Source: Candidatus Hermodarchaeota archaeon
GTDB lineage: Archaea; Asgardarchaeota; Hermodarchaeia; Hermodarchaeales; Hermodarchaeaceae
Direction: 5' to 3'
Length of the DNA stretch: 53,331 nucleotides
Assembly (NCBI GenBank): GCA_016839805.1
Contig: JAEOTO010000027.1
Coordinates: 1 to 53,331, forward strand
Shown here: positions 1 to 53,331 of the stretch, one piece after another
Numbering within the stretch: position 1 is the first letter of the stretch
Layout: each line of letters opens with the position of its first letter
Notes under the pieces: generated by a model
The model's database searches: none
Told to the model about the DNA's origin: nothing
What the model saw: only the letters and a program-made list of their open reading frames with translations
Program-made: the position numbers and the translations under genes

Positions 1-138
1 ATCTGTGGGCTAGTTTGTCTTATTGGGTGGCTTTGGTGGAGAGTATGGCAAATTGTCACCACACCATTGTCTCAACAGCCTAAATTGATGATTTCCATTA
101 AGAGTCGACTTGCAAGAAGAGAAACCGTTGAAGTCTAA
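1..138 (+). CDS. 3' end of a probable membrane protein (truncated by window start)
   Basis: Frame 1 is open from base 1 to TAA at 136-138 and reads ICGLVCLIGWLWWRVWQIVTTPLSQQPKLMISIKSRLARRETVEV, a hydrophobic helix plus basic tail. Confidence 0.55.
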   Translation: MCGLVCLIGWLWWRVWQIVTTPLSQQPKLMISIKSRLARRETVEV

Positions 139-433
139 GCACAAGATATAAGGTTAGCCTTTTATGACAAGCAAAAAACTCAAAAAATTCCAATTCAGTT
201 TTGGAGAAAAAAGAATAGAGAGCAGCTATACTTCGATTTTTACCCTTCTTCCAATTAATCTTTCCTTGAATTCAGTCATCAATTCTCTAAGAATACTCGT
301 CAGGTGCGATAGTGGTTTTAGACACTTTCTTGGTGTTGGGGGTTCCTAAAGGAAGTGTCGAATGAAACAGGTTTAAATCCTCCAGTTTGCTAGATAGAAT
401 TGACTTAATGAATAACACCAGATAGATAGGAGG

Positions 434-805
434 GTGAAGAGAATAGGACAGCAACAGACCAAGCAACAACCTAAATACAAAAAGTCATATGATGTGGTAC
501 TTGGCTATTGGGTGCTATTTAGCCTCATTATCTTCTTCCTAGTCTTTGGCGGGTACCTTGACTTCACAACTTGGATGATTAATTTTAATCCTCCGTATCC
601 CTTTTCCTTACGCCCAATTGGCTACACTCCAATTCCATTTGTGTGGTTCATAACGCCATTCATTGTGCTAGGTTTTATTTTCGCCATTTTAGCCTGGGCA
701 GGTTATGAACTAAAAGGAATCCCGCGCCTTAGAGGTCCCCTCTCTGACTACAACCCATTTAGGCGCAAAACAAAAGAAGCACAAAATAGCGAAGAAAACA
801 AGTAA
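434..805 (+). CDS. Small hypothetical membrane protein (2 TM)
   Basis: GTG start preceded by AGGAGG; two hydrophobic segments; charged termini. Confidence 0.7.
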   Translation: MKRIGQQQTKQQPKYKKSYDVVLGYWVLFSLIIFFLVFGGYLDFTTWMINFNPPYPFSLRPIGYTPIPFVWFITPFIVLGFIFAILAWAGYELKGIPRLRGPLSDYNPFRRKTKEAQNSEENK

Positions 806-936
806 GCTTATGCCAGGCCACATCCCCGCTAATCATATACTTGAATTACCCGAGCAGCACGTCAATATGTCCAAAAGATATTTGGCTATGTACTAGGCGA
901 AGTCTTCGAGTTCACCGAGGTTCGATGGTGGAGTGC

Positions 937-2610
937 ATGCAAACCAACAAAATCAAAGCAGAAACCATTACTCCGTCAAAGCTATCCAAAATTCGAGTGA
1001 TAGAAGGCGAGGAAACAATTTGCGAGAGTTGTAGCGATTACCTTACGGATGAGGCTCGGTTTGGGGATGGCTATGCAGAACGGATTTACTATGCTCGATC
1101 TGAAGCCGATGTTGTTGCCGTCGTGAATTGGGCGAATGAATCGAAAACGCTGCTTACGATATCAGCAGGACGTACGGGATTAACCGGTGGTGCGGTTCCG
1201 CAGGGGGGCATACTTCTGACATTGGAACAGATGGATAAACTCTGTGGCATGGGTTTTGATCAAGATCAAAACCGTTGGTATGTGTGCGCAGAACCCGGCA
1301 TCACTCTCGAGACCCTCAATTCAGCTATTCGGAAAAAACAACTGGATACCCTGAAAGGAAAAGGAACCTCTGAAGAACAAGCAGCACTTGAGAAGTACCT
1401 CAATGAATCTGAGACGTACTTTTTCCCCCCAGATCCGACGGAAATGACCGCGCATCTTGGAGGTTCTATCGCCGCGAATGCGTCCGGAGCTCGATCCTTT
1501 CGGTACAAGGCGATTCGAAAGTGGACCCGACGAATCCGTGTAGTATTAGCCAATGGCAATATTTTGGATATTCCACGGGGAAAATTCTTTGCAGAAAAAG
1601 GGATCTTCGAAGTTTACCTCACTGATGATAGCATACTTGAAATTAAAATTCCTGAATATTCAATGCCTACTACTAAGAATGCTGCAGGACTTTTTGCGCA
1701 TGCGGGAATGGATTTAATTGACTTATTCATTGGTTCAGAAGGCATTCTGGGTGTAATAACCGAAGCGGAAGTTTGGTTGGATAAATACCCCGAACGAACC
1801 CTGACTATCTTTGCTTTCTTTCCCACCGAAGAAACCGCTATTAACTTTGTTCAAGATGTTCGGAGCAAGCACAGTCCTGTGCAACCCACATTAGTCGAAT
1901 ACTTTGACTCCAATGCGGTGCAGATGCTTCGGGAGGCCCGTACTAAGGGAACAGGTGGTGTCACTGTTCCGTCCCAGGTCGAACAGTGTGAAGCGATCAT
2001 TTTCTTTGAAGTGCCATTTGCTGAAAAAGAAATGGAATCGGTCTTTATGGCTGCACAAGAATTACTCGGCAACCATGGCATTGGGATGGATGACACGTGG
2101 GCGGGAATTGACCCTGGGGACCTTGAGAAGATGAAGGCGGTTCGTCATCTCATTCCTGAAACGGTCAATGCCCTCATTGCGCAACGTAAACAGAAGTATT
2201 CACGCGTGCATAAACTAGGCACTGATATGGCAGTACCGGATGAACACTTGGAAATCATTATTGCCTATTACAAGAAACTCCTTGACGAAGCCAGATTAGA
2301 ATATATCATGTTTGGTCATATCGGTGATAACCATCTCCACGTCAATATCTTACCCCGAACCGATGCTGAAGTCGAGCAAGGTATGAAAATTTATCAGCAA
2401 TTCGCCAAGAAAGCCGTTGAACTCGGTGGAACTGTCAGCGCAGAACATGGCATTGGAAAATTAAAACGCCCTTTCCTCCGCATAATGTACGGAGATGAGG
2501 GCCTTAAGGAGATGGCTCAAGTCAAGCATGCACTTGATTCCAATTGGATTCTGAATCCAGGGAATATGATTCCAAAACCTGGTGAAACCCTGGAATCCCT
2601 TGACAGCTAA
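937..2610 (+). CDS. FAD-binding oxidoreductase, GlcD/D-lactate dehydrogenase family
   Basis: AGRTGLTGGAVP, FPPDPT, GSEGILGVITE, FGHIGDNHLH, SAEHGIG and LNPGNM motifs. Start moved to ATG 937 (GGTGGAG upstream); the ORF opens at 841. Confidence 0.88.
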   Translation: MQTNKIKAETITPSKLSKIRVIEGEETICESCSDYLTDEARFGDGYAERIYYARSEADVVAVVNWANESKTLLTISAGRTGLTGGAVPQGGILLTLEQMDKLCGMGFDQDQNRWYVCAEPGITLETLNSAIRKKQLDTLKGKGTSEEQAALEKYLNESETYFFPPDPTEMTAHLGGSIAANASGARSFRYKAIRKWTRRIRVVLANGNILDIPRGKFFAEKGIFEVYLTDDSILEIKIPEYSMPTTKNAAGLFAHAGMDLIDLFIGSEGILGVITEAEVWLDKYPERTLTIFAFFPTEETAINFVQDVRSKHSPVQPTLVEYFDSNAVQMLREARTKGTGGVTVPSQVEQCEAIIFFEVPFAEKEMESVFMAAQELLGNHGIGMDDTWAGIDPGDLEKMKAVRHLIPETVNALIAQRKQKYSRVHKLGTDMAVPDEHLEIIIAYYKKLLDEARLEYIMFGHIGDNHLHVNILPRTDAEVEQGMKIYQQFAKKAVELGGTVSAEHGIGKLKRPFLRIMYGDEGLKEMAQVKHALDSNWILNPGNMIPKPGETLESLDS

Positions 2611-2675
2611 TTCCGCAATTCTAGGACAGTTTTTATCCTTAGTAGAACCAGTCAACACCTTAGAGGTGCTATCCA

Positions 2676-3518
2676 GTGAGTCAAAAGGAAAAAATCACAC
2701 TTGTGGCACTACAGATTGAACCCCAACCAAAACCGGATGATACAATTCTCCAAACACAAAGATTACTCGAATCATGTCTTTCCCACCAACACGATATCAG
2801 TTGTTTTGTGTTACCCGAATATGCCTTCGGCACCTTCCGCGAATGGGCAATCAACAAACGCGAAAGCGATCTGATCACAATTCAAATCCAAGATGCAATC
2901 AAAGATCTGGCTAAACAATATCAGGTCCCTTTTATTGCTGGTACAGTCCCCCATCAGAACGAAGAAGGGCATTGGCGTAATCGCAGCTTCATTATTTCAG
3001 CGAAAGGAAAGGTTCTTGGATCGTATGACAAACAGCATCCCTTTCGAGCAGAAAAACAGCTAGACCTTAAACCAGGAACGCAAACACCCACATTCCAATT
3101 AAAAAATCTCAAGATGGCAGTGTTGATTTGTTCTGATTTATGGTATCATGATATCTTGGAACAAGTTGCTCCACAAGTGGATTTTATTGCTGTTCCAACG
3201 ATGACGACTGTATTAGATGAAAACTACATTCAGTATGGACGATGGGCCTGGCAATCTCTCATAGCAGTTCGAGCTAAAGAGTATACTATTCCTATTGTGA
3301 GTGCAGATCAAGCTGTTCGAGAATACGCTCCAGGAGTATTTACTTGTGGGGCTTCATGCATAGCAGATCCCTCATATCGTTTTACAAGGAAAGAGGGACC
3401 AGGTACACAATCCTTGAAAAGCACAGATGAGACTGTCAATGTAGTAATAAGCACGATTTCGCTAAAGGCGGTTCGTGATTACGCCGCATACCGACGAGAA
3501 GTGGGATTAAGCGGATAA
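2676..3518 (+). CDS. Carbon-nitrogen hydrolase (nitrilase superfamily)
   Basis: Catalytic triad motifs VLPEY, YDKQHPF and LICSDLW. Confidence 0.88.
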   Translation: MSQKEKITLVALQIEPQPKPDDTILQTQRLLESCLSHQHDISCFVLPEYAFGTFREWAINKRESDLITIQIQDAIKDLAKQYQVPFIAGTVPHQNEEGHWRNRSFIISAKGKVLGSYDKQHPFRAEKQLDLKPGTQTPTFQLKNLKMAVLICSDLWYHDILEQVAPQVDFIAVPTMTTVLDENYIQYGRWAWQSLIAVRAKEYTIPIVSADQAVREYAPGVFTCGASCIADPSYRFTRKEGPGTQSLKSTDETVNVVISTISLKAVRDYAAYRREVGLSG

Positions 3519-3572
3519 TAAAAGAGGATGTCCTCCAGCAGACAAGAGCCTGCCAGAGGATGTTGTGACATG

Positions 3573-6500
3573 CTAGCTAGCCTTTGGTTCAGGTTCTTTC
3601 TTCCGTCGGCGTATTAGTACAATGATTATGACCAACAGTAAGAGTATGACCAGGACAAGGGCAATGAGCCACCAGTTGTTTATAAGCCATTCAAGAATAT
3701 TGGGAGGTGGCGAAGTAACCGTTGTTATTGTAAAGATGGTTGAGTCACTCCACCCAATTCCATCGACATCCTCGAAATAGCAGCGAACAAAGTAATCCCC
3801 ATCAGCAAAAGTTGCCGTTGAGATATCGAGTATTTGCCAGGAATTCGTTGAGGTATCCCAGGAAAGATCGCCATAAGTAATGTTAGTGGTCCCTAGAAAG
3901 ATAGAATACGTATGTCTTGTAGCAGAAGTATCAGTCAAGATGTTATGGGTGGGACATTGAGCTGTAACACCTGTTATGTCAAGAAGGCGAAGAGCATTAT
4001 CATGGTTGACTGTGATTCCACTCACGGTAAGTTGTTGGGCAAAAGTGATGCTACCCTCATATGGGCTGTAATTGTGTTTCGTAACTGTAACATCCACTGT
4101 TGTAATAGCGGAGATTGAGATAGAAAAGGTGACATTCCCTGACGCATCTGTAAGTCCAACCTGATAGGTATGTGTACCACTAGAAGTCTGCAGACAAACT
4201 AAGGCTCCTGGAATTGCTACACCACCAGTAGTCTCTACATGAATGACCACTGAACCTGGTGTGGTAGTAGTCGGGTGAGATACTGTCATCGGTGCAGGAT
4301 TGGCAGTGAAGATATCGACTTCAGGGTCACCAAAGAGGGCATAGCTGAGAAGATTCTTGCGGTCATAGGTTTGCCACCAGCTCATATATGAGGGATTTGC
4401 CTGATACCATGGCCACAATGTTGCATTATACAATGCCTTACTATCATACAGTGTTTCTCCAGGTCGATAGTGTGTCCTGCCACTGAAGAAGAGATCCCAG
4501 AACATGTAACTCTGATTACGGCTAAGCCCCCAAGCATAAGAATTAGCCATGGGTCCCCGTTGATACCAACAGACCCGCATGGAACCCACATACCCAATTG
4601 CTTGGCTCATTAGAAAACTAGTTGCTAGGCTGCCTTGATAATAATCAAAGGCCCCAGTAAGGCAGGAATCAGTGTAAATTAATGGTGGGACATTTGATTG
4701 TTCGCTAATCGCCTGAACACTGTCGATGAAAGTACTCCACACGAACCAATCCCATTCATACCAATCGAGTTGTCCAGCATGCATTGTTCCTGCAGCGATT
4801 TCTCGATCGATGTTTATGTCATTGCTTGTCATTTCTCCATAATAGTAGCTTAACTCACCAGTATCAAGTGCTGATACATTGTTACTGAGAAGGCTTGGGA
4901 TGCTGACGTTGTAATAATCAATGAAGCCATGTGTGCTATTAGTGTGGTATTTCCGTATTGATGGGTCGCCGGTTCCTACGATGATACTATTTAGAGGTGG
5001 AGTTCCGCCGTGAGGATATCTATTTTGATCGACGTAGTCGATGCGAAGACAATAGACACCCTGAATATTTCCAGAGGCTTCGACTTGTTGTGGGGGATCA
5101 GGAAATACTTGGGATTCGAAGGTGTAGATAGCACCGTCTGAACAGCCAATTGCTATCTCATTAGAACCGTCGTTTTCGGCATCGCCAACATCAAGGCCTC
5201 GAACTTGTCCACCAAGACCCCAGTTAACTGTTACAAATCCCCAGTTGGGTGGAGTATATGTCCACAGATGTACGTCACCATCGAGATTCCCTAAGATATT
5301 CGTATACCCGGTGCCGACGGTGATTTCGCCTAGAGCATCATCGTCTGGATCGCCCACATCAATACTATAAATGGCAGCAGGCGCATGAGATCCTACGGGC
5401 CAAACGTTTGAGGTCCCCGCAGGCGTTCCTGTCGCGGCGAAAATAGAACCACTACGATGTCCCCAAGCGAGGTCCACATTTACACCAGGAGTATCTGTAA
5501 TTTCATCCAAGACATTATCCGCATTCCCAAACTCAATACAAAGTACAGGACTTGGGTACGCGTGAACCTGGTGCCGAGTCCAAGCTTGCGAGGGACGATG
5601 GAAATAGTAGACATAAGTGAAGCCCAGTAGTGTTCCAACAGCAACACATTGAGAACCATTATTCCAGAAATCACCAATGTCAACACAAGTTGGAAAATCT
5701 GGAAAAAGAGAATCGATTAGAATTCCTGTTTGAAATCGACTACCATTCAACATTACGACGTTGCCAGCAGCTGGCGAAAACCCATGAGTATACACAATTT
5801 CATTGTCAATGCCATCATGATCAGCATCGCCAATCGCTACTCCGGTGATATTACCGATTAACAAAGGTACCAGATTAAATCGTCGCCCATAGGGGTAAGA
5901 AGACGACCATGGGAAAAGTTGGTCATCATCATACTTTCGTTGAATGTCAATGGGACTACCATGCCCAGCGATGTTAATTAGGGCAGGTGAGAAGTAATTG
6001 AGGTATTGTCCAACTGCGGTGTTATTTAAGGGAACATAGGTATTTGTCGGTGTATAATCCCAGAAGAGGTATCGGGATTCATAAAGCCGAGCAGTTGTAT
6101 AGGTCCCAGGAATGATATTATCATCGAGCCAGTCACTCAATTCAGCTTCGTCGGTGTAATCATTGTTATCGTTCCATGCATTAACTTCTTCATCATAGTT
6201 GCTAATAGCTCCGGCTAATAAGAACCGGTCCCAACCCGTTGTTGCATATCCTGTGGGATAGCGTTCATACGAGATTGCCCGTTGTAATATAGTTCGAATC
6301 ATCAATTCGTCACTAAGGGGAATGCGTCCAACGTAAAGATCTGGTGCCCAATCTGAAATCTCATCTGTGCCAATAACGCCGCCTAGATTATGAGTCGTAC
6401 ATTCACCCCAGACGCCATCATTATCATCATCCCAATCATTATCATGCATTACCGAATAATAGAAATCCGTGGGTTTGAGTGTGGCACTGAGATTGGTCCA

Positions 6501-6950
6501 CTCATAGGTGTCTGGAAGATAAATGTAGCGTGGAGGTAAGGTGGAATTATCACCAATAAGGAGCACCCATTGTAAGACTGCTCCAGGTTGGGTATAGACC
6601 CAATGAATATAGTTCCAAATCTGTTCACTTAAATCGCGAATACTCGGACCAATTGGGAAAGTAATATTGATAAGAGTAATGTTCGCTACTTGCGTCGGAA
6701 CACCTTTTTTCGTCTTCCAGTCCGCAAAATCTTGCACCCAAGTATCATTTTTCGAGATAATCAGATATTCAGGGTTTGCGGGTTGAGGCACAATGGGACC
6801 AGTTACCACCTTTCCTCTGAGATGTGTTGTGGAACTAGCCCTATTCAACGCAGAAAGTGTAGAAGGTAGAAAAAGAGGAAAAAGGATCGTGAATGTCAGT
6901 AAAAAAACTAATGGAAATGTACATAATTTTGTAAAAGTAGAGCGTTTCAT
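3573..6950 (-). CDS. Membrane-anchored C25 (gingipain-family) cysteine peptidase with inserted FG-GAP propeller
   Basis: Signal peptide; C25 motifs YLII, WKTKKG, VLLIGD, TDFYYS, LYVGRIP, NIAGHG, DSCLTG and YALFGDP; Ig-like C-terminal domain (VTVTKHNY); C-terminal TM plus RRRKK. Confidence 0.85.
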   Translation of the reverse strand: MKRSTFTKLCTFPLVFLLTFTILFPLFLPSTLSALNRASSTTHLRGKVVTGPIVPQPANPEYLIISKNDTWVQDFADWKTKKGVPTQVANITLINITFPIGPSIRDLSEQIWNYIHWVYTQPGAVLQWVLLIGDNSTLPPRYIYLPDTYEWTNLSATLKPTDFYYSVMHDNDWDDDNDGVWGECTTHNLGGVIGTDEISDWAPDLYVGRIPLSDELMIRTILQRAISYERYPTGYATTGWDRFLLAGAISNYDEEVNAWNDNNDYTDEAELSDWLDDNIIPGTYTTARLYESRYLFWDYTPTNTYVPLNNTAVGQYLNYFSPALINIAGHGSPIDIQRKYDDDQLFPWSSSYPYGRRFNLVPLLIGNITGVAIGDADHDGIDNEIVYTHGFSPAAGNVVMLNGSRFQTGILIDSLFPDFPTCVDIGDFWNNGSQCVAVGTLLGFTYVYYFHRPSQAWTRHQVHAYPSPVLCIEFGNADNVLDEITDTPGVNVDLAWGHRSGSIFAATGTPAGTSNVWPVGSHAPAAIYSIDVGDPDDDALGEITVGTGYTNILGNLDGDVHLWTYTPPNWGFVTVNWGLGGQVRGLDVGDAENDGSNEIAIGCSDGAIYTFESQVFPDPPQQVEASGNIQGVYCLRIDYVDQNRYPHGGTPPLNSIIVGTGDPSIRKYHTNSTHGFIDYYNVSIPSLLSNNVSALDTGELSYYYGEMTSNDINIDREIAAGTMHAGQLDWYEWDWFVWSTFIDSVQAISEQSNVPPLIYTDSCLTGAFDYYQGSLATSFLMSQAIGYVGSMRVCWYQRGPMANSYAWGLSRNQSYMFWDLFFSGRTHYRPGETLYDSKALYNATLWPWYQANPSYMSWWQTYDRKNLLSYALFGDPEVDIFTANPAPMTVSHPTTTTPGSVVIHVETTGGVAIPGALVCLQTSSGTHTYQVGLTDASGNVTFSISISAITTVDVTVTKHNYSPYEGSITFAQQLTVSGITVNHDNALRLLDITGVTAQCPTHNILTDTSATRHTYSIFLGTTNITYGDLSWDTSTNSWQILDISTATFADGDYFVRCYFEDVDGIGWSDSTIFTITTVTSPPPNILEWLINNWWLIALVLVILLLLVIIIVLIRRRKKEPEPKAS

Positions 6951-6961
6951 ATTAATCGCGT

Positions 6962-7033
6962 TCCTGAGTAGCCATTAATTTCAGGACGGTATGCGGAAAG
7001 CTTCGGCTAGATAGTTACTCCGAAGACCTCCCG
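6962..7033 (-). promoter_or_regulatory. Two-hairpin structured 5' leader of the C25 peptidase gene
   Basis: Minus-strand CGGGAGG-U-CUUCGG/CCGAAGCUUUCCG (13 bp, two G-U) and UCCUGA/UCAGGA, located between a TTTTAAG box near 7070 and the start at 6950. Confidence 0.4.
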
Positions 7034-7255
7034 TTAACATCGCATCAACCCCCATTAGGGTACTCTGCTTAAAACCATTTACCTAGATTGCAAATGGTAG
7101 AAAAAGGCTACTTAGATGTCAATATTTAGTCAGATTTCCACAAAATCGGGGAGTCCAAATCAGAAAGGCGTTTATAGGTCTTAGTTTTCCTGCTATCTCA
7201 ATGATACGTTGTCAACGTTTCTTGAGGGTTAAGTCAACAAGATGGAAGACTTGTC

Positions 7256-7882
7256 CTAGCGCTTCGATTGTTCCATTTTCTCGTTGAGCTTTTGAAGTTC
7301 GAAAAGGATCTTCTGGAGGAGAAAGGAGGAATCTTCCACTGGGGGTTTCTCGACTTCAGTAGTCAAGGCATATCCGGAGCGATAGCGGCGAACGAGCTCT
7401 AAGACCCGTTGATTGATTTTTTCATAATCCATTAATCCATCGAGCGCAAGTTCAGGTGATGGCGCCCCAGACTGTGCACCCATTTGACCAGCTGTTTCGA
7501 TCTTCACACTTCCAATACCCAACGCTCGATCATAAGGTCCTCGTCGCAGTGACACATTTGTAATTGCCCGAACGGGAACTACTCGGCGTGTAAGTGTAAT
7601 AACTCCTCGAGAGACAATGATTTCGTCATCATGAATTTGATAGCGAATCCGGCGATAATAGAGTGGTATGGCAATTAGTCCTGGAATGGTCCAAATGAAA
7701 CAGAAAATAAATCCCCAGAAGAGGATATTAATCCCTAACCAAGTAAACCAGGGAATTGACTGAAAGAGAATGTAAAACATGACTGCGAGGGGCAGCACCA
7801 GAATTATGAAGAAGAAAAGTGGGAAAGTCAGTAGCTGGAGGTAATACTTGGTTCGTAACCGGGGGTCTGGTCGAAATTCCAT
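7256..7882 (-). CDS. Bacterial-type PH domain (bPH_2) membrane protein
   Basis: Two TM helices followed by YQIHDDEIIVSRGVIT...ITNVSLRRGPYDRALGIGSVKIETAG, typical of the YdbS/bPH_2 family. Likely start is ATG 7882. Confidence 0.85.
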   Translation of the reverse strand: MEFRPDPRLRTKYYLQLLTFPLFFFIILVLPLAVMFYILFQSIPWFTWLGINILFWGFIFCFIWTIPGLIAIPLYYRRIRYQIHDDEIIVSRGVITLTRRVVPVRAITNVSLRRGPYDRALGIGSVKIETAGQMGAQSGAPSPELALDGLMDYEKINQRVLELVRRYRSGYALTTEVEKPPVEDSSFLLQKILFELQKLNEKMEQSKR

Positions 7883-8024
7883 ATCCACTACCCTATGGTT
7901 GAATACAGGATTTTCAGATAAAAACTTTAGTAGTTGGTTATTAACATTAAACATGGGAATGGCAAGCCTTTTCCTTACCTTCGCTACATTATAGACCAAT
8001 AATGAATTGGGAGGACAACGTCCC

Positions 8025-9686
8025 ATGGAAAAACCCTGGTTGAAATTTTATGAACCCAACATTCCCGAAACCCTCGATATCCCTGAAATTCCCCTCCATC
8101 AGCTACTCGAAGATAGTGCAAAGGAATTTCCTGATGCGACTGCTTGCATTTTCCTTGGCCAAGAGAAGACTTACAAACTAATCAATGAAGAAGCAAACAA
8201 ACTGGCTAATGCATTGAATAAATTAGGCATTAAGCAAGGCGATGTTGTCGGTCTAATGCTGGGCAATATGCCCCAGTTCTTAACGGCCTTTTTCGGCGTC
8301 CTCAAAGCTGGTGGCATCCTCACCCTCATCAATCCCCTCTACCAAGCCCCCGAAATCCAATTTCAACTCAACGATTCTGGTGCCAAAGCAATCATCATTA
8401 TCGATATCATGCACGATAATTATGCGAAAATCCGCGATAATACTAAAATCGAACATACAATTGTGACCACGATGGCAGACGCATTTCCTGGTATGCAAGT
8501 AAGCTTCACTCCCCCCGATGTCAAAGGCTACCACCTATGGGGTGAATTACTCGAAAAAGCTGGAGCTAAACAACCGAAAATTTCACTTAACCCCAAAGAT
8601 ACACCGGCTGTACTCCTCTATACCGGAGGCACCACAGGAACCCCCAAAGGAGCCATACTGACACATTACAATCTCGTGGCTAACGCCCATCAATGCCGGA
8701 GCTGGATTCCCTTTGCTAAGCGAGGAAGCGAAGAAGCTACCCTCGCAGTTCTTCCCTTCTTCCACTCCTTCGGACTCACAGTTTGTATGATGAACACTGT
8801 AATTCTTGCTGGCAGACTAGTTCTACATCCCCGACCCGATCTGGACCAAATTCTCCGCGATATCCCTCGATACAAGGTCGCTTTCTTCCCCGGAGTTCCC
8901 ACCCTATATGCTTCATTACTCCAACGTGATGACCTCGACCAATACGACCTCAGTTCCGTAACCGCGTGTTTATCCGGTGCCGCTCCACTACCAATGGCTG
9001 TTGCCAAAGCTTTTGAAAAGATGGCAGGAGCGAACCTCGTAGAAGGTTACGGACTCACTGAAGCTAGCCCCGTTACCCACGCAAACCCTATACAAGAAAA
9101 ACCACCCTTTGATAAGAAACGCGAAGGCTCCGTCGGCCTCCCCATGCCTAGCACCCTGGCAAAAATCATTGATCTCGATACTGGTGAGGATTTGCCTCCA
9201 GGTCAAGAAGGTGAACTCGTTATCAAAGGTCCTCAAGTTATGAAAGGCTACTGGAACAAACCAGAAGAAACCACTAACCAACTCTCCGAAGATGGATGGC
9301 TTAAAACAGGCGACATCGCTCGAATGGACGAAGACGGATACTTCTACATTGTCGACCGAGCTAAACAAATGATCGACCGAGCGGGATTCAAAGTTTATCC
9401 ACGCGATGTAGAGGAAATCCTTTTCACGCATCCTAAAGTAGCTGATGCCGCAGTTGTTGGCATTCCTGATGAACGCCGTGGAGAAACGGTATTGGCCTTC
9501 GTTGTACTAAAAGAAGGAGAAACTGCCAAAGCCGAAGAAATCAAAGAATTCACGAAGGATAAACTGGCCTATTACAAACGTCCTGAATTCATAGAGTTCC
9601 GCGATGAACTGCCAAAAAGCATGGTTGGAAAAACGCTTCGGCGAGTCCTTCAAGAAGAATATCTTGCAAAACAAAAAAAGAAGTAA
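8025..9686 (+). CDS. Long-chain fatty acid--CoA ligase
   Basis: AMP-binding motif YTGGTTGTPKG, plus EGYGLTE, GWLKTGD, YIVDRAK and C-terminal PKSMVGK; FadD-like N-terminus EKPWLKFY. Confidence 0.93.
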   Translation: MEKPWLKFYEPNIPETLDIPEIPLHQLLEDSAKEFPDATACIFLGQEKTYKLINEEANKLANALNKLGIKQGDVVGLMLGNMPQFLTAFFGVLKAGGILTLINPLYQAPEIQFQLNDSGAKAIIIIDIMHDNYAKIRDNTKIEHTIVTTMADAFPGMQVSFTPPDVKGYHLWGELLEKAGAKQPKISLNPKDTPAVLLYTGGTTGTPKGAILTHYNLVANAHQCRSWIPFAKRGSEEATLAVLPFFHSFGLTVCMMNTVILAGRLVLHPRPDLDQILRDIPRYKVAFFPGVPTLYASLLQRDDLDQYDLSSVTACLSGAAPLPMAVAKAFEKMAGANLVEGYGLTEASPVTHANPIQEKPPFDKKREGSVGLPMPSTLAKIIDLDTGEDLPPGQEGELVIKGPQVMKGYWNKPEETTNQLSEDGWLKTGDIARMDEDGYFYIVDRAKQMIDRAGFKVYPRDVEEILFTHPKVADAAVVGIPDERRGETVLAFVVLKEGETAKAEEIKEFTKDKLAYYKRPEFIEFRDELPKSMVGKTLRRVLQEEYLAKQKKK

Positions 9687-9814
9687 ACCACCGTTTGTCT
9701 CATACACCGAGTCTACAAAAATATAGATTGTAGAAGCCTTGCGGATACTCACTCGGTAGTCCAATGTCGATAAATATGGGTAGGCCACGTGATTACAGGA
9801 CATGGTGATGCCTT

Positions 9815-10261
9815 ATGGCAAAACAGAATGATTCACATAGCTTCACAATTTTAGTCGAGCGAATGCATGATTATGAATTCCGGGTCCAATTTGATAAGGA
9901 CCAGTACGCTGAACTGATTATGGATGAGCCACCTCCAGTTGGACACGATAAGGGACCTAATGCCACACGTGTTCTTGCTGCAGCGATTGGGAATTGTCTC
10001 TCAGCGAGTCTGATGTTCTGTTTGCAGCGAAGTAAGTTGGAAGCTGATACGGTACGAGCAGAAGTTTCTCCGAGGGTTGCTCGTAACGAGGAAGGGCGAT
10101 GGCGGGTTGAACACATCGATGTGAAAATCATCATTAATACTAAGGAAGAGGATTCGAAGCGATTTCAACGATGCTTAGATATTTTCGAGAATTATTGCAT
10201 CATAACATCTTCGGTTCGACAAGGAATTCCAGTGGATGTGACAATCCATCAAGAAAAATGA
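9815..10261 (+). CDS. OsmC family protein
   Basis: DEPPPVGHDKGPNATRVLAAAIGNC with the second Cys in ENYCIITSSV. Confidence 0.85.
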   Translation: MAKQNDSHSFTILVERMHDYEFRVQFDKDQYAELIMDEPPPVGHDKGPNATRVLAAAIGNCLSASLMFCLQRSKLEADTVRAEVSPRVARNEEGRWRVEHIDVKIIINTKEEDSKRFQRCLDIFENYCIITSSVRQGIPVDVTIHQEK

Positions 10262-10391
10262 ATTAACACCGACTTATTCCAAAAATCTAACTAAACATTT
10301 ATCTGGAATCTCACCGACTGTTGAGTAGTGGAAGGGATTAATTCCCTAATCCTAATTAGGATATCAAAGAGTTCATGGAGACAAATTTCTA

Positions 10392-11108
10392 ATGACAAAG
10401 CCACCTCAAGATTCAAAATCAGGCGCTGCACCAAAGGCTGGTCAGGGTAGTATTGAACAGGAACTTAAGCGCATTGTACAATACATCTCCCAATTATATC
10501 AAACTCAGAAGGCTCAGGGTGAACAACTCACGAACCTAGAAAAACGGATTACTGCACTGGATAAGGCTATTGGAAATGTGATGACAGCTACTGGAAAAGC
10601 GGTCACAGATGGTCTCGCACCCGTTGAGGGCCGATTAGCCGAAGTGATTGAAAAAACCGTTCAAACTGCAATCACACAGCAAGTTATTCCCAAAATTCAG
10701 GCTCCAGCCCCCGCTCCAGCCGCTGCCCCAGCTCCAAGTCCAACACCAGCTCCCACACCAGCGCCTCAACCAACACAGACCCCAGCCCCTACTCCTCCAC
10801 CAAGCCCTGCTCCGAGAAAACCCTCTGATGTCCCGGATGCGCGTGTAGCTACGGTAATTGAAGCCCTTGAGACTGTTATTACTGACCTAAAGGGTCGGCA
10901 GCGTGTCCAACGGGAATATTTGAAACCGTTAATTGAACAGGCACGCGACACAGCGATGAATAACCTAAGTAGCCGTGCAAAAGCAGCAAGTGCCTTCAAG
11001 GAATTGATTGCTCTCTTAAAATCCAGTCCATCAGATTTACCTCCCGATACTGTAGCATCAGTTATCGCAAAGCTTGAAGAGCTTGTCATGCATATTCGTA
11101 CCTTATAG
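10392..11108 (+). CDS. Hypothetical protein: coiled coil, Pro/Ala/Thr-rich linker, helical C-terminal domain
   Basis: Heptad pattern at about aa 20-65; about 40-residue (AP/TP)n tract; GGAG upstream. Confidence 0.75.
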   Translation: MTKPPQDSKSGAAPKAGQGSIEQELKRIVQYISQLYQTQKAQGEQLTNLEKRITALDKAIGNVMTATGKAVTDGLAPVEGRLAEVIEKTVQTAITQQVIPKIQAPAPAPAAAPAPSPTPAPTPAPQPTQTPAPTPPPSPAPRKPSDVPDARVATVIEALETVITDLKGRQRVQREYLKPLIEQARDTAMNNLSSRAKAASAFKELIALLKSSPSDLPPDTVASVIAKLEELVMHIRTL

Positions 11109-11270
11109 AGTAACCAACCCACTCATTTTTTCGTGTGTAAAGTTGCCCTTGATGGTGTTTCTATTTTAGTTAGAGGACCGTTAAGGGATCTAATGGTCAA
11201 TGTCTTTGCGGAGCTATCGTTTAATAACACTTGAGTACTATCCGATAAGATAACTACAGGTGTATCCATC

Positions 11271-12047
11271 ATGACCGAAACTAAGCGGAAACCCATCTCT
11301 TCTAAAGCCATGGAATCACGTGGAAAATCGGCTTCAACGCATCAGATTGTCGAACTAATTCGTATGCGACGAAGTATCCGTCGTATGACGGGTGAACGGC
11401 TTCCTGATGAGGATTTGGAATTGATTTTGGACGCTGCCCGTTATGCACCGTCACCAGAAAACATGCAAATGTGGCGTTACGTCGTGATTAGAGAGGATCA
11501 GGAAATGAAACGACTAATTGCAGATATCAGTCAAGAAGCAGCACGATATGTTTTTGGAAATTTTCCCTACGAGGCAACCCAGGGGCGCATATGGTATGTA
11601 CCCGATGCGAGTCGACCGGGTATCTATGAAGAGATGCGGGATGGATCCCTTTTCCGCTATCCTGAGAAGGCGGATGCTGTTATTGTATGCTGCGCCTCAG
11701 AAACCTGGCATGATAGCCCTGCCATGTATCGGAATGAATTGTGTGGCAGTGTTGTTGTTGCGATGGGGGTAATGAACATGTGGCTTGTAGCCCATTCCAT
11801 GGGATATGCATGCGCTTATCAAGCTGTGCCCTTTGCAGATCACCGTCACGTTGAATATATCTGCGATAAACTTGGTATTCCCCGCACCTGGACACCGATA
11901 GCAGCATTTTGTATTGGAATTCCCGAGAAACCCCGGATGTTAGGTCCATCCCGGTGGCCATTGGAAGGCAGCTTCTATGCGGAACGTTGGGGCTTTCCTT
12001 ATCAACGAATCGCGTTTCGTAACCAAAAAAGTAAGAAGAGGAGATAG
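11271..12047 (+). CDS. Nitroreductase family flavoprotein
   Basis: RRSIRR FMN-binding motif, AARYAPSPENMQMWRYVV, NMWLVAHSMGY and IGIP. Confidence 0.88.
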   Translation: MTETKRKPISSKAMESRGKSASTHQIVELIRMRRSIRRMTGERLPDEDLELILDAARYAPSPENMQMWRYVVIREDQEMKRLIADISQEAARYVFGNFPYEATQGRIWYVPDASRPGIYEEMRDGSLFRYPEKADAVIVCCASETWHDSPAMYRNELCGSVVVAMGVMNMWLVAHSMGYACAYQAVPFADHRHVEYICDKLGIPRTWTPIAAFCIGIPEKPRMLGPSRWPLEGSFYAERWGFPYQRIAFRNQKSKKRR

Positions 12048-12050
12048 TCA

Positions 12051-12314
12051 ATGAAAATAGAATTACCTCCAGAAATTCAGAAAGGCTTAGAAAAAAAAGC
12101 AAAAGATGCAAATATCACTGCAGAAGCTGCAGCGATATTAATCTTAAGCGAATTCATTCGCGTCCACGGAAGTGGGATTTACGTAGGAACTTGGCGTCGG
12201 GGTGACAAAGCAGGTAAGAAGGGAATGCGCTATGTCGTAGATTGGCCCTTTCAACCCGGATTCGTTAAGATACCTGGAAATTATTCTATTGATATGGACA
12301 AGGGGGCAACCTAG
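12051..12314 (+). CDS. Small hypothetical protein, N-terminal ribbon-helix-helix-like segment
   Basis: GAGGAG SD; KIELPPEIQKGLEKKAKDANITAEAAAILILSEFI has a beta-alpha-alpha pattern. Confidence 0.65.
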   Translation: MKIELPPEIQKGLEKKAKDANITAEAAAILILSEFIRVHGSGIYVGTWRRGDKAGKKGMRYVVDWPFQPGFVKIPGNYSIDMDKGAT

Positions 12315-12329
12315 CAAGGAGGTTAAGAG

Positions 12330-12611
12330 ATGCCGCGATACAAGAAAGCGTCAGATGGCCAATGGCCCGGCTATCCTCATTTATATATCAACGATATTGA
12401 AACCTTAACGATTCGGCAAAACAAGTACGTTGCAGAAGCCTTAGTGAATAATCGGAAAGGACGTGTAGTCTTATTATTAGACCATGATACATATCAGAAA
12501 TTTCTGTCAACTGTCCATGATCGTAAAGGTGACATTAGTGAGCGAAATGTCAATGAGGCAGCACTTGAAGCCGTACAAGCCTGGATGAAGAAGAAATCCC
12601 GTTCGAGATGA
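12330..12611 (+). CDS. Small hypothetical protein, C-terminal ribbon-helix-helix-like segment
   Basis: Strong AGGAGGT SD; VVLLLDHDTYQKFLSTV...NVNEAALEAVQAWMKK pattern. Confidence 0.65.
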   Translation: MPRYKKASDGQWPGYPHLYINDIETLTIRQNKYVAEALVNNRKGRVVLLLDHDTYQKFLSTVHDRKGDISERNVNEAALEAVQAWMKKKSRSR

Positions 12612-12979
12612 TTGTGATGAGTAATCAGATGGTACAAATGTTTGAAATGCTGATTGACCGCGTAAACAAAACCGCAGAGCATCGCGAGTTTATCCGAGAA
12701 TGGGTTGGTCCTTACCAGGGGAAGGTCCTCCAATTAGAAACTGATCAAGGATCGTTTCATATCCTGTTACACCACAAGGGTACAATGAAATTACGACAGG
12801 GTACCTATCCTTCCCCAGATGTCATCTATAAAGCATCCACAGAAACCCTAATGAACCTCTTTTCAGGGCAAGCATCGTTTCGAGATCTAATGAAACGATG
12901 GGAACTCGTTATCATTGGTGCAGGACATGAATCAGTTCCCCTTGGGCAACTAATGATTCGTGTTTTACAGTCTGATTAG
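12608..12979 (+). CDS. SCP2 sterol/lipid-binding domain protein
   Basis: PDVIYKASTETLMNLFSGQASFRDLMKRWELVIIG resembles the SCP2 C-terminal signature; ATGA overlap with the upstream gene. Confidence 0.7.
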   Translation: MIVMSNQMVQMFEMLIDRVNKTAEHREFIREWVGPYQGKVLQLETDQGSFHILLHHKGTMKLRQGTYPSPDVIYKASTETLMNLFSGQASFRDLMKRWELVIIGAGHESVPLGQLMIRVLQSD

Positions 12980-13084
12980 ACTCCTTGTCTCGTAGGCTAG
13001 TTTCTGGTTTAGCAGTATAAAGCGTTAAAAGGGAGTTATTGTGAGCATGACCTAGAGCAATAACTTTGCGAATTTGGTGTTCTT

Positions 13085-14128
13085 TTGGTAAAGAAAAAAC
13101 GGAGCGAAACCAAGCTGACCCCAGAAGACTGGTTTAATCTTGGGGTCTCGCTCGGTGAACAAGGCAAGTTAGAAGAAGCCTTGGAGGCATTTTCAACAAC
13201 TGCTGAATTACGTCCTCAAGATGCAGCTGTCTGGTTCAACAGAGGATTAGTTCTAGACGAACTTGGTCGGATTAATGAGGCTTTGGATTGTTATAAGAAA
13301 GCCACCGAACTCAACCCTAACTACATCGAAGCCTGGAACAATCTTGGTGCTATCTACAAAGAATTAAATCGATTAGAAGAAGCATTACATAGCTTCACCC
13401 AGGCCACACAAACCTTCACTCCAAACTATACGGATTATGCAGATGCCTGGTACAATCGAGGAGTTATCCTAGTTGAATTGCGACGGTATGAAGAAGCCCT
13501 TGAGTGCTTCATCCAAACAGTTACTGTTAATCCAGGGGATGCAAAGGCATGGTTCTATCGAGGATCCCTACACGAACAGCTCACTCAACTTGAAGATGCC
13601 CTCATGTGTTACAAACAAGCACTAAAATTTGACCCAGAGTACATCGATGCATGGATCGACATGGGTGAGTTATTGGGACAACTAAACCAAGCGAAAAAAG
13701 CGTTGAAAGCCTTCGAGAAGGCGATTCAACTTGACCAACAGAATGCCCGAGCCTGGTACGATAAAGGCGTTGCGCTTGAAATGCTCGACCGTTCAGCTGA
13801 AGCGGTTGAAGCGTATACGCGTTCAAAAGAGTTAGACCCCCAAAATGAAAATACCTTGTTCAACCTAGCCAATACCCTCGCCAGAAATCTAGGCGAATAT
13901 GCCAAAGCTCTTGAGATGATTGATAAACTGCTGGAATTTGCCCCGAATAATATTGATGGCGTCTATCTACGTGGACGTATATTGGTCGAGCTTCAGCGAA
14001 ATGGGGAAGCTGCTGAATGCTTTGATCGCGTTTTTGAGCTCGATCCGAATTATCCATATCTACAGCGTCGAGATCCTTCAAGTAAATCAGAAGAAACTGC
14101 TAAAAAGAAAAACCCGCACCACAATTAA
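13085..14128 (+). CDS. Tetratricopeptide repeat protein
   Basis: About nine 34-aa repeats of the form W(Y/F)NxG...LxRxxEA...A.ELxP. Confidence 0.92.
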   Translation: MVKKKRSETKLTPEDWFNLGVSLGEQGKLEEALEAFSTTAELRPQDAAVWFNRGLVLDELGRINEALDCYKKATELNPNYIEAWNNLGAIYKELNRLEEALHSFTQATQTFTPNYTDYADAWYNRGVILVELRRYEEALECFIQTVTVNPGDAKAWFYRGSLHEQLTQLEDALMCYKQALKFDPEYIDAWIDMGELLGQLNQAKKALKAFEKAIQLDQQNARAWYDKGVALEMLDRSAEAVEAYTRSKELDPQNENTLFNLANTLARNLGEYAKALEMIDKLLEFAPNNIDGVYLRGRILVELQRNGEAAECFDRVFELDPNYPYLQRRDPSSKSEETAKKKNPHHN

Positions 14129-14374
14129 ATTCTGATGAATCGAGAATGGTAAGATTATCATTCATCAATTGAAAAGCTTTTACAACGCACAATTTAATAT
14201 CAAAAAACCAATCGGGTCCTGGATTGAACTTCAAAAGGTGACCTGAATGGAATGGACGAAAAACTAGTGAAACAATTTTCCTCACTAGAACTTTAAGCTA
14301 GTCCCTAGAACACGTTTATGTCCTTTTAGTTGATGTTTTCGAGGAACTTCCGCTTCTGAAAGGTATTCCGTTGT

Positions 14375-15646
14375 TTATTTCTTGGATTTCTCCTTACCCC
14401 AGAAATCTGGCACCTCGCCTTCTCGAGGACCCCAAGGATCCGGGTAGTCATTACCAGAATATTGGAGACGGAATCCAGTATCGAGCTCGGTAACTTGGAC
14501 TTCTTTGAGAATTGCTTGACCAGCGACCCACCGTTGGATTTGGTTGGTCCCTTCGTAGATCTGAGTGAGTTTGGCACCCCGCATCATTTGTTCAGCGGGA
14601 TATTCTTTAGAGTAGCCATACCCACCCATGATTTGTATGCAATCAATGGAATTTTGCATAGCGGCGTCGGTAGCGAAGAATTTGGCACAACTGGATTCCT
14701 TGGTATTGCGTTGACCTTGGTCGACGAGCCAGGCAGAGTAACGGGTAGCCCAACGTGCGTGCATGGCCCGAGCCTCCATTTCAGCAATCATGAAATTGAT
14801 GCCTTGATAAGCCCCAATGGGTTTACCAAATTGCTTGCGATAATTGGCGAAGATGGCAGCTTCGTGAACTGCACGTTGTGCAATGCCAACGCCAAGGGCA
14901 GCAATTGCAGCACGAGTTCGGTCTAGGGTCTGCATAGCGTATTTGAAGCCTTTTCCGACCTCACCGAATAGACAGTCACCGGGGATACGGACATCGTTAT
15001 ATTTGATTTCGGCTTGGAAACTAGCACGTTGACCAAGTTTGTCTTCAAGCATTACGATTTCGACACCGGGCAGTTCTTTGTCAACCATGTGAAGGGCCAT
15101 ACCCTTATACCCTTTAGTGGGATCGACGGTGGTGAAAACAGTGTGATATTTTGCTACGTGACCATTAGTGCTGAAGCATTTACGACCATTAATAATCCAT
15201 TCATCACCATCTTTAGTAGCAGTGGTTTTCACCGCCGCCGCATCAGAACCCGCTTCGCGCTCAGTCAGGGAGAAAGCTGCGAACTGCGGTTTCTTACCAG
15301 TAGCGAAAGGTTTGATGTATTTCTCCATTTGCTCAGGACTAGCAGTAATCAGAAGTGGCGTGAGGGCGAGATTGTTGGCAAGGATGGTAGTGGCGATACC
15401 CCCGTCACCATAACCAATGGCTTCTCCAATGAGGGTTTCTTCGACCATTGAATGTTCATGCCCCCCGAATTTCTTAGGAACATGTGAATTCATGAGACCA
15501 GCATCATAGGCTTTCTGAGCCAACCCCCAAGGAAACTCATTGGCTTCTTCGAGTTCCCGAGCATAGGGAACAATCCATTTTTTCGAGAACTCCATAGCCT
15601 TTTCAAAGAGTTCTTGTTCACGTTTAGACAGGGCAAAATCGACCAT
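14375..15646 (-). CDS. Acyl-CoA dehydrogenase
   Basis: FSLTEREAGSD, INGRKCFSTNG, RKQFGKPI, QIMGGYGYSKEYP and catalytic IYEGTNQIQ. Confidence 0.95.
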   Translation of the reverse strand: MVDFALSKREQELFEKAMEFSKKWIVPYARELEEANEFPWGLAQKAYDAGLMNSHVPKKFGGHEHSMVEETLIGEAIGYGDGGIATTILANNLALTPLLITASPEQMEKYIKPFATGKKPQFAAFSLTEREAGSDAAAVKTTATKDGDEWIINGRKCFSTNGHVAKYHTVFTTVDPTKGYKGMALHMVDKELPGVEIVMLEDKLGQRASFQAEIKYNDVRIPGDCLFGEVGKGFKYAMQTLDRTRAAIAALGVGIAQRAVHEAAIFANYRKQFGKPIGAYQGINFMIAEMEARAMHARWATRYSAWLVDQGQRNTKESSCAKFFATDAAMQNSIDCIQIMGGYGYSKEYPAEQMMRGAKLTQIYEGTNQIQRWVAGQAILKEVQVTELDTGFRLQYSGNDYPDPWGPREGEVPDFWGKEKSKK

Positions 15647-15838
15647 CGTGTATCGCCTCGGAATAAGTGAGGCGACTAGTCACAAATCCCGCTTAAAAGT
15701 GTGTAGTTCGCTAGACACCGTCTCTCCCGGTATATGTGTTCAGTCATCTATGACTGCGGAATCCAAGTATATACCTTTATATTTCACCAACGGATATACA
15801 TAACTGGACTGGTCCTAGCGTTACTTAGTGTCGAGTGG

Positions 15839-15945
15839 TCACTGGAGCGGCGAGAAGTGTTGGCACCTCTCCCCCCCTAGAAAACCATTCCCTCTCCGAT
15901 GTTTTCATTATTGTCGAGGTGTCTAATCCGCCAAAGTTCCAGTGA
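15839..15945 (+). repeat. Dispersed structured element, copy 1 (candidate ncRNA with BHB/BHL-like motif)
   Basis: Shares a 26-nt exact core (CCCCCCTAGAAAACCATTCCCTCTCC, 15872-15897) and flanks with 53214-53331. Nested stems are TCACTGGAGC/GTTCCAGTGA, GGCG/CGCC and GGCACCTC/GAGGTGTC. Confidence 0.8.
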
Positions 15946-16026
15946 TTTAACATTTTTTATGCCAGGCACTAGGAATGGAATAAGCAGAGAATCTAGAGTT
16001 ATTTGATTTCACGAATCCAACGAATG

Positions 16027-16200
16027 TTATTTTCGAGTTAGAAAGCCCGCTAAAATTAATGTGATAATCCCGATTGCTAGAATGAAATAAGCGGGAACTA
16101 CTCCGAGTAACCAGGGCATCAGTAATAAGACGAAACCTGTGAGTAAGAGAATGACTCCTATGAAAATCAGGATAAGTACTGAGCGTGGCTGTGAGAGCAT
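16027..16200 (-). CDS. 57-aa two-helix membrane protein (absent from the ORF track)
   Basis: ATG 16200 to TAA 16027 gives MLSQPRSVLILIFIGVILLLTGFVLLLMPWLLGVVPAYFILAIGIITLILAGFLTRK; GGAG upstream; co-oriented downstream of hppA. Confidence 0.7.
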   Translation of the reverse strand: MLSQPRSVLILIFIGVILLLTGFVLLLMPWLLGVVPAYFILAIGIITLILAGFLTRK

Positions 16201-16277
16201 AAGAGAACAACTCCATTACAGAGAGTCTCTAAATTACATACTAGGTTGATGTCCTATAAGAGGGATTGCATTGGTTT

Positions 16278-18596
16278 TTAGTCTCGACTTTCCCATTCGG
16301 CGAGAGGCGGAATGGACCGCCGGCTTCGACGGAACGCCCAGATTAATAACACTAGGAGAATGATGACAACCACTGCCAACATGAGGTTCCACATTAAGAT
16401 GTTTAGATCCGGTGGCCATCCCGGATTGTAAAACCGATACAAAATCAGAATTGGGGCTGCAATTAAACTGATCAGATTCACAACCTTAATCATTGGATTC
16501 AAGGCAGGACCAGCAGTGTCCTTGAGTGGGTCACCAATCGTATCACCACAGACAGCAGCCTTATGTCGCTCTGAGCCTTTACCAGTACCGACCTCGAGAT
16601 CACAAACTTCGTCTTCGATGTATTTCTTCGCGTTATCCCATGCACCACCAGCTACAGACATGTAGACGGCTAGAAGTAAGCCGGAAGCGATAAGACCTGC
16701 CAAGTAGCCACCAAGCGCCTCAACCTGCAGCATGAGCCCAATCACGATGGGGGTCACCACTGATAAGATAGTGAGGCTGATAAGCTCTTTCTGCGCTGCC
16801 GCAGTCGTGATCGATACCACTCGGTCATAGTGGGGTTTTACTGTCCCTTCCATTACACCAGGAATTTTGAACTGCTCACGCACCTCATCAATGATCTGCG
16901 TCGATGCACGACTCACCGCACGAATCGCTAATGCAGAGAACAACCAGGGCAACGCTGCACCAATCAAGAGCCCAGACAACACCAGTGGATTATCTATCCG
17001 AATACCAAGGGCTAGTGGGTTTGGTATACCCGCGGCTACGGCAGCCCGGGCAACATCCACCACAAAACTATAGAACAGGGCACTCGCGGCAATCACTGCT
17101 GAGGCAATCGCTACATTCTTTGTAATCGCTTTTGTCGTATTCCCAACCGCATCTAAGTCCGCCAAAACTTTTCGCGACCCCTCGGGCATATCAGTTAGCT
17201 CAGCAATACCACCGGCATTATCCGCAATGGGTCCATAACTGTCCATTGCGACATTATTACCCGTGTGTGAAAGCATTCCGATGCCGATGAGGGCGATGCC
17301 ATAGAGGACATATTCAGGGGCGATTAGAAAAGCTGCGATGAAGGTGGCAACGATGATAAGAAGAATCCACACAGCGGCTTCATAACCAGTACTAATACCA
17401 CTGAGAACGATGGTAGCTGGACCCCCATGAGCCTGTTCAACAATTTCTTCGACAGGACGGTGACGATGACTGGTGAAGTAATTGGTAAGCGGATTAAAGC
17501 TAACTGCGAGGAGTACACCAATGGCCACGAGAATACCCAGTCGGACATCACCCGTGTAGAAGTAAGCGAAGACGCTGGAGACAATAATAGTGAAAGCACT
17601 ACTTACCTCGTAGCTGTAGAACATAGCCTTTTCAGCCTTTTCCGTACGCCAGACAGCCACCATGAAGGTTCCAATAATACTACTGATCACACCAATCGCC
17701 CGAACCACAAGGGGGAAGACAATCCAGAAAATCTGCCCGGTGATGACGTAGAGAGCCACACCGAGAATTAGGGCAGAGACAATAGTGACTTCATAGGATT
17801 CGAAAATGTCCGCTGCCATACCTGCGCAGTCGCCTACGTTGTCACCTACGAGATCAGCAATCACGGCGGCGTTACGGGGGTCGTCTTCGGGGAGCCCAGC
17901 TTCAACTTTGCCAACAAGGTCAGCACCTACGTCAGCAGCTTTGGTATAGATACCACCACCGATTCGCATAAAGAGGGCAAGGAGGGTACCACCAAAACCA
18001 AAACCAAGAAGCGCGTCTGGAGCCGAGATGCCAAAGGCAAGGAAGATAAAGGTGCCACCAAGGAGGCCGAGACCGTCAGTGAGCATGCCGGTGAAGGTCC
18101 CACCATGATATGCGATTTTTAGGGCTTCACGGTAGCTTCGCCCAGAAGCGGAAGCGACTCGGATATTAGATTCAATCGCGATGCGCATACCGAGTTGACC
18201 AACGGCAAGAGAGCTCAAAGCACCCATGATAAAAGCGATGGCACGCCCCGTGGCAATGATAAGTTGGACTTGTTGGTAGGAGTAGCCTTCACTAGGGGGG
18301 AAGACTTCAAGGGCTTCAAGGCTGGGGGGAACGATATAGACCGAGAGAAAGAGGATAAGGGTAAGAAGGGCGATGATGGGAAGAATTGTTCGCAATTGTT
18401 TGCTGAGGTAAGCTTTAGCGCCGTCTTTGATGGCGGTCCAGACTTCTTGCATTTTCTTTGTGCCTTTATCATATTTCAGCACATCGCGACGAAGCCAGAG
18501 CGCATAGATGAGGCTGATAATCGCTGCCACGATCACCATGATTAGGGCAACTTGCTCATACCATGCCAAGTGAAGAAACGTAGAGAATAAACCCAT
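16278..18596 (-). CDS. hppA: Membrane-bound H+-translocating pyrophosphatase, K+-independent type
   Basis: GGGIYTKAADVGADLVGKVE, DNVGDCAG, GGAWDNAKKYIE and GDTIGDPLKDTAGP motifs. The Lys in GNTTKA marks the K+-independent subfamily. Confidence 0.95.
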   Translation of the reverse strand: MGLFSTFLHLAWYEQVALIMVIVAAIISLIYALWLRRDVLKYDKGTKKMQEVWTAIKDGAKAYLSKQLRTILPIIALLTLILFLSVYIVPPSLEALEVFPPSEGYSYQQVQLIIATGRAIAFIMGALSSLAVGQLGMRIAIESNIRVASASGRSYREALKIAYHGGTFTGMLTDGLGLLGGTFIFLAFGISAPDALLGFGFGGTLLALFMRIGGGIYTKAADVGADLVGKVEAGLPEDDPRNAAVIADLVGDNVGDCAGMAADIFESYEVTIVSALILGVALYVITGQIFWIVFPLVVRAIGVISSIIGTFMVAVWRTEKAEKAMFYSYEVSSAFTIIVSSVFAYFYTGDVRLGILVAIGVLLAVSFNPLTNYFTSHRHRPVEEIVEQAHGGPATIVLSGISTGYEAAVWILLIIVATFIAAFLIAPEYVLYGIALIGIGMLSHTGNNVAMDSYGPIADNAGGIAELTDMPEGSRKVLADLDAVGNTTKAITKNVAIASAVIAASALFYSFVVDVARAAVAAGIPNPLALGIRIDNPLVLSGLLIGAALPWLFSALAIRAVSRASTQIIDEVREQFKIPGVMEGTVKPHYDRVVSITTAAAQKELISLTILSVVTPIVIGLMLQVEALGGYLAGLIASGLLLAVYMSVAGGAWDNAKKYIEDEVCDLEVGTGKGSERHKAAVCGDTIGDPLKDTAGPALNPMIKVVNLISLIAAPILILYRFYNPGWPPDLNILMWNLMLAVVVIILLVLLIWAFRRSRRSIPPLAEWESRD

Positions 18597-19022
18597 TTTG
18601 GCACCTCAAAGCCCGTATCAATTGAGGAAGTACATTACCCCACAGTCATGTTTTATAAACTGTTTCTTGTTCAATCTAATCCATTAGAGAGAAGAAATAA
18701 TGTCGAATTGCAAAACGACTGTAACGCAAATGAAGAAAATAACTAACATAAGTCGATTCAGTCAGGTAGGTCCTGCTAGTGATCCAAGCAATCAGAATTC
18801 AGGAAAAAAAATGAAAGCATGGAATTTTGATACCCTCCCCCCAAACCGGCGGAAATGCGAGAAAGAGTATTGTTTAATGATTGACTTTTCACCACAGCTA
18901 AGCTGCCAAATAGAAGTATTACTACAAGTAACCTTGCAAGCTGAAATAAAATTCCTCAAAAACAATCTATATAACTGTTTAAGAAAGTCGGTAAATTATC
19001 ATTACAGATGGAGGGAGCCAGT

Positions 19023-19469
19023 GTGTTCAGGAAGAGCTTAGTAAAAACGTTATTGCTTCTTGCTTTAGCATTAGTGCCTATGATAGCTCTAATCAGAGCA
19101 CAATTGCTCGGAGTTATCTGGATACCTGCGCTAGGAGGAGTATCATATGTCAGCGCACCCTTCGGACCAAATGAAAACCAATCCTATTCGGTGATATTTC
19201 ATTCGGTAAATTTCACTTACCTCGGTTCCACATACGATTATGGCGATCTTAGAGATCTGCCTAAAACTGTTCATTTCTTAATTACCTTTAGCGATGGACA
19301 GAAGGAAAACCTGACTCTGCACTATGATGGTCTTATTAGCACGGCTGTTTTATTTATCGAGTACCATTGGAACATTACAAATCATGTTTCTCCCCGAGCA
19401 GGTGTGATAACAGGGAACAGTCAGGTCCTTTCCCATGGCTGGCAATTCCTAGTTATCCCAGGAAACTAG
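19023..19469 (+). CDS. Hypothetical exported or membrane-anchored protein
   Basis: N-terminal hydrophobic helix, beta-rich body and several NxS/T sequons; probable GTG start at 19023 after GGAGGGA (ORF opens at 19008). Confidence 0.6.
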   Translation: MFRKSLVKTLLLLALALVPMIALIRAQLLGVIWIPALGGVSYVSAPFGPNENQSYSVIFHSVNFTYLGSTYDYGDLRDLPKTVHFLITFSDGQKENLTLHYDGLISTAVLFIEYHWNITNHVSPRAGVITGNSQVLSHGWQFLVIPGN

Positions 19470-19573
19470 GAATTGTGTTATATTTAGGAATTTAACCGTA
19501 AGTAACGCTTATGTACTGGCGCTCATACCTTGTCGGCAATAACTGATGACTCGTTTCCTTGGAGGCGACCAGC

Positions 19574-21028
19574 TTGCCTGGTAACATAGATAAATTCGTA
19601 GAAGAAGCCACCAAAATTGTCGGTTCCGAACACATCACCACCAACCTTGCCATGCGCCACAGCTACATGGCCCGATCAGTCATGGGTATTCGTGCAGCAG
19701 TTTCAGAGGCCATTGTAAAACCCGCAGATACCAAAGAAACCCAAGCCATCGTGAACCTATGTAACAAATACACGATTCCGATTAGCCCCTATTCAGGAGG
19801 ACTGAGCGGGGGGTACGCTCAACCCCTCGAACCAGAAGGCATCATTCTTGATATGGTACGATTGAACAACATCATCGAAGTAGATGAAGACTCCCGTTAT
19901 GTCGTCGTCGAGCCAGGGGTGACAGCAGGCCAAGTTTGGGCCTATTTCCGAAAACACCACCCCGAATGGGCTCCACCCGTTCCAGATGGCGCTCCACCTC
20001 GTGCCACCTTAATTGGAGACGCCTTAGAACGTGGTTTTAGCCTCGTCACGAGTAAGTATGGACCCCAAGGTCGAATGATAAATGGTCTCGAAGTAATTCT
20101 CCCACGTGGTGACATCATCTACACAGGCAGCTGGGTTCTGAAAGGTTTCAAACCCTACTATCCCTGGGGTCCTGGACCCGATTTCACTGGACTCTTCCTC
20201 GGAGCTCAAGGCACGATGGGAATTATTACCAAAGCTGCTATCCGAATTGTCCCTCACCCCCCATACATTGACCTTATCGCCTATGATTATGACACCCCTG
20301 AAGTTATGCAAAACCACTCTATGGCAGTCCTCAAAAAAGAGGTAGGTGTCATGGTGCAAGGAGGAAATTGGTGGTTGGTTCCCAGCCGCAAAGATGAGCG
20401 AGAGGTTCCTAAAACCATCGAAGAATGGCGTAAGCAGAAATACTACATTCCCGAATGGCTCATGAACTACGAACTCTGGGCCCACACCGAAAAAGAAATG
20501 GAAAGCCAGAAAGAAATCGTTGAAGAAGAAGCCGAAAAAATCCGGAAAGCTGGTGACAAGGCAGAAGCCATGGAGCTGCACCCCCGCGCAAAAGCAGTAC
20601 GCCTTACGAAACCGAATCTCATCGCTGTTCCTTATGCAATGCATCGCGCTGGTTTTGTCTTCATCACCTGGTACACACCCTGGGCAGATTGTGCTGAGGT
20701 ATCTCGAGTTGCCGTGGAAACCATGGAGAAATTTGACATCCCACCGGTGATGTGGGTCGCTAGCATTGAACAGGGTCGTCAGTGTATTGCCATGCCCATC
20801 GCTACCTTTGATAGTCGCACGGAGAAGGGCTATGAGCAAGTGGAAGCCTGGGATAAACACTTCACTGAGATTGCGCATAAAAAAGGCTGGATAAACTACC
20901 GACCAAATGCGTTTATTCATTGGCCGGCGATGAAGCCGTTGATGCCTGAATATGTGAAGATGCTTAAGGAACTCAAAGCGCTTTGGGATCCGAACGGCAT
21001 CATGCATCCCGGACGCCTCTCAGTCTGA
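19574..21028 (+). CDS. FAD-binding oxidoreductase (PCMH/VAO-type fold)
   Basis: VEPGVT, GAQGTMGIITK and C-terminal WDPNGIMHPG; lacks the EHG motif of GlcD. TTG start at 19574 after GGAGG. Confidence 0.85.
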   Translation: MPGNIDKFVEEATKIVGSEHITTNLAMRHSYMARSVMGIRAAVSEAIVKPADTKETQAIVNLCNKYTIPISPYSGGLSGGYAQPLEPEGIILDMVRLNNIIEVDEDSRYVVVEPGVTAGQVWAYFRKHHPEWAPPVPDGAPPRATLIGDALERGFSLVTSKYGPQGRMINGLEVILPRGDIIYTGSWVLKGFKPYYPWGPGPDFTGLFLGAQGTMGIITKAAIRIVPHPPYIDLIAYDYDTPEVMQNHSMAVLKKEVGVMVQGGNWWLVPSRKDEREVPKTIEEWRKQKYYIPEWLMNYELWAHTEKEMESQKEIVEEEAEKIRKAGDKAEAMELHPRAKAVRLTKPNLIAVPYAMHRAGFVFITWYTPWADCAEVSRVAVETMEKFDIPPVMWVASIEQGRQCIAMPIATFDSRTEKGYEQVEAWDKHFTEIAHKKGWINYRPNAFIHWPAMKPLMPEYVKMLKELKALWDPNGIMHPGRLSV

Positions 21029-21166
21029 CTCTTTGATCTTGAATTCTGGTTATGCATGCCTCTACCATAGTGGATATTAGGTTGGGGCTACAAAGGTTTT
21101 TCAACCCGTCTTTACGGGAGATACACAGACAACCTGTATCTACCCGAGGTATGGTTTGAGATTAAA

Positions 21167-21649
21167 ATGGCAACCGATGATACTGCACATTCCCTAACAA
21201 TAATCGGAATCGTTGTAAACGGATTTTTCCTCTTCTTCATGTCCACTGCAATCTGGATCGTCCCGTGGCTCTTAGCTATTGGAGCGGTATGGGTCCTCCT
21301 GGGCATTATTCTCCCAATGATCGCTTACAAGGATATTTCAAGGGGGTCGCAAGGTCCAGCCGGAGCCCTCTTAATCATCTCAGGTATTTTTAGTCTAATC
21401 TTTATCTATATGATTGGTGGCATTCTCCTAATCGTTGCAGGAGCTTTAGTAGCGAGTTGGAATCCCTATCAATACCCCCGTCATCGAGCAACATCACACA
21501 GGTACTATGCGTCACCTCCTGCATATACTTCAACTTATATTTCACCAGTATCCGATGCTCGTACGAAAAAATGTGTAAATTGTGGCGTCGAGTTAGACCG
21601 GGAAGACCAATACTGTCATACCTGTGGTTCCCACGTGGGCTGGTATTAA
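21167..21649 (+). CDS. Membrane protein with C-terminal zinc ribbon
   Basis: Three or four TM helices followed by CVNCG...YCHTCG. Confidence 0.8.
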   Translation: MATDDTAHSLTIIGIVVNGFFLFFMSTAIWIVPWLLAIGAVWVLLGIILPMIAYKDISRGSQGPAGALLIISGIFSLIFIYMIGGILLIVAGALVASWNPYQYPRHRATSHRYYASPPAYTSTYISPVSDARTKKCVNCGVELDREDQYCHTCGSHVGWY

Positions 21650-21764
21650 CCATTAACGAACAGCAAGTTTCAACTAAATACGTTCTTCTTTTAAAGAGCC
21701 AAGTATTCGATATCAAAGTCAGAGACCACGGTCACAGAATGATAGAGGAGTCTTGGTCCCCTCA

Positions 21765-22511
21765 ATGAAGACGAATGAATTTGCAAGATTTGCTATTGTT
21801 GCGGGTATTTTTTTTAACGGATGGGCCTTAATCGTTTTACTACAAGTGTTGGGAATTTTGTCTTTCATCTTTGGATTTATTGGACTACTCATTGTACCTA
21901 CTGTTGGTGTCTCACTCCTTGCCCGCCATGCTTCTAAAGAAGCGGGAATCCTGTTGATAGTAAGCGGTTTTTTAACTTCAGGAATCCTGCTGCTCTTCCG
22001 AGTTCTAATACAATTAAATCTGCTCCTACCAAGTTTACTCGCATTTCCCAGCAGTATTATTTTCGTACTCACTGGTGGGATATTATCAGCAGAAACACAG
22101 AAAAACGATTCAGCAACTCCAGCCCGTGTTTTAGTCTTCATTGGGCTGACCATCAATACATTGGCTTTTACGTACCTGCTTTGGTTTTGGACGACACTGT
22201 TATTTCCCTATTATGTCCTTGTTGCACCCGATCCCATTCTTGGCCCTGCAAATTGGCCTGGCTTCGTTTTCGACCTCTTCATGATCTTCAGTTCGTTAGT
22301 TTTTGGCTTGATACTCCCCTCATTGGGTCTTGGTCTCATGTATCTTGGGAGAGGTAAGGCAGCAGTATGGTTGCTTCTGATCACTGGTGTTGTCAATGAA
22401 TTCTGGATTCCAATTGGCGGATTAACCATCATATTGGCTGGTAGTCTTATCTTACCAAATCAATACGTCAACACCAATTGCAAGTCCGCATTGTACACAC
22501 CAGATCCATGA
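21765..22511 (+). CDS. Polytopic membrane protein with an internally duplicated module
   Basis: About eight hydrophobic helices; the two halves share a G..LP...AxxLLxxxG...GGxxxxxAGxL-like pattern also seen in the upstream gene. Confidence 0.7.
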   Translation: MKTNEFARFAIVAGIFFNGWALIVLLQVLGILSFIFGFIGLLIVPTVGVSLLARHASKEAGILLIVSGFLTSGILLLFRVLIQLNLLLPSLLAFPSSIIFVLTGGILSAETQKNDSATPARVLVFIGLTINTLAFTYLLWFWTTLLFPYYVLVAPDPILGPANWPGFVFDLFMIFSSLVFGLILPSLGLGLMYLGRGKAAVWLLLITGVVNEFWIPIGGLTIILAGSLILPNQYVNTNCKSALYTPDP

Positions 22512-22647
22512 AAAATAAGAAGCCCAGCATTCAGATTTACGAAAGCCCGCTAAACACCGTACACTTTTTCGAAAAAAGGCAAAGGGTAAAAGGCATTAAC
22601 GTATGTGAAAGGCATCAATTGCCCTCACAATCTGGAGGACTTTGAAC

Positions 22648-23865
22648 ATGACCGAATCCGAAAAATCAAAGACCGAGCTCAAAGATTTTGAACTCGAAAT
22701 AGCCCGTTGCATTCACTGTAAAGCTTGTACCATCGCCGATGCTGCCAACCCGAAAGGCGGCTTTGAAGTGGGATGCCCTTCTTGGAGCGCTATGGAATGG
22801 GAAGCCTACAGTGGCGGTGCAAAATTATGGCTTGCTCGTGCCATCCTCGATGGCAACTATAAACTGGACACAGATGCAGGTGATCTCCTCTTTCGTTGCT
22901 CCACCTGCGGTCAATGTGAAGAACAATGTGAAAATGAGTTACCGACGGTTGATATTATTGAAGCCATGCGTGCTGAGGCTGTGAAAGCTGGTGTTGGTCC
23001 CTTAGATAAGCAAATTGGCTACTCTAAGGCTACTGAAATAAAGCGAAATCCGTATAATGAAGAACATGCGTCTCGGACCGCCTGGGTGCCTAAAGAATTC
23101 AAGCTGAAAGACAAAGCGGAAGTAATCTATTTTGTCGGATGCACAGCCTCCTATCGGTTACAAGAACTCGCGGTTTCCACGATGCGAGTCATGGATAAGC
23201 TTGGCGCAGATGTAACGGTGAAAGAAGATGAGTGGTGCTGTTGTTCACCATTGATCCGTGTGGGTAAATTAGATTTGGTCAAAGACTATGTGAAACACAA
23301 CGTAGAGCTCTTCCAGAACGCTGGAGCAAAGGTCGTTGTCTCATCATGTGCTGGTTGTTTCCGTACGATGAAACGGGACTGGCCAAAATATTATGGGCTA
23401 CTTCCCTTTGAAGTGAAACATAGCGTCAACTACATCGCAGAACTTCTTGAGAGTGGTAAGGCCAAGCTGAACCCCCTTAAAGGCATTAAAGCGACCTATC
23501 ATGATCCCTGCCACTACGGACGACATGTCGCCCATCTCATCAAGGACCGCAAGGAGAAAGCAGAATGGTTTGAAGTCCCCCGCAAGATCCTCCGAATACT
23601 TCTAGGCGATAACTTCGTCGAGATGCCACGCACCAAGGAAAATGCGTGGTGCTGTGGAGCAGGTGGTGGTGCTCGAGCTCAGTTCCCCGACTGGACCCTG
23701 GATACTTCTATTGAACGCATCAAAGAAGCCGAAGAAACGGGAGCCACCCATTTAGTGAGTGCGTGCCCATTCTGTGAAACTTCGCTACAATTAGCGATTG
23801 AAAAGAGTGAGTCCAAACTGAAGATGGTGGACCTCATCCAGTTCGTTGAAGACGCCCTAGAATAG
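22648..23865 (+). CDS. Fe-S oxidoreductase with two CCG domains (GlcF/HdrD-like)
   Basis: CxxCxxC...CP and CxxCxxCxxxC ferredoxin motifs; YFVGC, WCCCSP, SCAGC, YHDPCHYGR, WCCGAGGG and ACPFC. Confidence 0.9.
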   Translation: MTESEKSKTELKDFELEIARCIHCKACTIADAANPKGGFEVGCPSWSAMEWEAYSGGAKLWLARAILDGNYKLDTDAGDLLFRCSTCGQCEEQCENELPTVDIIEAMRAEAVKAGVGPLDKQIGYSKATEIKRNPYNEEHASRTAWVPKEFKLKDKAEVIYFVGCTASYRLQELAVSTMRVMDKLGADVTVKEDEWCCCSPLIRVGKLDLVKDYVKHNVELFQNAGAKVVVSSCAGCFRTMKRDWPKYYGLLPFEVKHSVNYIAELLESGKAKLNPLKGIKATYHDPCHYGRHVAHLIKDRKEKAEWFEVPRKILRILLGDNFVEMPRTKENAWCCGAGGGARAQFPDWTLDTSIERIKEAEETGATHLVSACPFCETSLQLAIEKSESKLKMVDLIQFVEDALE

Positions 23866-24111
23866 ACTACCTCTTTTCTTCCTAAATACAGAAATTCAAT
23901 ATTATACCTATATAGTCAGTAGTGAGTTTATAGTTCTAGTGCCTCCTTTATTGGAAATAACGTTTATTAGCAACTTATTGACAAAATCTGTGCTGGATGG
24001 TTGATTGGATGGTTCACACTAGAGTCCCTAGTGTATTGTAAATTTCAGTTAATTCATAGTTCCCCATTCGATTCATCATTCTGGAGGGTAATCTGTAGGA
24101 GGACAAATTTC

Positions 24112-27100
24112 ATGAAAGGGAGCCACCAGATCGGTGCCATATTATTGTGTTTATGTTTTCTGACAGCGTCTTTTTTCATCCCGCCAATGCCAATGATTTC
24201 ATCAAGAAATGATACATCAGAAATTCGTTTTCAAGGAGCGGATGAAAAACCTTACAAATCAGATGAAAAGTATCCAATATCACCAGCAGAACTGGCGAAG
24301 GATATTCAGAATCTAGCAAGAAATGATCCAACTCCACCTGGTCCAATATTCGTGCAAATCACATCCACAGGAAGTGCTAATCCACCCCATTTTATCCGCT
24401 CAACTTCAGGGCGCTTTTACATGGTATACGCCTATGGCGGAGACGTATTGATTACAAATTCCTCGAATGGTCTAAGTTGGAGTTCACCAATATACATCGA
24501 AACTGGCGGTACATATTCCATGCATGGTTCTGATATCTGTCAGACAAGTGATGGGATGTTCTATGTAGTAATGCGACGCAATACCGGCGGCGGATTCTAT
24601 GAAGATATATACATCACAAATTCATCAGATGGAATTACCTGGGAAACTCCCGCACCACTCGTTACCACATCTACATATGATACGTTTCCAAGAATCACAA
24701 AGGGTCTTGATGATAGTCTTTGGGTATTATATTCACATTCAGTAACTGCAAGTACATCCGGTGATTGGGACCTTTATGTACTGAATTCGACGGATGGCGT
24801 TAACTGGAGCAGCCCGCGACAGATAACAGATGAAACTTTTCAAGAACGATGGGGTGACATCTTAGTTGCTAGCGATGGATCAGTCCATGTAAGCTATCAA
24901 AAATATCAAAGTGGCACTTTCTGGGTTTTTGAAACGCACTCAGATGATGGTATAATCTGGAGTGAAGGAGTAGAGGTCGTCTCTTCTTCGTATGTCCCAA
25001 CTCATGGAGGTTCCTTAACCCAAACAAATGATGGTCGGTTTTTATTAACATTCGACGCAAACTCCGATAGCAACCTCTATATGCTCAAATCTAAAGATGG
25101 AATAGTGTGGACACCACCTGAAATAATTGCACAATCAGTAATGACACAGGAATACCCAGATATTTTTGCTGAAGGAAATACACTTCACCTGGTTTTCCGG
25201 ACCGGAGGCAATGCCTATTATGGGCGCGACTCGATTACTCCTCTCATTTCGTTAGAATGGCAATACGATACCGGAGCTGGTATTCGGGGATCACCTACGA
25301 TTGCAGATATCGATCATGATGGGCAATATGAGGTGCTTATGGTCTCTGATACGGGGAATTTAAACTGTGTCAATACCACTGGCGACTTGGAATGGAGCTA
25401 CCCAGCAGGTGGTAACCTCCATACGACGCCGGCAGTTGCTGATATTGATGCTGATGGATATCTAGAAGTGGCCTTCGGATCATGGAATGGCTGGTTGTTC
25501 TGCATTAATGGTTCCGGTGACCTAGAATGGAGTTATAACACCGGTGATACGATTTACAGTTCCTCAGCGTGTATCGCCGATGTCGATCATGATAACGATC
25601 TCGAAATCTTAATTGGTTCACGCGATAACCGAATCCATTGCCTTAACTACTCTGGATATGTTGAATGGACTTTTCTCACAGGGGGTGATGTGGATTCCTC
25701 ACCAGCTGCAGCAGATGTCGATGGTGACGGGCGTGTTGAGATCGTTACCGGTTCAGACGACCATTACTTGTACTGTCTAAATGGCTCAACAGGGGCCCAG
25801 GAATGGCGCTATCCTGTAGGCGGAGGTATGCTCATGCATTCTGAACCCATTGTAGCTGATGTAGACCTAGATGACGAACCCGAGATCATTGTTGGTTCAG
25901 ATAGTGGAATAGTCTACTGCTTCAACGGCACTGGCACCGTAGAATGGAGTTACACCACCGGAGCTGACATTGATTCTAGCCCTACAGTAGCTGATGTTGA
26001 TCAAGATGGTAAAATGGAGGTGCTCATTGGATCAGATACCAACTATCTATACTGTCTAAATGATACTGGTGACCTCGAATGGTCCTACCTAACTGGTGGA
26101 GATGTCTACACCTCGCCGTGTGTTACTGATATAGATGGCGATGGTCAATTAGACATTCTCTTTGGCTCTGCTAGTGACAACAAGATCCACTGGCTAAACT
26201 CAACAGGCCATTTAGTCTGGGAATACGTTCTAGGTAGCGTTTCCTGGCCCGTTGTTTTTGACATCGACCGTGATGGCCACCAAGAAATCCTGGCAGGTTC
26301 GAGTTACTACTTGTACTGTTTTGAAGTCTTTTGGATTGATATTGCTGAATATCGTTGGCCTAGCATTTGTTATCGGGCAGATCTTAATCACACTGCAAAC
26401 TATGTCGATAGTGACAATGACCATCTCCCAGATGGATATGAAATATGCGCCGGAACCAATCCCTATACTAATGACACTGATTACGATCTTTTCACGGATT
26501 TCGAAGAATTCACTTTTGTCACTAATCCTGCAGAATCACTTGTAAACGTCTTTTTTGACGATTTTGAAGATGGGAACGCGGATAACTGGTATGCCTGGAA
26601 ATCTCAATGTACAGCAGAATGGTCAGTGGCTACCATTGCTGGCCGGAAGTGGGTCCACCACAGCTACACGGGTTCCACTACTGGTCATACTGATGGTAAT
26701 TTTCTAGTTTCAGAATTTTGTACTATAGATTTGTCGAAAGACTTCACAATAGAGTGCTTGGCTCGATATAGTCATCCCAGTATGTGGTTTGGTATGGGCA
26801 TCAGTTTTGCTAATGATACCTTCCTCCTCAACTTTCCCCGAATAGGAACCTTGGATAATATCTTTCAACTCTTCGACTTCGAAGAAAAGATAAGGGCACC
26901 CGTCGTTGTCATCCAAGACACTAACTACTATATTAAACTCGTAAAGATCGGTTCTAACATTAAGGGTTATGTGAACGACTCTTTAATCCTTGAAGCCAAT
27001 CGGGCATGCACCGGAATCGGCCAACTAGCAGTAAATAGTAGAGGTGACTATGGACACGCTGCCGAAGCATCCTATGATTGGGTGAGAGCATATGGCCCAG

Positions 27101-28800
27101 GAATAACAAATCTTGCAGGTCCATGGTGTGATAATGATGATGATGGGATTCCTAACTATCTCGATACAAGTATTTTTGATGTCATTATTCTTGATGGCCC
27201 AGTTGAAGCATACGATCTTACTTGGAATCCAACAGCCTATACTGTCCTTCCGTCGATCTCACCAAACAAGATGTTGAACTACTTCCATTATTGGGGTATC
27301 AATGATTTAGGCATCTATAGTACAGTGATTGCGTTGGTATTCGAGATTGGACATCCTTTCGCAGATGCTGAGGAAATTGCTAATTGGCTCGATGATTTGG
27401 GTCTCATGGAAGTTGGTGGGAAAGAAAATGCAGAAAATCTTTTGACTGAAATTCTCTGCTCAGATGGTAAGATAAGAGTAATGACTCTTTTCCTTTTCAA
27501 CAGTGAAACTGATTGGCAATTATTAAACTATCTTTTAGATGATTCTATTCCTATACCCCCCCAAATCAATCCTCCCTTAGCCCTTAGCGTAATAGCCGCC
27601 ATGATAATTACAGGTTTGATATCAGTTGGCCTGACGATTTGGCACAGACACATTCAGATGATGAAGAATCCAGGGACTCAGGAAGATTTACAGGAAACCT
27701 TAGAACTTGGTTTTTCATTTACATTATGGACAATGTTGGGCGCATTTGCCAGTATGGCAGTAAATCCAGTATGGGGATACTATATAAGTTGTTTTTCCAT
27801 TGCAACTTCGGCGATTGGTATCTTAGAGGATTTAGGAAGCGATCCTTATTTCGATGTTCAAGTCCGAAATTCAACTGGCCATATGGTTTTAGGTATTGAT
27901 TATCAAACAGGCCAAATGACTAATACTTCAACTGTAGGAGTTTGTGGATGTCGAACAGATGGAGCACAAATTGTGGTCTTATCCAGAACTGCTGGACCAT
28001 TTAATATTACTGCAAAATTAGATGCACCAGAAGAAGTAAATTACACTCTTGCACATTGGGACCCCATTGAAGCTAAAACTAGTGAATCATCTGGAACCTT
28101 ATCACCAGGTGAGACAACATCTGCAATACTAGATATGATAGCCCCCACCTGGGTGACCAACCTAATAGACCAGAATGTTGAATTTGGTAACAGTCTGGCT
28201 TATGATTTAGATTCCACAGATCCTTCAGGAATTGATACCTGGTGGATAAATGATACAAACCACTTTTCGATAACACAAACCGGTTTAATTACGAACGCTA
28301 TCGACCTTGCAGTTGGAACTTATGGGCTAATGGTGAATGTCAATGATACACTTGGTAATATTCTCACAGGTAACTTCCAAGTTTTTGTACGTGACACGAT
28401 TGCACCCAGTTGGACAATAGCACCCACTGATCAGACTCTAGAGTATGGGCAAGCGCTAGATTATCAATTGCAGGCTTCTGACCTTTCAGGAATAGCTCGG
28501 TGGACCGTCACAGATTCGGTGCATTTTGCGATTAGTGGGTCTGGCCGTTTGACTAATATTACGACTCTCGATCCGGGAGTGTATAGTTTTACAGTGGCCG
28601 CCTATGATCCTTATGATAATCAGGTTATTGCAACTATTTCAGTGACGGTTCAACAACCGGGCACCCCAACACAACCCACTACTCCGCCTCCACCACCAGC
28701 AATTCCTGGTTTTCCATTTGCAGCGATTTTTATTGGGCTAATGATGAGCTTCTTACTAATTGTTGTACTAAGAAGAAAACGAAAACCCGCAAAAATCTGA
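24112..28800 (+). CDS. Very large multidomain cell-surface protein (BNR/sialidase-like propeller, FG-GAP propeller, Ca-binding DxDxD repeats, Ig/cadherin-like repeats, IPGFP-TM C-terminal tail)
   Basis: Signal peptide; SxDGxxW Asp-box repeats; about eight ADxDxDGxxE repeats; DSDNDHLPDGYE/GTNP; two DxIAPxW repeats; PAIPGFP followed by a hydrophobic helix and RRKRK. Start taken as ATG 24112 after AGGAGG. Confidence 0.85.
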   Translation: MKGSHQIGAILLCLCFLTASFFIPPMPMISSRNDTSEIRFQGADEKPYKSDEKYPISPAELAKDIQNLARNDPTPPGPIFVQITSTGSANPPHFIRSTSGRFYMVYAYGGDVLITNSSNGLSWSSPIYIETGGTYSMHGSDICQTSDGMFYVVMRRNTGGGFYEDIYITNSSDGITWETPAPLVTTSTYDTFPRITKGLDDSLWVLYSHSVTASTSGDWDLYVLNSTDGVNWSSPRQITDETFQERWGDILVASDGSVHVSYQKYQSGTFWVFETHSDDGIIWSEGVEVVSSSYVPTHGGSLTQTNDGRFLLTFDANSDSNLYMLKSKDGIVWTPPEIIAQSVMTQEYPDIFAEGNTLHLVFRTGGNAYYGRDSITPLISLEWQYDTGAGIRGSPTIADIDHDGQYEVLMVSDTGNLNCVNTTGDLEWSYPAGGNLHTTPAVADIDADGYLEVAFGSWNGWLFCINGSGDLEWSYNTGDTIYSSSACIADVDHDNDLEILIGSRDNRIHCLNYSGYVEWTFLTGGDVDSSPAAADVDGDGRVEIVTGSDDHYLYCLNGSTGAQEWRYPVGGGMLMHSEPIVADVDLDDEPEIIVGSDSGIVYCFNGTGTVEWSYTTGADIDSSPTVADVDQDGKMEVLIGSDTNYLYCLNDTGDLEWSYLTGGDVYTSPCVTDIDGDGQLDILFGSASDNKIHWLNSTGHLVWEYVLGSVSWPVVFDIDRDGHQEILAGSSYYLYCFEVFWIDIAEYRWPSICYRADLNHTANYVDSDNDHLPDGYEICAGTNPYTNDTDYDLFTDFEEFTFVTNPAESLVNVFFDDFEDGNADNWYAWKSQCTAEWSVATIAGRKWVHHSYTGSTTGHTDGNFLVSEFCTIDLSKDFTIECLARYSHPSMWFGMGISFANDTFLLNFPRIGTLDNIFQLFDFEEKIRAPVVVIQDTNYYIKLVKIGSNIKGYVNDSLILEANRACTGIGQLAVNSRGDYGHAAEASYDWVRAYGPGITNLAGPWCDNDDDGIPNYLDTSIFDVIILDGPVEAYDLTWNPTAYTVLPSISPNKMLNYFHYWGINDLGIYSTVIALVFEIGHPFADAEEIANWLDDLGLMEVGGKENAENLLTEILCSDGKIRVMTLFLFNSETDWQLLNYLLDDSIPIPPQINPPLALSVIAAMIITGLISVGLTIWHRHIQMMKNPGTQEDLQETLELGFSFTLWTMLGAFASMAVNPVWGYYISCFSIATSAIGILEDLGSDPYFDVQVRNSTGHMVLGIDYQTGQMTNTSTVGVCGCRTDGAQIVVLSRTAGPFNITAKLDAPEEVNYTLAHWDPIEAKTSESSGTLSPGETTSAILDMIAPTWVTNLIDQNVEFGNSLAYDLDSTDPSGIDTWWINDTNHFSITQTGLITNAIDLAVGTYGLMVNVNDTLGNILTGNFQVFVRDTIAPSWTIAPTDQTLEYGQALDYQLQASDLSGIARWTVTDSVHFAISGSGRLTNITTLDPGVYSFTVAAYDPYDNQVIATISVTVQQPGTPTQPTTPPPPPAIPGFPFAAIFIGLMMSFLLIVVLRRKRKPAKI

Positions 28801-28983
28801 GAAGTGATCCGTTCATAAATTCGAATCGACCGTCAACTGAAGTAAGAGAGTTGATTCTGAAAATCCGGTTTCAGGTTAATTTGAATGCCGTGATTTGTAA
28901 TTAGATTGGTTTAACTTGGTATTTTTTAGGTAGGGTAGGTATTGTTACCCTAGAATATATTCAGGAAATCGGATTGGATTCCC

Positions 28984-30147
28984 GTGGCGCGTTCATATAA
29001 GATCCAGGTGCTTCCCGGTGATGGGATTGGACCTGAAGTTATTGATGAAGCTGTGAAGGTACTCAACACCATTGCCATAGGAATTTCAGGGTTGAATTTA
29101 TCATTTCATGAGTTTCCTTGTGGTGGGAAATACTATCTGGAAACGGGTTGTGAATGGCCGGGGGAAGCGGAGGTCTTTGCGCGACAAGAAGCAGATGCGA
29201 TTCTCCTTGGCGCTGTGGGGTGGGAGAAAAGCCCAGGTGAACCGGTGCGTCGAGAAGATGGCCAAATGGCGGGAGCAGCGGTGGTTTTAGGGCAGCGCCG
29301 TGAACTTCAATTGTATGCGAATGTTCGTCCAGTTAAACTGTATCCGGGTATCCCGACGCCTTTAGCTGATAAGCAACCAGATGATATTGACTTTGTGATT
29401 ATCCGTGAAAACACCGAGGGGCTCTACTCAGGTATCGGAAAGCACTATCAGGAGGATACAGCTGAAGAGTTAGCGATTGATGTTCGTCCGATTTCTCGTG
29501 TTGGAGCCGAACGCGTAATCCGTTACGCTTTTAATCTCGCGCAGAAACGCCGACAGGGCGCTCCTCGCGATGGGAAACGTCGCGTTACGTGTGTAGATAA
29601 AAGCAATGTACTCTTGGGGGACCAATTATTCCGTCGAGTCTTTGCAGAGTGTGCCCATAGTTTTCCTCAATTGGAACCAGACTACGCCTATATTGATGCT
29701 TGGACCATGTGGTGTCTTCGACAGCCTGAATACTATAATGTCATTGTAACACCGAATCTCTATGGTGATATCATCACAGATCTGGGGGCTGCAATTCAAG
29801 GTGGGATGGGAGTGGCTGCCGGGGGGAATATTGGGGATAGTCAAGCTATGTTTGAACCCATTCACGGTTCTGCGCCGCGCCATGCAGGTAAACGCCGAGC
29901 GAACCCTACTGCTGCCATTTTAGCTGGGAAAATGTTATTGGAATGGCTGGCTGAACGGCATAAAGATCAAAATGCGTTGCATGCTGCCACAGTTGTTGAA
30001 CAGGCAGTCGTTGATGTTCTTAAGGAAGGTCGTATTCGAACCTACGATTTATGTGTTGGTCCCTATGCGCAGTTAAAGCCTTCGACAACCAAACAAGTGG
30101 GAACCGCAATTAGGAAGAGAATTCAACAACTACTGAAAGAGAAGTGA
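28984..30147 (+). CDS. Beta-decarboxylating dehydrogenase, isopropylmalate/homoisocitrate family (LeuB-like)
   Basis: LPGDGIGPEV, YANVRP, IRENTEG, VDKSNV, NLYGDIITD and FEPIHGSAP; substrate not resolvable by eye. Confidence 0.9.
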   Translation: MARSYKIQVLPGDGIGPEVIDEAVKVLNTIAIGISGLNLSFHEFPCGGKYYLETGCEWPGEAEVFARQEADAILLGAVGWEKSPGEPVRREDGQMAGAAVVLGQRRELQLYANVRPVKLYPGIPTPLADKQPDDIDFVIIRENTEGLYSGIGKHYQEDTAEELAIDVRPISRVGAERVIRYAFNLAQKRRQGAPRDGKRRVTCVDKSNVLLGDQLFRRVFAECAHSFPQLEPDYAYIDAWTMWCLRQPEYYNVIVTPNLYGDIITDLGAAIQGGMGVAAGGNIGDSQAMFEPIHGSAPRHAGKRRANPTAAILAGKMLLEWLAERHKDQNALHAATVVEQAVVDVLKEGRIRTYDLCVGPYAQLKPSTTKQVGTAIRKRIQQLLKEK

Positions 30148-31415
30148 AACCGATGCCTAACTATACAATGGCCGAAAAAATCCTCATCAACCACATTGAA
30201 GCAAAAGATGTAGAACCTGGAGAAATCGTTGACGCTAGCATCGATATTGCAATGAGTCATGAGATGATGGGTACCCGCGTTCTTCCTCACCTTGAAGAGA
30301 TAGGAACCTCGAAAGTGTGGGACCCTGATCGGGTAGTCATGATTTTAGACCATTGGACTCCGGCACCGACCGTTGAGGCAGCCACCATTCACCAGCGTGT
30401 TCGGAAATTTGTTCACGATTACAAGATTCAACATTTCTATGATGTAGGAAGGGGAATCTGCCACCAGGTTCTCGTCGAGGAAGGACATGTGCGACCGGGT
30501 GAAATACTTGTAGGAACTGACTCTCACACCACAACAGCCGGTGCATTCGGCACCCTTGCTACGGGTATTGGAGCAACGGATATGGCGATTGTCCTCACTA
30601 CAGGACGATTATGGTTGCGAGTTCCCGATACCATTCGGATTGAGATAAAAGGAAAATTACCCCCAAAGGTGATGGGAAAAGATATCATACTCCACATCCT
30701 TAGCCATCTGGGAGTAGATGGGGCAACCTTCCAGGCAATCGAATATCATGGTGATGCTTTGGCTCACCTTAGCTTGGATGCCTGGATGACTCTCACCAAT
30801 ATGGCCGTAGAAGCAGGAGCAATGACTGCCATTATACCACCAGATCAACGGGTGAAAGATTACATCCAAAATCGGACCTCTCAACCCTTCACACCAGTGT
30901 ATCCTGATAAGGATGCTAGATATCTACAGAAGTATGAATTCGATGTTACAAATCTTGCACCTCAAGTCGCGAAACCCTCACTTCCATCGAACGCTGTCCC
31001 TGTTAACGAAGTTGAAGGGACCACCATTGATCAGGCTTTCCTTGGGTCATGCACCAATGGACGGCTTGAGGACCTGCGAGTCGTTGCTAATTTGATTGCA
31101 GGAAAGCAGGTAGCAGACGGCGTCCGGTTTATCGTGAATCCAGCAAGTCACGCGATTTACCATTTGGCATTAATGGAGGGAATTATTGGGAGCTTAGTCA
31201 AGGCAGGTGCAATTATTGGACCAGCAACTTGTGGACCATGTTTTGGTGGCCATTGCGGTTTACTGGCTTCCAACGAAGTGTGTATCAGTACAACAAACCG
31301 GAATTTCCCTGGTCGCATGGGAAGCCCGGATGCAAAAATCTATTTGGCATCACCTGCCACAGTTGCTGTAAGTGCCCTAGCTGGAAAGATAACAGATCCA
31401 CGAAAAGGAGGCTAA
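30144..31415 (+). CDS. 3-isopropylmalate dehydratase/homoaconitase large subunit (archaeal LeuC/HacA type)
   Basis: ICHQV, GTDSHT, GSCTNGR, CGPCFG, TNRNFPGRMG and LASPATVA. Confidence 0.92.
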   Translation: MKPMPNYTMAEKILINHIEAKDVEPGEIVDASIDIAMSHEMMGTRVLPHLEEIGTSKVWDPDRVVMILDHWTPAPTVEAATIHQRVRKFVHDYKIQHFYDVGRGICHQVLVEEGHVRPGEILVGTDSHTTTAGAFGTLATGIGATDMAIVLTTGRLWLRVPDTIRIEIKGKLPPKVMGKDIILHILSHLGVDGATFQAIEYHGDALAHLSLDAWMTLTNMAVEAGAMTAIIPPDQRVKDYIQNRTSQPFTPVYPDKDARYLQKYEFDVTNLAPQVAKPSLPSNAVPVNEVEGTTIDQAFLGSCTNGRLEDLRVVANLIAGKQVADGVRFIVNPASHAIYHLALMEGIIGSLVKAGAIIGPATCGPCFGGHCGLLASNEVCISTTNRNFPGRMGSPDAKIYLASPATVAVSALAGKITDPRKGG

Positions 31416-31418
31416 AAA

Positions 31419-31940
31419 ATGCCAAAAGACGTCAATTCAGTGAAAGGCAGAGCATGGCGTTTTGGAGCAAATATTAGCACCGATGATATCATTTCTGGAG
31501 TTCATCTAACCGAATTGGAAATTAAGAATTTGGCCCCATTTGTGTTTGAGAACCTTCGACCCGAATTTGCTCAAAAGGTGCAACCTGGTGACGTCATCGT
31601 TGCTGGGGAAAATTTTGGGATGGGATCAAGTCGGGAGGGGGCACCAGCAATCCTTCGTTATCTTAGGATTGGAGCAATCGTTGCAGTCTCCTTTGCCCGA
31701 ATCTTCTTTCGGAACGCATTTAACCTGGGCATACCTGCCCTCGAATTTCCTGCGCTGGCGAAAAATCCGGATTTAATTCGCGAAGGTGATGTCATTGAAA
31801 TTCATTTCAAAGATGGCACTTTGATAAACCAAAGCACTAAGAAGCAATATAAAATTACGAAAATCCCCCCATTTCTTCTAGAATACCTCAATGCTGGGGG
31901 AGCCATTCCACTCCTCAAACAGAAACTAAAGACAAAGTAA
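31419..31940 (+). CDS. 3-isopropylmalate dehydratase/homoaconitase small subunit (LeuD/HacB type)
   Basis: ISTDDII, AGENFGMGSSRE and SFARIFFRNAFNLG. Confidence 0.92.
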   Translation: MPKDVNSVKGRAWRFGANISTDDIISGVHLTELEIKNLAPFVFENLRPEFAQKVQPGDVIVAGENFGMGSSREGAPAILRYLRIGAIVAVSFARIFFRNAFNLGIPALEFPALAKNPDLIREGDVIEIHFKDGTLINQSTKKQYKITKIPPFLLEYLNAGGAIPLLKQKLKTK

Positions 31941-31989
31941 TTTCATAAAATCAAACACTCTTAAGCATCAAGTGCCTTAGCCTTAGAGC

Positions 31990-32703
31990 ATGTTGTACCT
32001 CATCCCTTATGCAGTGATTTTTTGGATTTTTGCGTTTGTGTCAATACTCATCAAAGCTGCTCGCGAAGACGAAATCACCTTTCAAAAAGAACGCCTGTCT
32101 CAGCTCCCAAAATCTCTATTTCTCATTATCAAGTTCATCCCCGCACTCACCGCTTTCATTATCGTCCTCCTCTTTCGACCCACTATTAGTTTGTTTTACA
32201 TTTTACTCGCAGTAGCCTTCGTCTTTTGTTTACTTGGGGACACCGGTATGGAGACAAAATTTCTTGTGGGTGTTGGGCTGTTCTTAATTGCCCAAATCAT
32301 TTTCATTGCTAACTTCATCTGGCAGAGCCTACTCTCAGGGATCTCTTTTCTTCCAGTCGTTGCCTTCGTTACCGCGTTCCTCGTTTGGATTCTAGTTATT
32401 ATCTTTCTTACGAACTATATCGAATCTGCAGAAACTGGTCTTGGTCAAATGAAAATCCCCCTCATCATCTATGCTCTCACCGTTTCCCTCACCTTTTGCA
32501 GCGCCTTAATGCTGTGGCTTACAGCAGGAGTGCTCTTAGGATTCATCCCCGTAATTGGAGCTTTCTTCTTTGTTATCTCAGATTTTGCCATTGGCATCAA
32601 AGAATTTCATCATCACTTTAAGAAGGCTGAAATTTTCATCTTCACTACCTATTATCTAGCCATTTTCTTGTTATCACTCAGTGTCGCTATTTACATCTTC
32701 TAA
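31990..32703 (+). CDS. YhhN/TMEM86 family membrane hydrolase (lysoplasmalogenase-like)
   Basis: IKFIP, CLLGD, GVGLFLIAQI, GAFFFVISD and TYYLA match the YhhN pattern; about eight TM helices. Confidence 0.8.
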   Translation: MLYLIPYAVIFWIFAFVSILIKAAREDEITFQKERLSQLPKSLFLIIKFIPALTAFIIVLLFRPTISLFYILLAVAFVFCLLGDTGMETKFLVGVGLFLIAQIIFIANFIWQSLLSGISFLPVVAFVTAFLVWILVIIFLTNYIESAETGLGQMKIPLIIYALTVSLTFCSALMLWLTAGVLLGFIPVIGAFFFVISDFAIGIKEFHHHFKKAEIFIFTTYYLAIFLLSLSVAIYIF

Positions 32704-32725
32704 ATCTTGCTTGTCTCTAGACTAA

Positions 32726-34564
32726 TCAGGCAAAATGCTCAACAATATCTTGAGCGAGTTTCTTAGTGATGCCTGGGACTGCAGCAATTTCATCAGCTGA
32801 AGCTTTTGATAAGGTCTCCATATTGCCAAAATGTTGAAGGAGAAGAGTAGCACGTTTCACCCCAACACCAGGAATGTCAGTCAGTGTGAGTTTTAATCCC
32901 TTTATCTGCCGAATCTTGCGATGATAGGCGATGGCAAAACGGTGTGCTTCGTCTCGCACGCGTTGTAGCAATCGTAATCCCTGACTATCATTAGGCAACA
33001 TGATTGGGGTTTTTTGATCAGGTACGTAGACGAGATCAGGGTCAGGTCGTTCTGTTTTAGCGATTCCAATCACTGGTAAATCAACAACACCAACTGTTTC
33101 AAGGGCTTTGAGAGCCATATTAAGTTGCCCGCGTCCCCCGTCAATTACAATGAGAGTGGGTAACGGACTCTTCTCAGCAACGAGGCGGCGGTATCGGCGT
33201 TGAACTACTTCGTGCATCATGGCAAAGTCATCTTGACCTTCCACTTCGCGAATCTTAAACCGTCGATAGCCTTTCTTGAATGGTAATCCATCTTTGAATA
33301 CGACACATACTCCAACAGATTCTGTGCCTTGGAGCGTGGAGATGTCGAAGCCATCAATGTATGCGGGTTCTTCAGGGAGGTGGAGAGCTTCTCTGAGATC
33401 ATTGTAAGCTTGTTGTTTTCGGCCTTCATCGCGTGCCATGCGTTCAATGAGTTGGTGAAGATGGAATTTGGCGTTTTCATTAGCCATTTGGGTCAGACTT
33501 AGCAGGGGGTCGTGGATGGGATGCACAATGCTGACGTGATATTTGTCACCGCGTCGTTGTGAGAGCCAATCTTCAAGAAACGGGGAATCAGCAACTGGTA
33601 CCGAGACAATAACTTCTTCAGGAAATTCGGTTGCTCGGAGATAATATTGTTTGAGGAAGGCTTCAATCACCGTCTCATCAGGAAGTTCAGAGGGAGCAGT
33701 CAGTGGAAAGGGTTGTTGCCCGATAACTCGTCCTTCACGTACAACGAGCAATTGGACGAGGGCATCAGGACCAGTACGGGCTAGTCCTAATACATCGCGG
33801 TGACCGGGAAGTTGATTCCAGTAAGTAGCACGTTGGGCTTGCCGTCCACGTTGGACTGCACGTAATCGATCACGGTATCGGGCAGCTTTTTCGAACTCTT
33901 GTGCTTCTGAGGTTTTCGCCATAAGGCGTTTAAGATGGGCTTCGAGTTCATCGTGTTGCCCTGTAAGCATAAGCGTATATTCTTGCACAAGTTCAGCATA
34001 CTCATCCTTACTAATTTTTTTGACACAGGGTGCGGTACAGTAGCCAATGTCATATTTGAGGCAGGGGCGTTTTCGTTTTCCCGGAACGATAGTAGGCTTA
34101 CAGGTAGCAATCGGAACAATGCGATTAATGGATTTGAGGAGCCCATCTAGGGCTTTAACATTGGAGTAGGGACCAATGTAACGGCTCCCATCTTGAACCA
34201 GGGTTCGGGTTTTTTCCACCCGGGGGAAGTCTTCTTGGAGAGTTATTCGCACATAGGGGAAGCTTTTGTCATCTTTCAATCGGATGTTGTAGCGGGGTTT
34301 GTAGCGTTTGATCATGTTGTCTTCTAGGACCAAGGCTTCGGATTCGTTGGCAGTAACCATGTATTCGAGTTCAGTGACTTCTTGTCCGATTGGTGAAAAG
34401 ACATTGCCACTGCCTATACCTCGAAAATGCGCCGGAACACGTTTCTTAAGGGATCGGGCTTTTCCGACATAGATTACAGCATCATTTGTGTCGTAGAGAA
34501 GGTAAACGCCGGGTGCATCGGGTAACTCTTTTAGTTCCTGTTCAAGCTTCATAGCCCAGATCAC
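32726..34564 (-). CDS. uvrC: Excinuclease ABC subunit C
   Basis: GIY-YIG (GVYL...IYVGKA), PRYNIRLKDDK, Cys-rich region, UVR domain, FDISTLQG, IDGGRGQL, RDEAHRFA and HhH domains. Confidence 0.97.
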   Translation of the reverse strand: MIWAMKLEQELKELPDAPGVYLLYDTNDAVIYVGKARSLKKRVPAHFRGIGSGNVFSPIGQEVTELEYMVTANESEALVLEDNMIKRYKPRYNIRLKDDKSFPYVRITLQEDFPRVEKTRTLVQDGSRYIGPYSNVKALDGLLKSINRIVPIATCKPTIVPGKRKRPCLKYDIGYCTAPCVKKISKDEYAELVQEYTLMLTGQHDELEAHLKRLMAKTSEAQEFEKAARYRDRLRAVQRGRQAQRATYWNQLPGHRDVLGLARTGPDALVQLLVVREGRVIGQQPFPLTAPSELPDETVIEAFLKQYYLRATEFPEEVIVSVPVADSPFLEDWLSQRRGDKYHVSIVHPIHDPLLSLTQMANENAKFHLHQLIERMARDEGRKQQAYNDLREALHLPEEPAYIDGFDISTLQGTESVGVCVVFKDGLPFKKGYRRFKIREVEGQDDFAMMHEVVQRRYRRLVAEKSPLPTLIVIDGGRGQLNMALKALETVGVVDLPVIGIAKTERPDPDLVYVPDQKTPIMLPNDSQGLRLLQRVRDEAHRFAIAYHRKIRQIKGLKLTLTDIPGVGVKRATLLLQHFGNMETLSKASADEIAAVPGITKKLAQDIVEHFA

Positions 34565-34602
34565 CTACTAGAACACCATTCAGATTGAAGAACCGTTCGC
34601 TT

Positions 34603-37533
34603 TTACCGGGACAATATTTTTACTCGTCCACTAGATTCTTGGGTATCGCGTTCAGTCTTCGACGCAAGCGCTTCGCGCAACACAGCACCAGTATAAGATT
34701 TCTGATTCTGGGCCACCTGTTCAGGTGTTCCATGTGCAATAACGAAACCACCTTTATCGCCCCCTTCCGGTCCTAAATCAATGACATAATCCGCCCCCTT
34801 GATAACGTCTGGTTGATGTTCAATCACAATAACCGTGTTCCCAGCATCAACGAGATGATTTAGAACATCAAGGAGCTTTTGGACATCTGCAAGATGCAAT
34901 CCTGTAGTAGGTTCGTCCAAGATGTAGAGTGTTTGAGTGGTGCTGCGTTTACCCAATTCTCGACTCAGTTTGATGCGTTGAGCTTCACCACCACTTAACG
35001 TGGGTGAGGGCTGACCCAATTCCATGTAACCTAACCCAACAGCTTGAAGTGTTCCCAAGATACGGGCAATCCTAGGGATGTTCTTGTAGAATTCTGCAGC
35101 TTCATCAACCGTCATGCGAAGTACTTCGTAAATGGTCTTACCCTTGTATCGGACCTGGAGGGTTTCTTTGTTGAAGCGTTTGCCATGACATTCATCACAT
35201 ACGACGTATACATCGGGAAGGAACTGCATTTCAATGCGAAGTACACCCGCTCCACTGCACGTTTCGCAACGACCCCCCTTGACATTGAAGCTAAATCGTC
35301 CTGGTTGATACCCACGTTTTCGAGCTTCCTCGGTCTTTGAGTATAACTCACGAATCGGACCGAAGACCTGTGTGTATGTAGCGGGATTGGAGCGGGGCGT
35401 TCGACCAATAGGTGACTGGTCGACTAAGATGACCTTATCGATGAGGTCTACTCCTTGTAAGGCTTTGTAGGGTCCTGGTTTCTGAATCATGCTTGAAAGT
35501 GAGGCATCGGATCGTCGACGACGGCGTTGTCGGAACTGCCAGATAATCCCTGGATACAATGTATCGGTGATGAGGGTGCTCTTCCCAGATCCTGAAACAC
35601 CAGTAATGCAGATGAAGGTGCCGAGGGGAAATGTCACGTCAATTTCTTTCAGATTGCGATGGCGAGCGGATTTGATTTGAATACTTGCTCCATTCCCAAT
35701 GCGGCGAGTGGGAGGGACAGAGATGACTTTCTCTCCGCGAAGATATTGTCCGGTAACGGATTTTGGATTTGTTTCGATATCCGCGACGGTACCTTCAGCG
35801 ACGACTTGACCCCCATGAATGCCTGCCCCAGGACCAAGGTCAATCACCCAGTCAGCAGCACGGATAAACCCCTCATCATGTTCTACAACGAGCACAGTAT
35901 TTCCTAGATCGCGAAGTTGAAGGAGCATGGACAGAAGTCGCTCATTGTCGCGCATGTGAAGACCAATACTGGGTTCGTCGAGGATATATGTAACACCCAC
36001 AAGGCGGGAGCCAATCTGAGTCGCAAGTCGGACACGTTGCGCTTCACCCCCCGCTAGCGTCGCGGATTGACGGTTCAAGGTTAGGTAATCCAGACCCACG
36101 GAGGAAAGGAACTGTAAACGTTGCCGTATCTCACGAAGCGTCTGTCGAGCTATCGTGGCTTCTTTCTTCGAGAGTTTCAACGCCTCAAAGAAGCTTAAAG
36201 TTTCATTTATCGATAGATTTGTTACCTGATCGATACTCTTGTCTTGGATTGTGACTGCAAGGGCTTCGGGTCGTAGCCGACGACCATGGCAAACTGGGCA
36301 AGGGAGCTGCGCCATGAATTGGATGATCGATTCTCGTACAACTTCTGAACGAGTGTACTTGTAGCGGTGTTTTAAGCCAGGAATGACACCCATAGTGGGT
36401 TTCTCACTAATCCATTCCCATTTCCGACCAGACGAAGTGATCCCTCGATGCTCAAAGCGAATTTCTTCCTCACCTGAACCATACAGCAGGATGTGTTGAA
36501 CCTTGAGATCTAAATCCTTGAAGGGCGTATCCAAGCTGAATCCGAAATGGTTAGCGATACTTGTAAGGCTGCGAAGTCGCCAGCCATTCAACGGAGCCCT
36601 ATAGGGTGCGAGGGCTCCTTCGTGAATGCTCTTAGTGGAATCGGGTACAACGAGATCGGGATCTACTTCCAATGTATACCCTAATCCTTTACATTCAGGA
36701 CATGCACCGTAAGGAGAATTAAAGCTAAAGAGGCGTGGAGCTAAATCTGGAAAGCTAATGCCACAAACAGGACACCCTGCAGATTCGCTGAAGAGATACT
36801 CCTGATCGCCCTGAACATCGACGATTACGAGGCCTTTGCCAAATTCGAGGGCGGTTTCCACAGATTGGGTGAGGCGTTGTTCTACAGCTGGTTTGAGTAC
36901 CAATCGGTCAACGATGATCTCGATGTCGTGTAGTTTGTAGCGGTCGAGTTCAATTTCATCCTTATCTAATCGATAATCTTTGCCATCAATGCGCACTCGA
37001 ACGAAGCCCTCACTCTGTAATTTCTTGAAGAGTGCTTTGTAGGTGCCTTTCCGTCCCCGAACAACTGGTGAGAGGATGCGGACACGTTTGCCTTCTTCAA
37101 ACTCCATGATCTGCCGAACGATTTGTTGGGCGGATTGGGGAGCGATTCGCCGATCACACTGGTGGCAATGCGGAATCCCAATTCGCGCCCAGAGCAATCG
37201 CATATAATCATAGACTTCAGTAGTTGTGCCCACCGTTGACCGGGGATTTCCACCTGCGGATCGCTGATCAATTGAAATCGCTGGACTTAATCCTTCAATA
37301 GAATCAACATCGGGTTTGTCCATTCGACCCAAAAACTGTCGGGCATACGCTGACAGGGATTCAACATAGCGACGTTGACCCTCAGCGAAAAGGGTGTCAA
37401 AGGCCAGTGAGGACTTACCGGACCCGGAGAGCCCAGTAATGACTACATATCTGTCCCGCGGAATCTGCACAGTAATGTTCTTCAGGTTATGTACGCGGGC
37501 ACCTTTGACAGTAATGTACTTGTCATCGCTCAC
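34603..37533 (-). CDS. uvrA: Excinuclease ABC subunit A
   Basis: Two ABC ATPase modules ([18 protein letters not shown]), [11 protein letters not shown], zinc fingers and LSGGEAQR. Confidence 0.98.
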
Positions 37534-37724
37534 TCATCTGTCACCTATCTTGTCAGCGGCACCGATAGCACCTGCTGACATAAGAGTTACGGTTTAACGC
37601 CCAACCCGACCATGATGTGCGTCCAAGGTAGCAGGTTAGCTGACGTGTATTATCAGCCTTTTCGTAGCGGAAGGTCTGTTTAAACATATAAGCGGAGGGG
37701 AGACCACAGTGAAAGTAAACCGGT

Positions 37725-39740
37725 CTAGGCCCCCTTCGTCTGAAGCCCCAAATATGCCTCAATCTCGTTGATAAGATCTCGCAGCTCAGCAGCCCGTTCA
37801 AAATCCAGCTCTTCTGCAGCCTGAAGCATCTCCTCACGTAACTCAACGATCAGCAATGCCAAATCACTTTCATTTGCTGTACGCCAGTTCTTAGGCACTC
37901 TTACCTGTGTCCGCGAATCAGCAGCAACGCGTTCAACACCCTCGGCAATATCAGTAATCGATTTCACGATAGTGGTGGGCGTGATGCCGTGTTCCTTGTT
38001 ATATGCGATTTGCATCGCTCGACGGCGGTTATTCTCACCAATTGCACGCTCCATGGAGTCGGTCATCCGATCTGCATACAGTATCACAGTGCCATCAACG
38101 TTCCGGCTTGCCCTGCCCATGATTTGGATGAGACTCGTATCAGAGCGGAGGAACCCTTCTTTGTCAGCATCAAGAATAGCGACAAGTGAGACTTCAGGCA
38201 GGTCCAGTCCTTCGCGAAGTAAATTAATCCCTACGACGACGTCATGTTTCCCACGGCGTAGGTTACGCAGCACTTCGATTCGCTCAAGTGTACCGACTTC
38301 TGAGTGCAGATATTCAGCCTTGACCCCTGCATGTACCATATAATCTGCCAAGTCTTCGGCCATCCGCTTGGTCAAAGTAGTCACTAAGACCCGCTCATCC
38401 TTCTTCGCCCGACCACGAATTTCACCAAGTAAATCTTCGACTTGCCCCTCTGTAGGACGCACAATGATCTTTGGGTCGACTAGCCCAGTGGGACGAATGA
38501 TTTGCTCCACCACCTGATCCGCATGCTTCCGTTCATAACTCGCTGGAGTAGCTGAAGTATACAAAACAGTCCGCATGTAAGGCTCAAACTCTTCAAAGGT
38601 CAAAGGACGATTATCATAAGCACTGGGCAATCGGAAACCATAATCCACAAGATTGCGTTTCCGTGACAAATCCCCATAATACATCCCCCCAATTTGGGGA
38701 ACCGTGATATGCGATTCATCAACCACCAGGAAGAAATTTTCCGGATAATGATCGAGGAGGCAGTAAGGTTTCTGCCCTGACTTCCGATCGTCAAAGTATC
38801 GTGAATAATTTTCTATACCACCGGTCCAGCCAACCGAACGCATCATCTCAATATCATATTTCACGCGTCGTCGTAACCGATCCGCTTCAAGAATCTTATT
38901 TTCAGCTTCGAGTTCTTTTAAGCGTTCTTCCAGCTCATCTTCTATTTGCTCGAGAATATCCGGCAGGACGTGGGTATCCGTGGTGAACTGTTTAGCAGGA
39001 AAGATTTTGACTCTATCGCGTTCATACAGCACTGTACCTTTCACGGGGGCAATATCTGTAATCCGTTCGATGGTATCCCCAAAGGTTTCTAATCGAATCG
39101 GGTGATTTGCGTAGGCCGGAAACACTTCAATAACATCTCCCCGAACACGAAAGGTCCCCCGATGAAAATCAAAATCATTCCGATCATAGTTGATATGCAC
39201 AAGCCGGGCGAAGAGCTCATCACGCGGGATTTCTTGACCCTGTTCCAGTTCAACCACAAGATTTCGATATGAGCCCGGTGCCCCAATGCCATAAATGCAG
39301 GAAACGGTCGCGACAATGAGGACATCCCGACGTACTGCAAGAGAGGCCTGGGCAGAAAGCCGCATCCGTTCAACTTCTTCGTTGATGGATGCATCCTTTT
39401 CAATATAGGTATCCGAGGTGGGCATGTACGCTTCAGGTTGAAAATAATCATAATATGAAGTATAGTACTCTACTGAATTTTCAGGGAAGTATTCACGGAA
39501 CATACTCGTCAGTTGCGCAGCTAAGGTCTTGTTCGGAGCGATAACTAATGTTGGTTTTTGAAGTGCTTCTACGATAGAAGCAACAGTGAAGGTCTTACCC
39601 GAGCCGGTCACGCCTAGAAGCGTCTGTTGCTTTTTGCCCTGTTTATAACCCTCGATGAGTTTCTGGATGGCTTTAGGTTGGTCTCCACGTGGTGTATAGT
39701 CCGGATTTAGTTCAAACTGTCGTGACGAAGCCAGAGTCAT
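37725..39740 (-). CDS. uvrB: Excinuclease ABC subunit B
   Basis: GVTGSGKT, YYDYFQPEAY, DESH, GINLLREGLDLPEV and C-terminal UVR domain; ATG 39740 preceded by GGAGGTG. Confidence 0.98.
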   Translation of the reverse strand: MTLASSRQFELNPDYTPRGDQPKAIQKLIEGYKQGKKQQTLLGVTGSGKTFTVASIVEALQKPTLVIAPNKTLAAQLTSMFREYFPENSVEYYTSYYDYFQPEAYMPTSDTYIEKDASINEEVERMRLSAQASLAVRRDVLIVATVSCIYGIGAPGSYRNLVVELEQGQEIPRDELFARLVHINYDRNDFDFHRGTFRVRGDVIEVFPAYANHPIRLETFGDTIERITDIAPVKGTVLYERDRVKIFPAKQFTTDTHVLPDILEQIEDELEERLKELEAENKILEADRLRRRVKYDIEMMRSVGWTGGIENYSRYFDDRKSGQKPYCLLDHYPENFFLVVDESHITVPQIGGMYYGDLSRKRNLVDYGFRLPSAYDNRPLTFEEFEPYMRTVLYTSATPASYERKHADQVVEQIIRPTGLVDPKIIVRPTEGQVEDLLGEIRGRAKKDERVLVTTLTKRMAEDLADYMVHAGVKAEYLHSEVGTLERIEVLRNLRRGKHDVVVGINLLREGLDLPEVSLVAILDADKEGFLRSDTSLIQIMGRASRNVDGTVILYADRMTDSMERAIGENNRRRAMQIAYNKEHGITPTTIVKSITDIAEGVERVAADSRTQVRVPKNWRTANESDLALLIVELREEMLQAAEELDFERAAELRDLINEIEAYLGLQTKGA

Positions 39741-39915
39741 CACACCTCCCAGCTTGGAAGAAATGCATACAGCTTTATGATTTTTGTGGAGTGTCCTGAT
39801 AATTAACCGGAGGGAAAATCTCGGTAACGCATTCGATAACTCAGAACTTGCTATCAGCATAACCGATAGAATTTTTCATCAGGGACTTTGTGATAGCATC
39901 TTGAGATTTGTTTCC

Positions 39916-40638
39916 ATGTGTTATCATTATTCTGTCCCGAACATAGATGGGCTTCGTGATCGCTTCCATGCCTACGTAGATCCACCGTCTTCCTTCAACC
40001 GCATTTACCATGTTTCGGGATTTAGCCGACCCAAGCTACCAGCGATTACGACTGAGGATCCAGCGCGAATCCAATTCCTCGCTTGGGGACTAATTCCCCG
40101 TTGGGTAAAGGATGATGCGATTGCAGAAAAGTTTCGCACGAGAACACTCAATGCCCGTGCGGAGACCCTTTATGAGAAGGCGTCGTTTCGTCACCTGGTT
40201 GAGCGAAATCGGTGTTTGGTGTTGGCGGATGGCTTTTTCGAGTGGCGGCATTACCAAGGACGGACTTACCCCTATTATATCACGTTGAAGAATCAGCAGC
40301 CCTTTGCCTTTGCAGGACTTTGGGATGCGTGGCAACCACCAAATTTACCCGAAGTGGAAAAAACCTATACGATCATCACGACGAAAGCCAACACATTGTT
40401 AGAGCAGGTGCATAATAAACGGAAACGGATGCCTGTTATCCTTACACCAGAACACGAACAGAGCTGGTTGACTCCGGAGTTATCGCAGCCTAAGATTGAC
40501 ACTCTGCTGACGGCCTATGATCCCGAGCGGATGCAGGCTCATCCGGTGTCTCGACTGTTAACCGCTAGAGGTGTTCAGACTAATGTGCCGGATGCCATTC
40601 AACCTAAAGAATATGCGGATTTACCTGGACTAACCTAA
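39916..40638 (+). CDS. SOS response-associated peptidase (SRAP; YedK/HMCES family abasic-site protein)
   Basis: The true start gives Met-Cys (MCYHY, catalytic Cys2); WGLIP, NARAET, RCLVLADGFFEW, FAGLW and HxxxxRMPVIL. Confidence 0.92.
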   Translation: MCYHYSVPNIDGLRDRFHAYVDPPSSFNRIYHVSGFSRPKLPAITTEDPARIQFLAWGLIPRWVKDDAIAEKFRTRTLNARAETLYEKASFRHLVERNRCLVLADGFFEWRHYQGRTYPYYITLKNQQPFAFAGLWDAWQPPNLPEVEKTYTIITTKANTLLEQVHNKRKRMPVILTPEHEQSWLTPELSQPKIDTLLTAYDPERMQAHPVSRLLTARGVQTNVPDAIQPKEYADLPGLT

Positions 40639-40698
40639 GTAAATGCCTAGGGAAGCCGGAGCAATCATTGCAAAGCTTTCCATTTTATGTTTGCTTGG

Positions 40699-41328
40699 TT
40701 ATGGAAGGAGGGGAAGAAGGAAGTGAAGAATGCCTCCGGGAAAGAAGATGATGAGTGTTGCTTGGACTATTCCGATGAAGGCGAGTATCAGGGTGATGGG
40801 GCGTGAGGCTAGGATTATGGCAAAGGCTTTGATGAGTTCTTCGAACCATTTCAAGGAGATAAAGACAATGATTCCGATTATGACAAATACACCGATGATA
40901 ACCCATGTGAAGTTGAAGGGGATGAGACTGATGATCCAGTCGGGTGTGAAGAGGGCGACAAGTACTGAGACGATGATTGCGATAACGAGTGCGACGAGTG
41001 CGGCCCAGGGGACTTTTGCAATGGGGGCGATGAGAAGCACGAATCCGATGATACCTAAGAGTGCCAAGGTGAGGGGATCACCGTAGAAGGGCGTGGTGAT
41101 GCCACTGGTTAGAAGGGAGAAGAGGGCAGCGAAACAGGCGATGCCAATGGCCATGCCAAAGAATTGGAGAACTTTGATTCCAGCGCGGAAGCAGCTTTGG
41201 ACATCCACTCCTGGTTCATCGGATGCTCGGAGAATTGCATCCAGCAACCAAATACTAGCGACGAACGCCGCTAGGCCCAGGATGCTAGGGGTGAGAATGA
41301 CAAGATAGGTTTGGATAGGACCTGCCAA
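40699..41328 (-). CDS. Hypothetical polytopic membrane protein
   Basis: TTG start after GGAGGT; about six hydrophobic helices. Confidence 0.75.
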   Translation of the reverse strand: MAGPIQTYLVILTPSILGLAAFVASIWLLDAILRASDEPGVDVQSCFRAGIKVLQFFGMAIGIACFAALFSLLTSGITTPFYGDPLTLALLGIIGFVLLIAPIAKVPWAALVALVIAIIVSVLVALFTPDWIISLIPFNFTWVIIGVFVIIGIIVFISLKWFEELIKAFAIILASRPITLILAFIGIVQATLIIFFPGGILHFLLPLLP

Positions 41329-41426
41329 TTAGGAACCTCCAAGATTACAGTATATGATTGTGGATGAAAAGCGTTATGTCCACTTAATGTTGGAGTTTTG
41401 TTGAACTGATTGAGGGCAGGTGCTAG

Positions 41427-42314
41427 TTATTCTCTCCGATAAGATCGAATGATGTCTTCGAGTTCTTGGTACACATCTGGTTGGAGTGGAGTTTCTTTTC
41501 GTAGTTCCGTCTCCCCCGTATCCCTTTCCTCTTGCCTTGTTTGTGTAAGTTGGACCGTGATGGTTTGGATTCTATCAATATCTTGGGAGTGTTTTGAATA
41601 CGACCACACGTAGATACCCCCTAAAAAGGCTGCACTAAGTGCAATGAAAAGGATAAGACTGGTTAGTGCCATCGACCAGGGGCTTATACCAAGCAGATAT
41701 AGAAACCATGGAAATTGGGTGGGAAAAATGAGGCCAGTAAATGTGACTACTTCGAGGACGAGGCTAACGAAATATCCGAGTAGTAGTGTGACCACAAAAG
41801 TGAGCGTGAACAGACCTAAGAGGAATTCTTTATGGAAATATTGAAATCCCCGGTAAAATCGGTGTCCCATGATCGGTGTTGCGTCTTGACGTCCTCCGCC
41901 ACCAATGAGGAATTCTTCAATCGAAAAAAAGCCAGGTTGGTGGGGGTAATTGATGGTTTGCAACCATTGGAGCCCCTTGGTGGATAGATTTGCATACCAG
42001 AAGGCATGAATGGCGCAGTAGACAGAAAAAATCATCAATGAGTAAAATAAGAGGTTCATCAAAGTCCAGTATCCCATGAGCCATCCGATTGTCGTATTTG
42101 TTTGAAGAATGCTGAGTTGCGGTGAAAGGGCAATACTCATGGATATTGCCATAAGGGCATAGACTCCTAGCAAGGTTGCGAGATAGAAGACAGCAAATGT
42201 CCGCGATTTACTTCCATAATTGTTTGACCATCCAAGTAATGATCGGACGAGAACTTCGTTGTTGACGGAAACCACTCTTTCGTCTTCCAGTTCATCGAAA
42301 TCTGGAAATGCCAA
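41427..42314 (-). CDS. Hypothetical membrane protein (about 4 TM)
   Basis: TTG start after AGGAGG...GGTGA; long hydrophobic segments; charged C-terminus. Confidence 0.7.
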   Translation of the reverse strand: MAFPDFDELEDERVVSVNNEVLVRSLLGWSNNYGSKSRTFAVFYLATLLGVYALMAISMSIALSPQLSILQTNTTIGWLMGYWTLMNLLFYSLMIFSVYCAIHAFWYANLSTKGLQWLQTINYPHQPGFFSIEEFLIGGGGRQDATPIMGHRFYRGFQYFHKEFLLGLFTLTFVVTLLLGYFVSLVLEVVTFTGLIFPTQFPWFLYLLGISPWSMALTSLILFIALSAAFLGGIYVWSYSKHSQDIDRIQTITVQLTQTRQEERDTGETELRKETPLQPDVYQELEDIIRSYRRE

Positions 42315-42423
42315 ATCACCATCCCTCCTTTCAGGTGAAGTGGATTGGTTAAAGATGACTGTTCTTCCTTAAAAGGGTGTACTGTCATCAATTAGGGCAT
42401 ATCGAGTCATCCTAATACCAAAG

Positions 42424-42615
42424 TTAAGAGTTTGTTAAGAAGGTTGCCTTGCTAGAAATTGTAAGGATTTTAAAGAGGCAGCTTTCGACATCCACTCCTG
42501 GTTCATCGGATGCTCGGAGAATTACATCTAGCAACCAGATACCCGCGACGAATGCTGCTAACCCTAGGATGCTGGGAGTCAGCATGACGAGATATGTTTG
42601 AATGGGACCTGCCAA
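42424..42615 (-). pseudogene. Truncated duplicate of the 5' end of the 40699-41328 gene
   Basis: The first 46 codons are 42/46 identical in protein; 150-bp direct repeat (42478-42627 vs 41191-41340) that includes the SD; then divergence and an early stop. Confidence 0.8.
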
Positions 42616-43042
42616 AAGGGAACCTCCTAGAGCCTAGAGGGCGACGATAAATCAAAAACATTCTCCCTGAGAACCCGGAAAACCGAAGATGGAAAGTTAG
42701 GTAAACCAATTAGATGATAGGGTCCATTTGACCATCTCTTTTTTGAGGTTAGCCGTTGAACTGATGAATGCTGATATAATACATTTTGAACCGAGTAAAG
42801 AAATACCGAGTTATTTCAACGTCTGCTTAGATTTTTCGTGAAAATGAGCGTATAGATATATATACAAAATCGGCAGAATAGGCTCAGGTTTCATTCAGGG
42901 GATTAATTTGATTTGGCTGGCGATCAAGAATTGATTGGTATTTGTCAACATCTTAGTTGATATTGGCAATTCAAGGGTATTACAAGAGACATAAAGGATA
43001 TTGTCGTCTCCTGGATGGAGCCCCAGGAGAGAAAAACCAAAA

Positions 43043-46000
43043 ATGAAAACACGATTAAAAAAACAAGGTTTTCCGCTTATTCTAGCGTTATTTACACTAA
43101 TTCTATTCAACGGCCCTCTCTTAGCAACTCCTCCAAACGTTATAACAGCTCACACCGTGAATCTATCTCAACCAGCAAATCCAGACCCTTCTGTTGCAAT
43201 CCCATCAATTCCTCCACCTGCCCCTGCCCCACCACAATTATGGAATCAGACACTTGGCGATCCTTTTCAAGGCTTCACGCCGATGTCGATGAGCTACAGG
43301 TTTAATGATATTGTATATTCAGGAACTGACGTGTTCGTGGTAGGAACATTTGGTGACTATTCTAGTAACGTATCAAGGGCGTATATAACCAGCCATTCAG
43401 CTACGACGGGAGCTTGGAACTGGAAACGTTATGATGTGGCCGATCAAAGCTTCATGACCCAAGGCTACTCTATCGCTACAAATGGGACAACCCTATTCAT
43501 CTGTGGTTCTTTTGCGACCGCATTAATGCCATATACAACAGGGGCATTTCTTGGGGCGTATAATACGTTGAACGGAGGTCGACTTTGGTATACGACTTAC
43601 AACACTTCCGACAGAGAAATGGCCTATAATATAGCTGTGAATGGAAGCGCCGTGTACATCACCGGTACTCAGTACAATTCGATCTCAATGAATGACGAAG
43701 CCTTTCTAGCGAAATTTAACGCTAATACAGGAATCCAACTTTGGAATACGACATTTGCTACCCAGGGTCAGACTGTTGGTTTGAATGTAGCCGTGAATGG
43801 ATCTGCAGTGTATATCGGAGGTCAGAATCAATCATCAGGTTTTATTGCACGGTTTACGGCCAGCGGAAGCGAGGTATGGAACACCAGCCTTGGCTTATAT
43901 ACTATGCCACTGGGATTAGCGGCAAATACTAGCGAACTATACGTTAGTGGCTACGAGTACAATCCTATAGGCCCAGCTAACGGGACACTTTGGAAAATAG
44001 CTGCAAATGGGGCTATTCAATGGAAGCAAAATATCGTTAACACAACCCTCTATGATGTGGCTATCGATGGTGCTGCAATATATCTAATTGGATTACAAGC
44101 TATTGCTGTAGTTTATGGTCCGAGTATGCAGGTGCACTCTACCTTATTCCGGTACGATTCTATAGGGACTCAGATATGGAATACTACTTATGATACACCG
44201 TCACCAGATTTTGCTATGGCGATAACTGCGTACAATAATGAAATTTTCTTTATAGGAAGTTACTATACATTCATTTACCCACCTGTATTCGGATATTCGC
44301 AGACATATACTTTCGCAGTGGATTATTTCATAGCTAAACATGATCAGACCGGAGCCTTCCAATGGGACCACAAAGAACATGCTCAAGGTCTTGAATATGC
44401 CTCGAGCATCGCAATTGCCCGTAACGGCCTTTACATAACCGGAGCAGAGAAGAAGAACAAACAGGATGTTGACATCTACCTTGCTCTCTACGGGTTCGAT
44501 GGATCGCTCCAATGGAAGAAAACTCTATCGAGTCCTCTTAACGAGCAAGGATATGCCCTCACGGTAACACGCGATCATGTCTATGTTACAGGCATTCAAT
44601 ACACAGAGGGATTAGAGAATCTCCTATTGGTTTGTTTTGATCTACAGGGGAATCACCTCTGGAATGTGACCAGGAATTTCAGCGATATGGGTTATATCTT
44701 TTCATTCCAGTCAATCTTTGACTTAATCGAAACTAATAATGACATCTTTATTGTAGGGACTTTGGTCAATGCCTCAATGCCCATGAGCATGGGCGATGCG
44801 GGCTTTCTCATCGGTTTTGATGCCAGTAATGGAGCATACCTCTGGAACACCACTTGGGCAACGCCACCAAATAATCTGCAAGTAGGCGGTATCGCAGGTA
44901 CAGTGACGAATCTCTATGTCACCTACACCAACTTCACCGATACAGCCTTAACTTGCTTTGATCTTACCGGCACTGAACAATGGAAGACTAGAATCATAGA
45001 AGTCAGTGGCAAACCAAGAGTGACAGTAAATGCTAGTTCACTTTTTGTCAGCGGAACGATTTATAACATGAGTTCTGGCGATTATAACGCATTTTTAGGC
45101 GCCTATGATATGGCTGGTATCCACCAATGGAATACCAGTTGGAGTTCGGTCCCCCTGATGATGTTTCCTGACCAAGGAAATGATGTGGTAGTTGGGACTG
45201 ATACAATATACCTCATTGGAGCCACTCTGGATTGGAACCAATACAAGGGAATTGCTTGGATAGCTGGTTTCGATTCGATGGGTATTCATCAATGGAATAC
45301 AACGCTTAACGACCAGTACTATGACACCTTTTTCTTGGTTGACGTTGAAGCCGTGGAAGACACGATCTTTACTGCAGGCATGGCCCAAAAAGCGAATATA
45401 AATTACGGCCACGAGATAGATGCCTTCATCGCGGCTTACGGAAGTGGCTGGAATGGACTGGGTGATATCTATGTCTATGTAGAAGACGCTCTAGGCAACC
45501 CCGTGTCGGGCGCTTCTGTCATCTCAACCAGTCAACCATCTGGGCAACCAGCTTTAAGCGGCACAACAAACGCTAGTGGTTATGCCGAATTCATTGACAT
45601 CTATGCTGGTGCTTATACCCTTGAAGCTGCTAGTACTGGGTATCTTTCTGACAGTTCAGCAGTCGTCCTTGGACCTGGAGAAACACTAGTTGAACCGTTA
45701 ACCCTTCAGGGCATTGGTACTCTCACAATCTATGTGGAAAATGCCCTGGGCGACCCCGTGTCGGGAGCCTTGGTCACTTCAACCAGTCAACCATCCGGGC
45801 AAACCGCATTAAGTGACACCACCAATACGACCGGTCATGTGAAGTTTGAAAATATTCTTGCAGGAAACTACCTCTTCGATGTGACTGCGTCCGGGTATCT
45901 CAGCACCACAGGTGAATCCATAACCATGACGGCTGGAGAAACAAGAGCAGAAATAATTTCCCTCCAAGGAATTTGCACTATTGAAGTACTAGTCACTGAT

Positions 46001-46351
46001 GCTACTGGAAATCCAGTTTCTGGGGCCACAGTCACATCCACCCTTCGACCCAGTGGTCAGACCCAACTGAGTGGCAACACAGGTCTGGATGGGAAGATTA
46101 CCTTCTCTAATGTCTTCACGGGCACCTACTCCCTCCAAGTCACCCATCCTGATTTCACACCAGATAGTGAGACATTTACTGTGTCAGTAGGCGAAGTAAA
46201 GGAGATTACTCTCACCTTAGGTCCATTAGAAGGAAGAGGAGGTATTCCACCGGAATGGCTCCTGATTGCAGGTGTGACAGTAGGCGTAACAATTGTTATC
46301 ATTGTTGCTGGAGTAATTTGGTATCGACGTCGCGCAGGAAGTCCAAAGTAA
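43043..46351 (+). CDS. Large cell-surface protein: beta-propeller repeats, three carboxypeptidase-regulatory-like (Ig-fold) repeats, C-terminal TM anchor
   Basis: Signal peptide; many Gxx(L/Q)WNxT repeats with IYITG-type strands; three VxDxxGNPVSGAxVxSTxxPSGQ repeats; TM plus RRR. Confidence 0.85.
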   Translation: MKTRLKKQGFPLILALFTLILFNGPLLATPPNVITAHTVNLSQPANPDPSVAIPSIPPPAPAPPQLWNQTLGDPFQGFTPMSMSYRFNDIVYSGTDVFVVGTFGDYSSNVSRAYITSHSATTGAWNWKRYDVADQSFMTQGYSIATNGTTLFICGSFATALMPYTTGAFLGAYNTLNGGRLWYTTYNTSDREMAYNIAVNGSAVYITGTQYNSISMNDEAFLAKFNANTGIQLWNTTFATQGQTVGLNVAVNGSAVYIGGQNQSSGFIARFTASGSEVWNTSLGLYTMPLGLAANTSELYVSGYEYNPIGPANGTLWKIAANGAIQWKQNIVNTTLYDVAIDGAAIYLIGLQAIAVVYGPSMQVHSTLFRYDSIGTQIWNTTYDTPSPDFAMAITAYNNEIFFIGSYYTFIYPPVFGYSQTYTFAVDYFIAKHDQTGAFQWDHKEHAQGLEYASSIAIARNGLYITGAEKKNKQDVDIYLALYGFDGSLQWKKTLSSPLNEQGYALTVTRDHVYVTGIQYTEGLENLLLVCFDLQGNHLWNVTRNFSDMGYIFSFQSIFDLIETNNDIFIVGTLVNASMPMSMGDAGFLIGFDASNGAYLWNTTWATPPNNLQVGGIAGTVTNLYVTYTNFTDTALTCFDLTGTEQWKTRIIEVSGKPRVTVNASSLFVSGTIYNMSSGDYNAFLGAYDMAGIHQWNTSWSSVPLMMFPDQGNDVVVGTDTIYLIGATLDWNQYKGIAWIAGFDSMGIHQWNTTLNDQYYDTFFLVDVEAVEDTIFTAGMAQKANINYGHEIDAFIAAYGSGWNGLGDIYVYVEDALGNPVSGASVISTSQPSGQPALSGTTNASGYAEFIDIYAGAYTLEAASTGYLSDSSAVVLGPGETLVEPLTLQGIGTLTIYVENALGDPVSGALVTSTSQPSGQTALSDTTNTTGHVKFENILAGNYLFDVTASGYLSTTGESITMTAGETRAEIISLQGICTIEVLVTDATGNPVSGATVTSTLRPSGQTQLSGNTGLDGKITFSNVFTGTYSLQVTHPDFTPDSETFTVSVGEVKEITLTLGPLEGRGGIPPEWLLIAGVTVGVTIVIIVAGVIWYRRRAGSPK

Positions 46352-46430
46352 CCAAAGACTTCCTGCCCCCAACCTTTTTAGAAATAGCTGGTTTGAATAC
46401 TACGAGTTTTTTAAGTGGATAATAAGTAGG

Positions 46431-47630
46431 TTAGTAAGTGTAGGGATTATACAGTGGGAGTTGGGGGAACCACTCTTTCAGAATTTCGCGCATTTGATTG
46501 GTCAATCCCTTTATCCAACGAGCATATTCGAGGGCCTCAAGAGAGTGGGTGCCATAGACCAGAGCACTAATACCATGTATCGTTGTTTCAATTTGAGGAA
46601 CACGTTTAGTGGTCGTTACGTTTAGCGTACCAGATTCAGACTGTAACAAGTAGGTGCTATTGTTCCATCCACACTGGGCATCTGTGAGCTTGAGTGTCAG
46701 TTCTCTTTCGCTTGGTACTGGGAGTCCAGTAAGAGCTTCTTTGACATCTATGATGCGAACCATCCAAGGATGCCATACTTTAATTTCAATCCAGTCCTTG
46801 AGGTCCATGAACCAATGTTGAAAGTCGATTCCGTAAGGTGCCCTGATTTGTAATTGTTTGACTTGATCTCGGTGTTTGCCAAAAAAGTTGAAGAGGGCGG
46901 TTTGCGATTCAAGGTTTCGCCAATACATCTCTTCGATAATGAGTTGCCCAGGTTCTTCGAAATGCATGTAACCCTTAATTTGATACCGAGCGAGAGCCTC
47001 CACTTTGCCTTGCCTTTTTACAAAGACATAGAGGCGGTTTTTATTGCGCTGTTTCCATTCTTCGTCCCGGATATTTGCATTAAAGGCATAGCCGTGATGT
47101 TTACTCGGTGCATGATCCTGAATGAATGCCAAATAGTCTCCTTTAGCATCAGAACCAGCAACTCGTTTAAACTCCCAGTCTTCACCAATTACCGAATCAG
47201 AGACAGTGCGAAGGCCATCCAGTGGAGCTGTTATTCGAAACTTGTCATGAGCGGGAACATAACCAAACTGAGCATAGAAGCTCTCTCGGAAGGGTTCTAA
47301 CATGCTCAAAGACAATCCTTGTTCCTTCATCTGGAGAAAAGCGGTTTGCATTAATGAGCGGATGTAGCCTTTCATGCGGGCCTCAGGATAGGTCCCTACC
47401 ATAGAGATTCCCCCCATGCCTTTGAGGACGCCGCGAATGGCCTGTTTGACTTTCATGATGGTGAGAACGGACATCAGTTCATCATTATCAAAGAGCCCAA
47501 TGATGTCTTCGGGAACCATGTATTCGTAGTCTTGTTCGCTGACGTCTTTGTCAGTCCAAAACCCGTAAGCATATTGGTGCAGTTTGACGACTTTAGTCAT
47601 GTCGCTTTTTTTGAGGTTGCGGATTTCCAT
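46431..47630 (-). CDS. Eis-like GNAT acetyltransferase (tandem GNAT plus SCP2-like C-terminus)
   Basis: GISMVGTYPEARMKGY, LEPFRESFYAQFGY, MVRIIDV and WNNSTY. Confidence 0.88.
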   Translation of the reverse strand: MEIRNLKKSDMTKVVKLHQYAYGFWTDKDVSEQDYEYMVPEDIIGLFDNDELMSVLTIMKVKQAIRGVLKGMGGISMVGTYPEARMKGYIRSLMQTAFLQMKEQGLSLSMLEPFRESFYAQFGYVPAHDKFRITAPLDGLRTVSDSVIGEDWEFKRVAGSDAKGDYLAFIQDHAPSKHHGYAFNANIRDEEWKQRNKNRLYVFVKRQGKVEALARYQIKGYMHFEEPGQLIIEEMYWRNLESQTALFNFFGKHRDQVKQLQIRAPYGIDFQHWFMDLKDWIEIKVWHPWMVRIIDVKEALTGLPVPSERELTLKLTDAQCGWNNSTYLLQSESGTLNVTTTKRVPQIETTIHGISALVYGTHSLEALEYARWIKGLTNQMREILKEWFPQLPLYNPYTY

Positions 47631-47738
47631 GGAGTTTCCCTTCGGATTTAAACTAATTCAACTTGAAGTCATATAACGTGTAGGTTGTTAAAATTATCTT
47701 TAAGGCACAATATTTAGAAGTAGATTGATGATTAGACC

Positions 47739-48083
47739 ATGAAGTTATACTCGGAGGATCTGATGAAAGAAATCCGTAAGACCTTTGAAGAGGATGTGCT
47801 GCAGCGCCCACACGTGAAAACTAAACGTATGTTTGGCTGTCCCAGTTATACGGCTAAAAGGAAGCTTTTTGCTTTTTTTGTAACAGATGGCATTGTCCTT
47901 ACCAAACTGGGTGAAGACCAACGCGTTGACGCGTTGAATGTCCCTGGAGCCCAGTTTTTTGAACACAACCAACGGGTAGTGAAAAAGTGGGTACGGATTC
48001 CCCTGAATGACACTAAGGCATTAGGAACTATTCAACCATTTGTAAATAGCAGTTATGAGAATGCCATGATTGAAGAGGAATAG
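47739..48083 (+). CDS. TfoX N-terminal-like domain protein
   Basis: KRMFGCPSYTAKRKLFAF...KWVRIP pattern. Confidence 0.65.
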   Translation: MKLYSEDLMKEIRKTFEEDVLQRPHVKTKRMFGCPSYTAKRKLFAFFVTDGIVLTKLGEDQRVDALNVPGAQFFEHNQRVVKKWVRIPLNDTKALGTIQPFVNSSYENAMIEEE

Positions 48084-48087
48084 CATT

Positions 48088-48858
48088 TCATTTTTTAACA
48101 ACGAAGTAGACGCGTTTGCTTTCGGGCGTAAATGGTACTTGTTCTTCAAGATTACTCCAGTAACTGAGTTCGGTGAATCCTGCAACTTTTAGACAGCGGC
48201 GGATCTCTTCGATGGTATAACCACGTTCTTTGTGGGTTTCATCGATGCGGCGCAGCCAACGGTCCTTATCCTTGACAAAGCCGGTGATGTGGAATGACGC
48301 AATTCTGTGTTCAAAGTCATAGGCATGTCGATGCACTTGGAATATATCACTTGTCTCGCGTTCCACTATACATGCATATCGTTGTGCCAGGGTGACTAAC
48401 CAATAGATGGTGTTCATATCAAAGATGAACAATCCGTTATCAGTAAGAACCTGTCCGATTCCTTTGAAGGTGGTTTCTAAATCACTAATCTCAAGAATGT
48501 AGTTGAGGCTATCAAACCAGGATGTCGCGAGATCAAAAGTTTTCTTGAATGAAATTTGCCGCATATCCATTTGATGCAAATCAAGTTTGACATTCTCTTT
48601 GCGTGCTTTTTTTCGGGCTATGGTAAGCATTTCCGGAGATTGGTCGATTCCCGTCACCTCATGGCCTTTTTTAGCCATTTCGATAGCAAAGGTTCCTTCA
48701 CCACAAGCTACATCAAGAATAGTTTTAGGCTGAAAGTCTAGCTGCTTGAAAAGTCCGGGTAGATATTCTGCGATGTGTTTGCTGTATTGTGGATAGTCTC
48801 CGGAAGCATACAGATATGCAAACTTGCGATAGACATCCATTATCGCCGTCTCCAACAC
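48088..48858 (-). CDS. Class I SAM-dependent methyltransferase
   Basis: ILDVACGEG, GIDQSPEML, DMR, FDSLNY and GLFIFDMNT. Confidence 0.92.
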   Translation of the reverse strand: MLETAIMDVYRKFAYLYASGDYPQYSKHIAEYLPGLFKQLDFQPKTILDVACGEGTFAIEMAKKGHEVTGIDQSPEMLTIARKKARKENVKLDLHQMDMRQISFKKTFDLATSWFDSLNYILEISDLETTFKGIGQVLTDNGLFIFDMNTIYWLVTLAQRYACIVERETSDIFQVHRHAYDFEHRIASFHITGFVKDKDRWLRRIDETHKERGYTIEEIRRCLKVAGFTELSYWSNLEEQVPFTPESKRVYFVVKK

Positions 48859-48875
48859 TGGTGAGTCATCAATAT

Positions 48876-50807
48876 TTAGACTGGTCCGAAATGTTGGTCA
48901 TAAAAGTGTTGGATTTCCTCAGGTTGGGGGAGGGTGCATTTTTTCCACACGCTCAATACCTCGTGAAGTTGGTTTTCGCCTGCTTGACCCTTGAACAGGT
49001 CCTTCAGGTAGGCTGTGCGTTCTTCGATATCGCGTTGACAAAACTGTAGATACTCTTCTGATGAGTAGAAACGGAGAGGATTGAATCGTTCACGATACCT
49101 AAGGACTCCATGAATGTCCTCCAGCTCCTGAGGATCGGGAATCAGGTAGGCTTTCCCGAATACTGGATGATTGAGCCACTTCTGGATTTTTCGATTCTCG
49201 ACCAAGTCAACCAGCCGTTTGGTGTCTTCGACTTTGATTTTCTCGCCTAGCCCTAGATAGACGGGTTTACCCTGACCATTCAGGTAAGGTTTTCCAGTGA
49301 CTTTGTCAATTTTAGTTACTGGTTCACCGTTCTCATCAAGTAGAGGACGTTGTTTTCCCTCGAAGTTGAATTCTCCGACGTAGCCAGAGTTGACAATGGC
49401 AAAAATAAGTTTGGCTTGTGGTCCCAGACCCATCTCTGTGTACATTTGGAGTTTTTTGATGGCTTGGTGAGATTGCTCTCGTGCCATGAAATCAGTTGCT
49501 GCATACGAACGAACTCGGGTTCCGGGTATTTTTCCTCCTACAGCTGAGGTGATAACCGATTCACAGGCTGAATCTAAAGCCACTGCCATAGCGGGATCGG
49601 TGATACAACTTACTAGTGGAAAAATATCAAATCGGCGAAATGAGAGCATGACAGTTCGAAGTTGTTTTGGTGATCCTGGTGTCCAATTTGGATTTAGATC
49701 ATAAAACCGAAAGACAAAACGACCATTCGTAGTTCCAGACTTTTCATAGCGAGTCGGTTGTAGATGCCCAACTTGTTCGCCAGGAAGTTTTTTTGGAACC
49801 TTTACGGTATGCCCTGCGATTTTTTCCATCCGATATTCGATACCTTCACAATCGATATTCTGAGCTAATACCACTGGGTGGGATTCATCAGGTTGGACTT
49901 CTCGGGATTTCATGAGTCCGGCCCATTCGGGACTCGCGGAGTCCAATCCTTCACTCTTTGCATAGGAAGCTGCTTCTAGCCCAATGAGGTGTATCTTGTC
50001 GATCTGTCGGTTTGGTTTCGTATATTCAAGGAGACCGAGGATCGCATCATCTTGCTGGAGTAGAGGACCCACTGTTAATGTGGTTTTTCCCGTTCCTGAG
50101 AGTCCTTTTAGGACACGGTTTTTCGTACAGCCTGCATGGTAAGAGATGAGTCCATCGGCTTCGCCGCGATTCCATACCATAGTGAGATTGGGTTTCTTGA
50201 AAGCCCCGCCAAAGTAATCCACTCGAAGGCTCATGACCCGGCGATGATCCTGATCCATCCGTGTAAGATCATAGAGGGTAAGCGGTTCATCGGGATCGAA
50301 GTCAGGCCAAAAACTTTGGATTTCTTTGATTACTGTTTCGGGTAATCGTTCTTGAACGATGTAATTCCAACAATGAATATCCATATCCTCTTCGGGAGGA
50401 TAGACCATTAGGCGCCCAAACCATGTGATATATGCCGTGTGCGGATTTTCCACACTAAGGATTATTCTAAGACCGGTCTTATAGGCGGCTTCACCCTGAA
50501 TACCATCCTGCACAATTACTTTGGCAGTTTTCAGATACCGGAGTACAACATCATAAAGTCTCAAACCGATATCTCGATCAAAACTCCGCTGCCCCTTGCC
50601 TAGCTTGTACCCTTCAGGAATGATATAGAAAGCCCTGTCAGGTCGTCGACCTGCCTGCGTGTTACCGAAGAGGTATTGCCCATCAATAGTTTTGACATAG
50701 TATGGCTTTAGATACTCGACAAACCAAGCATCATCCGGGTTCCGAATGACATCTTTGTCATCAAAGAAGAGCTCATCTTCGATATGTACAGGCACCGTAC
50801 TACTCAC
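48876..50807 (-). CDS. Divergent phosphoenolpyruvate carboxykinase (ATP-type)-like protein
   Basis: YFGGAFKK, YHAGC, P-loop GLSGTGKTT, QDD (kinase-2), EAASYAK and TNGR occur in the same order as the PckA motifs. Confidence 0.7.
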   Translation of the reverse strand: MSSTVPVHIEDELFFDDKDVIRNPDDAWFVEYLKPYYVKTIDGQYLFGNTQAGRRPDRAFYIIPEGYKLGKGQRSFDRDIGLRLYDVVLRYLKTAKVIVQDGIQGEAAYKTGLRIILSVENPHTAYITWFGRLMVYPPEEDMDIHCWNYIVQERLPETVIKEIQSFWPDFDPDEPLTLYDLTRMDQDHRRVMSLRVDYFGGAFKKPNLTMVWNRGEADGLISYHAGCTKNRVLKGLSGTGKTTLTVGPLLQQDDAILGLLEYTKPNRQIDKIHLIGLEAASYAKSEGLDSASPEWAGLMKSREVQPDESHPVVLAQNIDCEGIEYRMEKIAGHTVKVPKKLPGEQVGHLQPTRYEKSGTTNGRFVFRFYDLNPNWTPGSPKQLRTVMLSFRRFDIFPLVSCITDPAMAVALDSACESVITSAVGGKIPGTRVRSYAATDFMAREQSHQAIKKLQMYTEMGLGPQAKLIFAIVNSGYVGEFNFEGKQRPLLDENGEPVTKIDKVTGKPYLNGQGKPVYLGLGEKIKVEDTKRLVDLVENRKIQKWLNHPVFGKAYLIPDPQELEDIHGVLRYRERFNPLRFYSSEEYLQFCQRDIEERTAYLKDLFKGQAGENQLHEVLSVWKKCTLPQPEEIQHFYDQHFGPV

Positions 50808-50942
50808 CCACTGCGAATAATTGACTCATCAGCTTATTCCTTTTATATCTAGATACATGCTTGAAGTCTTTCAGCGATGAGGGTCGAAGGACAGTCGCTT
50901 CAGCTTTTTATGCCTGCTGGATAGACAGCGAAAGCAATTAAA

Positions 50943-51035
50943 GGGTTAAACTCCCTGGCGATGACTGAGCGGGTGGGATTCCTCGCACCGTGCTCCGCTC
51001 TCTAATAAAAATCCCGGGCTGCGAGGTGTAATATC
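50943..51035 (+). promoter_or_regulatory. Candidate cis-regulatory structured leader (riboswitch-like) upstream of queT
   Basis: Stem 50967-73/50994-51000; pseudoknot pairings 50974-80/51010-16 and 50981-87/51020-26, the latter covering the GAGGTG SD; A-rich linker; TATA-like TTTTTATG at 50905-50912. Confidence 0.55.
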
Positions 51036-51539
51036 ATGGAACAAGCTAGGTTTAATCGAAATCAAAGCATCGCCGTGATGGCGATTATGTCCGCATTATA
51101 TGCGGCTGTGACTATTGTTTTGGGACCCTTTAGCTATTTAGCTGGAATCAACTTTCGCGTTGCAGATGTCCTCTTACCATTTCCTTTCATTCTCGGATGG
51201 CCCATGGCCATTGCATTATTCATTGGAGGTTTTGTCGCCAATATCTTTGGTGGATTGGGTCCAATTGACATCGTCTTTGGAAGCCTGCTAAATTTGCTAG
51301 CCGGTATTCTTGTTATGAATCGAAAAACTTGTCCGCACTGGTTCTTCGCATGGTTATATCCCACACTGATTATTGGATTTGGGGTACCTGCATACCTGCA
51401 ATTCCTCTTCTTCACACCCTACATTCTTATCATGCCAGAAATTCTACTCAGTACGGGCCTCCTCTCTGCTATCGGCGTAATTGTAATGTTTGCAGTAGAG
51501 AAGGCTCTGCCACAGATTTTTAAAAAACCAACCAAATAA
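51036..51539 (+). CDS. queT: QueT family ECF transporter S-component (predicted 7-deazaguanine precursor transporter)
   Basis: ALYAAVTIVLGPFSY...INFRVADVL, IGGFVANIFGGLGPIDIVFGSL and a P-containing later helix are typical of QueT. Confidence 0.8.
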   Translation: MEQARFNRNQSIAVMAIMSALYAAVTIVLGPFSYLAGINFRVADVLLPFPFILGWPMAIALFIGGFVANIFGGLGPIDIVFGSLLNLLAGILVMNRKTCPHWFFAWLYPTLIIGFGVPAYLQFLFFTPYILIMPEILLSTGLLSAIGVIVMFAVEKALPQIFKKPTK

Positions 51540-51648
51540 TCAGCATCCAAACAAGCCATTGTGATGAGTTGGTAGTGAAACAAGCGAAGCGTAAAATAGT
51601 AGGACAGCTATGCCATTCGCTTACACAGTCTATGAGATAGGGATTCCT

Positions 51649-53106
51649 ATGGACACGAAGACCTTCCAACAATTCGAAGATTTTATTCACTCACAATCAG
51701 TCGCCCTCATCGGAACAAGTCCCTCAGCAGGGTTTTACTGGCTCAAATCCTTTCTAAACTTTGGGTTCCCTGGAAAGATTTATCCAGTGAATCCGAAAAT
51801 CGATGAAGCCGTCGGACTCAAATTCTACAAATCACTCAGTGACATACCAGGTCCAATTGATTACGCCGTGCTTCGCGTTCCAGCACGAATCGTCTCATCC
51901 GTGATTGATGAATGCATAGCCAAGAACGTGAAAGCCATTACGATTTTTACGAGCGGTTTCAGTGAATTAGGGACAGAAGCAGGTCGATTACTAGAACAGG
52001 AAATCATTGAGAAAATTCGATCAAGTCCAATGCGAGCCTTTGGACCCAACTGTATGGGTCTTCTCTGTCCAGAGTCTCATTTTGCCTTCCGACCAGACCT
52101 ACAACCGATTCCTGGACCAGTTGGATTCATATCCCAATCTGGAGGGAAGGCTATCGACGCCTACCTTGCGGTCACTGAAACAAAACTTGGATGCAGCAAA
52201 GTGTTCAGTTACGGAAACGAAGCCGACATCAGTAGCTGGGAACTGGTTGATTACCTCCACCAAGATCCCAACACCGAAGTAATAGGCATGTATATCGAAG
52301 GGGTCCATGATGGGCCCCGCTTACGCAAAGCTATTGCAGAATGTGCTCCGGATAAACCCATTACGGTTTGGAAGTCCGGGATTACTAAAGCAGGACAGCA
52401 AGCTGTATCTAGTCATAGTGCAGCCCTTGCAGGTTCCACAAGCATTTGGCATGCTCTCCTTCGGCAAACCGGTGCTGCATCAGTTGATAGTTTTGAACGC
52501 CTCATAGATACAATCGTCACCTTCCTCCGCTGCCCCAGACCCTCAGGTAAACGTGTCGCCCTCATTGCCATTAGTGGTGGCGCGGGTGTTACAGGAACTG
52601 ACTCATTAATCAAATATGGATTTGAAATTCCCCGCCTAACCTCAGATACCATTAACGCCCTGTCAAAAATCATCAGCGCGGTTGGCACCAACATTAAAAA
52701 CCCAATAGACATGGCTTCGAGTTACTTTTACCCCAACAACACAGTCCAAACCATCCGACACGTTGCTGAAGACAAAAACATTGACGCCATCATCATCGAA
52801 GCAGCCCCACATTATGTCAACTTCATGGCCGACCACATGGGCATGAAAGACATGGCCACAACCTACTGGGACATGATGATTGAAGCCGGCACCTATTGTG
52901 TGAAAGTCTTACACAAACCCTTCTTCATCGCCGTCCCCGCAATCGGCTACGCCCAAGAGAATCTTGCAACCCGAAACAAATTCAGAGAAGGTAATCTCCC
53001 TGTTTTTTCAAATATCGCAGGTGCTGCAGATATACTCAAAGTCATCTATGACTACTATCAACGACACCCGAAGCTGTCCATTCCCTCTGCACTCGACTTG
53101 GAATGA
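51649..53106 (+). CDS. CoA-binding protein, ADP-forming acyl-CoA synthetase (ACD) alpha-subunit family
   Basis: YPVNPK, FTSGFSE, GPNCMG, ISQSGG, YIEG, phospho-His motif SSHSAALAG and NPIDM. Likely start is ATG 51649. Confidence 0.88.
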   Translation: MDTKTFQQFEDFIHSQSVALIGTSPSAGFYWLKSFLNFGFPGKIYPVNPKIDEAVGLKFYKSLSDIPGPIDYAVLRVPARIVSSVIDECIAKNVKAITIFTSGFSELGTEAGRLLEQEIIEKIRSSPMRAFGPNCMGLLCPESHFAFRPDLQPIPGPVGFISQSGGKAIDAYLAVTETKLGCSKVFSYGNEADISSWELVDYLHQDPNTEVIGMYIEGVHDGPRLRKAIAECAPDKPITVWKSGITKAGQQAVSSHSAALAGSTSIWHALLRQTGAASVDSFERLIDTIVTFLRCPRPSGKRVALIAISGGAGVTGTDSLIKYGFEIPRLTSDTINALSKIISAVGTNIKNPIDMASSYFYPNNTVQTIRHVAEDKNIDAIIIEAAPHYVNFMADHMGMKDMATTYWDMMIEAGTYCVKVLHKPFFIAVPAIGYAQENLATRNKFREGNLPVFSNIAGAADILKVIYDYYQRHPKLSIPSALDLE

Positions 53107-53213
53107 GAAACACCAAACGCCTGTTTGCTTAAACTTTTTTGACCGTAAAATAGTATATAAAGCAGCTCAAACGGAAGTCTTTAAATAACAAAAATGGGCG
53201 CTAATATTGGGAA

Positions 53214-53331
53214 CACTGGGTTTGGCGAAAGATCTTGGCACTTCCCTCCCCCCTAGAAAACCATTCCCTCTCCCCTCCAATTGTGTCCTTAATTGGACAA
53301 ATGTCCTTTTCTTGGAGGTGCCTAATCCGCC
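53214..53331 (+). repeat. Dispersed structured element, copy 2 (runs off the window end)
   Basis: Same 26-nt core at 53248-53273; stem GGCACTTCC/GGAGGTGCC; GGCG-AAA-GAT pairs with ATC-CGCC; TTTAAATA box at 53180-53187. Confidence 0.8.

Follow-up and report, generated by a model that had tools for sequence, protein, structure and literature searches.

The question raised by this locus is what is represented by two intergenic elements of a Hermodarchaeia (Asgard) genome that share an exact pyrimidine-rich core of 26 nt. The window, that is, the whole stretch of DNA that was analysed (53,331 nt), is an entire contig (C15), and the core occurs in it twice, at 15872-15897 and at 53248-53273, both on the + strand; two matches were obtained in 0/100 shuffles. 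A first-pass annotation, made from the letters alone, had proposed that the two elements (copies A and B) belong to an independently transcribed family of structured RNAs, and on re-reading the sequence the flanking motifs, the variable segments of 18 and 40 nt, the TATA-like boxes and the T6 tract were found as described. It had also held that neither element encodes a protein; indeed, no ORF of at least 100 aa covers either copy. Its description lacked the bulge-helix-bulge (BHB), which is the feature that defines the probable maturation of the RNA. The parts of the two copies are the following.

15776..15783, +: TATA box of copy A (TTTATAT or TTTTTAT, 73-77 nt upstream of the central helix in 14/14 orthologs)
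15806..15838, +: presumed 5' leader of copy A, beginning with GGA about 30 nt past the TATA start, with conserved spacing
15839..15848, +: outer stem of copy A, 5' strand (exon side); double-sided changes in 11/11 outer pairs
15849..15855, +: 5' half of the copy A BHB, central helix GGCG and 3-nt bulge AGA; predicted cut 15854/15855
15855..15934, +: 80-nt RNA of copy A, predicted from the BHB geometry and the circular fold to be excised and circularised
15862..15869, +: inner stem of copy A, 5' strand GGCACCTC, partner 15916-15923; 92% of cells paired
15872..15897, +: invariant C/U-rich loop core of copy A (column identity 0.99)
15916..15923, +: inner stem of copy A, 3' strand GAGGTGTC, partner 15862-15869
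15929..15935, +: 3' half of the copy A BHB, central helix CGCC and 3-nt bulge AAA; predicted cut 15934/15935
15936..15945, +: outer stem of copy A, 3' strand, from the fold and pair changes
15953..15958, +: T6 tract, candidate archaeal terminator of copy A, from the sequence
53180..53187, +: TATA box of copy B (TTTAAAT or TTTTAAA, at a constant distance in B orthologs)
53209..53223, +: presumed 5' end of copy B (GGGAAC) and outer-stem 5' strand; partner strand in contig C10
53224..53233, +: 5' half of the copy B BHB, GGCG, bulge AAA and inner helix GAT
53237..53322, +: inner stem of copy B and enclosed loop; 53237-53245 pairs with 53314-53322
within 53237..53322, +: contents of the copy B loop, namely core 53248-53273, extension CCTCCAATTGTGTCC and a lineage-specific insert
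53325..53331, +: 3' half of the copy B BHB, ATC and central CGCC; bulge ATT and outer stem continue in C10
copy B, +: predicted circle of 104 nt, from the BHB geometry (including the C10 sequence) and the circular fold
predicted circle junctions: copy A, AUCCGCCAA joined to AAGUGUUGG; copy B, AUCCGCCAU joined to AGAUCUUGG

Copies, relatives and genomic positions

The window does stop at a contig end within copy B, the case in which more copies had been thought likely, but what lies past this end is no extra copy. The last 127 bases of C15 (53205-53331) recur without a change at the end of contig C10, so that the two contigs can be joined, and C10 carries the 3' bulge and the outer-stem partner strand that copy B lacks in the window. 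Thus, copy B is one locus split by the assembly. The additional copies lie elsewhere in the genome, which harbors four: A (15839), B (53213), C (on contig C42) and the diverged D (on contig C21).

The search of the genome and its relatives with covariance models, a check that had been suggested at the outset, revealed strong covariation in the stems and a number of homologs. Two to five copies are present in each of the 18 other genomes of the same family, adding the paralogs E and F, and exact matches were found in named genomes, among them Candidatus Hermodarchaeum yapensis and other Hermodarchaeota bins. A second family (Baldrarchaeia) possesses a single-copy homolog, which is full length in three genomes and cut by the contig end in a fourth; the protein encoded beside it clusters with proteins labelled Baldrarchaeota. 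The other Asgard genomes yielded no convincing copy in a search that loses weak matches, the weak model matches in other Asgard families lying inside coding sequence or lacking the motif, and a phylum-wide search with a narrowly drawn pattern retrieved the Baldrarchaeia copy as its sole match.

Some further occurrences were recorded on the side. In a third Asgard family, a tentative homolog (genome G066, L189:1297-1393; E 6e-7) lies upstream of a TFB gene; this match has a proper BHB (ACCG/CGGT) and a C/U loop, and it was not found in the two congeners of G066. A sixth paralog type, with the central helix GGAG/CTCC and a different C-rich loop, occurs in G005 (L196:826-947). Paralog E was not found in the assembly analysed here; its loop (L126-L132, L197-L199) is 50 nt long and identical across two genera. 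Lastly, two copies of the second genus (L075, G017:C185; L117, G016:C18) carry the conserved loop on a plain stem without a BHB, followed by repeated GTTGCC..GGCAAC palindromes.

The genomic positions are remarkably stable: copy A adjoins the same acyl-CoA dehydrogenase gene in 13/13 genomes, the acyl-CoA ligase-like gene upstream of copy B is the same in 12/12 genomes and also in the second genus, and every paralog retains its upstream neighbour throughout the genus. The constant neighbours of A and B show vertical inheritance and not mobility. The family, which the first-pass annotation had not recognised, is foreign to Rfam, where no match was obtained at the gathering threshold and only chance matches appeared up to E 10; nor was a description of it found in the literature. 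We regard these elements, as far as sequence comparison can tell, as an undescribed family of Asgard archaeal RNAs encoded by stand-alone genes. The idea of a structured, + strand non-coding family with its own transcription unit is likewise supported by covariation, conserved TATA spacing and fixed genomic positions.

The bulge-helix-bulge and the predicted circle

In an alignment of 42 copies, 88.7% of the proposed structure is paired vs 35-48% in slid registers, and double-sided changes are seen at 21/27 pairs; in a more diverse set of 25 copies, all 25 pairs exhibit them. The copies are related sequences and shuffle counts are therefore not probabilities, but the slid-register controls and the variety of pair types render the structure secure. 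The + strand, previously favoured on the basis of G-U wobbles, is fixed by the 82 G-U vs 29 A-C cells counted in the 42 copies. Copy A alone folds at -40 kcal/mol (z -5.0). Attention had been drawn to the variable insert. The 40-nt insert of copy B does exist, in only 7/13 orthologs, but the more telling contrast is the one between the variable, covarying outer stem (column identity 0.52-0.53) and the invariant loop core (0.99). The pair TCCAATT/AATTGGA, read earlier as the hairpin of the insert, has to be replaced: the hairpin conserved among orthologs is TGTCC/GGACA.

In paralogs A, B and C, a G-rich putative start lies about 30 nt past the TATA box; downstream, the orthologs of copy A mostly possess pyrimidine tracts, the exact T6 being missing. 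Most copies of the family are preceded by a TATA box of their own. Overall, the comparison of orthologs shows each copy as a putative small stand-alone RNA gene in which the TATA box keeps its position, the closing stem covaries, a BHB is present and the loop is invariant.

The BHB is the motif recognised by the archaeal splicing endonuclease (for its definition see PMC7714728). In the elements studied here, the outer stem is followed on the 5' strand by GGCG and a 3-nt bulge, whereas on the 3' strand CGCC is followed by a 3-nt bulge and then by the outer stem; the result is a 4-bp central helix with two 3-nt bulges on opposite strands, each located 3' of its helix strand, and this cleavable polarity holds on the + strand only. 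Four central pairs plus a flanking helix of at least two pairs (hBH, HBh' or hBHBh') are present in 40/42 copies, and both bulges start with A in every copy. Pairing of the central helix reaches 100% in the wider alignment, with all four pairs changed on both sides (GGCG/CGCC, GGCA/TGCC, AGCG/CGCT, AACG/CGTT, TGCG/CGCG and GGTG/CACC). The strict hBHBh' form, which is a requirement of alpha2-type enzymes, is found in only 14/42 copies; the inner flanking helix (h') is missing in all 12 copy-A orthologs, copy A being of the hBH form. The host genome encodes two EndA paralogs (C26, at 78.2 kb, and C22, at 24.2 kb) and RtcB (C22, at 7.2 kb), and the presence of two EndA paralogs is consistent with a broad-specificity, two-subunit splicing endonuclease. 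Enzymes of this type tolerate relaxed motifs (PMC7714728) and are common in Asgard genomes (bioRxiv 10.64898/2026.10.13.758758); in the latter work the BHB class of these copies is scored as canonical, with null rates of 4-8% for tRNA intron gain. When the genome was scanned de novo for BHBs, paralogs D and C came out on top and no convincing new family appeared; A and B were missed because of the filters of the scan and the contig end.

The predicted cut positions are taken from the established EndA geometry, according to which the cut would fall after the second base of each bulge. Excision and circularisation, to 80 nt for copy A and 104 nt for copy B, are likely; the circularisation step is proposed because of the analogy with tRNA introns and with the Thermoproteus SRP RNA (PMC4731332). 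According to the circular-fold prediction, each ligated circle would combine a junction hairpin, which is fixed, with a C/U-rich loop that stays open and in which the C-run and UCCCUCUCC of copy A are unpaired, and the outer stem would be a disposable processing handle. A search for the circle-junction pattern returned two chance matches, in unrelated long metagenome DNA contigs, and none in viral contigs; neither DNA collection returned a genomic copy of the loop, which makes this result uninformative. The plain-stem copies of the second genus suggest that circularisation is not obligatory and that the loop is the functional unit, the circle probably being a device that stabilises it.

Candidate partners of the loop and competing readings

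We propose that the two-subunit tRNA splicing endonuclease very probably cuts both bulges and that RtcB, with good though lesser probability, joins the ends of the inner 80-105 nt to give a stable circle; given cutting and closure, there would be an even chance that the loop is a base-pairing seed for G-rich mRNA sites. The reading as a whole, i.e., a circle pairing with mRNAs, is given a probability of roughly 0.42. The targets of the seed would be regions embedding a Shine-Dalgarno (SD) sequence plus AUG, as well as a conserved site located past an orphan oppB-like gene; the pairing might dampen translation or affect the stability of the mRNA. In paralogs C and E, the precursor has a G-rich 5' end that would fold back and pair with the loop, and this could keep the loop covered until the RNA is spliced. 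More tentatively, the genes might represent a dedicated Asgard family that feeds the tRNA-splicing machinery and yields small regulatory circular RNAs with a leader-masked seed, acting in trans, also at a 3' UTR site.

The host genome uses SD sequences, GGAGG being fivefold enriched ahead of start codons (154 vs 31 expected), and the loop core reads as an anti-AUG plus an anti-SD; paralog D has no CAU ahead of the pyrimidine run. Pairing of the core with SD sequences had been suggested before, and this idea has received modest statistical support: against start-codon windows, the mean of the ten best duplexes is -24.0 vs -20.5 +/- 1.1 for dinucleotide shuffles, with 0/59 shuffles as good, in a test whose seed was picked after inspection and whose ORF calls were crude. 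A conserved start-site target, on the other hand, was not found, and one of the two best matches (C46:58843, a papain-family protease gene) had no DNA match in 18 relatives. The genome-wide duplex scan gave mostly G-rich antisense noise, and the tRNAs and the SRP RNA contain no perfect complement to the loop longer than 7 nt.

A second type of candidate is located behind the oppB-like gene. A complement of 31 nt to the inner-stem strand plus the loop, nearly perfect, lies 4-10 nt past the stop codon in 4/4 genomes of the second genus; in the host genus, shorter or partial complements lie 60-90 nt downstream in three genomes, including the host (C31:4901-4923). The complement is kept better than its downstream flank; about half of the orthologous loci of the host genus lack it. 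The site could also be a retained relic of an RNA gene, or be active on the opposite strand.

The oppB-like locus exhibits some features of its own. The gene encodes an orphan permease with no oppC behind it (G000 C31:4833-4962, which is L144; also L070, L072, L171, L172 and L157), and it combines a conserved palindromic upstream site, GTTCTAAnCCnTAGGATAA, with the 3' region complementary to the RNA loop. In the host genus its 3' UTR opens with the conserved CCTCCAATGCGAACC and a hairpin. The site past the gene can also be read as an ORF of 18 codons (MVLLGGRSA...; L070:1500-1600 and L072:1500-1580), with synonymous changes and the stop kept in two genomes; in G017, a G-run one base shorter shifts its frame.

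Self-pairing was examined in the leaders. In paralog E, the leader is the best-pairing upstream window in 8/8 genomes of the host genus (-20 kcal/mol); paralog C leaders pair with the loop more weakly (mean z -2.1), and the copy A leader displays weak complementarity to its own loop (mean z -0.8). A second motif of the E leader, AACGAGG, pairs with CCUCGUU in the loop, and a compensatory change (AATGAGG/CCTCATT) was observed in G008. The start-window pairing, the oppB complement and the self-pairing of the 5' end are three lines pointing towards base pairing. Overall, the evidence on targets is suggestive, while the sequence-derived evidence for a splicing-type maturation is strong.

Keeping the same biogenesis, it is possible, although rather unlikely, that the circle is a protein decoy or scaffold, whose CUCUCCCC repeats and junction hairpin bind a C/U-specific protein (KH-domain or Lsm). 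The shortest core common to paralogs and classes is only CCUCUCC(C), the several paralogs per genome would fit titration, and a conserved mRNA start-site target is missing; however, about 50 nt are invariant over two genera in paralogs B/C and E, which is beyond the need of one protein site, extended complements exist both in cis and in trans, and Ro60/TROVE was not found in the five (incomplete) genomes searched.

It is unlikely that the working form is linear, with the BHB cut without a stable circle, kept as a binding shape, or cut to give the ligated outer exons as the product. Such a form would account for the BHB-less copies, for the C and E leaders being conserved and complementary to the loop, and for the motif of copy A being only hBH. 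However, the exact 3/4/3 geometry is preserved by compensation in two classes, conservation is concentrated within the predicted intron, and circularisation is known for the SRP RNA of Thermoproteus as well as for introns excised in archaea (PMC4731332).

Quite unlikely is a role of the circle as a 16S rRNA folding chaperone acting on the h21-h23 central domain, as a functional parallel to snR30/U17. The loops of A, B, C and the second genus form their best duplex with the 16S site at about nt 607-655, which is among the top two for D and E; 0/40 shuffles equal the second-genus loop, and the loop contains AAACCAU, which we take to be the snR30 m2 motif. This string occurs 14 times in PMC7601244. 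Nevertheless, the comparison with resampled 16S sequences is borderline (B 10-11/60; core 46-47/60), a 16S from an Asgard genome without a detected copy scores equally, and the site differs between genera whereas the loop is constant; moreover, AAACCAU is missing in D, E and the Baldrarchaeia copy, H/ACA features are absent, and 8-mer counts of rRNA complementarity are not above those of shuffles. As a separate observation, the 16S and 23S rRNA genes of Hermodarchaeia harbor several large insertions, one 16S gene being about 3.6 kb long (L046, L047, L049, L050).

A MITE, which had been named as an outcome that would overturn the RNA interpretation, or another dispersed repeat, or a G-quadruplex or protein site at the DNA level, is largely refuted and very improbable: the copies are dispersed and intergenic, with inverted ends and several G-runs on the minus strand, but these ends differ among paralogs and even orthologs and yet pair, with G-U favoured on the + strand, each paralog keeps its upstream neighbour, copy A has no flanking direct repeat, and viral contigs gave no match. 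Equally improbable and largely refuted is a functional minus strand, on which the A and B loops, taken in reverse complement, give an RBS with a Met-Val-Phe-stop mini-ORF (GGAGAGGGA-AUG-GUU-UUC-UAG), since single-base indels in the A-run shift the frame (3 aa in A/B, 17 in C, 40 in the second genus, 21 in E) and the + strand is the one that shows the TATA boxes, the G-U bias and the BHB polarity.

Relation to known RNAs

The circular RNAs known from archaea are for the most part either by-products, from introns and pre-rRNA, or housekeeping RNAs that have been repaired, the SRP RNA of Thermoproteus being an example; to our knowledge, almost nothing has been described on small regulatory RNAs in Asgard archaea. 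If the reading of a circle pairing with mRNAs were correct, the splicing endonuclease would have been recruited to make new regulators, via multi-paralog genes built only for a small circle, and this would represent a prokaryotic class of purpose-made regulatory circular RNA in close relatives of eukaryotes. The exact junction sequences, together with an in vitro assay, make the circle directly testable.

Several known classes were considered and rejected. ARAGORN detected no tRNA (intron-containing, split or permuted) in the window and none in the doubled circles of A-C at a relaxed threshold; the doubled circle of D gave a weak antisense call only. A C box (RUGAUGA) occurs in no circle and the lone CUGA of C and D lies inside a stem, which excludes a C/D box sRNA; an H/ACA RNA or snR30 would not fit the lack of tandem GA/AG pairs and of a conserved ACA. 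A Y RNA was discarded, TROVE not being found in five incomplete genomes and Rfam giving no match, and so was a permuted SRP RNA, with no Rfam match and a canonical SRP RNA in 5/5 genomes, including the host.

Regarding the proposed function, the Staphylococcus RNAs RsaE and RNAIII mask ribosome binding sites (RBS) through C-rich loops. The RBS-masking sRNA162 of Methanosarcina mazei (PMC3510493) also resembles the Asgard loop in possessing an unpaired C/U-rich seed directed against the SD that is more conserved than the stems; in contrast to the Asgard RNA, these three are linear and unspliced, and the Asgard targets are candidates only. The likeness to snR30/U17 (PMC7601244) is limited to AAACCAU, a short string, and to the central domain of the small-subunit rRNA as a possible place of pairing, whereas H/ACA boxes and pocket are absent, only part of the family has the motif and the loop shows no change that would compensate for those in the rRNA.

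As for the biogenesis, the closest parallel appears to be the permuted SRP RNA of Thermoproteus tenax, which is cut by EndA and ligated to a circle (Plagens et al. 2015, PMC4731332). In both cases a stand-alone gene has a TATA box, and its leader and trailer pair into a BHB, the cutting and circularisation of the T. tenax RNA being predicted here for the Asgard one; in T. tenax the junction turns into a hairpin loop, and the same is predicted for the Asgard circles. The latter differ in being 80-105 nt long vs about 300, in being multi-paralog, in having an open C/U loop as the conserved part and in the absence of SRP features. Archaeal tRNA introns, such as the tRNA-Trp intron of H. volcanii with its C/D guide, and the processing stems of pre-16S/23S rRNA (PMC7714728) share with them the same 3/4/3 motif and polarity; these substrates set free their inner part, which can be circular, and the outer stem is needed for its pairing and not for its sequence. 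In the Asgard RNA, however, the exons would form a hairpin of 10-14 bp and no tRNA, and what they enclose is not an rRNA or a C/D guide. Finally, the Asgard gene seems to exist only for its "intron".

Follow-up and report, generated by a model that had tools for sequence, protein, structure and literature searches.

A Conserved RNA Pseudoknot Overlapping the Shine-Dalgarno Sequence of Archaeal queT Is a Riboswitch Candidate of the 7-Deazaguanine Salvage Pathway

Genes and Features of the queT Locus

The window in this study was a 53,331-nucleotide stretch of Candidatus Hermodarchaeota DNA, contig C15 of a host genome of 2.3 Mb that is 87% complete. A 228-bp gap lies between a divergent PEP carboxykinase-like gene (48876–50807, minus strand) on one side and queT on the other, and an acyl-CoA ligase gene follows queT. 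The queT assignment of the preliminary description was confirmed by the Pfam match (Table 1), and the ATG is present at 51036. The encoded protein shared 93% identity with QueT of a 'Hermod' MAG and 80% with that of Ca. Hermodarchaeum yapensis. EcfT genes were present in the host genome.

The queT leader contains one copy of a strongly conserved RNA pseudoknot of ~60 nt that is able to hide the Shine-Dalgarno sequence (SD). The element had been placed at 50943–51038; a conserved element does lie there, with true limits of 50967–51028. Both P1 strands and the SD were found where the preliminary description had put them, as were UGGGAUU (50974–50980), its proposed partner AAUCCCG (51010–51016), the anti-SD CCUCGCA (50981–50987), and UGCGAGG (51020–51026).

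Table 1. Features of the queT leader in the window.
Feature	Position	Strand	Evidence
BRE-like GAAAGC and TATA box AATTAAAG	50930–50943	+	hexamer peak, 169 copies; TTATAAG there in relatives
P1 5' strand GAGCGGG, core GCGG, closing G-U wobble	50967–50973	+	pairing counts, 173 copies
Loop L1: UGG (invariant U and two purines) followed by variable GAUU	50974–50980	+	family comparison
Anti-SD CCUCGCA and near-invariant CCG, 5' strand of pseudoknot helix P2	50981–50990	+	compensatory changes
Loop L2, UGC in the window, single U in most copies	50991–50993	+	173 copies
P1 3' strand UCCGCUC	50994–51000	+	pairing counts
A-rich loop L3 ending AAA, then U-CC	51001–51014	+	ANAAA end in 170/173 copies, partly fixed by the search pattern
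P2 3' strand: CGG, 2-nt bulge, UGCGAGG covering the SD	51015–51026	+	duplex −14.9 kcal/mol
Shine-Dalgarno GAGGUG, 7 nt before the start codon	51023–51028	+	sequence
queT, ECF-type S component, 167 aa, presumed regulated gene	51036–51539	+	PF06177, E 5e-23

The promoter was located by family comparison. TATA-like hexamers in 169 copies peaked 31–37 nt before P1 (its GCGG core), behind an A-rich BRE zone. In the window, this peak maps to the box AATTAAAG at 50936–50943. The TATA-like box chosen earlier (50905–50912) lies 124 nt before the ATG and outside the family peak, and it was abandoned. By the standard archaeal TATA-to-start spacing, transcription is predicted to start at ~50963–50967, just before P1, which would place the whole motif in the 5' UTR. 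A small AGGG/CCCU hairpin had also been proposed in front of P1. It overlaps the TATA box, lies upstream of the predicted start, and was found in 1 of 17 family members; it is promoter DNA. The TATA-like run of the earlier choice (50903–50912), ~25 nt upstream of the family-supported TATA box, is loosely kept as CCTTTTT(A/T) in many Hermod relatives and is possibly a regulator site common to queT and the divergent PEP carboxykinase-like gene.

Conservation and Distribution of the Motif

The block GCGGGU-RR-(loop)-CCG-(N)-UCCGC-(A-rich)-AAAYCCCGG-(SD) was present in 16 of 16 same-family genomes with queT, and the flanks diverge. The family pattern occurred once in the window and in 0 of 100 shuffles. 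A covariance model gave a single copy in the host genome (E 1e-11), and covariance-model searches returned one motif copy per genome.

Of 400 Asgard genomes, 31 carried the motif; they represent six families, and in each of them the motif precedes queT, although in G308 the two are split between contig ends. The queT genes examined from six other Asgard families were motif-less. In the Asgard families f30 and f16, motif-less queT genes carry the palindrome TACGTAT-N-ATACGTA 10–30 nt before the start codon (L067, L070, L073, L081–L083, L086, L090, L021), which is probably a transcription-factor operator replacing the RNA element.

In Thermoproteota, the search pattern gave 40 true copies in 301 genomes. 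The covariance model gave 27 in 150 genomes, eight of them missed by the pattern. At least 120 loci, most of them before queT, were obtained by the metagenome scan, and these were assigned to Bathyarchaeia and Methanomethylicia by the names of homologues. As a check free of pattern bias, QueT genes were picked by protein similarity alone, and the motif preceded 8 of 11. Conservation upstream of queT orthologues extends across two phyla.

The parsed set comprised 173 distinct copies, which came from six Asgard families and from Bathyarchaeia and Methanomethylicia; the invariance of their core residues is partly imposed by the search patterns, and related genomes are not independent. The motif was 53–74 nt long, with two or three helices and a linker of 8–19 nt in the parsed copies, and an SD-like word stood within 0–7 nt of CGG in 167 of 173. 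Among the first 132 copies, 123 had QueT directly downstream, 8 were at a contig edge, and 1 preceded an ECF-S-like gene. Over the 173 copies, all but one were directly before queT wherever downstream DNA was at hand. The sole non-queT case is a strong copy (68 bits; L131:172-980) before a 245-aa membrane protein, which has no Pfam match and resembles an ECF S component. In three loci of family f12 (L022, L024, L099), ~100 nt separate the motif SD from the conserved QueT domain downstream, which points to an N-terminally extended protein or to a longer leader in this family.

The motif was met only in archaeal contexts among the Asgard and Thermoproteota genome samples and the metagenome loci, and none was found in the viral contigs scanned. 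Several matches were rejected. A long variant in seven Thermoproteota genomes (L274–L280) was a pattern false positive in an rRNA-like conserved context, which we take to be 23S rRNA, and had no queT. Also discarded were L322 (E 9e-4) and some dozen metagenome matches rich in GC, which were without CCG or queT.

Pairing Evidence

The nested folding energy of the region 50940–51040 was not above chance (z = +0.72), and pairing was examined by comparison of copies. The P1 pair flanking the GCGG/CCGC core was formed in 170 of 173 copies (shuffle mean 123, maximum 134), and GC, AU, UA, CG, GU, and UG were all observed at this position. The proposed P1, GAGCGGG/UCCGCUC, is thus borne out by covariation with six pair types. 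In 43 diverse copies, 92% of P1 cells could pair with 37 two-sided changes, a result that no shuffle equalled (slid controls, 40–60%) and that is inflated by kinship and by core pairs fixed by the pattern. The MAFFT alignment behind this test misplaces the CCG columns of subtype B rows.

The pairing of the anti-SD with the SD, CCUCGCA:UGCGAGG, also held, with compensatory changes among copies: CCUCUCA:UGAGAGG (L052), CAAA:UUU (L053), and UCUC:GAGA (L150, L166). Duplexes of anti-SD and tail had a mean energy of −11.8 kcal/mol with their own partner, versus −9.9 kcal/mol when swapped and −7.6 kcal/mol when shuffled. A pairing missed in the preliminary description, CCG (50988–50990) with CGG (51015–51017), lengthens this helix to 10 bp with a 2-nt bulge (−14.9 kcal/mol). 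CCG was present in 168 of 173 copies; the other 5 have CUG, in which U-G pairing is retained. At the position next to CCG:CGG, L030 carries U-A. Covariation at CCG:CGG is sparse because the core residues are invariant. In L009 and L321, the middle G of CGG is changed to A with no compensation; this fits a rival UG:CG register, which is the inner part of UGGGAUU:AAUCCCG (U-G to U-A), or a triple of this U with the helix.

The second pseudoknot helix proposed earlier, UGGGAUU:AAUCCCG, was not retained at its full 7 bp. Its pairs 3, 5, 6, and 7 were possible in only 43, 30, 23, and 16 of 173 copies, and the full helix would leave zero loop between P1 and itself. It competes (−7.9 kcal/mol) with the CCG:CGG-extended helix (−14.9 kcal/mol). 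A 4-bp core of this pairing is possible.

Two subtypes were distinguished. In subtype A (most copies), L1 forms an inner hairpin, GUGG(G)/(C)CCAC, with the anti-SD in its loop and 3' arm; this hairpin pairs in 85–91 of 93 copies per position, with compensatory changes in L128, L133, and L150. Subtype B (21 copies, including the window) has no inner hairpin and a longer SD helix. For the window, an alternative GGUG/CACC fold hiding the anti-SD had been suggested. This fold is indeed the nested minimum-energy fold and hides the anti-SD, but it needs P1 slipped to GAGCG/UGCUC and does not fit inside intact P1. Of 18 subtype B copies, 7 had it as their fold of lowest energy in a calculation of nested folds. 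The GGUG/CACC fold with slipped P1 is a plausible ON state.

Two readings that require no ligand were weighed against these data. A DNA operator, or a chance GC-rich stretch, would agree with the unremarkable folding z-score and the palindromic CCCGGG. The compensatory and G-U changes on one strand, the variable spacer lengths, and the pairing with the SD argue otherwise; covariation largely refutes this reading, which is scarcely credible. A constitutive or temperature-tuned structure, damping the translation of a membrane protein or stabilising the 5' end, would keep pairing but not the identity of unpaired bases. It also leaves unexplained the one copy per genome, the restriction to queT/queC, and the covarying anti-SD hairpin of subtype A. 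We regard it as improbable, even with a strong 10-bp SD helix (−14.9 kcal/mol) and many hosts from hot springs.

Comparison with Known Riboswitches

In bacteria, queT and queC are controlled by three classes of preQ1 riboswitch that bury the SD (PMC11625349). No preQ1 match was obtained from Rfam at E ≤ 10 for the window or at E ≤ 5 for four other loci, and only chance matches (snR67, mir-737, FdoG1) were returned. As the preliminary description had supposed, the motif does not match preQ1-I, -II, or -III; the defining bases of these classes are absent as well. The literature was searched for such an archaeal motif and no description was found, subscription journals being mostly outside the coverage.

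The motif resembles preQ1-I (RF00522) as a small H-type pseudoknot with an A-rich L3 and a 3' helix strand overlapping the SD, located before queT/queC. The U directly 3' of the P1 5' strand (U6 in preQ1-I) was present in all true copies, those found only by the model included, and is partly fixed by the pattern. In contrast to preQ1-I, the motif has no AC/UC specificity cytosine before the P1 3' strand, and L2 carried UU in 151 of 173 copies. Directly before the P1 3' strand, most copies have U, the Hermod subtype has C, and a few have A. P1 closes with G-U rather than a G-C floor, and CC, not an L3 A, precedes the P2 3' strand. The archaeal motif further differs from preQ1-I in its larger loop, optional inner hairpin, anti-SD helix of 5–10 bp, and archaeal hosts.

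The preQ1-II class (RF01054, the COG4708/queT motif) also stands before queT, has its SD paired with an anti-SD from the main-helix loop, and acts by translational control, which is predicted for the archaeal motif. It is an HLout pseudoknot with P1–P4, a specificity C, and U-A-U triples, and is limited to Bacillota (PMC11625349). The archaeal motif has neither the P4 hairpin in the linker, nor C-U after the main helix, nor the U-A-U triple signature, and its junction helix is CCG:CGG.

With preQ1-III (RF02680), the motif shares the location before queT, the pseudoknot, and a U conserved immediately ahead of the P1 3' strand. That class is ~100 nt long, with five helices, a trans A-A ceiling, and a distal SD (PMC11625349). 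The archaeal motif has ~60 nt, is without P3–P5 and the trans A-A ceiling, and has its SD adjoining the putative pocket. The cytosine by which preQ1-I–III read preQ1 has no positional equivalent in the archaeal motif.

TPP and fluoride riboswitches are the most common classes known in archaea (PMC5473149). They are shared with bacteria and bear no relation to the motif in sequence, fold, or genes. Two traits general to riboswitches were found here: a conserved, covarying structure in a predicted 5' UTR, and association with genes of one metabolic pathway (queT, queT-queC). The archaeal RNA motif is real, widespread, and uncatalogued, and it makes a strong candidate for a riboswitch.

The absence of the specificity cytosine of classes I–III would also be expected if the same RNA switch were read by a macromolecule, either an RNA-binding regulator or a tRNA reporting its G15 modification state. 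The TACGTAT-N-ATACGTA palindrome at motif-less queT suggests that protein regulators act on queT elsewhere. However, no regulator gene co-occurs among the clustered downstream neighbours, and the compact pseudoknot, the invariant unpaired junction bases, and the A-rich L3 are unchanged across two phyla. Such a combination is typical of small-molecule aptamers. Macromolecular readout is thus unlikely, while deserving more weight than the other alternatives to a 7-deazaguanine riboswitch.

Gene Association and Candidate Ligand

queC was the sole enzyme gene repeatedly found right behind motif-bearing queT (PF06508, E 6e-66), with ~25 queT-queC operons. These occurred behind the motif at 7 metagenome loci, in 7 further model-only matches, and at 3 protein-picked loci, and include L246, L248, L259, L263, L286–L289, and L309–L315; two are queT-queC-queT. 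Among the motif-bearing Thermoproteota genomes, queC was found in 11, and 9 of these had it in the operon. QueD was absent in 5 of 5 queT-queC genomes checked, and QueE above the cut-off was absent in 4 of 4, which suggests uptake of CDG/ADG followed by conversion by QueC.

Archaeosine TGT was found in 46 of 48 Thermoproteota hosts and in the genome of the window (TIGR00432, E 2e-159), and 27 of 31 Asgard hosts had a TGT. Full-length QueC was found in 1 of 31 motif-bearing Asgard hosts versus 14 of 34 other Asgards sampled, counts that rest on incomplete, related genomes; it was not found in three single-contig genomes. The genome of the window has a QueD-like gene, and searches there for QueC, QueE above the cut-off, QueF, and YhhQ gave no match. 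Five hosts with archaeosine TGT (G000, G008, G019, G029, G039) were searched for ArcS, RaSEA, and QueF, and none of these turned up as a separate gene.

Within the established 7-deazaguanine pathway (PMC5372724, PMC11625349), the hosts look like 7-deazaguanine auxotrophs that may import preQ0 or an earlier intermediate that QueC turns into preQ0, because archaeosine TGT is kept, QueC is mostly absent, and the queT-queC genomes are without QueD/QueE. By its gene associations, the element is part of a putative 7-deazaguanine salvage regulon. A motif-less queT in Ca. Bathyarchaeota BA1 is followed by a gene of the queuosine-salvage family (L237:3692-4672; PF10343, 31.4 bits, above the curated cut-off), and this neighbourhood is a further presumptive link to archaeal 7-deazaguanine salvage.

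An archaeal QueT carrying another substrate would open the way to a riboswitch for an unrelated ligand, such as guanine or another purine, pantothenate or another vitamin. Against this stand QueC as the only repeatedly co-transcribed enzyme (~25 operons), the Q_salvage homologue after queT in BA1, and hosts with archaeosine TGT and without a de novo preQ0 route. No pan/coa genes were found to co-occur with the motif. The substrate of an S component is nevertheless hard to infer from its family alone, the L131 copy precedes a non-QueT gene, and some queT genes have a further S component and cofE behind them. This reading is quite unlikely, though not as improbable as a static or thermal structure.

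preQ0 is the best guess for the ligand, because it is the shared product and the substrate of archaeosine TGT. A short bacterial-type TGT also occurs in some hosts of families f23/f24, so that preQ1 or queuine remain in play. Transport of preQ0 by QueT in archaea is a presumed function.

Proposed Mechanism and Significance

We consider it probable that the element is an OFF riboswitch acting on translation, from a class not described before, and that it senses a 7-deazaguanine base. Within this reading, preQ0 takes the largest share as a tentative candidate, its overall likelihood somewhat below even, and preQ1, CDG/ADG, or archaeosine base account for the rest. The reading is supported by conservation in two phyla, covariation of P1 and of the anti-SD:SD helix, a TATA box just upstream, linkage to queT/queC, and the lack of an Rfam match. 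The original proposal of an SD-sequestering pseudoknot riboswitch candidate for preQ0/preQ1, outside preQ1-I/II/III, passed every computational test run.

In the proposed mechanism, the mRNA would start a few bases before P1. At low ligand, the anti-SD would be hidden in a local fold (slipped GAGCG/UGCUC with GGUG/CACC in the window, the inner GUGG/CCAC hairpin in subtype A). The SD would then be free, QueT would be made, and a precursor would be imported for archaeosine TGT. When ligand is present, we infer that it occupies the junction of P1 and P2, where the invariant G-U, U-R-R, CCG:CGG, and AAA-CC residues come together; the conserved CC after L3 provides candidate ligand contacts. Binding would lock the H-type pseudoknot and CCG:CGG and tether the tail beside the anti-SD. 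The anti-SD:SD helix could then zip up, burying GAGG and blocking ribosome loading. In subtype A, the tail would displace the 5' arm of the inner hairpin.

The riboswitch classes reported from archaea are very few, and every one of them is also known in bacteria (PMC5473149). If the proposed reading is true, metabolite-sensing RNA control of SD-led translation would extend to the closest relatives of eukaryotes, through a class restricted to archaea and common in Bathyarchaeia and Asgards. The number of RNA folds for 7-deazaguanines would rise to four, and this one would possibly be the first to prefer preQ0; the class I aptamers tested preferred preQ1 17- to 130-fold (PMC11625349). A substrate would also be assigned to archaeal QueT, and salvage of preQ0 or CDG/ADG from the community would be indicated. 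In its fullest form, the proposal makes the motif the first archaea-native riboswitch class, with an aptamer for 7-deazaguanines that is the fourth of its kind, arose independently, and selects preQ0. The class would be common to Asgard archaea and Thermoproteota and would exert feedback control on a salvage route for tRNA G15 modification, made up of QueT either alone or together with a QueC that acts on CDG/ADG after import. We put the likelihood of this form somewhat below even, level with that of preQ0 itself.

Several loci of interest were noted beside the motif. At L188, L198, L199, L209, L241, and L249, a second ECF S-component-like gene stands behind queT, and several of these loci have cofE (F420 ligase) as well. 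The only QueC in a motif-bearing Asgard genome (G306:C46:9454-13146) has a 798-aa frame with a weak TGT-like match in its vicinity, an arrangement suggestive of a DNA-modification (dpd-like) island. Short bacterial-type TGT genes (~380 aa) were located at G136:C151:5442-6503, G138:C150:43825-44883, G139:C175:2601-3665, and G140:C3:535258-536316, mostly beside the archaeal type, and queuosine modification in these archaea is possible.

Follow-up and report, generated by a model that had tools for sequence, protein, structure and literature searches.

The two copies of a short repeat in this stretch of archaeal DNA raise the question of whether non-tRNA transcripts could be excised by the tRNA-splicing endonuclease (EndA), closed by the ligase RtcB, and kept as stand-alone circular RNAs. 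The window, i.e., the whole stretch of 53,331 nt that was analysed, is the entire contig C15 of a Hermodarchaeia (Asgard) genome (designated G000; assembly of 2.3 Mb, 87% complete). Throughout the window, Rfam gave no match at the gathering score and ARAGORN found no tRNA. Copy 1 is flanked by genes for an acyl-CoA dehydrogenase and an H+-pyrophosphatase, and a CoA-ligase gene precedes copy 2. Exact matches to the repeat in named genomes were all from Hermodarchaeia, Ca. Hermodarchaeum yapensis among them. The window also contains a queT gene (51036-51539), whose product QueT was confirmed by Pfam, with no Rfam match at the gathering score.

Copy 2 (paralog A, plus strand) contains the bases on which the original prediction of a bulge-helix-bulge (BHB) motif was built, namely the central helix GGCG (53224-53227)/CGCC (53328-53331), the 5' bulge AAA (53228-53230), and the inner helix GAT (53231-53233)/ATC (53325-53327). 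The window ends where contig C15 ends, and an exact 127-nt overlap was found with the start of the contig C10 minus strand. Downstream of 53331, where a 3-nt bulge followed by a complementary strand had been anticipated, C10 reads ATT and then ATACCCAGTG, which pairs with 53214-53223 at 9 of 10 positions, with one U.U. Direct pairing of TTT with AAA, the arrangement that was to speak against a bulge, does not occur in the C10 sequence. Copy 2 is a complete, canonical 3-4-3 BHB. The join between the two contigs is backed by synteny, since the next gene on C10 corresponds to the gene that follows copy 2 in five relatives (87% identity in the closest one and 53-64% in four more).

In the outer helix of copy 2, the 5' arm (53214-53223) is matched by a partner on the C10 minus strand at about 102741-102750, and the 5' half of the BHB occupies 53224-53233. 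The 3' strands (53314-53331) comprise the inner stem (53314-53322), the inner helix, and the central helix, followed on C10 by the bulge ATT. A TATA box (53180-53187, TTTAAATA) lies 44-45 nt upstream of the central helix in type-A copies with a correctly registered BHB, and the usual archaeal spacing predicts a transcription start near 53209. According to the BHB rule, the 5' bulge would be cut after 53229, and the predicted circle would extend from 53230 to 53331 and include AT beyond the window end. Within it, the 5' stem strand and 5' loop (53237-53267) are followed by an overlapping set of loop elements. A pyrimidine-rich core of 26 nt (53248-53273) is the same in copy 1, and a 15-nt part of it is identical in 49 of 50 copies. 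A 12-nt loop seed (53272-53283) was predicted by folding to be unpaired with values of 0.8-0.95 in most copies and 0.63 in copy 2. An optional insertion hairpin (53289-53306), present in 7 of 13 aligned type-A copies, can partly mask this seed in the predicted folds.

Copy 1 (paralog B, plus strand) has a relaxed form of the same motif, as had been claimed. GGCG (15849-15852), AGA (15853-15855), CGCC (15929-15932), the bulge AAA (15933-15935), and a 10-bp outer stem were all confirmed, and the first inner pair is A.C, which is common to all 13 class-B copies. The hairpin spans 15839-15945 on the plus strand, with outer arms at 15839-15848 and 15936-15945, and its folding z-score is -5.0. A TATA box (15776-15782, TTT(A/T)TAT) is located 73-77 nt upstream of the central helix in all type-B copies; transcription is predicted to start near 15806, and the circle expected from this copy would cover 15855-15934.

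The enzymes for such processing are encoded in the genome. The EndA alpha subunit (contig C26, 186 aa) has the catalytic Tyr/His/Lys motifs and an L1/CSL-like insert (GKPLGIRKPK), and both the beta subunit (198 aa) and RtcB are encoded on C22. Asgard (alpha-beta)2 EndA enzymes bear an L1/CSL insert, which permits the cutting of relaxed motifs (PMC5829648), and an insert of such broad specificity fits the A.C pair fixed in class B. Moreover, EndA products serve as RtcB substrates, as in the case of tRNA introns and the Thermoproteus SRP RNA (PMC4731332). The four copies in the genome would yield circles of 104 nt (copy 2), 80 nt (copy 1), and 81 and 86 nt (the other two). Under the BHB rule, the sizes and junctions originally proposed for copies 1 and 2 are right, the two bases left open in copy 2 being AT. 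The predicted junctions are CGCCAT joined to AGATCTTGG in copy 2, CGCCAA to AAGTGTTGG in copy 1, TGCCAT to TATTTAGG in the copy on C42, and CGCGAT to AGATCTG in the copy on C21. Metagenome contigs scanned for the junction, which are DNA assemblies, gave one chance match only. On sequence grounds, an RNA circle is likely to be produced by EndA cutting and RtcB ligation.

Beyond the window, the element was detected by BLAST in 18 of 18 genomes of the family, and two covariance models recovered about 75 copies in total, with two to five per genome in 19 of 19 Hermodarchaeia genomes. Five paralog classes could be distinguished in Hermodarchaeia: A (copy 2), B (copy 1), C (on C42 in the genome studied), D (C21:59454-59570), and E, which is not assembled in the genome studied, where four copies (A-D) are present. 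Synteny across species showed that each class occupies one or two fixed intergenic loci with unrelated neighbours, and in classes A, B, and C a TATA box is found at a distance that is constant within each class and particular to it (a sigma-70 promoter scan is inapplicable to archaea). In addition, a single-copy relative with a BHB, a TATA box, and a C/U-rich loop was found in 4 of 4 Baldrarchaeia genomes, one instance being cut by a contig end. In other Asgard families sampled among 150 genomes (the best 24 candidates per genome), the covariance models gave nothing convincing except one match in genome G066 (L163:1495-1595, plus strand, E 5e-4). This match, from another Asgard family, is a BHB-closed hairpin with a C/U-rich apical loop; it sits between a methyltransferase-like gene and a TFIIB gene and was not found in the two relatives of its genome. 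The core had no match in viral contigs, and nothing in Rfam matched the family with E values of up to 1. All classes share just one motif, a short C/U tract.

By itself, a single BHB carries no significance, since a genome-wide scan for BHB-like geometry gave 53 matches compared with 51 in the reversed sequence (copy 2 ranking first and all four copies of the genome being listed); the case thus rests on conservation. The 3-4-3 spacing, which had been expected to recur in other copies, is indeed conserved in the five Hermodarchaeia classes and the Baldrarchaeia relative, with covariation. Among 50 aligned copies, the central helix is paired in 193 of 200 cells, all four central pairs are present in 44 copies, and both bulges begin with A in all 50. 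A 3' bulge of 3 nt gives 77% Watson-Crick pairs in the outer helix, compared with 40% or less for other bulge lengths, and a 5' bulge of 3 nt gives 91% inner pairing, compared with 49% or less. Across 27 copies from six classes, two-sided changes were observed at all 16 BHB pairs, and pairing reached 85% versus 63% in shuffled copies and 32-48% in slid registers. The outer arms are 44-46% identical versus 99.7% for the core (50 copies). Since the arms vary but stay paired and the core is nearly invariant, the conserved product appears to be the excised piece rather than the ligated flanks. Moreover, the plus strand is favoured by the excess of G.U over A.C in the outer helix (34 versus 13), the TATA boxes, and the handedness of the BHB. 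The element is a real, undescribed RNA gene family.

Two copies in a second Hermodarchaeia genus (L034:1496-1603, plus strand, and L057:1478-1584, minus strand) keep the invariant loop, but their BHB is replaced by an unbroken stem, suggesting that circularity is not essential in every copy. They may be read as natural non-circular variants. Elsewhere in the genome studied, at G000 C48:4436-4580 (plus strand, in L174), a TATA box is followed by a long hairpin that encloses a C/U-rich loop, with neither a BHB nor an Rfam match. This hairpin may represent a linear relative or else a small RNA of its own.

Several identities and partners were tried and rejected. The SRP, 5S, and RNase P RNA genes are present in normal order on C22 and share no words with the element beyond chance, which excludes a permuted form of any of them. 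A tRNA intron or a permuted/split tRNA was discarded because the exons, once ligated, would give a short hairpin of variable sequence and neither a D arm nor a T arm is present in the circle, and a box C/D or H/ACA guide because no box C occurs in the four circles, antisense tests were not significant, and no Rfam match was found. A MITE or mobile repeat does not agree with ends that are the least conserved part and with syntenic loci. Complementarity of the loop to Hermodarchaeia 16S, 23S, 5S, SRP, RNase P, and tRNAs was no better than that of shuffles (p 0.19-1.0), and an antisense role towards 16S/23S was dropped, the best duplex (16S h21-h23 region) being no better than with shuffled loops; 16S is not assembled in any of the four Baldrarchaeia genomes. 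General pairing of the loop to start regions was not enriched above shuffled loops, and a position-matrix test of an anti-SD/anti-AUG design was weak, with an uncorrected p of about 0.02 for two of the seven loops. On C46, a papain-like gene that at first resembled a strong 5' target had no orthologue in 18 relatives with that query. Complements of the core outside the elements were heterogeneous and occurred at the control rate, and no target was found for classes D and E or the Baldrarchaeia RNA.

What appears to be new here, besides the Baldrarchaeia relative, is that two parts of the predicted circle are complementary to recurring non-coding sites. The exact complement of the 12-nt loop seed, a recurring UTR motif (CAATTGGAGGGG), occurs at 23 non-self sites in 19 genomes versus about 4.4 expected under a Markov model, and 22 of these sites are non-coding. 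A one-mismatch search gave about 42 non-self matches versus 8 for a reversed control pattern. The sites were picked by exact match and form five orthologous groups (three in 5' UTRs, one in a 3' terminator hairpin, and one intergenic), whose members are not independent and correspond to about 5-7 independent cases. In the 5' UTR groups, the site lies approximately 30-40 nt upstream of a start codon with its own SD. The G-rich strand is the mRNA sense, variant sites differ by G.U-compatible changes, and the upstream flanks are only 25-50% identical in four of the five groups. On the other hand, complementarity to the loop does not account for the extra bases (GACC) conserved at the sites, one group is placed with a terminator on one side and a promoter-like box on the other, and several sites adjoin AsnC-type HTH regulator genes and contain the palindrome CAATTG. 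The genome studied has no exact non-self 12-mer and offers only three 5' UTR candidates of 11-14 bp, with no genome-wide enrichment. A 5' leader on the minus strand of G000 C23 (near 8829) can pair with the loop over an uninterrupted run of 14 bases (including one G.U), and this run overlaps the SD of a short ORF of about 48 codons.

The other site emerged from three weak model matches, which were rejected as paralogs of a putative 'class F' because they are the reverse strand of the region where a stand-alone gene for an oppB-type permease has its 3' end. A 31-nt block that starts 0-10 nt past the stop codon is complementary to the 5' stem strand and 5' loop of the circle (53237-53267 in copy 2). 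This block is present in 4 of 4 second-genus genomes (-55 to -58 kcal/mol), with divergent sequence on its far side. An opposite-strand U-tract precedes the block in three of the four, which would favour the G-rich strand as the transcribed one. The genome's own oppB orthologue (C31, site 4900-4923), with a pairing of 22 bp, ranked first among 1825 3' windows for circles A, B, and C. In the genus of the genome studied, the site follows a hairpin and is degenerate in four of eight loci and missing in four of eight. Mismatches in the oppB site are not of the wobble type, and the site could be a decaying inverted copy.

The mechanism proposed would begin with a TATA promoter that yields a 130-190-nt precursor, the ends of which would fold into the BHB. 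The (alpha-beta)2 endonuclease would cut both bulges and RtcB would circularise the 77-108 nt enclosed by them, with the variable outer arms serving as a disposable scaffold. The ring, predicted to consist of one stem and a large, mostly unpaired C/U-rich loop, may act in trans, forming base pairs with G-rich sites that lie in the untranslated regions of mRNAs. Its 12-nt seed would bind 5' UTRs beside or over ribosome-binding sites as well as some 3' terminator hairpins, and a block of roughly 30 nt would bind the 3' end of the oppB-type peptide-permease mRNA. Circularity would shield the RNA from exonucleases. Transcription, cutting, ligation, and pairing in the cell with its effect are steps that we infer from the DNA itself. 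The complementary non-coding sites suggest trans-acting antisense regulation. If the circle is granted, an antisense function seems rather probable, and antisense regulation may be regarded, with roughly balanced confidence, as the best-supported function. The whole account, comprising a stand-alone RNA gene, an EndA/RtcB circle, and trans antisense regulation, would stand an even chance of being correct. A wider reading is advanced tentatively, with slightly less than even confidence: dedicated genes for circular regulatory RNAs would exist in Asgard archaea, tRNA splicing would be a general circularisation cassette, sibling antisense RNAs would control mRNAs via 12-nt UTR seeds, and the oppB 3' region would be a target or a sponge.

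Other explanations have to be weighed against antisense regulation by a circle. The circle might be made and work by binding KH-domain or Sm-like proteins through its C/U tracts, in which case the UTR 12-mer would be bound as DNA by a transcription regulator and the oppB site would be a relic. Such a role, which is considered unlikely, would agree with a short C/U tract as the only motif shared by all classes, and a DNA site would agree with the AsnC-type HTH genes, the palindrome, the extra conserved bases, and the group upstream of a promoter-like box. However, it would then be a coincidence that the site is exactly complementary to a stretch of the loop that is both unpaired and invariant. 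Moreover, the 5' groups are oriented with the mRNA, other sites are located in 3' terminator hairpins, the variants are compatible with wobble pairing, and conservation of the oppB block in all four second-genus genomes while its flanks diverge argues against a relic. It is less likely still that the RNA is a linear hairpin, with a BHB that stays uncut or is cut only for trimming or degradation and leaves no stable ring. The exact 3-4-3 spacing and A-starting bulges in nearly all copies, those of Baldrarchaeia included, argue for cutting, and RtcB takes EndA products such as tRNA introns and the Thermoproteus SRP RNA (PMC4731332). On the other hand, the relaxed inner side of class B, the two copies lacking the BHB, the BHB-free C48 hairpin with its similar C/U loop and TATA box, and the missing junction in assembled metagenomes (those being DNA) are consistent with a linear form.

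The multi-copy nature of the element might also point to a DNA-level repeat (a MITE or protein-binding site), and in classes A and B the minus strand spells SD-ATG-GTT-TTC-stop, i.e., a mini-ORF with an RBS and Met-Val-Phe-stop. Both are largely refuted and highly improbable: the loci are fixed across species, covariation occurs without terminal sequence conservation, the TATA boxes and BHB handedness fit the plus strand only, and the A-run has 3, 4, or 5 bases depending on class, so the frame is not kept. It is equally improbable that the RNA assists rRNA or tRNA as a snoRNA-like guide or chaperone, or that it is a housekeeping RNA in permuted form. An invariant loop would suggest an invariant partner, yet the complementarity to rRNA, SRP, RNase P, and tRNAs stays at the level of shuffles, box C and Rfam matches are lacking as described above, and the 5S, SRP, and RNase P genes lie elsewhere in normal order.

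Among known systems, the SRP RNA of Thermoproteus tenax provides the precedent for a stand-alone RNA circularised through a BHB: it is a permuted, circular RNA from a stand-alone gene with a TATA box, whose leader and trailer form a BHB that is cut by a heterotetrameric EndA, the circle being the mature RNA (Plagens et al. 2015, PMC4731332). The Asgard family likewise consists of stand-alone TATA-box genes closed by a BHB, with a predicted circle. However, the T. tenax RNA is a rearranged universal RNA in one copy, whereas the Asgard family has five paralog classes of 77-108 nt with neither SRP features nor Rfam resemblance, and a normal SRP RNA is present in the genome. Archaeal BHB introns include a C/D guide in the tRNA-Trp intron, and the circle there is a by-product. 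With such introns and with pre-rRNA processing stems, the Asgard family has in common the 3-4-3 motif, the predicted enzymes, and a circular product. Unlike them, it has no tRNA or rRNA host and no C/D boxes, and its flanks are short, variable arms, which implies that the 'intron' is the conserved product.

In terms of function, RNA-257(1-4) of Sulfolobus solfataricus is a set of intergenic paralogs with their own promoters and a conserved core; they act in trans and can pair with the 3' end of the mRNA of a transporter whose gene is one of a convergent pair (Martens et al. 2013, PMC3674436). The Asgard family is similar in having promoter-bearing intergenic paralogs, a conserved core, and complementarity to a transporter 3' UTR, which is patchy within the genus studied. 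On the other hand, RNA-257 is a transposon remnant limited to one species (PMC3674436) and is not known to involve a BHB or a circle, whereas the Asgard family spans a class and extends to Baldrarchaeia, no transposase was seen among the neighbours and partial matches examined, and short-seed sites form a second class of targets. In its processing, the Asgard RNA would resemble tRNA introns or the Thermoproteus SRP circle; it probably works like RNA-257, and it is a member of neither type. Bacterial sibling sRNAs (CcsR/'cuckoo' RNAs, RsaE, and RNAIII) are multi-copy and use an unpaired C/U-rich anti-SD loop to pair with G-rich mRNA leaders. These are linear, bacterial, and devoid of a BHB, and the Asgard family shows no sequence or Rfam match to them.

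To our knowledge, BHB-made archaeal circles are either by-products (tRNA introns and pre-rRNA) or repaired housekeeping RNAs (Thermoproteus SRP), and almost no regulatory RNAs have been described in the Asgard lineage. The literature searched contained no description of the Asgard family and no gene family dedicated to a small regulatory circle. If confirmed, the family would provide a defined base-pairing function for a circular RNA in a prokaryote of the lineage closest to eukaryotes, as well as a natural counterpart of engineered circular RNA expression based on tRNA splicing. The exact junctions and target sites supplied here could be tested with existing sediment metatranscriptomes and purified enzyme.

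Other features of RNA processing were also noted in these genomes. Several Hermodarchaeia 16S rRNA genes (L088, which is G006:C71; L089; and L092-L093) are split by long insertions, probably rRNA introns, and span 3.6 kb in G006, and the 16S rRNA gene of G016 is uninterrupted. In the genome studied, ARAGORN reported a tRNA-Trp (at about C24:4041-4185, the contig number being uncertain) with a 68-nt intron bearing CTGA and GATGA-like boxes, in keeping with the C/D guide known to be encoded in this intron. Introns occur in many other tRNAs as well, indicating that EndA is clearly in use.
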